Positions 1 to 28,869 of a stretch of DNA of 28,869 nucleotides are shown here, one piece after another (the stretch's first letter is position 1; every line of letters starts with the position of its first letter). The position numbers were made by a program, and so were the translations under genes. The DNA is from an uncultured Candidatus Saccharibacteria bacterium (lineage in GTDB: Bacteria; Patescibacteriota; Minisyncoccia; UBA6257; GWB1-50-10). The notes under the pieces are model-generated. The model had not been told where the DNA came from and did not search any database. It was given only the letters and a program-made list of their open reading frames with translations. The stretch covers positions 14,473 through 43,341 of the forward strand of contig CAZVSK010000002.1 of assembly GCA_964630035.1 (NCBI GenBank). Reading direction: 5' to 3'.

Positions 1-1
1 T

Positions 2-1012
2 TTGCTCCGGAGAAAACGAATCAAAAAAATCCCTGAAATCACCTTCTTCGTGTATGAGAAGAACAAGAGGATCTCCTTCTTCCCTCTTCTCTTTGTTCAG
101 CGAAAGTATTTCACGACTTTCCGGCCTGTCATTCATTTTTCTCGGATCATACGTCCCAAAATCATATTTTCCTTCTTCTGAAGCACGCACCTCGGCATAC
201 GGATGAAGGGAGATTTCTTCAAAAACATCCCGCTTTTTAAATTCATATTCTCCTTCTGTTTCTCTTAAAATTTCTTTCGCAAACTCCTCATACGCTATCG
301 CGCCGGGGCTTTGAGGAGCATACAGCATGATTGGTTTTTGAAATCGCGGAGATTCCGCAAGCGCAACGGAACGTGGAATTTCCACATCATACACCTTATA
401 AGGAAATCTCCTTCGTATCTCACGGGCAATATCACGAGAAAGTTTTTCTCTTTTATCATACATTGTAAGAAGTGCTCCGCTAATTTTGAGAGGATGACCA
501 AGATTTTCTTTAATAAGATGCACCGTATCCAAGAGTTGTTGTATCCCCTCCAAGCTATAATATTCACACTGTACGGGAATAATCACCTCATCCGCAGCCA
601 TAAGTCCGTTCACAGTAAGAAGATTCACAGTTGGTCCAAGATCAATCAATATAAATTCATATTGACCCCTCAAACGATCAACAAATGATTTGAGAAGGCG
701 TTCTCTTCCTTCCACTTCCACCATCTCCACAAGAGCTCCCGCAAGATCCTGCGAAGCGGGCACAACGTCAAGACGCGAAAGGTATGTTCTTTTCACCACG
801 CGCTCAGTTTCCTGCCCCGCAAGAAGCGCGTGATAAATTGTCTCACTCGGCTCATGAATAACACCAAGACCAATCGTCGTATTGTGTTGAGGATCAAAAT
901 CTATAAGAAGCGTTTTTTTGCCGAGTATTGCAAAATATCCGCTCACATTCATTGCGGTTGTGGTTTTTCCAACACCTCCCTTCTGGTTAAAAACAGCAAT
1001 AACGCGGGCCAT
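2..1012 (-). CDS. parA: ParA/Soj family ATPase with acidic C-terminal extension (3' end runs off window)
   Basis: Not in the ORF track because it has no stop in the window. Manual translation from ATG 1012 gives MARVIAVFNQKGGVGKTTT (deviant Walker A), LLIDFDPQ, FILIDLGP, IIPVQCEYYSLEG and IPRSVALAESP, and stays open to the window edge (337 codons or more). Confidence 0.93.
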   Translation of the reverse strand, partial: MARVIAVFNQKGGVGKTTTAMNVSGYFAILGKKTLLIDFDPQHNTTIGLGVIHEPSETIYHALLAGQETERVVKRTYLSRLDVVPASQDLAGALVEMVEVEGRERLLKSFVDRLRGQYEFILIDLGPTVNLLTVNGLMAADEVIIPVQCEYYSLEGIQQLLDTVHLIKENLGHPLKISGALLTMYDKREKLSRDIAREIRRRFPYKVYDVEIPRSVALAESPRFQKPIMLYAPQSPGAIAYEEFAKEILRETEGEYEFKKRDVFEEISLHPYAEVRASEEGKYDFGTYDPRKMNDRPESREILSLNKEKREEGDPLVLLIHEEGDFRDFFDSFSPEQ

Positions 1013-1075
1013 AAATGAAAATAAAATTTCAAAAATTAAATCTCAAAAGTTTGAGATATGTTTTTCTTTGTGTTC

Positions 1076-1084
1076 ATTATACCA
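1076..1084 (-). promoter_or_regulatory. Extended -10 promoter (TGgTATAAT) upstream of parA
   Basis: Minus strand reads gaTGgTATAATgaac, about 65 nt upstream of the parA ATG. Confidence 0.55.
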
Positions 1085-1169
1085 TCAACTTATATTTACT
1101 AAAAATAAAGATTATGACAGAATAAACCTGAGCCGAGGTGGTCCGCCAGTGGGCGGATAAACTCCATTG

Positions 1170-1254
1170 GGGCGAGTGGCGGAACGGTAGACGCGATGGA
1201 CTCAAAATCCATTGATCGTAACAGGTCGTGAGAGTTCGATTCTCTCCTCGCCCA
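1170..1254 (+). tRNA. tRNA-Leu(CAA)
   Basis: Acceptor GGGCGAG/CTCGCCC, anticodon stem ATGGA/TCCAT with loop CT-CAA-AA, long variable arm, T arm GAGAG-TTCGATT-CTCTC, discriminator A; CCA not encoded. Confidence 0.95.
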
Positions 1255-1278
1255 CAAAGACAAAATAGACACATAAAA

Positions 1279-1303
1279 TAAAACCCCATCGCGTGGGGTT
1301 TTT
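1279..1303. terminator. Bidirectional intrinsic terminator between convergent tRNA units
   Basis: aaaaCCCCATcgcGTGGGGttttt: GC hairpin with A and T tracts on both sides. Confidence 0.75.
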
Positions 1304-1319
1304 ATATAATACAGGCCGG

Positions 1320-1394
1320 CGTGCGGAAAGAGATTTGAACTCTTATTTCTCCCCTTTTCACGGTTGAGATCCTTTCCAATTAGACGATCCGCAC
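1320..1394 (-). tRNA. Atypical tRNA with Glu/Gln-type body and irregular anticodon arm (identity undetermined, possibly pseudo)
   Basis: Acceptor GTGCGGA/TCCGCAC, TC-GTCT-AATTGGAAA-GGAT D arm, T arm AAGAG-TTCAAAT-CTCTT, discriminator G. The anticodon arm CTCAACC-GTGAAAA-GGGGAG does not form a 5-bp stem in any register. Confidence 0.7.
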
Positions 1395-1411
1395 GACCGA
1401 ACGGCTCTGCG

Positions 1412-1484
1412 TAGAACCGACGGGATTTGAACCCGTGATTTCCACCTTATCAGGGTGGCGCCTTCACCACTCGACCACGGTTCT
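1412..1484 (-). tRNA. tRNA-Ile(GAT)
   Basis: Acceptor AGAACCG/CGGTTCT, anticodon stem CCACC/GGTGG with loop CT-GAT-AA, T arm ACGGG-TTCAAAT-CCCGT, discriminator A. Confidence 0.93.
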
Positions 1485-1499
1485 GAATGTTCTTATTTT

Positions 1500-1505
1500 A
1501 TTATA
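1500..1505 (-). promoter_or_regulatory. -10 box (TATAAT) for tRNA-Ile and the atypical tRNA
   Basis: TATAAT 15 nt upstream of the tRNA-Ile 5' end; no clear -35 box, which would overlap the upstream terminator. Confidence 0.5.
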
Positions 1506-1506
1506 C

Positions 1507-1537
1507 AAAAAATCCTGATAATAAATAATCAGGATTT
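1507..1537 (-). terminator. Intrinsic terminator ending the tRNA-like array
   Basis: 10-bp stem AAATCCTGAT/ATCAGGATTT with a T tract on the minus strand. Confidence 0.7.
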
Positions 1538-1546
1538 AAATAAGGG

Positions 1547-1626
1547 GGCGACGGGAGAAAATCTCCAAGTATTGGTTTTCTAAAATTTGAAAAACCGCCA
1601 CTCACTGTTCTTTCAGTTGCATCGCC
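1547..1626 (-). ncRNA. tRNA-like structured module E (diverged cloverleaf)
   Basis: 7-bp closing helix GGCGATG/CGTCGCC, 2-nt linker, 4-bp ACTG/CAGT arm, GGTTTT(T)C/GAAAACC arm, and a GGAG/CTCC arm stacked on the closing helix; no TTC T-loop. Confidence 0.4.
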
Positions 1627-1639
1627 ATGCAAAATGGTA

Positions 1640-1720
1640 GCGGATGTTTTCTTAAAACATCTTTTCATTTCAGTGTCCCAGCCGAAGTAACACTAAAAGA
1701 AAAATATAAGAAACATCCGC
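1640..1720 (-). ncRNA. Long hairpin module D
   Basis: GCGGATGTTTCTTA pairs with TAAGAAAACATCCGC (one bulge); inner TCTTTT/AAAAGA and AGTGT/ACACT stems; followed by TACCA. Confidence 0.45.
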
Positions 1721-1723
1721 GCG

Positions 1724-1796
1724 TGGACAGAAGAGGATTCGAACCCCTACTCTTCGCATCGAAGTGCGACGTTTTCACCAATTAAACTATCTGTCC
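1724..1796 (-). tRNA. tRNA-like module C, Arg(TCG)-like with 6-nt anticodon loop
   Basis: Acceptor GGACAGA/TCTGTCC, D stem GTTT/AAAC, anticodon stem TCGCA/TGCGA closing CTTCGA (6 nt), T arm AGGGG-TTCGAAT-CCTCT, discriminator A. Confidence 0.75.
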
Positions 1797-1802
1797 AAAG
1801 CG

Positions 1803-1849
1803 AACGGGCTTCAGGATTTGAACCTGCAACATTCTCGATGTATGCCCGT
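1803..1849 (-). ncRNA. Mini-tRNA module B (acceptor plus T arm, no D arm)
   Basis: ACGGGC/GCCCGT acceptor-like helix and CAGG-TTCAAAT-CCTG T arm, joined by only 15 nt containing an ACAT/ATGT mini-hairpin; 47 nt in total. Confidence 0.6.
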
Positions 1850-1872
1850 ATTTATATGTTTTTTAAAAAGGA

Positions 1873-1954
1873 GGAGGACCAACAACCATAGGTAATTAAC
1901 AAGAGGGACACTCATCTCGCGCCTCCCTAAGCGCGCCGCAACCGTCGATCCTCC
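1873..1954 (-). ncRNA. Structured module A (82 nt, first in the transcript)
   Basis: 11-bp closing helix GGAGGATCGAC/GTTGGTCCTCC (with G-U pairs) and internal 7-bp hairpin CGCGCTT-AGGG-AGGCGCG; GC-rich against an AT-rich background. Confidence 0.45.
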
Positions 1955-1970
1955 ATATGTGCTACAAAAA

Positions 1971-1999
1971 ATAGTAATTTAAGCTTAAAAAAGTGTCAA
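1971..1999 (-). promoter_or_regulatory. Near-consensus sigma70 promoter for the tRNA-like array
   Basis: TTGACA (1999-1994), 17-nt spacer, TACTAT (1976-1971); predicted start near 1964, about 10 nt before module A. Confidence 0.75.
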
Positions 2000-2038
2000 A
2001 TATGCATACGGACAAATAACGACCTGATATGTCACAAA

Positions 2039-2650
2039 TTAAATCTTAGAAAGAGGGCAATTTCTATGATCATGCTTTCGCGCGGGACAATATCTCCTTC
2101 CGTATTCAATCAAATAATATGTGAGGGGAAACCACTCTTTTTGAGGAAACAGTTTCATAAGGTCTTTTTCAACAAGTTCCGGCGTTTTTTTGTAACTTAA
2201 TTTGAGCACGTGAGCGAGCCGAAATACATGCGTATCCACGGCAATTCCCTCCACAATTCCATATGCATTACCCAAAACAACGTTGGCGGTCTTTCTTCCG
2301 ACTCCGGGAATATGCACCATCTCTTCCATTGTGCGCGGTATTTTTCCCTTGTGCTTTTCCTTTATATACTGTGCAGCAGAGAGTATGTTTTTTGTCTTAT
2401 TTTTATAAAAACCCGTTTGCCAAATATCTTTTTCAAATTCTTTTGGCTTCGCATGAATATAATCGTCAAATTTTTTGTATTTTTTAAAGAGTTTTGCAGT
2501 CACTTCATTCACTTTCTTGTCCGTACACTGCGCCGAAAGAATGACCGCGACGAGAAGTTCCCAATTGTTGCTATATTTTAAAATCATTCCTGCATCAGGA
2601 ACGATTTTTTTGAGTTCTCTTAAAATTTTCCCCGCTCTTTTTTTGTTCAT
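2039..2650 (-). CDS. nth: Endonuclease III (HhH-GPD DNA glycosylase)
   Basis: LLVAVILSAQCTDKKVN, HhH motif IPGVGRKTANVVL with catalytic Lys, AVDTHV with catalytic Asp; C-terminal Fe-S motif degenerate. Confidence 0.95.
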   Translation of the reverse strand: MNKKRAGKILRELKKIVPDAGMILKYSNNWELLVAVILSAQCTDKKVNEVTAKLFKKYKKFDDYIHAKPKEFEKDIWQTGFYKNKTKNILSAAQYIKEKHKGKIPRTMEEMVHIPGVGRKTANVVLGNAYGIVEGIAVDTHVFRLAHVLKLSYKKTPELVEKDLMKLFPQKEWFPLTYYLIEYGRRYCPARKHDHRNCPLSKI

Positions 2651-2670
2651 ATTCCAATATTCTGGTGTTC

Positions 2671-3372
2671 TTAAGAATTTGAGAATAGATATGATGCAAT
2701 AGTCGCTGCAGTTTCGCCACGCAAAGTGAATTTTCCAAGACTTACAATAAAAAATTTATTTCTCTTTGCGTTTTTCAGCTCGTTTTCGCTCCATCCCCCT
2801 TCTGGTCCTATAAATATATTAATTGCATCATGTTCTTTTATATTTTTTAGCGAATAATTGAGATTGTTTCCACTACGATCACAAAAAAATGTAATACCAT
2901 CTCTTTTTTCTTTCAAAACATCATTAAAATTGGCGATATCTTTTAATTCCGGAATAATCCCCCGTTCCGATTGTTCCGCGGCCTCCTTTATAATTTTCAA
3001 TATGCGTTCTTTTTTTATATTCAGTTTTACCGTTCTTTCGGTGATAATGGGAGTTATTGTACTTACCCCGACCTCAACCGCCTTCTGCACAGCAAGTTCA
3101 AAGTTTTCTTTTTTGAGAATACTCAAATACAAATGAATGTTTCTTTTTGATTCGTTCTTATTTTTTTCCAATGAAATAATTTTTGTATTTATATCTTTTT
3201 CCATATGCGTTATTTCCGCCATATATTCGCTTTTGTTTTCATCGCACAACAAAATTTTTTCTCCTACTTTCAAATGAAGTACATTTTTTATCTGATGTAC
3301 TATTTCTTTTTTGTCTATTTTTATTCCTTTATCCACAATCACGAATTTTCCAAAAAATCTGTGTATTTTCAT
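2671..3372 (-). CDS. rsmE: 16S rRNA m3U1498 methyltransferase
   Basis: HQIKNVLHLKVGE, QKAVEVGV, EAAEQSER, IFIGPEGGWS, LGKFTLRGETA SPOUT motifs. Confidence 0.95.
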   Translation of the reverse strand: MKIHRFFGKFVIVDKGIKIDKKEIVHQIKNVLHLKVGEKILLCDENKSEYMAEITHMEKDINTKIISLEKNKNESKRNIHLYLSILKKENFELAVQKAVEVGVSTITPIITERTVKLNIKKERILKIIKEAAEQSERGIIPELKDIANFNDVLKEKRDGITFFCDRSGNNLNYSLKNIKEHDAINIFIGPEGGWSENELKNAKRNKFFIVSLGKFTLRGETAATIASYLFSNS

Positions 3373-3380
3373 AAAAGATA

Positions 3381-4631
3381 TTATTCGTATCTTAACGCCT
3401 CCATAGGACTTTTCTTTGCCGCCTGAAGAGCGGGAAAAACTCCGAAAAAGACACCGATAAAAAGAGCAATGCCCACTCCCAACAAAGATGCGGATACCGA
3501 AAACACAAACGGAAATTGAAAAGATGTGAAAAGAGAAAGCGCGTATGTAAGCGCATACGTCGTAAGAAATCCCAAAATAACTCCTGCAATTCCTCCACCT
3601 AATGTAAGAAAAACGGATTCAAGAAGGAACTGCTGGAGAACATCCCTGTATCTCGCACCGATTGCTTTTCTCAAACCGATTTCACGCGTACGTTCGTTAA
3701 CGGATACAAACATTATATTCATCACTCCAATGCCCCCGACGATAAGCGATATACCCGCGACAAAAGAAAGAAACGTGGAAATCGCCCCCAAAGTGTTGTT
3801 GACGGTATTTATAATGTCATCCTGCGTGCTAACAATGAAATCGTCTTCTTGCCCCTCTTTTATATCATGACTTTCCCTTAGTGTTTCCTTTATGTCGCGA
3901 ACCATGTTTGGTACAGCTTCCTTGTTTTTCGCCTGCACGGCAATTTCCTGAAAATGATTCGTCCCAGAAAGATATTCTTGTGACGTCGTATAAGGAATCA
4001 TTACCATATCATCAATTCCAAATGAAGATGATCCTTCATACGAAAAAACGCCAACAATGCGGAATTTTTTCTCTTTTATTTTCACTCTCTCACCGACAGG
4101 ATTCACTTTCTCCGAACCGAATAAATCTTTCACAACATTTTTTCCGATCACGGCGACGAATGCCCGGCTTTGCACTTCATCGTTTGTAAAAAATCTTCCG
4201 TTTCTCGGAGACAAACGATATATGGAAAACGCCTCCGCACCAGATCCAATAACCATAGCACTCACCGTTTCCTTGTCGTATGACACAAGGTAGGTTGCGT
4301 TTGTGGAAGGATTCACAAGAAACGCATCGGGAACAAAAGATGAATCATTAAGTTTTTCCAAATCTTTACGTGTCAGTGTCTTAAGAAGAAAAGACGAACT
4401 TTGTTGTTGAAAAACCCCGTCTGACGGTTTTCCGGGATTGATAAAAACATTTTCGGGACCGAATGACTGTATTTCATTTGTGAGAAGACCTTCGGCGCTC
4501 TTTCCAAATGAAACAACAATTGTCACAGCCATCACTCCGATGACAATTCCGAGAATCGTTAAAGCAGACCTGGATTTGTGGAGATTGATATATTGAACTG
4601 CGCTTTTAAAGAGATCGTTGGGAAGTATCAT
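3381..4631 (-). CDS. MacB/FtsX-family ABC permease
   Basis: RSALTILGIVIGV, large periplasmic loop, GGIGVMNIMFVSVNERTREIGLRKAIGA, PMEALRYE C-terminus. Confidence 0.92.
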   Translation of the reverse strand: MILPNDLFKSAVQYINLHKSRSALTILGIVIGVMAVTIVVSFGKSAEGLLTNEIQSFGPENVFINPGKPSDGVFQQQSSSFLLKTLTRKDLEKLNDSSFVPDAFLVNPSTNATYLVSYDKETVSAMVIGSGAEAFSIYRLSPRNGRFFTNDEVQSRAFVAVIGKNVVKDLFGSEKVNPVGERVKIKEKKFRIVGVFSYEGSSSFGIDDMVMIPYTTSQEYLSGTNHFQEIAVQAKNKEAVPNMVRDIKETLRESHDIKEGQEDDFIVSTQDDIINTVNNTLGAISTFLSFVAGISLIVGGIGVMNIMFVSVNERTREIGLRKAIGARYRDVLQQFLLESVFLTLGGGIAGVILGFLTTYALTYALSLFTSFQFPFVFSVSASLLGVGIALFIGVFFGVFPALQAAKKSPMEALRYE

Positions 4632-4640
4632 ACGTCTATT

Positions 4641-5882
4641 TTATTCATACCGAATCGCTTCAAGTGGACTTTTTTTTGTTGCTTTTAGCGCGGGAAAAAT
4701 ACCAAACGCGATTCCGACGAAGAGAGAAACTCCAACGCCAAGCAATATTCCTTGAAGTGAGATTGAATATAGAAAATTCAATCCAACAAAATTTTTCATA
4801 ATATAAACGAACCCGAGAGAGATGCCAACCCCTAAAAGAACACCCACAATTCCGCCAATACCCGTAAGAACCATTGATTCAAAAAGGAATTGGGAAAGTA
4901 CAGATTTGTTTGTCGCGCCAACGGCTTTTCTCAAACCGATTTCACGCGTACGCTCCGTCACTGACACAAGCATGATATTCATAATCCCCACACCTCCAAC
5001 AACGAGAGAAATCGCAGCCACGGAAGACAGAAGGATGGAAAAAATTCCCGTAATGTCTTCCACGCGATTTGAAATATCTTCCTGCGTCTGTATGAAAAAA
5101 TCGTCTTTGTCTGGATCTGTGATGTTGTGATTTTCACGCAAAACGGATGTCACATCTTTGATAACGTTCTCCACATTTTCCTGCGAAGATGCCTCAATCG
5201 TAATGCGCTGAAAATAATCTATTCCCAATATTTCCCTTTGCACTGCTGTGTATGGAGCAACCATTGTCTTATTAAAATCCAAAAAACTCCCCTTTCCCTC
5301 TTCTTTGAGCACCCCCACAACCTTCATTCTTTGACCTCTTATTGTTAAGGACGCACCAATTGGGTTTTCATTAGAAAATAATTTATCTTTAACACCCTGA
5401 CCAATGACCATGACGCGATTTCTTTCGCGAATATCATTTTCAGAAAAGAAATTGCCTTCTTCCACACTTAAATCAAAATTGTCTTTTATTATCTCGGAAC
5501 TGCCTATAAGTGTTGCATCAAAAGTTTCCCCGTTTCTCTCTGCAGAAACAATTCCGAATGCATACGGAACAATATTAACGGCATCGGGAACATTTTCTTT
5601 CTTTTTAAGATCTTCAAGGTCTCTCTCTGTAAGAGCATCGTTTGAAATAGAAGATGCCCCTCCCATAGGCCCGCGGGGCATTTTCCCCGGTAGAAGAAAA
5701 ATATTTGTTGGCCCAAAACGCTGTATTTCCTGAAAAATGAGACCTTGAGCAGATTCTCCAATTGATACAATCGCAACAACAGACGTGATGCCAACAACTA
5801 TACCCAAAATAGAAAGAAATGCGCGAAGTGGATGCATAAACACTCCTTTTCGCGCAAACATAAAAATATCGCGAACATACAT
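4641..5882 (-). CDS. MacB/FtsX-family ABC permease (paralog)
   Basis: Same motifs (GGVGIMNIMLVSVTERTREIGLRKAVGA, PLEAIRYE). Start moved to ATG 5882 (MYVRDIF) to avoid overlap with the ATPase gene. Confidence 0.9.
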   Translation of the reverse strand: MYVRDIFMFARKGVFMHPLRAFLSILGIVVGITSVVAIVSIGESAQGLIFQEIQRFGPTNIFLLPGKMPRGPMGGASSISNDALTERDLEDLKKKENVPDAVNIVPYAFGIVSAERNGETFDATLIGSSEIIKDNFDLSVEEGNFFSENDIRERNRVMVIGQGVKDKLFSNENPIGASLTIRGQRMKVVGVLKEEGKGSFLDFNKTMVAPYTAVQREILGIDYFQRITIEASSQENVENVIKDVTSVLRENHNITDPDKDDFFIQTQEDISNRVEDITGIFSILLSSVAAISLVVGGVGIMNIMLVSVTERTREIGLRKAVGATNKSVLSQFLFESMVLTGIGGIVGVLLGVGISLGFVYIMKNFVGLNFLYSISLQGILLGVGVSLFVGIAFGIFPALKATKKSPLEAIRYE

Positions 5883-5892
5883 AGTGCACTTT

Positions 5893-6657
5893 TTATTTTT
5901 TAAACCCTTCCGTTGAGATAATTCTCCTTTTTTCAACAATCTCCTCTTTTTTTATTCTCCCGTCAAAAATATGGATGATTCTCTCGGCAGATTCCGCGAC
6001 ATATGATTCGTGTGTAACTACCATAATGGTCACCCCCTGCTCTCTGTTAAGTTTTTGAAAAAAATCAAGCACGATTTCTCCTGATTTTGAATCCAAATTT
6101 CCTGTCGGCTCGTCTGCAAATATAATCTTAGGATTTCTAACAAGCGCGCGTGCAATTGCAACTCTCTGCTTCTGCCCTCCGGAAAGACGCGTCACAGGAA
6201 AATCAGCTCTGTCCGAAAGCTCCACAAGCTCAATTTTTTCCCTGACAATTTCTTTTCTTGTTTTGGGTGAAATTCCTGCATAAATAAGAGGAAGTTCCAC
6301 GTTTTCAGACACAGTCATGCGGGGTAAAAGATTGAACGCTTGAAAAACAAACCCTATTTTATCGTTGCGTATGTGCGCAAGTTCATCATCTCCATATGTA
6401 TTTATTTCTCTCTCTTCAAAAAAATATTTTCCTGATGTGGGGCGATCAAGGCATCCCAAAATCTGCATAAATGTTGACTTTCCGGATCCAGATGGACCTA
6501 TCACTGCGATATATTCTCCTTCTTTCAGAATAAAATCAACATCAAAAAGTACGGGTGTTTTACTTTCCTCGTTTTCATATACTTTCCCAAGTTTTTCCGT
6601 GCGTATAAGTTCGCCGGATCCGCTCGGATTTATTCGCTTTTCTCTGTAATGAGTCAT
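5893..6657 (-). CDS. ABC transporter ATP-binding protein (MacB/LolD-like)
   Basis: Walker [25 protein letters not shown] signature, [17 protein letters not shown]. Confidence 0.95.
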
Positions 6658-6666
6658 ATTTTCGTC

Positions 6667-8235
6667 TTATTCAACAGAAATCCTGTCACCATTATTCAAT
6701 CCTGACAAAATTTCAGTTCTTCCGTCTGAACCTCTCAATCCAGTTTTCACTTCAATTTTCTCACTTTCTTTTTTATTTTCATCACCAATCAAGCGATTCA
6801 CAAAATATATACCATCTTCCAAAAGAAGATTTCTCGTAGGAACATATAAAACGTTTTCTTTTTTTTCAATGAGTATGTCCGCATCCGCTGTAAGACCCGG
6901 AATGATGCGGGTATCGCTCTCTTTGAAAGCGAGACGCGTCTTATAATTCGGAACCCCGTCTTTAATCGTCTCTGAGAGATCTATCTCAATAACAGATGCT
7001 TCAAATGACATTCCCTGTCCATACGCATCAAAAGTGACTTTCGCAGAATTTCCTTTTTTTACTTTGACTACATCAGATTCCGTAAGATATGTCTCTATTT
7101 CAAACGTGCCTGTGCCGATAAGACCTATAACTGGAGATTGCGCAACAATATCACCAACCTGAGGAACAATTTTTGTAACAGTTCCGGCAAAAGGAGCGCG
7201 AAGCACCGTTTTTTCATATTGAGTTCTGTAATACATTTCATTTCCTCTCGCCTGCTCAACCTGCGCTTCTTGCGCCAAAATCTGCTCTGAAGTTGATCCG
7301 GCTTTCATTAGATCAAGTTCATTTTTTGTTTTTTGAACGATTATTTTCTGCGAATCAATCGTCTGCTCCTGCGTACTGAGAGATGTATATGTTGTATTAA
7401 CATTTGTACGCGCCGTATAAATATTGGATTTATATGTGCTAACCGTTGTTGCAGAAAGACCGATTGCTCCGTCAACCGCATCAAGTATGCGCGTCAAAAA
7501 ATCTCTGATAGATGCGAGATTTTTTTCTCCGAGCTTAACCGCAGACATAAGATTCTCATAGTCAGCGTCGGAATTAATCTTTGACATTTCTGACCTCCAA
7601 TTTTCCAGATTCAACCCCGAGCGATAACGCATTGCAATAATATCAATTTCCGCCTGTGCATTTGATGTCGTAAATGTTAATTTTGGATTAGCCGTATCGT
7701 CATCCGTGAAAATATCATCAATTTTCGTGCGCACCACATCATCCGCCTTCGCATATGCATCATTCAAAATATCCCTGATGCTTCTATAATCATTATCTAA
7801 ATCCTGTTCGGCACGCTTTAATTCAGTTTCTTTGATTGCGATTTCTTCCGGTCTTGATCCGCGTTTCAACTCCTGAAGTTTCGCTTCTTGAGCTTTTAGT
7901 GTTGCCTGTGCCTGCGTGATTTGAGCCAGAAGATCTCCGTTTTCCAACTGCATAAGAATATCTCCGCGACCAACGGAACTTCCCACTTTAACAGGGATTG
8001 ACTTAACCCTCCCTCCTTTTTCAAATGCAAGTTCAACGCTTTTTGAGGGAACCACTTTTCCTGTCACACTTACTTCTGATACCACATCCCCCATTTTAGC
8101 TTCCGCAAAAACTGTCTCACTCCCGTTTTTCCCTCGAAAAACGAAAAAGGCCACGACAATAACTATCGCTATTCCTACAATCACAAACCACTTCCTTTTT
8201 TTCCCACTAAAAAACTTTTTTTGTTTTTCTTCCAT
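6667..8235 (-). CDS. Efflux RND/MacA-type periplasmic adaptor with long coiled coil
   Basis: N-terminal TM helix, lipoyl-like VELAFEKGGRVKSIPVKVG and LRAPFAGTV halves around a long helical region, C-terminal VKTGLRG...EILSGL. Confidence 0.88.
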   Translation of the reverse strand: MEEKQKKFFSGKKRKWFVIVGIAIVIVVAFFVFRGKNGSETVFAEAKMGDVVSEVSVTGKVVPSKSVELAFEKGGRVKSIPVKVGSSVGRGDILMQLENGDLLAQITQAQATLKAQEAKLQELKRGSRPEEIAIKETELKRAEQDLDNDYRSIRDILNDAYAKADDVVRTKIDDIFTDDDTANPKLTFTTSNAQAEIDIIAMRYRSGLNLENWRSEMSKINSDADYENLMSAVKLGEKNLASIRDFLTRILDAVDGAIGLSATTVSTYKSNIYTARTNVNTTYTSLSTQEQTIDSQKIIVQKTKNELDLMKAGSTSEQILAQEAQVEQARGNEMYYRTQYEKTVLRAPFAGTVTKIVPQVGDIVAQSPVIGLIGTGTFEIETYLTESDVVKVKKGNSAKVTFDAYGQGMSFEASVIEIDLSETIKDGVPNYKTRLAFKESDTRIIPGLTADADILIEKKENVLYVPTRNLLLEDGIYFVNRLIGDENKKESEKIEVKTGLRGSDGRTEILSGLNNGDRISVE

Positions 8236-8557
8236 ATTTTTTATCTTCTTTTTTTTCTTTAAATTTTTGCAATTCCAATTTTAAAACCTTTCGTATTGAA
8301 TCTATTCCATCTCTCGCATCATCAGCAAAATTCTCAGCGCGAAGCGTCTTTCCCGGTAGAGACACGGTCGCCTCTACATAAAAAACATCTCCTTTTTTAT
8401 GATGTCTCGTTGCCCGCGCTATTTCAACAAAAAGCGTCGTTTCGCCCTCTTTCTCAAAACGGGAAATCATCTTCCCGAGAGGAACAAGTTTGTCATTAAC
8501 GTATTTCTTTATGGACGGCGTCAGATCAATCTTATTACCCAATATGTCTATCTTCAT
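8207..8557 (-). CDS. hpf: Ribosome hibernation promoting factor / RaiA (short form)
   Basis: MKIDILGNKIDLTPSIKKYVNDKL...FYVEATVSLPGKTLRAE...GID pattern; start taken at ATG 8557. Confidence 0.85.
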   Translation of the reverse strand: MKIDILGNKIDLTPSIKKYVNDKLVPLGKMISRFEKEGETTLFVEIARATRHHKKGDVFYVEATVSLPGKTLRAENFADDARDGIDSIRKVLKLELQKFKEKKEDKKYGRKTKKVF

Positions 8558-8605
8558 GCACATTTATGATACCACGCAAAACAACCTTGTGAAATAGAAG
8601 AGTTT

Positions 8606-9937
8606 TTATGAAAAAAAAGATTTTATGAAAGAAGATAGGTCTTTTTTATCCATCTCTTTCTGAATATTCTCCTTCAGAAACTTGACCTGTGTAGTACCCT
8701 TTTTCTCTTCATCCGGACCAACAATGACCACAAAAGGAATCTCTCTTTTCAAAGCGTATGTAATCTGATCTCTAAGAGGGTTTTCTTCTTCAAAATAAAA
8801 CTCGGAATGTATTCCGTTTCTCCTTAAATCAGATACGATACCAAGTGCATATGAACGAAGTCCTGGGAGAAAACACACAAGTGCCTGTGTGGGGCTTTTT
8901 TTCTTTTGTATAACATTTAATTTTTCAAGCGCAGAATACAACCGATCTAAACCCAAAGAAGCTCCTGTTGCGGGAATATTTTCTCCACCGAATCTTGATA
9001 TTAAGCCATCATATCTCCCCCCCGAAAATATACTTCCAATTCCGGGCATATCATCTAAAACGGTTTCAAAAACAGCGCCTGTGTAGTATCCCAATCCACG
9101 AGCAACAGAAAAATCAAATTCCCATTTTTTTCTATCAACTCCAAGAGCTGATAATGCAAAATATATCTCTCTCATATCACTCAATCCATCCATTCCTATT
9201 TTTGATTTTTTTAAATACGGCTCCGCTAAACGTATTGCATCTTCTTGTTTTTGTGCTCGTATTTCACTAAATTCTTTAATCTCTGATATTTTTTTCTTTG
9301 TTATATACTGTTCAAGCTCTTCAGAAACTCCTGACCATCCCTTTTTATCCAGTTTATCCATAGAACGCAACACATCACTGCGTTTTCCTTTTTCAATCCC
9401 GGCACACTCACATAAACCATCAAGAATCTTTCTGCTATTTACCCTGATTGAAAAATCACGAACACCAAGAGAAACCATCGTTTCATACATAAGAGAAATA
9501 ATTTCAGCATCCGCGATTGGGCTTTGTATCCCTACGATGTCTGCGTCGCATTGCATAAATTCACGATACCTTCCCGCCTGAGGACGCTCACCTCTCCACA
9601 CTCTTCCGATTTGATATCTTTTGAATGGTTTTGAAAAATATGAATTACGTAAAGCCATAACACGCGCGAGTGGAACCGTAAGATCAAAACGTAAAGCAAG
9701 TCCTTTTTCGCCACCAGAGGAAGTAGAAATTTTGAATATCTGTTTGTTAAAATTTTCATCTCCCGCCGTCAATACATTTTCTTTTTCAACCGCGGGTGTA
9801 TCAAGTGGGGTAAAACCGAAAAGCTCAAACGTCTCAGTAATTTTTTTAATAATATCATTACGGGGAATCATTTCCTCGGGCAAATAATCACGAAATCCAC
9901 TTGGAATATCTATGTCTATTTTTTTCTTTACTGTCAT
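8606..9937 (-). CDS. hisS: Histidine--tRNA ligase
   Basis: PSGFRDYLP, LRFDLTVPLAR, WRGERPQAGRYREFMQCDADIVG, ARGLGYYTG, GGRYDGL, GASLGLDRL. Confidence 0.97.
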   Translation of the reverse strand: MTVKKKIDIDIPSGFRDYLPEEMIPRNDIIKKITETFELFGFTPLDTPAVEKENVLTAGDENFNKQIFKISTSSGGEKGLALRFDLTVPLARVMALRNSYFSKPFKRYQIGRVWRGERPQAGRYREFMQCDADIVGIQSPIADAEIISLMYETMVSLGVRDFSIRVNSRKILDGLCECAGIEKGKRSDVLRSMDKLDKKGWSGVSEELEQYITKKKISEIKEFSEIRAQKQEDAIRLAEPYLKKSKIGMDGLSDMREIYFALSALGVDRKKWEFDFSVARGLGYYTGAVFETVLDDMPGIGSIFSGGRYDGLISRFGGENIPATGASLGLDRLYSALEKLNVIQKKKSPTQALVCFLPGLRSYALGIVSDLRRNGIHSEFYFEEENPLRDQITYALKREIPFVVIVGPDEEKKGTTQVKFLKENIQKEMDKKDLSSFIKSFFS

Positions 9938-10043
9938 TTTTTTATTTTACACCAAAAAAATGATTTTTTCAATGTAAATCAATTTGTTTACTTTTATTTT
10001 ATGCTCTATACCTATTTGAAAAGAGGGCTTATGATGTGAGTAT

Positions 10044-10757
10044 ATGGGAAATATTCTTTCAATAATAATCCCGGCAAAGAACGAGGAAAAACACATAGGA
10101 AAGCTACTTGAATCAATACGTTATCAGGATTATACCGACATAGGACGCGTTCCGATATTTGTCGCTGATGCACAGTCAACGGACGCAACGCGTAAAATCG
10201 CGGAAGGTTTTAAAAATGACCTGAGTGTGTCAGTCATTGAAGGAGGCCCAGTTTCAATAGGAAGGAATAACGGAGCAAAAATGTCCGAAGAAAAATATCT
10301 CCTATTTCTTGATGCTGATGTGGAATTGCGTGACCGGTCAATCATCAGGAGGGTTATAGAAAAAGCGGAAAGAAAAAACCTGCATTGCGCGGGAGCATAT
10401 ATAATATGTCCTGAAGGAAATATAATGGACCGTTTCACCTACTTTTTGAGCAATTGTGTGCAATTTTTTTCGCAATTTTCATCCCCTTTCGCAACAGGAA
10501 TGTTTTTTTTCATAAAGAAAGATATTTTTGAAAAGCTCGGAGGATTTAATTCTCACGTACAATATGCCGAGGATTATTTCCTCTCTAAAAACATCTCTCC
10601 TTCAAAATTTTTTATCGCTGGAAGCGTAGCAACAACAAACAGAAGATTTCAAAAAATGGGACACTGGAAAATCATAAAAGAATTTTTAAGAACTGCATTG
10701 AATGCAAAAAACCAATCTCATTTTTTCAGAAATAAAATAGATGGATATTGGGAATAA
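10044..10757 (+). CDS. Glycosyltransferase family 2
   Basis: LSIIIPAKNEE, VADAQSTD, GRNNGA, LFLDAD (DxD motif), AEDYFL. Confidence 0.9.
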   Translation: MGNILSIIIPAKNEEKHIGKLLESIRYQDYTDIGRVPIFVADAQSTDATRKIAEGFKNDLSVSVIEGGPVSIGRNNGAKMSEEKYLLFLDADVELRDRSIIRRVIEKAERKNLHCAGAYIICPEGNIMDRFTYFLSNCVQFFSQFSSPFATGMFFFIKKDIFEKLGGFNSHVQYAEDYFLSKNISPSKFFIAGSVATTNRRFQKMGHWKIIKEFLRTALNAKNQSHFFRNKIDGYWE

Positions 10758-10782
10758 AATCCCCGCTTTCGGCGGGTTTTTT
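10757..10782. terminator. Bidirectional terminator
   Basis: aaaatCCCCGCtttcGGCGGGtttttt between convergent genes. Confidence 0.7.
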
Positions 10783-11002
10783 AATCAATTTGATTTTCCT
10801 GCTTCAAAAGATAGATCTGCCTCTCAAAATTCATAAGTTGTTTATTCAGACTTTGTATTGTTTTAACATTCTTATCTATAAGAACGTCCGTGACATATAC
10901 CTGCCACCAATACAACGCGCCAATCGCGACAATAATGATAAGTGTCTGTGCAACGATAAAATACGTAAATCCTTTTCCTTTTGGCTTTATGAGAGAACTC
11001 AT
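10781..11002 (-). CDS. Small membrane-anchored hypothetical protein
   Basis: 73 aa with one hydrophobic helix followed by a coiled-coil-like tail; ends at the terminator. Confidence 0.6.
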   Translation of the reverse strand: MSSLIKPKGKGFTYFIVAQTLIIIVAIGALYWWQVYVTDVLIDKNVKTIQSLNKQLMNFERQIYLLKQENQID

Positions 11003-11121
11003 ATGTGTTTATTTATTATATCATATTTAATAAAAACAGGCGGACATAATTGACTTTATTTGAAAAAACCACTAACGTGCACCATAGTATTATTCCAAAA
11101 CAAAATAAGGAGAGTAAGAAA

Positions 11122-11481
11122 ATGACAAAAGAAGCGAGAGTTTTCATTGCCGAATATATGATGGAAAAATTCGGTTTTGATCCCATCCAAGACGAGGTAT
11201 ATGCAATTGTTCCGGAAGGGAGGAGAGATATAGCTGTTGTTCGCGCAATGATATAAAAAAAACGCGAGAATTATATTTTTCTCGTCTGGATAAACAAAAA
11301 AGGGAAGCTCCAAAAAATAGAGCTAAAAGAATCATCCGAAGGGAGAGATATACACGTTGACCAAATATTAATTCAGAATAAAGAAATTATCATATCCATA
11401 GATTCTGGAGAAGGATACAGCAAACGTCATCTTATGGAAAAGCTTAAAATAAATTTAAGCGAATTAAAAGGTTTGAAATAA
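11122..11481 (+). pseudogene. Hypothetical gene interrupted by a single in-frame TAA (11254-11256)
   Basis: Shine-Dalgarno AAGGAG then ATG 11122. After TAA at codon 45 the same frame stays open for 74 more codons (KKRENYIFLVWINKKGKLQKIELKE...LKGLK) to TAA 11479-11481, just before a terminator. Confidence 0.6.
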
Positions 11482-11491
11482 ATTAAAAAAT

Positions 11492-11521
11492 AAAACCGCC
11501 ACTCAATGGAGTGGCGGTTTT
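11492..11521. terminator. Bidirectional terminator (CCGCCACTC hairpin)
   Basis: aaaaCCGCCACTC-aatg-GAGTGGCGGtttt. Confidence 0.75.
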
Positions 11522-11527
11522 GAAATT

Positions 11528-11833
11528 TTAATATCTCGGAGAGGACCTTCTGTCCCTATCAAAATTCCTTCTCGGGGGTTTGTCTCCCATCGGCTTTGCT
11601 TCATTCACAACAAGCGTTCTTCCATTGAAATCTTTTCCATTCCAACTTTCAATCGCTTTGTCCGCCTCATCGTCATTCGCCATTTCAACAAATCCGAATC
11701 CGCGTGAGCGTCCGGACATTTTGTCGGTGATGATTGACGCAGACGTCACTTCGCCGATCTGTGCAAACGCATCCTTTAATTCTTCTTCAGTGGTGCGATA
11801 CGGCAAACCTCCAACGTATAATCTTTTTGACAT
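11528..11833 (-). CDS. Single-RRM RNA-binding protein
   Basis: MSKRLYVGGL (RNP2), RSRGFGFVEM (RNP1), LVVNEAKP, Arg-rich tail; true start probably ATG 11833. Confidence 0.93.
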   Translation of the reverse strand: MSKRLYVGGLPYRTTEEELKDAFAQIGEVTSASIITDKMSGRSRGFGFVEMANDDEADKAIESWNGKDFNGRTLVVNEAKPMGDKPPRRNFDRDRRSSPRY

Positions 11834-11837
11834 ATGT

Positions 11838-11944
11838 AAGTCATTACTTCGTAGGACGACCCTTTCTCTCTCTGCGTCGTCCCCGAACCAATGAAGATGT
11901 TTTCCATACTTCACTGAAGAAACTAAGCGTATGAGATCCTACGC
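11838..11944 (-). promoter_or_regulatory. Structured 5' leader of the RRM gene
   Basis: Hairpins GCGTA/TACGC, TGAAG/CTTCA, GGACGAC/GTCGTCC and AAGT/ACTT downstream of TTTACA-16-TAGTAT (11977-11950). Confidence 0.45.
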
Positions 11945-11996
11945 ATTCAATACTACAACTATTCCACGAAATGTAAAGTCCTAAAAAACCTCATTA

Positions 11997-13679
11997 TTAC
12001 ATGCATTTTTTACACAAATCACGCACATCTGCCGGAACAAAATCACATGAAGGAGCCATTTTGAATTTTGCACACATTTCAGGAGTTGGAGCGGGCATTC
12101 CCCCTCCTTCTGGAGCGCCTTGTGGCATCGGAGGAGTTATCCCCTGCATCTGTTCCTGTATAAGTCTTTGCGCTTCTTCGGCACTCCTTATCTCCCCGCG
12201 TTCTATTTTTTCCTGTATTCCGCTTGATTCTATTTTTTGACGAACCATGTCCTGCATTTCTGGGGGAACCTGATTCATTCCTTCTTCCATTCCACGCCTC
12301 ATCGCTTCCTGCATTGCCTTCCCACATTCTTCAAACACACCTCCCACTTCTGGGCCAATCTCCACATCCGCTCCTAATTTAATTTTTTCCAAAAGATCCT
12401 TTCCTAATTTGTTTTCCACACATGAATACATTTCCGGAGGAATTGTGGAAAGAGCTTCGCGTATTTTTTTCAATCCATCTTCCTTCATCTGACCGAAACA
12501 TTTCTTCATAACATCCCCCATCTCGGGAGTCGGAGCACCACCATTCCGTATTGCATCAAGTGCATTTTTTCCTCCTAGACCATCTTCAAGGCATTTAAGA
12601 GTTGCTGGATCAGCCATTGAAAGACCTTTTTCCATCTTCTCTTTGATTTTTGGCATAAATGATTCTACGCATGATTTCACCTGCTCTCCCAAAAGAGGTC
12701 CGGGCGCAAGAGTTCCAGCTTCAATTTTTTGGACAACATCCTGACCTATTTTCTCTTTGAGACAAGAAACCATTTCCTCTGGCATCTGGCTTATCCCCGC
12801 GCGGAGACGCCCCATACCTTCCTCTATTTCTTTAAGTTTGTCTTCAGGAATAATATTATGCTCCTTTGCAAAAGCGAAACATGTATCCTGATTTTCAGGA
12901 ATATTGCAAAATGCGTCACACGCTTCTTTTGATCTGCATCCTCCAGGACCCCTTCCTCCTGTTTTTTTCGCGAGTTCAAGTTCTTCCGCACTGATTATTC
13001 CGGCTTTTTCCGCAAACGCCACGCATTCACTGAAATTCCCCTCCAAGGCGCAATATGATTCACATTCCGCTTTCGTTTTACACTTACCGGGAGACTCACC
13101 TTTCGCTATAAGAGGAAGGACTTTTCGCGCCTGTTCGGCCTCTTCTTTGGAAAGAATTCCCATTTTCTCTCCGAATGAAAGGCATTCTTCAGAGTTCGCC
13201 GAATCAGAGCAATATTTTTCGCACTCTCCTTTATTTTTGCACTGTCCCGGCAACTGACCGCCCTCTTTCAACGCTTTTGCAACCATTTTTGCTTCGGCAA
13301 GATCCTCCAATTTCATAAAATTATGCTTTTCCGCAAACGCCACGCACTCTTCCGCATGCAAAATATCGTCGCAATATGTTTCGCAATCTACTTTATTTCT
13401 GCACTGTCCGGGACCTTCCCCTTTTAGAACATCTGCAAATTCCTTCGCCCGTTCCGCATCTTCTTTAGAAATAAGATTATTTTTTTCTCCAAATGCAACA
13501 CACTCGGAAATGTGTTCCGGATTGTTGCAATATGCTTTGCACGCTTCCTGACTTCCGCAATTTCCCAATTCCGGAACGGGAAAAGAAATCTGCGGAGTTT
13601 GCGCATGCACGATTAAAATTCCGCTTGCACACGCAATACCAAAAAGAACGACTACACCTGGAATAAAAAAACGTTTCAT
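11997..13679 (-). CDS. Exported Cys-rich repeat protein
   Basis: Signal-peptide-like MKRFFIPGVVVLFGIACA from ATG 13679 (the track start at 13835 overlaps the upstream gene). Five GxC-x5-C-x3-C-x7-C-x2-F repeats, three two-Cys helical repeats, and a Cys-rich C-terminal tip. Confidence 0.8.
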   Translation of the reverse strand: MKRFFIPGVVVLFGIACASGILIVHAQTPQISFPVPELGNCGSQEACKAYCNNPEHISECVAFGEKNNLISKEDAERAKEFADVLKGEGPGQCRNKVDCETYCDDILHAEECVAFAEKHNFMKLEDLAEAKMVAKALKEGGQLPGQCKNKGECEKYCSDSANSEECLSFGEKMGILSKEEAEQARKVLPLIAKGESPGKCKTKAECESYCALEGNFSECVAFAEKAGIISAEELELAKKTGGRGPGGCRSKEACDAFCNIPENQDTCFAFAKEHNIIPEDKLKEIEEGMGRLRAGISQMPEEMVSCLKEKIGQDVVQKIEAGTLAPGPLLGEQVKSCVESFMPKIKEKMEKGLSMADPATLKCLEDGLGGKNALDAIRNGGAPTPEMGDVMKKCFGQMKEDGLKKIREALSTIPPEMYSCVENKLGKDLLEKIKLGADVEIGPEVGGVFEECGKAMQEAMRRGMEEGMNQVPPEMQDMVRQKIESSGIQEKIERGEIRSAEEAQRLIQEQMQGITPPMPQGAPEGGGMPAPTPEMCAKFKMAPSCDFVPADVRDLCKKCM

Positions 13680-13680
13680 A

Positions 13681-13935
13681 TTATTCAAATGGATTTGTAT
13701 ACGCCCCTTTGTACGGATTTGTTTCCGTTCTGAATGGATTTGCTTCCGGAATTTTTTCCGCAGGATTCTGAGGAAGCGCATCATAGAGAGTTCCCCCGAG
13801 AGTGTTCTCTTGGATGAGAGATTTCTCTTCATCACTTACTACTCCACCGTTCTCACTTTTTTTCGCGAGAAGAAAAAAACCAGCGACAATGATGATGATA
13901 CACACAATCACTATCGCAATTGCTTTCATGTTCAT
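13681..13935 (-). CDS. Small membrane-anchored protein with NP(F/Y) repeats
   Basis: N-terminal TM helix; tail QNPAE, ANPF, TNPY, TNPFE; stop codon 1 nt before the Cys-repeat gene ATG. Confidence 0.7.
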   Translation of the reverse strand: MNMKAIAIVIVCIIIIVAGFFLLAKKSENGGVVSDEEKSLIQENTLGGTLYDALPQNPAEKIPEANPFRTETNPYKGAYTNPFE

Positions 13936-13980
13936 AAAAAAGAAAAATAAAAGACCTTTGTAAAATTCTCTTTTATTATA

Positions 13981-14838
13981 TCACGCGGATAGTGTGCTGT
14001 GTGTGGCAATATTTTCCGCCTCTCTTAAAACCTTCTCAAGCTTTGATCGCGAAAGATTGAATTCGGAAAGAATGGAAGGATCTTCTTTCACCTGACGACA
14101 AAGAACAATATTTTTCTGAAGAAGCGCACGATGCTGTCCAGGACGAAGTGTTGTGAGACATGTAACAGGATGAAGACCTAATGATTCAATAAGATACTGC
14201 AAACTCCCGTTGTGTGGATAGCTCCACCCTATTGCCTTCATGCCGACACATTCTGCGTATGCAATGGCGTCGCCCGTGAGTTTTGTATTTGTTACAAGCC
14301 ATATTTCATTGAAATCGCACATACGTCCTTTTTCCGCGGAACATTTGCGTTGTATGTCTTCAAAACGCGCGCGTACATATAAAGCTGTTTTTACGTCTGA
14401 TTTCATCCCCTGCTCGTTATGAAATTTGCATTCAACAAGTATTCTTTTCCCTCCTTTCTCCGCAACAACATCCACTTCGTGATTCACACACGCCCCTTCA
14501 ACAATTTTTCCTATTTCCACTGAATAACCTTGGGATCGGAAAAGTTCTCCGACAAGATATTCAAAAGGGTGCCCGCTCGGACCCATGTCCAAAACCGCTT
14601 TCTTAAGATGATACCGCGCGGCGGAAATTCTCTCTTCCCTTCTCAAAAGGGAAAACGCCCTCCTATAAATATCGGCAGTTGACACCACATCCCCGTTTTC
14701 AAATAAAGACACAATTTCAGACACGACGCGATTGATAAGATTCTCATCAGCTCCCGATCGCGCGAGAGAGTCCTTTAATTTTTTTTCCGAAAAATGCTCT
14801 TTTTCCCCCGATTCCTTGATAACGAAAAGATTTTTCAT
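13981..14838 (-). CDS. ATP-cone plus Mrr-like restriction endonuclease domain protein
   Basis: N-terminal VIKESGEKEHFSEKKLKDSLARSGA (ATP cone), then GHPFEYLVGELF and HEVDVVAEK...LVECKFH (PD-(D/E)XK) and LVTNTKLT. Confidence 0.8.
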   Translation of the reverse strand: MKNLFVIKESGEKEHFSEKKLKDSLARSGADENLINRVVSEIVSLFENGDVVSTADIYRRAFSLLRREERISAARYHLKKAVLDMGPSGHPFEYLVGELFRSQGYSVEIGKIVEGACVNHEVDVVAEKGGKRILVECKFHNEQGMKSDVKTALYVRARFEDIQRKCSAEKGRMCDFNEIWLVTNTKLTGDAIAYAECVGMKAIGWSYPHNGSLQYLIESLGLHPVTCLTTLRPGQHRALLQKNIVLCRQVKEDPSILSEFNLSRSKLEKVLREAENIATHSTLSA

Positions 14839-14952
14839 TTTATATATACATTAATTATAACCAATTTTTATTGTCGCGTGAATCCGCAAAAATACTGGGA
14901 AAAGGATTGCGAAAAAATAAGACTTCGGTTAGTGTGAAGACAAACAATTCAT

Positions 14953-16002
14953 ATGAACGAAAAAAACACACAATACACGAATGTGTCCGTCTCAAAACCA
15001 AAACTTTCAATAGTGGAGATACGCGGGGAAATTACGGCGCAATGTCTTGAAGAACATAAAGCGAAAGCAGTCGCAAGAATGAAAAGAGATTTTGAAATGC
15101 CCGGTTTCAGAAAAGGAAAGGTCCCTGAACACATACTTGAAAAAAATATCAATGAGAAACATCTTCTTGAAGACGCCGCATATTCGGCGCTTGAAGATGT
15201 TTATCCGAACATCATACACGAACACAACATACCCGTTTTCACCCGCCCTTTCATTTCCATTACAAAGCTCGCTTTCGGAAGTCCTGTGGAATTTTCAATA
15301 TCCGTGGGAATTATTCCGGAATTTAAACTCCCGAATTACAAAAAAATAGCGGAAATGATAATAAAAAAAGAAACACAGGAAGGTGTAACTGACAAAGATG
15401 TTGAAGATGTAATTAAACGTATACAAATTATGCGCGCCCCGCTCAAAAAGAAAGAAAAAGAATCCGATCCAGATGAGACGGAAACACCGGAACTTACGGA
15501 TGAATTCGTGAAAACACTCGGACAATTTGAGAATGTAGATGATTTCAGAAAAAAAATACGCGAAAATATCGCAATGGAAAAAGAGTTTGAATTTAAAAGA
15601 AGAAGAAGAGAATCTATTGCGAAAGAACTTGTTGAAAAGACGGATATGACAATTCCAGCTATTCTCCTTGACGAAGAAATAGAACGCGTGCAGGAAGAGA
15701 TAAACGCAGAAGCGACAAAATACGGAATAAGCAAAGAAGAATATTATGGAAAGATTGGGAAAACCGAAGAAGATTTTCTAAAAAATCAGAGAATGAACGC
15801 AGAAAACCAATACAAGATGAAATTGATACTCAAAAAAATCGCGGAAACGGAAAACATACGTCCTTCTGAAAAAGAAATTGAAAGCGAATGTACTCACATA
15901 GAGAAACATTACGGCTCCGCACATCCCGATCGCATACGCGCATATGCCGAAGAAATGCTCACAAATGAAAAAACACTCCAATTTCTTGAAAAAAGCGCAT
16001 AA
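14953..16002 (+). CDS. tig: Trigger factor lacking the FKBP domain
   Basis: Ribosome-binding motif MPGFRKGKVP. VTDKDVEDVI joins PELTDEFVKTLG via a short charged linker with no PPIase domain; C-terminal SurA-like domain follows. Confidence 0.9.
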   Translation: MNEKNTQYTNVSVSKPKLSIVEIRGEITAQCLEEHKAKAVARMKRDFEMPGFRKGKVPEHILEKNINEKHLLEDAAYSALEDVYPNIIHEHNIPVFTRPFISITKLAFGSPVEFSISVGIIPEFKLPNYKKIAEMIIKKETQEGVTDKDVEDVIKRIQIMRAPLKKKEKESDPDETETPELTDEFVKTLGQFENVDDFRKKIRENIAMEKEFEFKRRRRESIAKELVEKTDMTIPAILLDEEIERVQEEINAEATKYGISKEEYYGKIGKTEEDFLKNQRMNAENQYKMKLILKKIAETENIRPSEKEIESECTHIEKHYGSAHPDRIRAYAEEMLTNEKTLQFLEKSA

Positions 16003-16088
16003 AGAAAACGGAAAATGAGGGGTTGTGCATAAATCCCTTTGACCAAACACAAAAATGGAGATAACATAATAATATCCCACAGGAAAGA

Positions 16089-16148
16089 ATGCCACTTGAG
16101 AAATTCAAGTGGCGTTTTTTGCAGAAACCCCGCCGATCGGCGGGGTTA
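16089..16148. terminator. Two tandem hairpins between convergent tig and hypothetical gene
   Basis: atGCCACTTGA-gaaat-TCAAGTGGCgttttt and aaCCCCGCCGATCGGCGGGGtt. Confidence 0.65.
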
Positions 16149-16153
16149 TTTTA

Positions 16154-16513
16154 TTAAAACATAAAATTACTTATATAAACTCTCATTTTCTTCTGGACTA
16201 TCTCCACAAGCCTGTAAAACTCCGTTGGAGAAATCCTCTTTTTTTCTGATCCCAACAACTGACGCATCGTCTCCTCGGCCGATTTATCCTGAAAAAGATA
16301 TAAATCAAGAAGCTTACGCTCCTCGTGTGAAAACGCTCCATCGGTTCGAGCGAGAACATCTTTGACCATTTCTATTTTTTTTTGCTCCTGAGCATGGACA
16401 AAAACGCTCTTCTTTTTCTTTTCAATATCAAGAGGTGAATTTTTCTCAGTCCCCTCATCGGCCTTATTGTGATTTTTCAAAGCCCTCCTCTCTTTCCGTT
16501 TCTTTGACGACAT
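16154..16513 (-). CDS. Hypothetical protein (basic N-terminus; possible sigma-4-like helical C-terminus)
   Basis: 119-aa ORF. FSHEERKLLDLYLFQDKSAEE resembles sigma region-4 helices only loosely. Confidence 0.55.
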   Translation of the reverse strand: MSSKKRKERRALKNHNKADEGTEKNSPLDIEKKKKSVFVHAQEQKKIEMVKDVLARTDGAFSHEERKLLDLYLFQDKSAEETMRQLLGSEKKRISPTEFYRLVEIVQKKMRVYISNFMF

Positions 16514-16576
16514 GTGACGGCCTCGTTTTTAGTTTTTAAAAAAGTGATTTAATGAAATCTTTTTTTGTTATACCTC

Positions 16577-16608
16577 AAAAACGCTCCTTGTGCAAGGAGC
16601 GTTTTTTT
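16577..16608. terminator. Intrinsic terminator
   Basis: aaaaACGCTCCTTG-tg-CAAGGAGCGTtttttt. Confidence 0.7.
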
Positions 16609-16984
16609 AATTCTTTTGTTCTTCCCGTAAAGTTGTCAGCTTCTCAGTTTCTCTTTTTTTTATCTCTCTCACCGATTCAACAATTTCGCGTATTCTTGCC
16701 TGTTCCTTCAAAACGTCGGAAAGATGATTTTTAGATGAAACGATGGAATCTTTAACTCTGTTGATATGATTGTAATCTTCCATGTTCGCTTCATTTTTTG
16801 CAACCATTTGGAGAAGATCTCCAAGATATTCATTGCTTGTTTCAATAGCAGATTTCAACTCAGCAATATAAGCATCATTCGTATCAATTTCCGCAAAAAG
16901 CTCATCAATTAAATCATCGTATGTGTATTCGTGCTCACGCGGATTTTCCGGACGCGTGTCTCCCGTAAACATTTCTTTTTCCAT
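16607..16984 (-). CDS. Hypothetical coiled-coil protein
   Basis: 125-aa acidic/basic helical ORF ending in the terminator. Confidence 0.6.
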   Translation of the reverse strand: MEKEMFTGDTRPENPREHEYTYDDLIDELFAEIDTNDAYIAELKSAIETSNEYLGDLLQMVAKNEANMEDYNHINRVKDSIVSSKNHLSDVLKEQARIREIVESVREIKKRETEKLTTLREEQKN

Positions 16985-17097
16985 AATTTTAGTATCCGGT
17001 AAAATAAGTCATAAATCAATATTCGCAAAACATTTGACTTATAGAGAAAAATATGTTAAAAAGTAAATCAGAAATTTAAAAACAAAAGGGAGTCCGC

Positions 17098-17565
17098 ATG
17101 GACGCTGTTATGCACAAAGCGCAACTGAAAGTGTTTTTCTTTCAAGTAATATCTCTCCTCATAATAAAAATACTCCTTCTCCCGCTTTTTATCTCATATG
17201 TATTCCTTGAAAGCACCGCGAAGGAATATTCCTTATTTATACTCGTCCTTTTTCTCCTAAGCTCCGTCATGATATCGGCCCTGTCAGCGAAAAAGGAAAA
17301 GGGATCTGAAGAGGCATTTTCGGGCATGATAAACTTTGGAGCGGTTTCGGTTGCGACTATATTTCTTGTTTTGTTGGGAATCGCAAACGATTCGTTGTCG
17401 CCTGAAGAACTCAAACGCTGTCTCTTAGTTCTTTTTGGTGTATGGATTGTATTTGCGATATCAACAAAAAAAAGATGGAACGATAATGTATCAGTTAGTG
17501 TGTTATCTTTATTGATTCACACCGTCGCGACGATTTTCTTTACCGTTCTAATCATTTTAATTTAA
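17098..17565 (+). CDS. Hypothetical integral membrane protein
   Basis: SD GGGAG before ATG; about five hydrophobic segments; followed by a terminator at 17567-17602. Confidence 0.65.
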   Translation: MDAVMHKAQLKVFFFQVISLLIIKILLLPLFISYVFLESTAKEYSLFILVLFLLSSVMISALSAKKEKGSEEAFSGMINFGAVSVATIFLVLLGIANDSLSPEELKRCLLVLFGVWIVFAISTKKRWNDNVSVSVLSLLIHTVATIFFTVLIILI

Positions 17566-17610
17566 TAAAAAAAACCCCTTACCAGCTGGCGAAGGGGTTT
17601 TTGCTTTATA

Positions 17611-17949
17611 TTAAAAATATGGCCCTTGAACCTTATCCAATCCTGCACATTCTTCGCACAAACACGACTTTTTTGTCCTTATGCCATCAACAACGGCTTC
17701 GCTTGTTGAACAAAAATGCTCGTTGTGTGAATTTGTTCTGCATCCGTCGCAGATAACATTCAACGGAAGAACAGATCCTGTCTCGTCCAAATATCTTTCT
17801 CTTATGTCCATACATTCTTCACAGAGAAAAACATCAGCTCCTTTGGGAACTGCCGAACCAGAATCTTTAAAAAAAGGATTTTCAGCACCACAGTCAAAGC
17901 AGTGTTCACCATCAAAAGGTCCGGTTCTGAGAAAATTCCAGATTTTCAT
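17611..17949 (-). CDS. Cys-rich putative zinc-binding protein
   Basis: SD GGAG then ATG 17949 (MKIWNF). HCFDC, CEEC, CDGC..H..H.C and CLCEEC motifs. The track start TTG 18018 lies inside a -35 box (TTGACC-17-TACTAT, 18018-17990). Confidence 0.7.
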   Translation of the reverse strand: MKIWNFLRTGPFDGEHCFDCGAENPFFKDSGSAVPKGADVFLCEECMDIRERYLDETGSVLPLNVICDGCRTNSHNEHFCSTSEAVVDGIRTKKSCLCEECAGLDKVQGPYF

Positions 17950-18093
17950 TTCAACTATCTCCTTATATTTATGAAAGAAAACTGAGAATATAGTACATAT
18001 AAAAACAATCTCGGTCAACTAGTGTTGCGAACAGTCAACTTTTTCTCTACCCTAAAAAAATGCCCCACCGTATTAACAGTATGGGGCAAATAA

Positions 18094-18348
18094 TTAAAAC
18101 CTCTCAATAAGTCCCTTAAAAACTACTAAGGAAAAAAAGAGAGAAAAAAATAAAACAACTCGGAGATAAGCAATATTTTGTTCAATATGAGAATCGGCGA
18201 TACTTACTTTCACAAATTTTTTGCGAAGCTCATTCCTTTCAGGGACAAGTCTTTTCAGCTTCCAAGTAACAAAGATCAAAAGACCGATTAAAATAACAAA
18301 AAATACTGAAAGAATAGCAACTTCATATTTTATCCAAAACAGTTCCAT
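18094..18348 (-). CDS. Small two-TM hypothetical protein
   Basis: SD AAGGA; own promoter TTGACA-18-TATAAT (18410-18381) and terminator at 18054-18090. Confidence 0.65.
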   Translation of the reverse strand: MELFWIKYEVAILSVFFVILIGLLIFVTWKLKRLVPERNELRKKFVKVSIADSHIEQNIAYLRVVLFFSLFFSLVVFKGLIERF

Positions 18349-18559
18349 TTTTTTATTCCTTATATTAATAATCTATTATAATTATAGCACATGAAGATAT
18401 AATTTGTCAATAACGCACTTTCCCCCACTTTTTTCTTTTCCCACTGAACAATTCCCTCCATAGGCGGGCAGGTGCACTAGTGGTTCAGTGGATTATTTAC
18501 GGAAAAAATATATAACTATTAAATAGGTTGTGTATATAAAAACGGTATATAATGGATGC

Positions 18560-19204
18560 ATGATTCTCAAAGACATTCTCCTTATAGACAAACCAAAAGG
18601 AATCACATCTTTTGACGTTATTCGCCTACTCCGGAGAAAACTAAATATCAGAAAAATGGGACACGCAGGAACGCTTGATCCTCTTGCAACAGGACTCATG
18701 ATTATAGGTATTGGAGAAGGAACAAAAAAACTTTCCGAATATATCAAGCTCAACAAAACGTACGAGGCAGAAATACTTCTCGGAATACAAACGGACACGG
18801 GTGACATTGAAGGGAAAATAATTGATGAAAAAGAGGTCTCCGCTTTTCCCCGCGCAACTCTTGAAGAAGCTCTCTCTTTTTTGAAAGGAAAAAAGAAAAT
18901 TCGCGTGCCGATGTATTCGGCTGTTAAAGTTGGGGGAAAACGAATGTATGCGCGTGCGCGCGCGGGAGACACATCTGTTCGTCCTCCGGAAAAAGAAATG
19001 GAGGTTCGCGAAATTGAATTTCTCAACGAATATTTGGAGGGTAAACATCAGATTATCTCAGTTCGTATGGATGTCTCAAGCGGAACGTATATACGCTCTC
19101 TCGCTGAAGAATTTGGGAAATATCTCGGCGTTCCCGCAACCATAAAAAATCTCCGCCGTGTCCGCATCGGAGAATTCACCATCGACCAAGCAGAAAAGAT
19201 ATAG
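18560..19204 (+). CDS. truB: tRNA pseudouridine-55 synthase (short form without PUA domain)
   Basis: IDKPKGITSFDV, MGHAGTLDPLATG (catalytic Asp), PMYSAVKVGGKRMY, VSSGTYIRSL, LRRVRIG; start probably ATG 18560. Confidence 0.95.
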   Translation: MILKDILLIDKPKGITSFDVIRLLRRKLNIRKMGHAGTLDPLATGLMIIGIGEGTKKLSEYIKLNKTYEAEILLGIQTDTGDIEGKIIDEKEVSAFPRATLEEALSFLKGKKKIRVPMYSAVKVGGKRMYARARAGDTSVRPPEKEMEVREIEFLNEYLEGKHQIISVRMDVSSGTYIRSLAEEFGKYLGVPATIKNLRRVRIGEFTIDQAEKI

Positions 19205-19236
19205 AAAAAATCCCCACTATTGTATGGGGATTTTTT
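19205..19236. terminator. Bidirectional terminator between truB and the Q-salvage gene
   Basis: aaaaaaTCCCCA-ctattgta-TGGGGAtttttt. Confidence 0.7.
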
Positions 19237-19237
19237 A

Positions 19238-20224
19238 TTAATATGCTATCGTTCGTGTTCGATGAAATGGCTCTTTGAATTTCATTTTCCGAGTCATACC
19301 CCAAAGCACAGAATCTATCTGTGCAGGAGTATATTTCCCGTTATGAAGCTCACGAATCAATTCAACCGCACGCACCGTCGCAGCGCGAATCTGCACTTCA
19401 GCTGGATCATCTCTTACTATTAATTCATTCTTGCTAATTTTTTCAGCAAGATATGGGGAATATTCCAACACCCCGAATTCTCTGAGTACCTGGGGCACTC
19501 GATAGTCGGCAAATGCAGTTAATTCGGAAATATTCTTTAGTCCACTTTCTCCGTAACGCCGAAGCACTTTGTGGGTGTGATATACACATAACTGTGCGCG
19601 CTTCAAAAATGGAACACGCATGCTTCGAAACCGTGATGTATCGGAATATGAAGAAAAGTTTTCCGCAATAAGATCCACCAATGTCACCGCATCGTAATCC
19701 GCCTCTTCAACGACATTTTGATATTTCCCCCTGAATTTGCCGATGAGAACGAATCCAATATTTTTTAAACATAGGAACCGTTCATGGACCATGGGAATTT
19801 CTGTTCCAAGGAATCCACGAAACAGATGTCGCACTTGTCCTTCAGTCAATGTATTGAGAAAATTTGGAGAAAGTAGTTTTGTTCCATCTTTGAGTGCTCG
19901 ATCGAGGGAGATGCTCAATGCATCGGCACCCCACCTTGTATGGCGAGATTCACCCTCTTTTTCTTCAATTACCCATTGCCGTTTTGACACATCGGGCCAA
20001 AACGAAAAATTCACCGCATTCTTTATAAAAAGAAGCTGTAAATCATTTTTTAATTCGTCCCCAATAATTTTCAACGGAGCGTGAGAGGTATTCGAAAATT
20101 CAGGAATTTTACGGGCAAGTGTCAACACGTGCTCATTGTTGATTTTTACAGATGATGCCCACTGCATCACTTTTTCAGTTGAGGAAAGAAGATCTTTTAA
20201 TCCAACTTTTTTTGTTTCTATCAT
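19238..20224 (-). CDS. qng1: Queuosine salvage / queuosine-5'-phosphate N-glycosylase (Qng1, DUF2419-like)
   Basis: NAVNFSFW, VPFLKRAQL, LTAFADYRVPQVLREFGVLEYS, EVQIRAATV, IDSVLW and PFHRTRTIAY match recalled DUF2419 motifs; SD AAGGAGG. Confidence 0.8.
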   Translation of the reverse strand: MIETKKVGLKDLLSSTEKVMQWASSVKINNEHVLTLARKIPEFSNTSHAPLKIIGDELKNDLQLLFIKNAVNFSFWPDVSKRQWVIEEKEGESRHTRWGADALSISLDRALKDGTKLLSPNFLNTLTEGQVRHLFRGFLGTEIPMVHERFLCLKNIGFVLIGKFRGKYQNVVEEADYDAVTLVDLIAENFSSYSDTSRFRSMRVPFLKRAQLCVYHTHKVLRRYGESGLKNISELTAFADYRVPQVLREFGVLEYSPYLAEKISKNELIVRDDPAEVQIRAATVRAVELIRELHNGKYTPAQIDSVLWGMTRKMKFKEPFHRTRTIAY

Positions 20225-20336
20225 TATTACCTCCTTTGTTTGTTATATAAATATGCTGTGCATATTTTGTCATATAAACTGAAATATGTCAAAAATTTCT
20301 TTCCATATGAGGAAAAAATAGTTACAATAAAAGGAA

Positions 20337-21035
20337 ATGAGAGAAAAAAAAGAATTTGTAGACACGCTTATCATCTCTGATATACATCTTGGGTCAAAAG
20401 TTAGCCGTGCGAAAGAGGCTTTGTCGGCACTAAAAAAACATGCTTTCCGCCGTTTAATCCTCCTTGGGGATATTTTTGATGACCTTAATTTTGAAAGATT
20501 AAACGACGACCATTGGGAATTTATCTCTTATGTGCGCGAAATTTCAGAAAAGGAAAGTGATACGGAGGTTGTGTGGGTGATTGGAAATCACGATGAACTA
20601 CTCATGAAAGTTATGTCGCATCTCATGAAAATGGAAGCACACAGGTTTTACGAATGGGAATACGAGGGGGAAAAATATCTTGCGATACACGGCCACCAAT
20701 TTGACCGGTTCCTCTCCCGCAATATAGTTTTGAGCGCGGTTGCTTCATCAATTTATTTTTTCATACAGAGAATAGACACAAAAAAACAGAAAATAAGCAG
20801 ATTTATAAAAAGGATGAGCAAGGCGTGGCTCCGCCTTTCGGAAAAAGTCGCGAAATCCGCTTCTCTCTTTGGCGCATTCCGAAAAGCGCAATATGTCTTC
20901 TGCGGACACACGCACCAAGCCCTCCAGAGACAATTCAAAAAAAACCTATATTTCAACAGCGGATGCTGGACGGACATTCCTTCTCATTACATAACAATAT
21001 CTGGGCGCGATATCACAATACGGGAAGTAAGATAA
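20337..21035 (+). CDS. Calcineurin-like metallophosphoesterase (LpxH-like UDP-2,3-diacylglucosamine diphosphatase family)
   Basis: ISDIHLG, LLGDIFD, VIGNHD, IHGHQFD, FCGHTH, NSGCW. Confidence 0.85.
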   Translation: MREKKEFVDTLIISDIHLGSKVSRAKEALSALKKHAFRRLILLGDIFDDLNFERLNDDHWEFISYVREISEKESDTEVVWVIGNHDELLMKVMSHLMKMEAHRFYEWEYEGEKYLAIHGHQFDRFLSRNIVLSAVASSIYFFIQRIDTKKQKISRFIKRMSKAWLRLSEKVAKSASLFGAFRKAQYVFCGHTHQALQRQFKKNLYFNSGCWTDIPSHYITISGRDITIREVR

Positions 21036-21042
21036 GAAAAAT

Positions 21043-21073
21043 AAAAACCCTCTTCTTTTTAAAGAGGGTTTTT
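21043..21073. terminator. Bidirectional terminator
   Basis: aaaaaCCCTCTT-cttttta-AAGAGGGttttt. Confidence 0.65.
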
Positions 21074-21078
21074 GATAT

Positions 21079-21657
21079 TTACGACTTTCCCCGTGCGCGA
21101 TGTGCGCGCCACAATGGAAGCCAATCCTTTTTATAAACAGAAAGGATAACTTCGTTCCAGTATTTCCCACCCTTGAAAATATGTTTTTTGAGAATTCCCT
21201 CAATTTTGTATCCACATTTTTTGCTGTAAGAAATGCTCCGCGCGTTGTACTCAAGAGCGTGCGAAGATATTTTTCTCAAATTGAGCTCACAAAACGCGTA
21301 TTTCAAAAGAGCCATCTTCGCATCAGTCCCATATCCCTTTCCCTGATATTGTTTTTCACCAATCAGGGCACCAGTCACAGCCGTTCTGCTCTGCCAATTA
21401 ATCCGATGTAAGCTTATAACCCCTATAAATGTCCCGTCGGGCGCCTCAATGGCAAAATGGATGGAATCTTTTTTCTTACCAATTGAATCAAACCACTCTT
21501 CCTCTTCGGAATGTGAAACGGGTTGGAATGTTGAGATAAACTTCCGTATTTCCTCATCATTGATCCAAACCAGAGTTTGGTCTATGTCGGTGCTTTTTCT
21601 GAGCGGGCGAAGCGTAACCCAATTCCCTTTCAGGAATACTACTTTATTCGTCTCCAT
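21079..21657 (-). CDS. RimJ/RimL-type GNAT acetyltransferase
   Basis: SD AAGGAGG before ATG 21657 (METNKVVFLKG); VTLRPL, FIGVISL, YQGKGYGT, NARSISYSKKCGY. Confidence 0.88.
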   Translation of the reverse strand: METNKVVFLKGNWVTLRPLRKSTDIDQTLVWINDEEIRKFISTFQPVSHSEEEEWFDSIGKKKDSIHFAIEAPDGTFIGVISLHRINWQSRTAVTGALIGEKQYQGKGYGTDAKMALLKYAFCELNLRKISSHALEYNARSISYSKKCGYKIEGILKKHIFKGGKYWNEVILSVYKKDWLPLWRAHRARGKS

Positions 21658-21695
21658 GACGATCCTCCTTATGATGTTGTAAAAGACCATTATAT

Positions 21696-21722
21696 AAAAA
21701 CTGCCCCGAAATGCCGGGACAG
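21696..21722 (-). terminator. Intrinsic terminator upstream of the GNAT gene
   Basis: Minus strand CTGTCCCG-gcattt-CGGGGCAG-ttttt. Confidence 0.55.
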
Positions 21723-21753
21723 TCTCTGTAGCCATCATTTTTTTCTCATTATT

Positions 21754-21876
21754 TCATATTCTGCATGATATATTGATAGCATTACACACATTGTCCCAGC
21801 ACAAAACACCAACCCCGATATTGAGACGGGATCCCTGCATAAGATCAAAACATGTGTATTTTGCTCTGTATTCCAT
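21754..21876 (-). CDS. Possible 40-aa small protein (below ORF-track cutoff)
   Basis: MEYRAKYTCFDLMQGSRLNIGVGVLCWDNVCNAINISCRI, starting 7 nt after TTGACA-17-TATAAG (21912-21884) and followed by a terminator. Confidence 0.3.
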   Translation of the reverse strand: MEYRAKYTCFDLMQGSRLNIGVGVLCWDNVCNAINISCRI

Positions 21877-21947
21877 ATTTTTACTTATAAAAGTATAACG
21901 AATTTATGTCAAGTTTGTTACCACGCATTTGAATTTCTCATTTTTCA

Positions 21948-22418
21948 TTAATAATGATATTCTTTCCCACGCATAATAGTCATCGCTCTGTATATTTGTT
22001 CCAAAAGAACAACGCGCGCAAGTTCGTGAGGAAAAGTAAGATGTGAAAGAGATATTTTTTTGTATGAATTGAGAATCGCATCTTTATGTATACCCAAAGA
22101 TCCTCCGACGACGAAGATCGCGGGTTTTGAAAGTTTCTCAAGAATTACCGCAAATTCTTTTGAATCAGATTCTTTCCCTTTTTCGTCCAAAATAAATATT
22201 TCGTGTGTGTCTTTCCTCTTTTTTAGAAATTGAGCAATGCGCTCACCTTCCTTTTTTTTCGCTTTTTCCATTTCTCCCCTGCTCCTGAATGGTTCGTAAG
22301 GAATTTCATGAAAGGAGATGCGTACATAAAGGGAAAGGCGCTTCACATATTCCTGACACGCGTCACTGAAATGTGATTCTTTTATTTTTCCAACGGCGAG
22401 AATAAAAATGTCGTGCAT
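21948..22418 (-). CDS. rlmH: 23S rRNA m3-psi1915 methyltransferase
   Basis: ILAVGKIKE, ILDEKGK, FVVGGSLG, ISLSHLTFPHELARVVLLEQIYRA, YHY end; start probably ATG 22418. Confidence 0.95.
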   Translation of the reverse strand: MHDIFILAVGKIKESHFSDACQEYVKRLSLYVRISFHEIPYEPFRSRGEMEKAKKKEGERIAQFLKKRKDTHEIFILDEKGKESDSKEFAVILEKLSKPAIFVVGGSLGIHKDAILNSYKKISLSHLTFPHELARVVLLEQIYRAMTIMRGKEYHY

Positions 22419-22533
22419 GAAAATAGTATGCCCCATTCCCGCGTATTTTCAAATCATTTTATGAATACCTTGCGAAAATATTAAAAAAGTTGTAATATCG
22501 TTTTCAGATACATTCACAAAAAGGAATATAAAA

Positions 22534-22953
22534 ATGGGAAAGAAAAAAGAAGAAAAAGAATTTTCTGATCTTGTTGAAAAAATATCCAATCACCTCTTTT
22601 CTCTTGAGGAGAGAGAAGAACTTGAGGGAGAATTTTCAATTCCAATTAAAAGTGACGTACCACACCACTTTCATTACAAAGCCTCTGAAGAAAACCTAAA
22701 AAAAATAACCTTTGTTCTCTGGCTCTCGTTCTACACAAAAGACGAGAATATCAGAAAACTAAAAAGAGCGATTATAAAAAATAACTCGCTCGCGGAAAAG
22801 AATTCATCCCATATAAGATTTCTTCTTACAGAAGACAGAAAAGCTCTCAAAATAATTGCCCTCCTAGATGTGAAAACATGGGAGAAAGAAGAATTAAAAA
22901 GGGTTGTTATTGCCCTCATTGAAGAAATAAAAAAATATTTCCCTTTTAAATAA
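22534..22953 (+). CDS. Hypothetical protein
   Basis: 139-aa ORF with SD AAGGA and a terminator at 22952-22980. Confidence 0.6.
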   Translation: MGKKKEEKEFSDLVEKISNHLFSLEEREELEGEFSIPIKSDVPHHFHYKASEENLKKITFVLWLSFYTKDENIRKLKRAIIKNNSLAEKNSSHIRFLLTEDRKALKIIALLDVKTWEKEELKRVVIALIEEIKKYFPFK

Positions 22954-22981
22954 AAAATATCCCCCTTCTGGGGGTTTTTCT

Positions 22982-23077
22982 TTATCCGAGATCCTCGTCT
23001 ATCTTCTCAAGCACGAATGCGAGAGGAATGAGCACAACTCCGAGGGCAAGTTTTGTGTATTCAAATATTTTTTCCAT
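22982..23077 (-). CDS. 31-aa single-TM small protein (below ORF-track cutoff)
   Basis: MEKIFEYTKLALGVVLIPLAFVLEKIDEDLG, preceded by TTGAGT-16-TAGAAT and ending at the bidirectional terminator 22952-22980. Confidence 0.5.
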   Translation of the reverse strand: MEKIFEYTKLALGVVLIPLAFVLEKIDEDLG

Positions 23078-23150
23078 ATATTGAAAATTATTCTATCACA
23101 TTGACTCTAAAACTCAACCACCAAAAATATTAAATACGATTAAAAACAAG

Positions 23151-23178
23151 ACCACATCACTCTATAGAGTGATGTGGT
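23151..23178. repeat. Perfect 28-bp palindrome, probably the terminator of the DUF333 gene
   Basis: ACCACATCACTCTATAGAGTGATGTGGT equals its own reverse complement; cttgttttt follows on the minus strand. Confidence 0.6.
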
Positions 23179-23207
23179 GTGATTAAAGCAAAAAAATCCT
23201 TGCACTT

Positions 23208-23639
23208 TTAATACGCTCTTTGAGTATATCCCTCACACTCGGGAGGAACAACGCAGTGATCTTTAGGAAGATCGGGGCCCGGCATACAATTCACCCACTC
23301 CGGACATCCCGCATATTTTTCATCTTTCACACTCCCCAAACCACCACCATATGCGCACTCTCCTCGGAAAAATGCCCATTCTTCACACTCCGTTCCGTCA
23401 GAAAAAACACAAAATCCCGTCTCATTTCCACCCTCGTCTTTCCGTATATCAAGCGTATATCCTTTTTCAACACATGCCTGCGACGCTGGATTAGCGATTC
23501 CCACATTTTCGGGGATGTTTCCGCTCTCCGAATCCGAAAGATTCTGTTTTTGTATCGGCGGGGCATATAAAATTACAAGAACAACGACGACAATTCCAAC
23601 CACTGTCAATATGTTTTGTTTTGTGAATACGTTTTTCAT
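23208..23639 (-). CDS. Membrane-anchored DUF333 domain protein with extra Cys-rich tail
   Basis: TM helix, ANPASQACVEKGY...GFCVFSDGTECEEWAFFRGEC (DUF333 pattern), then CPEWVNCMP...C..PPEC. Confidence 0.8.
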   Translation of the reverse strand: MKNVFTKQNILTVVGIVVVVLVILYAPPIQKQNLSDSESGNIPENVGIANPASQACVEKGYTLDIRKDEGGNETGFCVFSDGTECEEWAFFRGECAYGGGLGSVKDEKYAGCPEWVNCMPGPDLPKDHCVVPPECEGYTQRAY

Positions 23640-23672
23640 AATTTGTGACTACATTTACAGTATATCAAATAT

Positions 23673-25076
23673 TCAGTAAAAAAACTTCTCAAGTATTACC
23701 CTAACTGCAAAAAAAATGAAAAATACAGATACTATTCCCATTGCAATATTCATTAACCACCCGGGACGAAGTTCGCGCGGAAGCTTTGTATTATTGATGT
23801 ATATAAGAAGCGGAGTGTAAATCGCCATTGTAAGTCCGCCCAAAACTGCAGAAATCATAAGAAGCGCGAGAGGTTGCTCCATTGGTACGAGAAAAGCTCC
23901 AGCAAGAACAACAAGAACAATGATTCCGTAATATAAGGTTCCAATAGAAAAATGTTCCGCCCATGAAAAAATTTTCTTCAGAGGCCCCACACGTGCATTA
24001 GTATAAATGATATCGCTCATCATGCGCGTTAGCGCATCAATAACTGTCCACATAACTGAAAAAAGCATTAGAAAAGCCATGATAAGAAAAAGAGAAAATC
24101 CAAATCCACCGAGGCGATTTCCGAAGATATGCGCCTGAACAACCGCAACATCCAACCCTTCTGGAACGAGTCCCATAGGTGTAAGAATGGCATATGCATT
24201 CACACTAAGCAGAATGAGAGTAATGGAACCAAGGAGAAGAAAAATAATCCCCTGATCAATTCTCATGAAACGCATCCATTTTTTCCAACGCGAAAGATTT
24301 TCTTTATTTGGTTCAAAATAAAAGCCTGTCGCGGAAACCGCTTCTTCTTTTCCCGTGATCGGATTCTCAATGCGTCCCGCATACGCTCCCATTCCCACTT
24401 TTTTATCCCTATACCACAAAGATATGCACAAATTAAGCATTCCTCCTGCGCCCGCAAAAACAATTGCGCTTAAAAGCGTATTTATATTTATATCGCTCGG
24501 TATGGTGCCTATATGTGAAAATCCCTTAATAACCTCCAACCAATGAACGGCGTCAACGTTAAAAACGGTAATAACTAATAACATTGCGAAAAATGTTGGA
24601 ACAATTAACTTAAGAGTTTTTTCCAAAACAACATACGCCACTTTTCCCAAAAAAGTGAAAAGGAGAACAAGACCAAGTGTAGCCCAAGCCCAACCGATAT
24701 GTGTTCCAAATCCAAAAAGTTCGCGGAGTGTCGTTCCGATCGCGCCCGCCCATCCGGGCCAAATATAAAGAATGAGAGCGGATAAAAACCAAAAAATTGG
24801 AGACCATTTCAAAATCCTTCCCGATGCGGTAAAAAATCCTTCACCGGTTGAAATCGCATAGCGCGCAATTTCATGATTGATAAAATATTGTGCTGTAATT
24901 CCCGCAATCGCGAACCACAAGAGATGAATTCCGTATTTGGTAACAAGATGTGGCCAAAGAATAAGTTCCCCTGTTCCCATTGCGAGCCCCATCACGACAA
25001 TACCAACACCGATCGCTTTTGCGATATTGGGCGCATGTGGCATCTCCTTTTTTTCATATTTTGGAAAATAATCCAT
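23673..25076 (-). CDS. Nramp-family (APC superfamily) transporter
   Basis: GIVVMGLAMGTGELILWPHL, INHEIARYAISTGE, WPGWA, FAGAGG and about 11 hydrophobic segments; substrate not determinable from sequence. Confidence 0.75.
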   Translation of the reverse strand: MDYFPKYEKKEMPHAPNIAKAIGVGIVVMGLAMGTGELILWPHLVTKYGIHLLWFAIAGITAQYFINHEIARYAISTGEGFFTASGRILKWSPIFWFLSALILYIWPGWAGAIGTTLRELFGFGTHIGWAWATLGLVLLFTFLGKVAYVVLEKTLKLIVPTFFAMLLVITVFNVDAVHWLEVIKGFSHIGTIPSDININTLLSAIVFAGAGGMLNLCISLWYRDKKVGMGAYAGRIENPITGKEEAVSATGFYFEPNKENLSRWKKWMRFMRIDQGIIFLLLGSITLILLSVNAYAILTPMGLVPEGLDVAVVQAHIFGNRLGGFGFSLFLIMAFLMLFSVMWTVIDALTRMMSDIIYTNARVGPLKKIFSWAEHFSIGTLYYGIIVLVVLAGAFLVPMEQPLALLMISAVLGGLTMAIYTPLLIYINNTKLPRELRPGWLMNIAMGIVSVFFIFFAVRVILEKFFY

Positions 25077-25179
25077 ATATAATTAAGTGTACACTTACGC
25101 GTTGATAGAGAAAAGTTTTGACACCTTAGAAAAAAATGGCGACAATACGAACAGAACATCAACAGAGGGAGAATGACAC

Positions 25180-25371
25180 ATGTCAAAAGAAACCCCTGAA
25201 CCGAAATGCCACTGCGGAGGATTTCTTATGCTAAGACTTGAGAAAGATGCAAAATATCCATATAGATGTGCTAAATGCGGAACGGAATATCAAACACCCC
25301 CGCCTTCATCTGCAAGTAATGCTGAAATATGGGATCTAATCAGAAAAATTCTCGGCGTGCGAAATGAATAA
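25180..25371 (+). CDS. Small zinc-ribbon protein
   Basis: CHCGG...YRCAKCG motif pair; SD GGGAG; promoter TTGACA-17-GACAAT upstream; terminator at 25372-25406. Confidence 0.65.
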   Translation: MSKETPEPKCHCGGFLMLRLEKDAKYPYRCAKCGTEYQTPPPSSASNAEIWDLIRKILGVRNE

Positions 25372-25405
25372 AAAAAACCGCCCTCATTTTAATCCGGGCG
25401 GATTT

Positions 25406-26992
25406 TTATACGACATCCTCCTTCTTCTGTCTTATGAAACCGTGGAAATTTTCAACAAATTGAACAAAAACCTGAAACGGGAGTTCAATCAGAAGATTAA
25501 TAAAAATCACAATTGGGTTGAAACGAGCAAGTCCGTCAATAATCACTCTACCTACCGCTACAAAAGGCATAATGAAAAGATCAAAAAGAAAAGTAAGTAC
25601 GTTTGTTTTCTTTTTTTCCAAACTCATTTCGTTCGCACGATGGTGTATGCGCACTCCCGCCGCCGCGACAAGAGAAATAAAAAAGACAAGTACAGCAACA
25701 TTTGCAATGTTGAAATCAAGAGGAATTAGAAGACGTGAAAATAAATAAAACACGCCGAAAAAGAGCGCAAAGTAAAATATATGTGAAACAATTTCTGCGG
25801 CCCATTTTTTCTTTTGGACGTCCATAATATAACCATGACCTTCGTGTCTGGGAAAAATCGCGGATTGTACTTCTTCAAAAACAAGGTTGAAATTAACTGG
25901 GCGGGGCATTTTTATGGAAAGCATGATAAAAAACATAAGCGCTGGGGGAACAACAACATTAAGCGCGGTGTGAAAAACAGAAAATGACCCAGTAAGCTTC
26001 ATTTCCACCGGAATCTCAATGAGAAGCACGATGAGTATTTTTGAAAGGAAAAAAGAAATAACGCTGAAAAATCCTATTCTCTTCAATTTCTTTTTCGCCG
26101 CAACAAAACGAGCGACATAAGTCTCTTTTACTTTTTCTTCCAAAGATGCGGGATTTTCGGCAATTTCCGTAAATTCTTTGAATCCACCCGCACGAATAAT
26201 AACGTCCGCAATCACGTTAAAAACAATCGCATATCTCCCACATGTTTTTGAAAAATGTTTTGTGAGTGGATGGTGTAAAATACTTTTTATTTTTCTCCTT
26301 ATCGCAGGAATGTATCCGCCAATTCTCGGACATTCTTCCAAAGTCATTGCGTCCCAATCTGGATAAAGAAACTTTAGTAAAAGATAATTGAGATGGTCTT
26401 CATCAACCTTGAGTGTGGTACGGAGAACCGCTGAAAAAAGAAGTTCGCTGATGTCTTCGTTGCGAAGTTCAGCTCCGCGTATCACAATTCGCTCTTTCAT
26501 TGTTCTGAACATAATATCCGCAATAAGACGCTCGCGGAGAGGAGGAAATAGTCTTTCTTCAATTGAACTCGCTGTGATGGAAAAAAGCCAATCAAGTCTT
26601 TTTTTGTATTTTTTCTTATCTTGCGAGGGAATATATCGGCTGAGAACAATGTGTTTGTCTATAATGTTCTGTATTTCATTTGCAACTGTTTCTGGAATTT
26701 TGTCGTTCGGAAGATGCCCAGCTCGTATGATTTCTTTCACAAGCATTTCACCCACCCCGTCTCCGTCCTGCTTTAGAAGAAGCCGCCTTCGTAGAACTCG
26801 GTTAATAAATCCTCTCCTGATGAGATGATCCTCTTTGAAATCAATGACATTTCTCGTTTTTTCGTAAAAACTTGCCACCTGTGAAGCAACTTCGTCTGTG
26901 TGAAGTACCGGAACGTTTTCCGGATATTCTAAAACGGTTTTGGCGTTTTTCTCATATTCTTTTATTGCTCTTTCAAGAGTGTGTGAAATCAT
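25406..26992 (-). CDS. Hypothetical membrane protein with large N-terminal soluble domain
   Basis: 528-aa ORF with about 300 aa of helical soluble region, then hydrophobic segments, ending in an amphipathic FVQFVENFHGFIRQKKE. Confidence 0.75.
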   Translation of the reverse strand: MISHTLERAIKEYEKNAKTVLEYPENVPVLHTDEVASQVASFYEKTRNVIDFKEDHLIRRGFINRVLRRRLLLKQDGDGVGEMLVKEIIRAGHLPNDKIPETVANEIQNIIDKHIVLSRYIPSQDKKKYKKRLDWLFSITASSIEERLFPPLRERLIADIMFRTMKERIVIRGAELRNEDISELLFSAVLRTTLKVDEDHLNYLLLKFLYPDWDAMTLEECPRIGGYIPAIRRKIKSILHHPLTKHFSKTCGRYAIVFNVIADVIIRAGGFKEFTEIAENPASLEEKVKETYVARFVAAKKKLKRIGFFSVISFFLSKILIVLLIEIPVEMKLTGSFSVFHTALNVVVPPALMFFIMLSIKMPRPVNFNLVFEEVQSAIFPRHEGHGYIMDVQKKKWAAEIVSHIFYFALFFGVFYLFSRLLIPLDFNIANVAVLVFFISLVAAAGVRIHHRANEMSLEKKKTNVLTFLFDLFIMPFVAVGRVIIDGLARFNPIVIFINLLIELPFQVFVQFVENFHGFIRQKKEDVV

Positions 26993-27134
26993 ATCAAGAA
27001 AAAGAGGGTGTTTTGTACCCCTTTCCCATACTTTTTATACTATCACTGGTTTACATGAATTCCAAATATTCCTCATAAAAAGCTCGTGCTGTATAATAAA
27101 AGTAGAATTATAAAAATAAAAAAGGAGGATCTGC

Positions 27135-27539
27135 ATGCCTAAGAAAAAGCGTGCTCGGAGAAGAAGAGAAACAATCGCCGAAATACAATCGTGCATACGT
27201 AAAAAATCTCTTGAGTGTTCAATGAATTCACTTAACATTGGGCTCGCGCGTGAAGACATTGTTCTTCTTGCGCTTCAAGAGATGAAAAGAGATAAACTCA
27301 TCCGCGATTACATTCCAAGTGCTCGCCTCGGAAAAGCCGACCTTGCCGGAATAGATTTCACAGTGATTGCGGTTAAAAAGAAATATGAAACAATATATAT
27401 ATCCGTCACAGGACCAAAATGGGTTTCTTATCATAAAGAAAAACATCCCAACATTCCCGTTCTTGCTGTGGAAAAAGATGACACTCTACAGATTATAAAA
27501 AAGAAGATCCTCGCGATCGTATACCATTCCGAAAAATAA
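27135..27539 (+). CDS. Hypothetical protein, possibly PD-(D/E)XK-like fold
   Basis: SD AAGGAGG; DLAGIDFTVI...YISVTG loosely resembles a degenerate nuclease core; terminator at 27538-27569. Confidence 0.55.
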   Translation: MPKKKRARRRRETIAEIQSCIRKKSLECSMNSLNIGLAREDIVLLALQEMKRDKLIRDYIPSARLGKADLAGIDFTVIAVKKKYETIYISVTGPKWVSYHKEKHPNIPVLAVEKDDTLQIIKKKILAIVYHSEK

Positions 27540-27579
27540 AAAACGCTCATAAATAATAGAGCGTTTTTTAATATATGGA

Positions 27580-28287
27580 TCAAAAAAGAGAAAGAAACAT
27601 GGAAATCTCAACTGATTCCCCTATTCCGAGCCGGCGTCCATCTTTTGACAAAATCGGTTCAACACAAAAATATCGCTCTGGATCGTCGCTCCATAAAACT
27701 ACATGAGATTTTTTTGAAAAATTACCTTCTAATCTCATTGCAATTCTTTTTCCGTTTTCTTCAATCACAAGTGCAGAACTTCGTATCTCAAATGCCTTTG
27801 AGTGTTCCGAAAATCCGGAATAATTTCCCAAACCAGAAACAACGAGAATATCATCAGAGTATCCGGAAAAATATGGATGAAATCCCGGATTGATAAATGC
27901 GCGATCAAAAAGACCGTCGTTTGGACGCTCAATTTTGAGAGAAACGGAAAGCATCCCTTCACGGACAATTACATTCACTTCGTGCATTAAAGACCAAGGA
28001 TAATCCGGCGTACCAGCACAATCAAAAAGCATTTGTATTGAATTATATCCTTGTCCAATTATTTCTGTCGCTTCTATGTCGCGAAGGTACCCGTGTTTCT
28101 TTTCTCCAAATTCTGGCACAAGACCAAAATAAGGTGAACAAATTGGGCACCCGCCTCTTGCTTTTCCGTTTTTCTCGACAAAATACGGAAAAAGAATATC
28201 TCTTCCGTCTACATTAAAACTCAACACTGTCCCCCCAATGGTTGAAACAACCGCTTTGGTCTTACCACATTTCAAGGTGTAGTCCAT
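27580..28287 (-). CDS. Aldose 1-epimerase / galactose mutarotase-like protein
   Basis: RGGCPICSPYFG, KHGYLR, NPGFHPYF, FCVEP motifs; SD AAGGAGG. Confidence 0.8.
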   Translation of the reverse strand: MDYTLKCGKTKAVVSTIGGTVLSFNVDGRDILFPYFVEKNGKARGGCPICSPYFGLVPEFGEKKHGYLRDIEATEIIGQGYNSIQMLFDCAGTPDYPWSLMHEVNVIVREGMLSVSLKIERPNDGLFDRAFINPGFHPYFSGYSDDILVVSGLGNYSGFSEHSKAFEIRSSALVIEENGKRIAMRLEGNFSKKSHVVLWSDDPERYFCVEPILSKDGRRLGIGESVEISMFLSLF

Positions 28288-28395
28288 TCACCCCTCCTTT
28301 TTATTTGTTAATAAAATGATACTAAAAATACGATACAACAACAAAAAGAGTGCGTCAAACACACCAATATATAATCACCAACCACACATCTCTTC

Positions 28396-28435
28396 TTTAA
28401 CATTCCAACATTCTGCAGAATGTTGGAATGTTAAA
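28396..28435. repeat. Perfect 40-bp palindrome, copy 1 (overlaps the HTH stop codon)
   Basis: TTT-AACATTCCAACATTCTGCAGAATGTTGGAATGTT-AAA. Confidence 0.95.
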
Positions 28436-28697
28436 AACGCCTCATAAACTTTGAAAATAATTCACCGTACGGAGAGAGCGTGTGTATAACTTGCCTTCCC
28501 CTATATTGCTTGTTCAACAAACCAGCACGAACAAGCTGATGTGTATGTTGGGAAATTGTTTTAAAATTTCCATTAAGAGTATCCGCAATTTGTTCAACCG
28601 TAAGACCGCTTCTCTTTTCAATCAACAAAATAATTTCAATGCGCCAATGATTTGCCGAGCCCTTAAAATACCTCTCAAGTTGTTTTGACGTTTTCAT
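28431..28697 (-). CDS. ArsR/SmtB-like winged-helix DNA-binding protein
   Basis: FKGSANHWRIEIILLI, LTVEQIADTL..NFKTISQHTHQLVRAGLL (HTH), wing RGRQVIHTLSPYG; start ATG 28697, 6 nt after TATAAT. Confidence 0.85.
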   Translation of the reverse strand: MKTSKQLERYFKGSANHWRIEIILLIEKRSGLTVEQIADTLNGNFKTISQHTHQLVRAGLLNKQYRGRQVIHTLSPYGELFSKFMRRF

Positions 28698-28707
28698 ATC
28701 TTTATTA

Positions 28708-28747
28708 TACAACATTCCAACATTCTGCAGAATGTTGGAATGTTGTA
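28708..28747. repeat. Perfect 40-bp palindrome, copy 2 (overlaps the HTH promoter)
   Basis: TAC-AACATTCCAACATTCTGCAGAATGTTGGAATGTT-GTA; the 34-bp core is identical to copy 1. Confidence 0.95.
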
Positions 28748-28856
28748 ATTGGGGGAAAGAGAGAGAAAAAAGGGGTGTGTTGATTTTGTATGTAGTTTTT
28801 TTGTATACTTACTTATGTGATTTTGTAACGCAAAATCGCTTTAAAACTTAATATAT

Positions 28857-28869
28857 TCCGGAGTAGCTC
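28857..28869 (+). tRNA. Probable 5' end of a tRNA gene (Asn-like), cut by the window edge
   Basis: TCCGGAG-TA-GCTC fits acceptor 5' strand, T8A9 and D-stem; TATACT box and a hairpin upstream. Only 13 nt are visible. Confidence 0.4.

Follow-up and report, generated by a model that had tools for sequence, protein, structure and literature searches.

The window, by which we mean the whole 28,869-nt stretch of DNA analysed, carries on its minus strand an RNA operon of five modules (A to E) between a σ70-type promoter (1999–1971) and an intrinsic terminator (stem 1537–1510). The promoter, made up of TTGACA at 1999–1994, a 17-nt spacer and TACTAT at 1976–1971, had 10/12 matches in a promoter scan that is not significant by itself (four sites found compared with 3.3 expected); in ten related loci TTGACA is invariant, with a −10 box approximately 17 nt away. 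The terminator (1504–1537), called by a terminator scan, comprises the 10-bp stem, an 8-nt loop and a U run, and an equivalent hairpin with a U run follows module E in every complete relative. These scans, together with the related loci, bear out the proposal of a first-pass annotation of this DNA that a promoter and a terminator bound a dedicated non-coding operon on the minus strand. The same annotation had seen no ORF in the interval, which is correct only in part, as two small ORFs do exist, one of 34 aa (1811–1915, after GGGAGG-7-AUG inside A) and one of 55 aa (1501–1668, from D to the terminator). Both extend into tRNA-like or terminator sequence, and we rejected them as small proteins, their peptides and frames being unconserved in the related loci L041 and L048.

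The MFE fold of the minus strand from 1965 to 1505 gives five separate units with the same coordinates as the five closed modules originally annotated, namely A (1954–1873), B (1849–1803), C (1796–1724), D (1720–1640, followed by UACCA) and E (1626–1547). The stability of this fold has a z-score of −3.42, with 0/100 shuffles as stable, and the plus strand of the same interval also folds (z-score −5.34), so that the strand is not identifiable from folding energy. The strand assignment rests on the tRNA-like modules and on G-U pairs in the closing helix of A and in E (columns 27/68 are G-U in 8/9 sequences), where such strand-specific pairs had been anticipated.

A common plan was found in ten related loci from one clade of Patescibacteria, always between nth and parA, in the order promoter, rod A (9/10), one or two tRNA-like modules, rod D (4/10), four-way junction E (10/10) and terminator; besides E, every one of the ten has one or more intact L-shaped modules, of which one lies immediately ahead of D or E. 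B and C are separated from A, D and E by 3–23 nt within one promoter–terminator unit, and the single promoter and single terminator suggest that the modules are co-transcribed. The distribution is very narrow, comprising these ten loci in one clade of uncultured bacteria. All of the neighbours are housekeeping genes (nth, rsmE, macB, parA and parB), and we found no linked partner-protein gene among them. Assignment of A, D or E to known Rfam families, a possibility considered in the first-pass annotation, was not obtained in searches to E ≤ 10, which were also empty for B. In addition, RNase P RNA, SRP RNA, 6S RNA, riboswitches, T-box leaders and hammerhead or other ribozymes were rejected, as the window, L048, L051 and L053 gave no Rfam match to them at E ≤ 10. 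A phage, plasmid or other mobile origin was also rejected, with no match in phage or plasmid records, the cores of A, D and E unmatched in viral contigs and the site constant between nth and parA. Within single genomes, inspection by eye revealed no consistent complementarity that would let anticodon loops form kissing pairs with loops in A or E.

Module E (1547–1626, minus strand) is a four-way-junction RNA with a 7-bp closing helix, a UA-type linker, a 4-bp hairpin, a long variable-tip arm and a 5-bp arm abutting the closing helix. Our covariance model R1 finds it in all ten operons with scores of 35–96 bits. Conserved pairing in relatives, which had been suggested as a check, proved to be strongly covarying: in the nine distinct sequences, 97.6% of cells are paired and 11/24 pairs show double-sided changes, compared with 37–60% paired and 0–2 double-changed pairs in slid controls. 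These data show that E is a real structured RNA. U(−1) before E is invariant in 9/9 sequences. The earlier description of E as having cloverleaf topology without T-loop consensus was accurate, as the loops of the third arm (3–8 nt) contain no TTCRA motif and GG is missing from the D-like loop. Its likeness to tRNA is limited to the four-way topology, the UA linker and the 7+5-bp stack, and Rfam returned no tRNA match on 1547–1626 even at E ≤ 10; model R1 matches one real tRNA (in L014), at 29.8 bits. A relaxed metagenome pattern search for E found only the already known L048 contig. We judged a 9-nt identity of E to the E. coli 4.5S RNA ('GAUGUAGCUG') to be coincidence, the SRP domain IV motifs being missing.

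Module A (1873–1954, minus strand) is an 82-nt rod-like hairpin at the predicted 5′ end of the transcript, with GGAGGAUCGAC/GUUGGUCCUCC as its closing helix in the MFE fold. Individual MFE folds of the window and eight homologues all give a long closed rod, in which the closing helix is conserved and covarying (for example UGGAGGGAU/AUCCCUCCA versus ACAGAGGGAU/AUCCCUCUGU) and the interior sequences belong to three or more unrelated types. The MAFFT alignment of A was out of register across these interior types, and we therefore dropped pair counts for A and relied on the individual folds. A is missing in L058; compared with that locus and with the outgroup L002, it has been inserted after the conserved leader, ahead of the first tRNA-like module. 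The spacer behind A has a U run before an A run (UCCUUUUUAAAAAACAUAUAAAU, 1850–1872, minus strand) and is also the AU-rich 5′ leader of B; a comparable (N0–4)-U-run-A-run follows A in 9/9 loci that possess it. The spacer and the closing helix of A together resemble a terminator. The motif 'GGAUCGACGG' in A resembles a tmRNA 5′ region, and A was nevertheless rejected as a tmRNA, with ARAGORN and Rfam empty, the motif missing from the A modules of relatives and no matching 3′ acceptor strand present.

Module D (1720–1640, minus strand) is an 81-nt AU-rich rod hairpin in the MFE fold, with GUGUUACUUCGGCUGGGACAC at its apex, and is followed by UACCA at 1639–1635, just as first described. It is found only in the window, L001, L048 and L058, and its 5′ strand, apex and CAUCCGCUACCAUU are nearly invariant, with 97.7% identity to L048 compared with 89% for E. 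The counting of A and D among the tRNA-type modules did not hold up, as both are rod hairpins, the interior of A being wholly different between relatives and D being restricted to four loci. Because A is absent in L058 and D is missing in 6/10 operons, neither is an essential product.

Module B (1803–1849, minus strand) is a truncated tRNA-like element, consisting of an acceptor stem, a 4-bp hairpin, a T arm with UUCAAAU and discriminator U, and forms a closed unit in the MFE fold. It aligns end to end with the full-length first module of L048 (ACGGGCAUA...GCAGGUUCGAGUCCUGAGGCCCGUU), approximately 12 nt standing in for the D and anticodon arms; this alignment agrees with the annotation of B as acceptor and T arms only and shows B to be an internally deleted copy of the full-length module found in that relative. 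Module C (1724–1796, minus strand) is tRNA-like and L-shaped; its 'anticodon' loop has 6 nt (UCGCA-CUUCGA-UGCGA), its trailer is CGC and CCA is not encoded. It had been singled out as the only recognizable tRNA, and it is indeed the one module of the five that is called by ARAGORN (1723–1796, 'tRNA-??? (tc)') and by Infernal, with 65.6 bits against Rfam RF00005 (gathering score 29) and one anticodon-loop position deleted. The four stems of its 7/4/5/5-bp cloverleaf are all fully paired and it carries the elbow nucleotides U8, G18, G19 and T-loop GTTCRANYC; a canonical anticodon loop has 7 nt, U33, a purine at 37 and a 3-nt anticodon, whereas that of C is the 6-nt CUUCGA. C is homologous with the second module of L041, from which its acceptor stem differs by two double compensatory changes, and its copy in L001 has the same 6-nt loop.

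The stems of the 18 tabulated tRNA-like modules are fully paired with few exceptions, pairing amounting to 6–7/7 in the acceptor stem, 3–4/4 in the D stem, 4/6 to 7/7 in the anticodon stem and 4–5/5 in the T stem. In a 16-sequence alignment, T8, A9, G54, T55, T56, C57, A59 and C62 are invariant (numbering of the first sequence), and conservation of G18 and G19 is 90% or higher. The anticodon loop nevertheless varies in length among 4, 6, 7 and 9 nt, the 6-nt state having arisen independently at least four times, in line with the claim that closing helices stay paired and anticodon parts are corrupted. When lesion events were counted by hand as independent, 7 of about 15 fell in the 7-nt loop (binomial P about 2e-4), an approximately 9-fold enrichment over the rest of the module body. 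For several of the '6-nt loops', an alternative reading is a tetraloop closed by one additional U-A pair. The trailer CGC follows 17/19 tRNA-like modules, CCA is encoded in 0/19, and U(−1) lies ahead of most of them. Modules have been lost only singly, the first in the window (B) and in L045, with the second disrupted in L053 and a single module in L058. Canonical-looking loops occur in some relatives (GCA and CUU in L041, GCC in L048, and UGC in L051 and L045), and these modules could be working tRNAs.

Beyond the operon terminator lies a second unit, absent from the first-pass annotation, with tRNA-Ile(GAU) and a weak tRNA-like module. The tRNA-Ile(GAU) gene (1411–1484, minus strand) has a normal 7-nt loop, is called by ARAGORN and scores 69.2 bits with Rfam; ahead of it, TGTATAAT (1507–1500), read by eye, forms an extended −10-like box overlapping the tail of the terminator, an arrangement also present in L048. 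The second gene (1320–1394, minus strand) has an irregular anticodon arm and scores 35 bits as an Rfam tRNA with no ARAGORN call, and the terminator scan places the terminator of this unit at 1302–1280 on the same strand. Its homologue in L057 covaries in the acceptor stem (GUGCGGA/UCCGCAC versus GUGUGAA/UUCAUAC) and has a cloverleaf MFE fold.

The origin of the operon is indicated by the outgroup L002, whose nth gene is approximately 74% identical. Here the same promoter and leader (GAATAGTATTTT) stand directly ahead of a canonical tRNA-Ala(UGC) with G3:U70 and A73, and the order between nth and parA is promoter, tRNA-Ala(UGC), terminator and tRNA-Leu(CAA); the first tRNA-like module of the related operons is an evident homologue of this tRNA-Ala. 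The outgroup operon thus has the same genomic site, promoter and leader, and CCA-less genes, whereas the modules have lost G3:U70, changed their discriminators and moved the loop frame from CUUGCAA to UUGCAGA, UUGCAA or UUGCCAA, and A, D and E have been added. The first-pass annotation had stated that canonical tRNAs in this position in sister genomes would speak against its proposal, and this is partly the case: the outgroup has its tRNA-Ala(UGC) and some relatives have normal-looking 7-nt loops, but anticodon calls conflict between near relatives and modules called 'Ala' lack G3:U70; the discriminators of the modules are U, C or A.

Recombination complicates the reading of conservation at this locus. 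The window and L001 are near-identical only across 1318–2450, with flanks that are 15–45% divergent, and since this tract was recently exchanged we rejected the pair as a test of selection. Between L047 and L053, the spacers and the terminator loop are identical and the hairpin tips are sharply different; with spacers identical, divergence at nth third codon positions is only a weak neutral yardstick for the identity of module bodies, which is 95–98% compared with 47–67% at those positions. This high body identity could reflect recent exchange rather than long purifying selection, and the modules may have been captured lately from working tRNA genes, which would give paired stems without selection at the locus. 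The locus is a recombination mosaic, which weakens the argument from conservation.

The results demonstrate the architecture and its conservation among the ten loci, the structure of E, module bodies that stay intact where the anticodon loop is broken, and descent from a tRNA-Ala site, and we read the locus as a clade-specific stable-RNA operon that arose from an ordinary tRNA operon. The explanation that we favour, tentatively, is that of an exapted tRNA operon whose L-shaped modules are handles for cutting by RNase P/Z, through which A, D and E would be released. Judged from the sequence, one σ70 promoter would give rise to a polycistronic precursor with A, one or two non-decoding L-shaped modules, an optional D, the constant E and the terminator, and in the window the L-shaped pieces of this precursor would be the internal-deletion remnant B and the 6-nt-loop module C. 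RNase P would cut at the 5′ ends of the modules and RNase Z after the discriminator, which would be the reason why the modules are kept. Indirect support comes from the U(−1) of E and of most modules, from the trailer CGC after 17/19 modules and from the lack of encoded CCA, which is an anti-determinant for RNase Z. The modules would in this way act as t-element-like punctuation, and A, D and E would be freed as separate small RNAs, the putative functional products. E, which we take to be a tRNA-derived four-way junction, is probably trimmed by the same enzymes because of its 7+5-bp coaxial stack and invariant U(−1). With decoding dispensable, the anticodon arm would drift until it is no more than a simple hairpin, and where two modules are redundant, either could decay. 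The first-pass annotation had left a choice between tRNA mimics kept for shape or processing and a decaying tRNA array; paired stems, an invariant elbow and variable loops favour the former for the L-shaped modules and E, and decay is true of certain modules, namely B with its internal deletion, the first module of L045, reduced to a 5′ fragment, the second module of L053, with a 38-nt insertion in its D loop, and the L001 copy of C, with two stem-breaking substitutions.

These damaged modules could also be the sign of a birth-and-death process, the main rival and a possible but rather doubtful explanation, in which recombination replaces spare Ala-/Ile-derived tRNA genes again and again, inactivation is just as recurrent, B and C are pseudogenes without a role of their own, and A and E are leader/trailer structures or independent small RNAs. 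Close relatives do carry different and independent lesions, the second module of L053 having a good GAU loop despite its D-loop insertion and that of L047 an intact D loop with a 9-nt anticodon loop, and the mosaic pattern implies frequent allele exchange. Likewise, C of L001 has D-stem and T-stem mismatches and differs from that of the window at 3/73 positions, compared with approximately 1.3% over the whole near-identical tract. Pseudogene decay is harder to reconcile with the concentration of lesions in the anticodon loop, and no operon lacks a module in which the stems are perfect and the elbow nucleotides invariant. In addition, the first modules of L047 and L053 have the 6-nt loop in common and bodies that differ at 1/57 positions, despite diverged promoter spacers and A interiors, and the anticodon arm of L058 is now a 7-bp stem with a GGGU tetraloop on a perfect body. 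The genomes of Patescibacteria are streamlined, and dead genes in all ten loci would be unexpected, which we count against this explanation.

It has also to be considered that A is a transcription attenuator and not a small RNA, with most transcripts ending at the U run and regulated read-through beyond it. We regard this as unlikely, although it could be added to any of the other explanations. In its favour, A was inserted between the leader and the first module, as seen against L002 and L058, and 9/9 A loci have a GC-rich closing helix of 8–11 bp with a GGAGG/CCUCC core and a run of 4–8 U within 0–4 nt. However, a structured 'loop' of 55–65 nt is atypical, the consensus terminator scan makes no call here, we found no alternative antiterminator pairing, and the hypervariability of the interior argues against a ligand-binding aptamer.

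The L-shaped modules may themselves be the product, as non-decoding mimics that are read by their elbow and acceptor end and have tips under diversifying pressure; possible roles include decoys or sponges for tRNA-binding enzymes or tRNA-targeting nucleases, uncharged-tRNA-mimic regulators and aminoacyl carriers outside translation. We consider this quite improbable, although the nucleotides for tertiary interactions are all retained where the decoding loop is lost, and the second modules of L050 and L051, with bodies 98% identical, anticodon arms 52% identical and stems still fully paired, point to wholesale arm replacement. The reading of '6-nt loops' as a U-A pair with a tetraloop, the GGGU tetraloop of L058 and the clustering of L047/L053 differences at hairpin tips next to identical spacers are also compatible with such mimics. 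Against this, the neighbours are housekeeping genes only and include no linked partner-protein gene, single modules can be truncated or disrupted, the identity elements are inconsistent ('Ala' loops without G3:U70 and three different discriminators), and there is no Rfam or ARAGORN match to tmRNA or YrlA. Similarly improbable is a Patescibacteria-specific system that would combine L-shaped mimics, as decoys or sensors of tRNA-binding or -cleaving factors and not solely as handles for processing, with three new RNA classes (A, D and E), and in which the A interior, the anticodon arms, and the distal arm and third-arm loop of E would be rapidly exchanged or diversifying tips on conserved frameworks. 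Finally, it is most improbable that C and the modules related to it function as tRNAs that decode in an unusual way, for example by frameshifting or by reading doublets with the 6-nt loop. Such loops are indeed seen in four or more independent modules whose tRNA bodies are otherwise perfect, but loop sequence and length vary on near-identical bodies (UUGCAGA, UUGCAA and CUGCAAA; 4, 6, 7 and 9 nt) so that there is no conserved anticodon, the calls are as discordant as described above, and the Leu CAA and Ile GAU tRNAs of the locus have normal loops.

Should the exapted-operon explanation be correct, the stepwise conversion of a tRNA operon into a small-RNA operon would be visible at one locus, from the plain tRNA gene of the outgroup, through full-length modules without identity elements in relatives, to the module of the window that has been cut to acceptor and T arms. 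It would provide a bacterial counterpart to the principle of t-elements and mascRNA, where a tRNA shape persists for the sake of RNase P/Z processing, and would add three structured RNAs (A, D and E) new to Rfam from a lineage with largely uncharted non-coding RNAs. Such natural tRNA bodies, kept without decoding, would help to delimit the actual requirements of RNase P, RNase Z and the CCA-adding enzyme.

With respect to known systems, the tRNA-like domain of tmRNA (RF00023) and YrlA (RF02553) also present an acceptor, T arm and elbow without a functional anticodon loop. Neither accounts for the operon: unlike tmRNA, it contains no tag reading frame, and one-piece or permuted tmRNA was rejected, with none called by ARAGORN, no match in the Rfam tmRNA clan at E ≤ 10 and an unconserved A interior. 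YrlA was rejected on scores of only 18.3–25.3 bits against a gathering score of 69, from matches that merely span two adjacent tRNA-like modules, and no rsr (Ro) or rtcB lies nearby. Operonic tRNA gene arrays (the cryptic trn operon, or L-arrays) contain up to 43 genes; in the Anabaena array 23/26 tRNAs were detected and aminoacylated, and the authors raise roles outside translation and note that some members are pseudogenes (PMC8421152). The operon described here resembles these arrays in having extra tRNA genes, pseudogenes among them, under one promoter, but whereas the arrays comprise many tandem and mostly functional tRNA genes, it has one or two modules, mostly with 4-, 6- or 9-nt loops or indels, flanked by conserved A, D and E.

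Another close system is that of the t-elements, which are tRNA-like processing signals, and examples include those of plant mitochondria and the mascRNA of MALAT1. A t-element upstream of the Haloferax 5S rRNA has been exploited experimentally to release a crRNA (PMC4326828). As in these systems, tRNA-shaped non-decoding modules lie in a longer precursor and adjoin non-tRNA RNA, B and C being directly beside non-tRNA RNAs in a presumably co-transcribed unit and the same layout recurring in ten loci. In t-elements the ends of the neighbouring RNA are set by RNase P and tRNase Z, as is predicted for the operon. The operon differs in being bacterial and tandem, with two or three non-tRNA RNAs, and in that its modules keep the full canonical D- and T-loop consensus as recent offshoots of tRNA-Ala/Ile-type genes. 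In t-elements the acceptor and T-arm part is decisive, and it is as exactly this part that B persists.

The window is a fragment of a Patescibacteria (CPR) chromosome of ~39% GC with the local gene order macB-macB-rsmE-nth-[RNA genes]-parA, and the closest relatives of the nth gene adjoining the RNA operon are found in Patescibacteria/Parcubacteria MAGs. On the minus strand, between a promoter (TTGACA-17-TACTAT, 1999-1971) and a terminator with a 10-bp stem (1537-1510), both predicted by scanning, the first-pass annotation had claimed five closed modules. Our MFE fold of the 461-nt operon interval (z = -3.4) returned five separately closed units at the same coordinates, namely A (1954-1873), B (1849-1803), C (1796-1724), D (1720-1640, with UACCA) and E (1626-1547). 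The plus strand of this interval folds equally well, so folding energy alone does not choose between the strands. That C is the sole recognisable tRNA was borne out by both ARAGORN and Infernal (65.6 bits, 6-nt anticodon loop), and modules A, B, D and E gave no Rfam match even at E<=10.

Scanning species-representative genomes with the nth protein yielded 40 loci, among which the RNA region was matched by BLAST in L001 only (nth 98% identity). The informative set comprised contigs encoding nth proteins of 81-86% identity (L041/42/44, L045, L047, L048, L050, L051, L053, L057 and L058), all with the same synteny and with the RNA operon between nth and parA. From promoter to terminator, the operons read A, 'Cys GCA', 'Lys CUU' and E in L041; A, a 5' fragment of the first tRNA-like module (#1) fused to 'Ala UGC', and E in L045; A, a 6-nt-loop module, a 9-nt-loop module and E in L047; A, 'Gly GCC', 'Phe GAA' (A33, irregular arm), D and E in L048, with a tRNA-Ile beyond the terminator; A, a 6-nt-loop module, a module with a 7-bp stem and 6-nt loop, and E in L050/L057, followed beyond the terminator by a tRNA-Ile and a weak tRNA-like module; A, 'Cys GCA', 'Ala UGC' without G3:U70, a short E and an extra hairpin in L051; A, a 6-nt-loop module, a GAU module with a 38-nt D-loop insertion, and E in L053; and, with no A, a single module (7-bp stem, GGGU tetraloop), D and E in L058. 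The extra closed hairpin of L051 (2785-2875, ~80 nt, GCGGAAAU...AUUUCCGC) has a D-like position between E and the terminator but a sequence unlike D. In the same locus an inserted 115-aa ORF with no match in Pfam separates nth from the promoter, L045-L050 and L057 have a 213-214-aa ORF without Pfam matches between rsmE and nth that the window lacks, and in L047 a metallo-beta-lactamase-fold gene (5075-5740; weak Anti-Pycsar Apyc1 match) is inserted between the operon and parA.

By covariance-model search, module E was absent from loci in which nth identity is at most ~80% (L055, L056, L002 and all other loci of the genome scan), which restricts the RNA operon to a narrow clade. In JGI metagenomes, a pattern scan matched the L048 contig only, and the operon had no match in phage, plasmid or viral collections. 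The promoter and leader (…GAATAGTATTTT) are the same in the outgroup L002, where they lead directly into a canonical tRNA-Ala(UGC) with G3:U70 and A73; this tRNA has the same anticodon stem as the clade's module #1 and 79% identity to it in the body. Module #1 is evidently, on sequence, a homologue of this tRNA, indicating that the RNA operon arose from an ordinary tRNA operon.

The stems of 18 tRNA-like modules, checked against the sequences, are in nearly all cases completely paired, with pairing at 6-7/7 positions in the acceptor, 3-4/4 in the D, 4/6 to 7/7 in the anticodon and 4-5/5 in the T stem. Across a 16-sequence alignment, the T-loop positions, like positions 8 and 9, never vary, and G18 and G19 show at least 90% conservation. 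None of the tRNA-like modules encodes CCA, and a CGC trailer follows 17/19. The 'anticodon' loops are 4, 6, 7 or 9 nt long, the 6-nt length occurring in at least four independent modules, and several of these 6-nt loops are also interpretable as a tetraloop closed by an additional U-A pair. By our own count, seven of ~15 independent lesions lie inside the 7-nt loop (P ~2e-4 under a uniform spread). The second modules of L050 and L051 have bodies that are 98% identical and anticodon arms that are only 52% identical, both arms being fully paired. The two ends of B align with those of the full-length first module of L048: the acceptor strands, the T arm and the discriminator U are shared, and ~12 nt take the place of the D and anticodon arms. 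C is homologous to the second module of L041, from which its acceptor stem differs by two double compensatory changes. No operon lacks an intact L-shaped module immediately upstream of D or E. The second module of L053 (3347-3457) has an otherwise perfect tRNA-Ile(GAU)-type body, its 38-nt D-loop insertion duplicating AGUUGG.

A covariance model of E (R1), built from four sequences, recovered the module in 10/10 operons (35-96 bits). In the alignment of nine distinct sequences fitted to this model, 97.6% of cells hold standard pairs and 11/24 pairs show both-sided changes, whereas sliding the 3' partners lowered pairing to 37-60% and left both-sided changes at 0-2 pairs; the same structure emerged, with 11/26 pairs compensated, when RNAalifold was run independently on a plain MAFFT alignment. 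The covariance-supported structure is a perfect four-way junction. It is closed by a helix of 7 bp and further comprises a linker of two nucleotides (UA or CA), a 4-bp hairpin with an A-rich loop of 5-6 nt, a long arm with 5 conserved basal pairs (among them a G-U pair kept in 8/9 sequences) and a variable tip that is missing in L051, and a 5-bp arm abutting the 3' strand of the closing helix. The resulting 12-bp coaxial stack resembles the acceptor/T stack of a tRNA, and a U directly precedes the closing helix in 9/9 sequences. E lacks both the T-loop and the D-loop consensus, and the Rfam tRNA model does not match it. As R1 matches one genuine tRNA (29.8 bits) and the CGCAU spacer before E also occurs after modules #1 and #2, we infer that E is probably an old third tRNA unit that has since been remodelled.

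Module A is a rod of ~85 nt at the extreme 5' end of the predicted transcript, with a conserved and covarying closing helix and an interior of at least three unrelated types among relatives; the window has the interior type of L041 and a D and E of the L048 type. A is absent from L058 and the outgroup. A U run and then an A run always follow A within 0-4 nt and double as the AU-rich leader of the next module, and A plus its U run resembles a terminator or attenuator whose loop is oversized. The AU-rich rod D occurs in four operons and is nearly invariant in its 5' strand, apex (GGUGUUACUUCGGCUGGGACACUGAA) and 3' foot (CAUCCGCUACCAUU), with a 9-nt deletion in the 3' strand in L058. Between the window and L048, D is more conserved than E (97.7% compared with 89% identity), which suggests either that the sequence of D is under constraint or that it was recently transferred.

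Downstream of the operon terminator lies a small second unit, absent from the first-pass annotation, that holds a tRNA-Ile(GAU) found by ARAGORN and Rfam (1484-1411, minus), a weak tRNA-like module (1394-1320, minus; 35 bits, no ARAGORN call) and a closing terminator predicted at 1302-1280 (minus). The tRNA-Ile region (1411-1507) shows a Ser/Tyr-like D arm (GUCG-AGUGGUGA-AGGC), U8-G9 and an A1-U72 pair. Before the gene lies TGTATAAT (1507-1500), which resembles an extended -10 box and overlaps the U tail of the operon terminator; this layout recurs in L048 (4150-4257). The weak module has a non-canonical tRNA-like fold with an irregular anticodon arm, and its conserved homologue in L057 (1847-1921) has a covarying acceptor stem and an anticodon arm of a 6-bp stem plus an 8-nt loop, so the non-decoding theme reaches the second transcription unit. 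A tRNA-Leu(CAA) found by tRNA scan lies on the opposite strand (1170-1255, plus). Just 5' of it, GCCGAGGUGG, a hairpin (UCCGCC-NNNN-GGCGGA) and UAAACUCCAUUG occupy 1131-1169 (plus), with a counterpart upstream of tRNA-Leu in L051 (2968-3008). The other tRNA-Leu(CAA) allele, carried by L045, L053 and L057, has GCCGAGGUGG as its 5' end, and the stretch resembles what a replacement of one allele by another would leave behind. Among relatives, tRNA-Leu changes its orientation, being opposite to nth in the window, L041, L048, L047, L056 and L058 and the same as nth in L002, L045, L053, L055 and L057.

Several module bodies are 95-98% identical among genomes in which nth third codon positions are only 47-67% identical, which at face value would mean strong purifying selection. 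However, its alignments show the locus to be a mosaic. The window and L001 are near-identical only from ~1318 to ~2450, the RNA operon differing by 1.3%; similarity ends abruptly at 1318, and flanks and upstream genes are 15-45% divergent. The tract (window 1318-2450, L001 4200-5331 on MAG contig JBFLWN010000005) is 98-100% identical and covers the 3' two-thirds of nth and the whole RNA cluster; seven differences cluster at 2005-2035, just upstream of the promoter. This pattern points to recent recombination or transfer, so the comparison with L001 is no clean test of selection. In a whole-operon alignment, L047 and L053 have identical spacers and an identical terminator loop but differ sharply in the A interior, the promoter spacer, one anticodon loop and the distal and third arms of E. 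These differences cluster at hairpin tips (A interior, anticodon loop, E distal arm, E third-arm loop), which suggests short-tract mosaic recombination or else accelerated change at the tips. Much of the conservation seen could thus stem from recent block exchange, and functional tRNA genes could have been the source of captured modules. This caveat leaves standing the covariation of E, the concentration of lesions in the decoding loop, the fact that an intact L-shaped module is never missing, and the replacement of the anticodon arm by a plain hairpin on a perfect body (L058 and the second module of L050).

The best-supported reading, which we hold tentatively, is that of an exapted tRNA operon, whose L-shaped modules may be kept as RNase P/RNase Z substrates punctuating the precursor, with cleavage at these modules releasing A, D and E. 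Decoding would then be dispensable and one of two modules redundant and free to decay, as B in the window. Its main rival, somewhat less probable, is that redundant tRNA genes simply undergo birth and death, which would make B and C dead copies; in its favour are the independent, differing lesions in sister genomes and the two substitutions that break stems in C as carried by L001. Less probable still is that the mimics themselves are the effectors, acting as decoys or sensors with fast-changing tips. Unusual decoding by the 6-nt loops is unlikely because no anticodon is conserved: calls conflict among near relatives despite nearly identical bodies, module #1 loops read UUGCAGA, UUGCAA and CUGCAAA, and both 'Ala UGC' modules lack G3:U70.

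The significance of the putatively exapted operon is limited by its narrow distribution. The role proposed for its modules follows the same principle as the t-elements demonstrated in Haloferax (PMC4326828). Our literature search found nothing relevant on tRNA-like RNAs in Patescibacteria/CPR. Processing handles resembling tRNA, spare tRNA genes in operons (PMC8421152) and bacterial tRNA mimics are already known; a bacterial operon that alternates tRNA-derived non-decoding modules with three RNAs absent from Rfam, and whose intermediates are visible in relatives, appears to be undescribed.

Follow-up and report, generated by a model that had tools for sequence, protein, structure and literature searches.

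A small winged-helix regulator gene in the window (the whole stretch of 28,869 bp analysed here) is enclosed by two perfect 40-bp palindromes, one lying on its promoter and the other on its stop codon, and the same enclosure recurs at most of the homologous genes that we collected. Judged from sequence, the palindromes are almost certainly the regulator's own predicted binding sites. The reading that we favour, and to which we give somewhat better than an even chance, is that the gene would encode an autoregulated repressor with an operator on the promoter, a conserved auxiliary operator at the 3' end and a small, variable regulon.

Both palindromes contain the same 34-bp core (AACATTCCAACATTCTGCAGAATGTTGGAATGTT), which is laid out as AACATTCC-AACATTC-TGCA-GAATGTT-GGAATGTT, with two AACATTC heptamers 8 bp apart in each arm; the features are collected in Table 1. 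When the whole window was scanned with up to 3 mismatches allowed, only these two copies were found, with a centre-to-centre distance of 312 bp. None was recovered from 100 shuffles of the window sequence, and the chance expectation for perfect 40-bp palindromes is ~2.6e-8. The earlier note on this DNA had described twin perfect palindromes with an identical core and a tandem AACATTC repeat in each arm, an ArsR-type gene occupying the interval between them, a stop codon inside copy 1 and a promoter beneath copy 2. All of these features were found again at the same positions, with copy 2 covering the -35 region and spacer and reaching into the TATAAT box. That note had also allowed for the second copy being an assembly duplication; since twin copies recur across dozens of independent assemblies, an artefact of this kind is excluded. 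A half-site (AACATCCCAACATTC) at 27442-27456 was considered as a further copy and rejected: it lies within an ORF and has no right arm, and we therefore take it to be a chance match.

Table 1. Features of the regulator gene and its palindromes, in window coordinates
Feature	Position	Strand	Details
ArsR/SmtB-fold winged-helix regulator gene	28431..28697	-	88 aa, MKTSKQLERYFKG...KFMRRF; ATG 28697-28695, TAA 28433-28431
3' palindrome (copy 1)	28396-28435	.	perfect, 40 bp, flanks TTT...AAA; core 28399-28432
5' palindrome (copy 2)	28708-28747	.	perfect, 40 bp, flanks TAC...GTA; core 28711-28744
Heptamers of copy 2	AACATTC 28711-28717, 28719-28725; GAATGTT 28730-28736, 28738-28744		centre TGCA
-10 box TATAAT	28704..28709	-	ends 6 nt before ATG; overlaps end of copy 2 by 2 bp
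Possible degenerate third site	2651..2691	.	left arm ATATTCCAATATTCT, then TTCTTAAGAATTTGAGAATAG; score 18/28 in a low-threshold scan

The encoded 88-aa protein belongs to the ArsR/SmtB winged-helix fold and is predicted not to sense metals. Its start codon was settled by alignment with homologues, which begin MKT(S/P)KQLERYFKG. The protein matched the Pfam model HTH_5/ArsR (PF01022) at 26.4 bits, above the cut-off of 22, and scored 40.3 bits with the NCBIfam ArsR/SmtB model NF033788, which is below the cut-off of 55 and makes it a distant member of the family. Sequence profiles of PDB entries returned HlyU, CadC or CadC-like proteins and ArsR, with E values from 4e-6 to 6e-4. A monomer model predicted by AlphaFold (AF2; pLDDT 91.9) has the order H-H-H-H-E-E-H, with helices at residues 4-10, 17-28, 34-41 and 45-57, strands at 61-66 and 69-74 and a final helix at 76-87, and contains the alpha1-alpha2-alpha3-alphaR-beta1-beta2-alpha5 arrangement of the ArsR/SmtB fold. 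The top Foldseek matches to this model were SmtB, CzrA, HlyU, CadC, MarR proteins and AspA. Invariant columns in the alignment of homologues are mostly residues of the helix-turn-helix and the core. There is no cysteine in the protein, and inspection for metal ligands found neither a Cys motif in alpha3/alpha3N nor Asp, His or Glu ligands in alpha5 (PYGELFSKFMRRF). Because cysteine and alpha5 ligands are both absent, the regulator does not qualify as a canonical sensor of metal or redox state.

Relatives of the regulator number 360 in a large protein collection, and almost all of them are 88 aa long, with 65-84% identity. Those that carry a name belong to Parcubacteria/Paceibacteria, for example Giovannoni-, Lipton-, Jorgensen-, Sung-, Kaiser- and Wolfebacteria, and their helix-turn-helix, NFKTISQHTxxLVxAGLL, is near-invariant. 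Exact-sequence look-ups with the regulator in a 94-aa and an 88-aa form and with the 235-aa protein encoded downstream returned no record. Loci were collected from species-representative genomes with a gene for a relative (80 loci) and from metagenomes, giving 86 regulator genes. Whether homologues carry flanking palindromes had been put forward in the earlier note as a check, and they do: a site was found on both sides at 70 genes, at the 5' end alone at 9, at the 3' end alone at 6 and on neither side at 1, with the 3' site present in 76 of the 86. Bracketing on both sides is thus found at 81% of regulator genes, against 10% (11/111) of other genes that have a 5' site. The core of the palindrome is identical in many candidate phyla. 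The concern that it might be a high-copy repeat with no relation to the gene was not borne out, as the palindrome occurs in few copies and is closely linked to the gene.

The palindrome also co-varies with the recognition helix, a correlation that had been suggested as a further check. Its central tetranucleotide tracks residues 44, 50 and 54, which lie in or adjoin this helix: a TGCA centre accompanies N44/Q50/S-or-A54 in 46 of 55 genes, a TATA centre D44/Q50/R54 in 9 of 16 and a TCAA/TTGA centre N44/E50/R54 in 12 of 15, an association that may rest on few phylogenetic events. The 5' and 3' sites of one locus have the same centre in 56 of 64 loci. Regulator genes present in two copies provide a comparison within single contigs or assembly pairs. 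In three of four such cases (contig L009 and the assembly pairs L054/L058 and L029/L075), one gene is of the TGCA type and the other of the TTGA type, and each is flanked by sites with its own type of centre; in the fourth (L008/L014), both genes are of the TGCA type. The 88-aa protein most likely binds the 34- to 40-bp palindrome, with its four AACATTC heptamers and 4-bp centre, as the predicted target of its recognition helix. Four heptamers at 8-bp spacing do not map in any simple way onto one ArsR-type dimer.

Copy 2 spans -50 to -11, counted from the A of the ATG, and the -35 position in the window coincides with the centre of the palindrome. No Shine-Dalgarno (SD) sequence precedes the regulator ATG in the window, and for this reason the regulator mRNA is probably leaderless or nearly so. 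Similar features were seen among 81 homologous genes: in 42 of them, 6-9 nt separate the end of the best -10-like hexamer (TATAAT or TGnTAnnnT) from the start codon, and an SD-like motif lies upstream of only 10. In ~95% of the homologous genes, a counterpart of the 5' site is found 8-115 nt ahead of the start codon, and in the commonest geometry, judged by eye in a few loci, the right arm has its TTGGAA 17 nt before the -10 box. The 5' core, the GTA flank and TATAATAAAGATATG are 100% the same in two sister contigs (L201 and L203), in which the surrounding DNA has diverged; protein identity between the window and its closest relatives is only 82-84%, with the 5' site and the promoter unchanged. 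Because it spans -50 to -11, the 5' site would be a putative operator that overlaps the promoter and lies outside the transcript, and we infer repression as the consequence of its occupation.

The 3' site overlaps the end of the coding sequence. In the window, copy 1 includes the last two bases of the Phe88 codon together with the stop codon. Of 82 genes, 58 have a 3' site whose core begins at -7 relative to the stop codon and 5 have one that begins at -16; in another 5, the window and 4 other genes, it begins at +1, on the stop codon itself. In the -7 class, the codons for K-T-F-stop form the left arm of the palindrome (AAA ACA TTC TAA CAT TC). In 5 genes the reading frame runs on through the arm (…TFQHS) and ends at the TGA of a TTGA centre. 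Residue 87 at the -7 sites is T, S or I (ACA, TCA or ATA), matching the heptamers AACATTC, ATCATTC and AATATTC, respectively, and varies freely where the 3' site is displaced. Since residue 87 follows the heptamer variants at -7 sites, the DNA site constrains the protein there. The 3' site of the window differs from that of its closest relatives by a mirrored pair of changes, AACATTC…GAATGTT versus AATATTC…GAATATT.

Such a site could instead be the operator or promoter of the next gene, in which case the bracket would arise because the regulator sits in its own regulon. The downstream gene is co-directional in 44-54 cases, and at several loci (for example L046, L050 and L025) a TATAAT box and an ATG follow the 3' site at a promoter-like distance; the genes for TspO, PIF1-like helicase and DUF559/MTES proteins that neighbour the regulator are often separated from it by a palindrome. 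However, in 15 cases the regulator gene and the one downstream are convergent, and here the 3' palindrome is even more perfect, without mismatch in 11 of the 15, a larger share than elsewhere. These cases include the closest relative, L201, whose contig lacks the aldose-1-epimerase-like gene that comes next in the window (27580-28287), so that its 3' site faces a convergent gene. In the window, this next gene is separated from the 3' palindrome by 108 nt and has its own SD sequence and a predicted promoter beyond the palindrome, with the -35 element ~38 nt past it. The overlap with the last codons is fixed whatever gene follows, and the frequency of bracketing (81% of regulator genes, 10% of other site-bearing genes) likewise argues against control of the next gene, which we consider a rather unlikely explanation. 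These comparisons lead us to infer that the 3' palindrome would be a second, auxiliary operator of the regulator gene itself, or a boundary site.

The two arms of a site are matched more closely than the composition of the alignment columns would give. Watson-Crick cells between the arms of one site numbered 5669, compared with 5153±21 in shuffles, and compensated cells within a site numbered 594, compared with 317±13. Complementarity at the linker positions was 0.83-0.89 within a site and 0.31-0.38 between the two sites of one locus, and the arms of one site match each other better than the arms of a locus's two sites do. The flanking 1-3 bp co-vary too. At 3' sites, the linker of the left arm is T, as the stop codon forces, and the non-coding right arm carries A; 5' sites have C/G. 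A symmetric protein alone is an insufficient explanation for deviations that are mirrored within a site. Possible sources of the symmetry, all at the level of DNA, are an extruded or cruciform form, a protein that needs exact two-fold symmetry over all four heptamers, and template-switch correction. Template-switch correction of quasi-palindromes is a known mutational process that homogenises the arms.

The same self-complementarity would allow the palindromes to act as RNA hairpins, either terminators or stabilisers of mRNA 3' ends, to which the link with the regulator would be secondary. Each copy folds strongly as RNA on either strand (18-20 bp, about -24 to -28 kcal/mol, z -7 to -9), and sites are common directly after stop codons. 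Against this, neither copy is followed by a U-tract on either strand and a terminator scan called neither of them; a separate hairpin with a T-run lies further downstream, at 28365-28349. The 5' copy is located upstream of the probable transcription start, and mismatches read in the sense orientation showed no preference for G:U over A:C (74 vs 69, p=0.74). A purely structural role would need neither the class-wide conservation of primary sequence nor the co-variation of centre and helix, and searches of the palindromes against Rfam gave only sub-threshold matches to miRNA-precursor hairpins, which we took as noise. With neither a G:U bias nor a U-tract, a role as RNA hairpin is not supported, and we regard it as very unlikely. 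The earlier note had proposed cruciform or hairpin boundaries as one of three models; of this proposal, self-complementarity of the DNA stands, as it exceeds column composition, and the RNA hairpin does not.

A metagenome scan with the palindrome pattern alone identified at least 174 sites on at least 120 stretches. Among the matches listed, 55 of 174 sites adjoin a relative of the regulator (38 of 114 without those close to a contig end), and about two-thirds of the palindromes lie away from a regulator gene, which qualifies the remark in the earlier note that no regulated target gene is inside the unit. Because about one-third of the listed sites adjoin a regulator gene, each such gene would be accompanied by ~2 flanking and ~4 other sites, a low copy number of roughly 6 per regulator gene for the matches listed. 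The additional sites are over-represented in the few kb around the regulator gene. Neighbouring proteins are diverse: the 591 proteins of the first set of loci fall into 436 clusters. Those that recur include a PIF1-like helicase, a DUF559/MTES nuclease-like protein and TspO, often with palindromes between their genes; GIY-YIG, Fic/RhuM, NYN and ABC proteins are likewise recurrent near the regulator gene. A conserved downstream target was considered and rejected, since the neighbours are highly diverse and TspO, the PIF1-like helicase and DUF559 recur only weakly.

Clean palindromes also fill the spacer between convergent gene ends far from any regulator gene (L091, L104, L199 and L118), which indicates a function beyond promoter control. 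The protein and its palindrome could accordingly be pictured as a dedicated boundary system of the Paceibacteria, in which each site would act as a bidirectional roadblock or insulator at gene ends and the enclosed regulator gene would have its dosage set only by its own leaderless promoter. At the convergent ends just named the palindrome makes up essentially the whole spacer, and sites at convergent junctions are the most perfect, with mean arm mismatches of 0.33 and 0.68 compared with 1.1-1.4 elsewhere. Many sites start at or within a few nucleotides of the upstream stop codon, several unrelated genes stop on the T+AA of a palindrome, and the symmetry resides in the DNA, without strand bias. 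The distances to upstream stops and to downstream starts, on the other hand, are both broad, and no tight distance rule relative to flanking stops or starts was found for the non-regulator sites, with ORF calls that are crude. The 5' sites, moreover, clearly overlap promoters. The bacterial roadblocks known to us are incidental and not dedicated systems, which we also count against this explanation. We consider it unlikely; such a system would be a functional analogue of mTERF/Reb1-type terminators built on an ArsR fold.

The earlier note had also proposed a mobile or invertible cassette. In a broader form, the unit would be a mobile, invertible or shuffling cassette whose palindromes serve as recombination sites of the REP/RAYT, attC or MITE type, on which either homologous recombination or a recombinase supplied in trans would act. 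Each palindrome can be read as a direct and equally as an inverted repeat, and the neighbourhoods are non-syntenic, as the 436 clusters among 591 proteins illustrate. The palindrome-separated genes for PIF1, DUF559, the regulator and TspO are permuted in order between genomes, indels and an IS481-family transposase gene adjoin the 3' site in close relatives, and the neighbours are often accessory or defence-like genes. Yet no HUH or tyrosine recombinase recurs among the neighbours in 200 loci, copy number is low (2 in 28.9 kb), the palindrome pattern has 0 matches in viral contigs and no empty site was found. The site is conserved over class-level divergence, during which the enclosed gene has diverged down to 65-70% identity, and this combination points to purifying selection and not to recent spread. 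The absence of a recurring recombinase, the class-wide conservation and the lack of viral-contig matches together make a cassette an extremely unlikely explanation.

According to the autorepressor reading that we favour, the TATAAT promoter would fire at or just before the ATG, and protein bound to the 5' site, over the -35 region and spacer, would switch off its own transcription by negative autoregulation. The 3' site would raise local occupancy by the repressor, whether by bridging, by looping or by spreading along the ~315-bp unit; alternatively, it would block transcription at the boundary of the gene. A few further copies per genome at other gene boundaries, such as those of the PIF1-like helicase, DUF559 nuclease-like and TspO genes, would make up the small regulon.

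Autoregulation by looping between 5' and 3' operators was the remaining model of the earlier note. Taken as 5' and 3' operators for autoregulation, it is the best supported of the three models; the loop itself would be one candidate mechanism. Two cognate putative operators lie within loopable distance in the window and across 78 genes, in which the 5'-3' spacing lies between 299 and 483 bp (mode 317-320 bp). A Rayleigh test on these spacings at periods of 10-11.5 bp gave R of 0.16-0.24 and p of 0.01-0.13, with the best period at 12.6 bp, and thus no convincing signal of helical phasing among the 78 genes. The wide range of spacings without convincing phasing weakens a model with a rigid loop; flexible bridging by the 3' site is possible.

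Spreading from the two sites would resemble the behaviour of AspA, a small dimeric wHTH protein whose target, a palindrome of 23 bp, lies upstream of its own gene and which works cooperatively at several sites, with spreading that extends beyond 200 bp (PMC5120986). The regulator would then nucleate at its palindromes and coat the ~315-bp unit, for silencing or for DNA segregation. AspA, from the Sulfolobus plasmid pNOB8, is a very close structural match to the wHTH core of the regulator model (4rs8 and 5k5q; rmsd 0.7-0.9 Å over ~70 residues, TM 0.76-0.82) and was among the top Foldseek matches, the palindromes described here likewise lie beside the regulator gene, and two nucleation sites ~315 bp apart would suit spreading across it. 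SmtB, CzrA and MarR proteins fit the fold about equally well, however, and sequence similarity is to ArsR, HlyU and CadC, with none to AspA detected. No parA or parB partner genes recur beside the regulator gene in the neighbourhoods examined, the host is bacterial and the flanking sites are two and discrete. We therefore find it highly improbable that the regulator works as AspA does.

A winged-helix autorepressor with palindromic operators is an already known type of system. ArsR/SmtB repressors such as SmtB, CzrA, CadC, HlyU and NolR are small dimers that regulate their own synthesis through a palindromic operator on their own promoter. The regulator has the winged-helix fold, the order of helices and sequence similarity in common with them, and autoregulation by a promoter operator would be a further shared trait. 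Unlike these repressors, it has neither cysteine nor an alpha3/alpha5 metal site; its putative operator is a perfect 15-4-15 repeat of four heptamers, whereas theirs is an imperfect 12-2-12 repeat, and a second putative operator is built into the stop codon.

Paired sites for one protein a few hundred base pairs apart, one on the promoter and one downstream, are also a feature of repressors that act by looping or bridging from high-affinity sites, including the lac (O1/O2/O3) and gal (OE/OI) systems, lambda CI with OR-OL and the CI protein of coliphage 186 with FL/FR. In lambda, the operator sets lie on either side of the repressor gene, and in 186 the flanking sites are ~300 bp from the promoter. 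The regulator described here differs in that the distal site lies on its own stop codon, class-wide, in that no oligomerisation domain is evident within 88 aa and in that helical phasing was not detected. REP/BIME elements with RAYT and integron attC sites are, like the sites found here, intergenic palindromes that often follow stop codons or occupy convergent junctions and retain self-complementarity. In contrast to them, the present palindromes have a low copy number and a class-conserved sequence, no HUH or tyrosine recombinase was found with them, and they are linked to a winged-helix gene with whose recognition helix they co-vary.

A literature search on the heptamers, on ArsR proteins of Patescibacteria/Parcubacteria, and on palindromes, regulons and leaderless promoters found no description of the system. 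What appears to be new is the twin bracket conserved throughout the class, a putative operator that also encodes the last codons and the stop of its gene, centres specific to each paralogue and sites at convergent junctions. To our knowledge, next to nothing is known of transcriptional regulation in Patescibacteria/CPR, as most of these organisms have not been brought into culture. The regulator and its palindromes constitute a class-wide protein-site pair with a readable specificity code, in which TGCA, TATA or TYRA centres are set against residues 44, 50 and 54, and the pair is accompanied by a well-defined, probably leaderless promoter. It can be tested in vitro or in Escherichia coli without culture of the host, and it makes reconstruction of the regulon from MAGs possible. 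The dual coding at the stop-codon operator is unusual because the DNA site dictates residue 87, and the site is retained even where nothing downstream could be regulated; it would point to a role of the 3' site in looping, in spreading or as a transcription boundary.

Two minor observations concern the ends of the window. The possible degenerate third site lies between a gene for an RsmE-like methyltransferase and the start codon (2650) of a gene for an HhH-GPD DNA glycosylase, and its membership of the palindrome set is uncertain. At the other end, a tRNA-like block begins at ~28859 and is cut off by the end of the window, so that ARAGORN cannot call it. The block is conserved in sister contigs, where it continues as a tRNA-like 5' half and where a group I intron is found at the same place.

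The palindromes also form the ends of some genes other than the ArsR/SmtB-fold regulator gene. In a different small HTH gene, the stop codon is made from the palindrome's T plus AA, and the same construction recurs in several unrelated genes. Paralogues whose palindromes carry a TTGA centre are 91 aa long and have C rather than T as the linker base, which removes the TAA; the left arm is therefore translated (…TFQHS), and the stop is a TGA supplied by the palindrome centre. A third palindrome variant, built from AACATAC/GTATGTT-type heptamers (for example, CACATACTAACATTCTCAAGTATGTTAGTATGTT), flanks genes other than the regulator gene, possibly serving a further paralogue as its operator.

A degenerate relative of the palindrome lies within the window in the 20-bp spacer 5′ of an HhH-GPD DNA glycosylase gene, the start codon of which falls inside an arm of the site. 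This may be a third palindrome site, either weak or decayed. Accessory or defence-like genes are abundant around the regulator gene in relatives' loci, and because such genes are common nearby, there are hints that the regulon has a DNA-repair or defence theme or, alternatively, that the regulator loci sit in variable islands.

Directly downstream of the 3′ palindrome, the window carries an aldose-1-epimerase-like gene. The closest relative (L201) lacks this gene and is otherwise syntenic, with the 528-aa gene and the Nramp transporter, while in another relative (L204) the position is occupied by an IS481-family transposase gene. The spot adjoining the 3′ palindrome is an indel hotspot. A terminator-like hairpin past this palindrome overlaps the predicted promoter of the next gene (TTGACG-17-TATCGT); if the hairpin is used, the palindrome would lie within the 3′ end of the regulator's mRNA.

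The block at the end of the window is kept in the two sister contigs (L201 and L203), where it runs on as a tRNA-like 5′ half (…GCTCAGCGGTAGAGCAGGTGCCTGTAGA…), possibly with the anticodon GUA. There, a group I intron (RF00028; 61.5 and 63.3 bits, both above the gathering score) adjoins the tRNA-like half, and ARAGORN called no tRNA on the block. These observations make block and intron a probable intron-interrupted tRNA gene, oriented divergently to the regulator gene. Elsewhere in the window, a tRNA with a two-base anticodon call neighbours tRNA-Leu(caa) and tRNA-Ile(gat).

Locations of features in the window and in relatives' loci or contigs (L numbers)
Feature	Location (strand)	Detail
tRNA, anticodon call tc, no identity assigned	window 1723-1796 (-)	ARAGORN
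Degenerate palindrome relative	window 2651-2691	good ATATTCCAATATTCT arm, then TTCTTAAGAATTTGAGAATAG
Aldose-1-epimerase-like gene	window 27580-28287 (-)	
Aldose-1-epimerase-like gene lacking	L201 3460-3535	
IS481-family transposase gene	L204 1500-2390	
Terminator-like hairpin with T-run	window 28349-28365 (-)	~30 nt past 3′ palindrome
Next gene's predicted promoter	window 28358-28330	
Conserved block, window end	window 28859-28869 (+)	window finishes ...TCCGGAGTAGCTC
tRNA-like/group I intron region	L201 2665-2971 (-), ~3025-3041; L203 5544-5888 (-)	RF00028 and block conservation
Small HTH protein, 112 aa	L031 136-553	HTH_11/HTH_24; palindrome on each side
Unrelated genes, T+AA stop	L041 4901-5464; L047 4143-5036	
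TTGA-centre paralogues	L009 1098-1373; L070 3001-3276	
Third palindrome variant	L013 1068 and 2493; L107 2247	
Accessory/defence-like neighbours	L001-L200	PIF1-like helicase with HTH_40, DUF559/MTES REase-like, GIY-YIG, Fic/RhuM, NYN
Accessory/defence-like neighbour	L001-L200	Schlafen-like helicase with S24 peptidase domain
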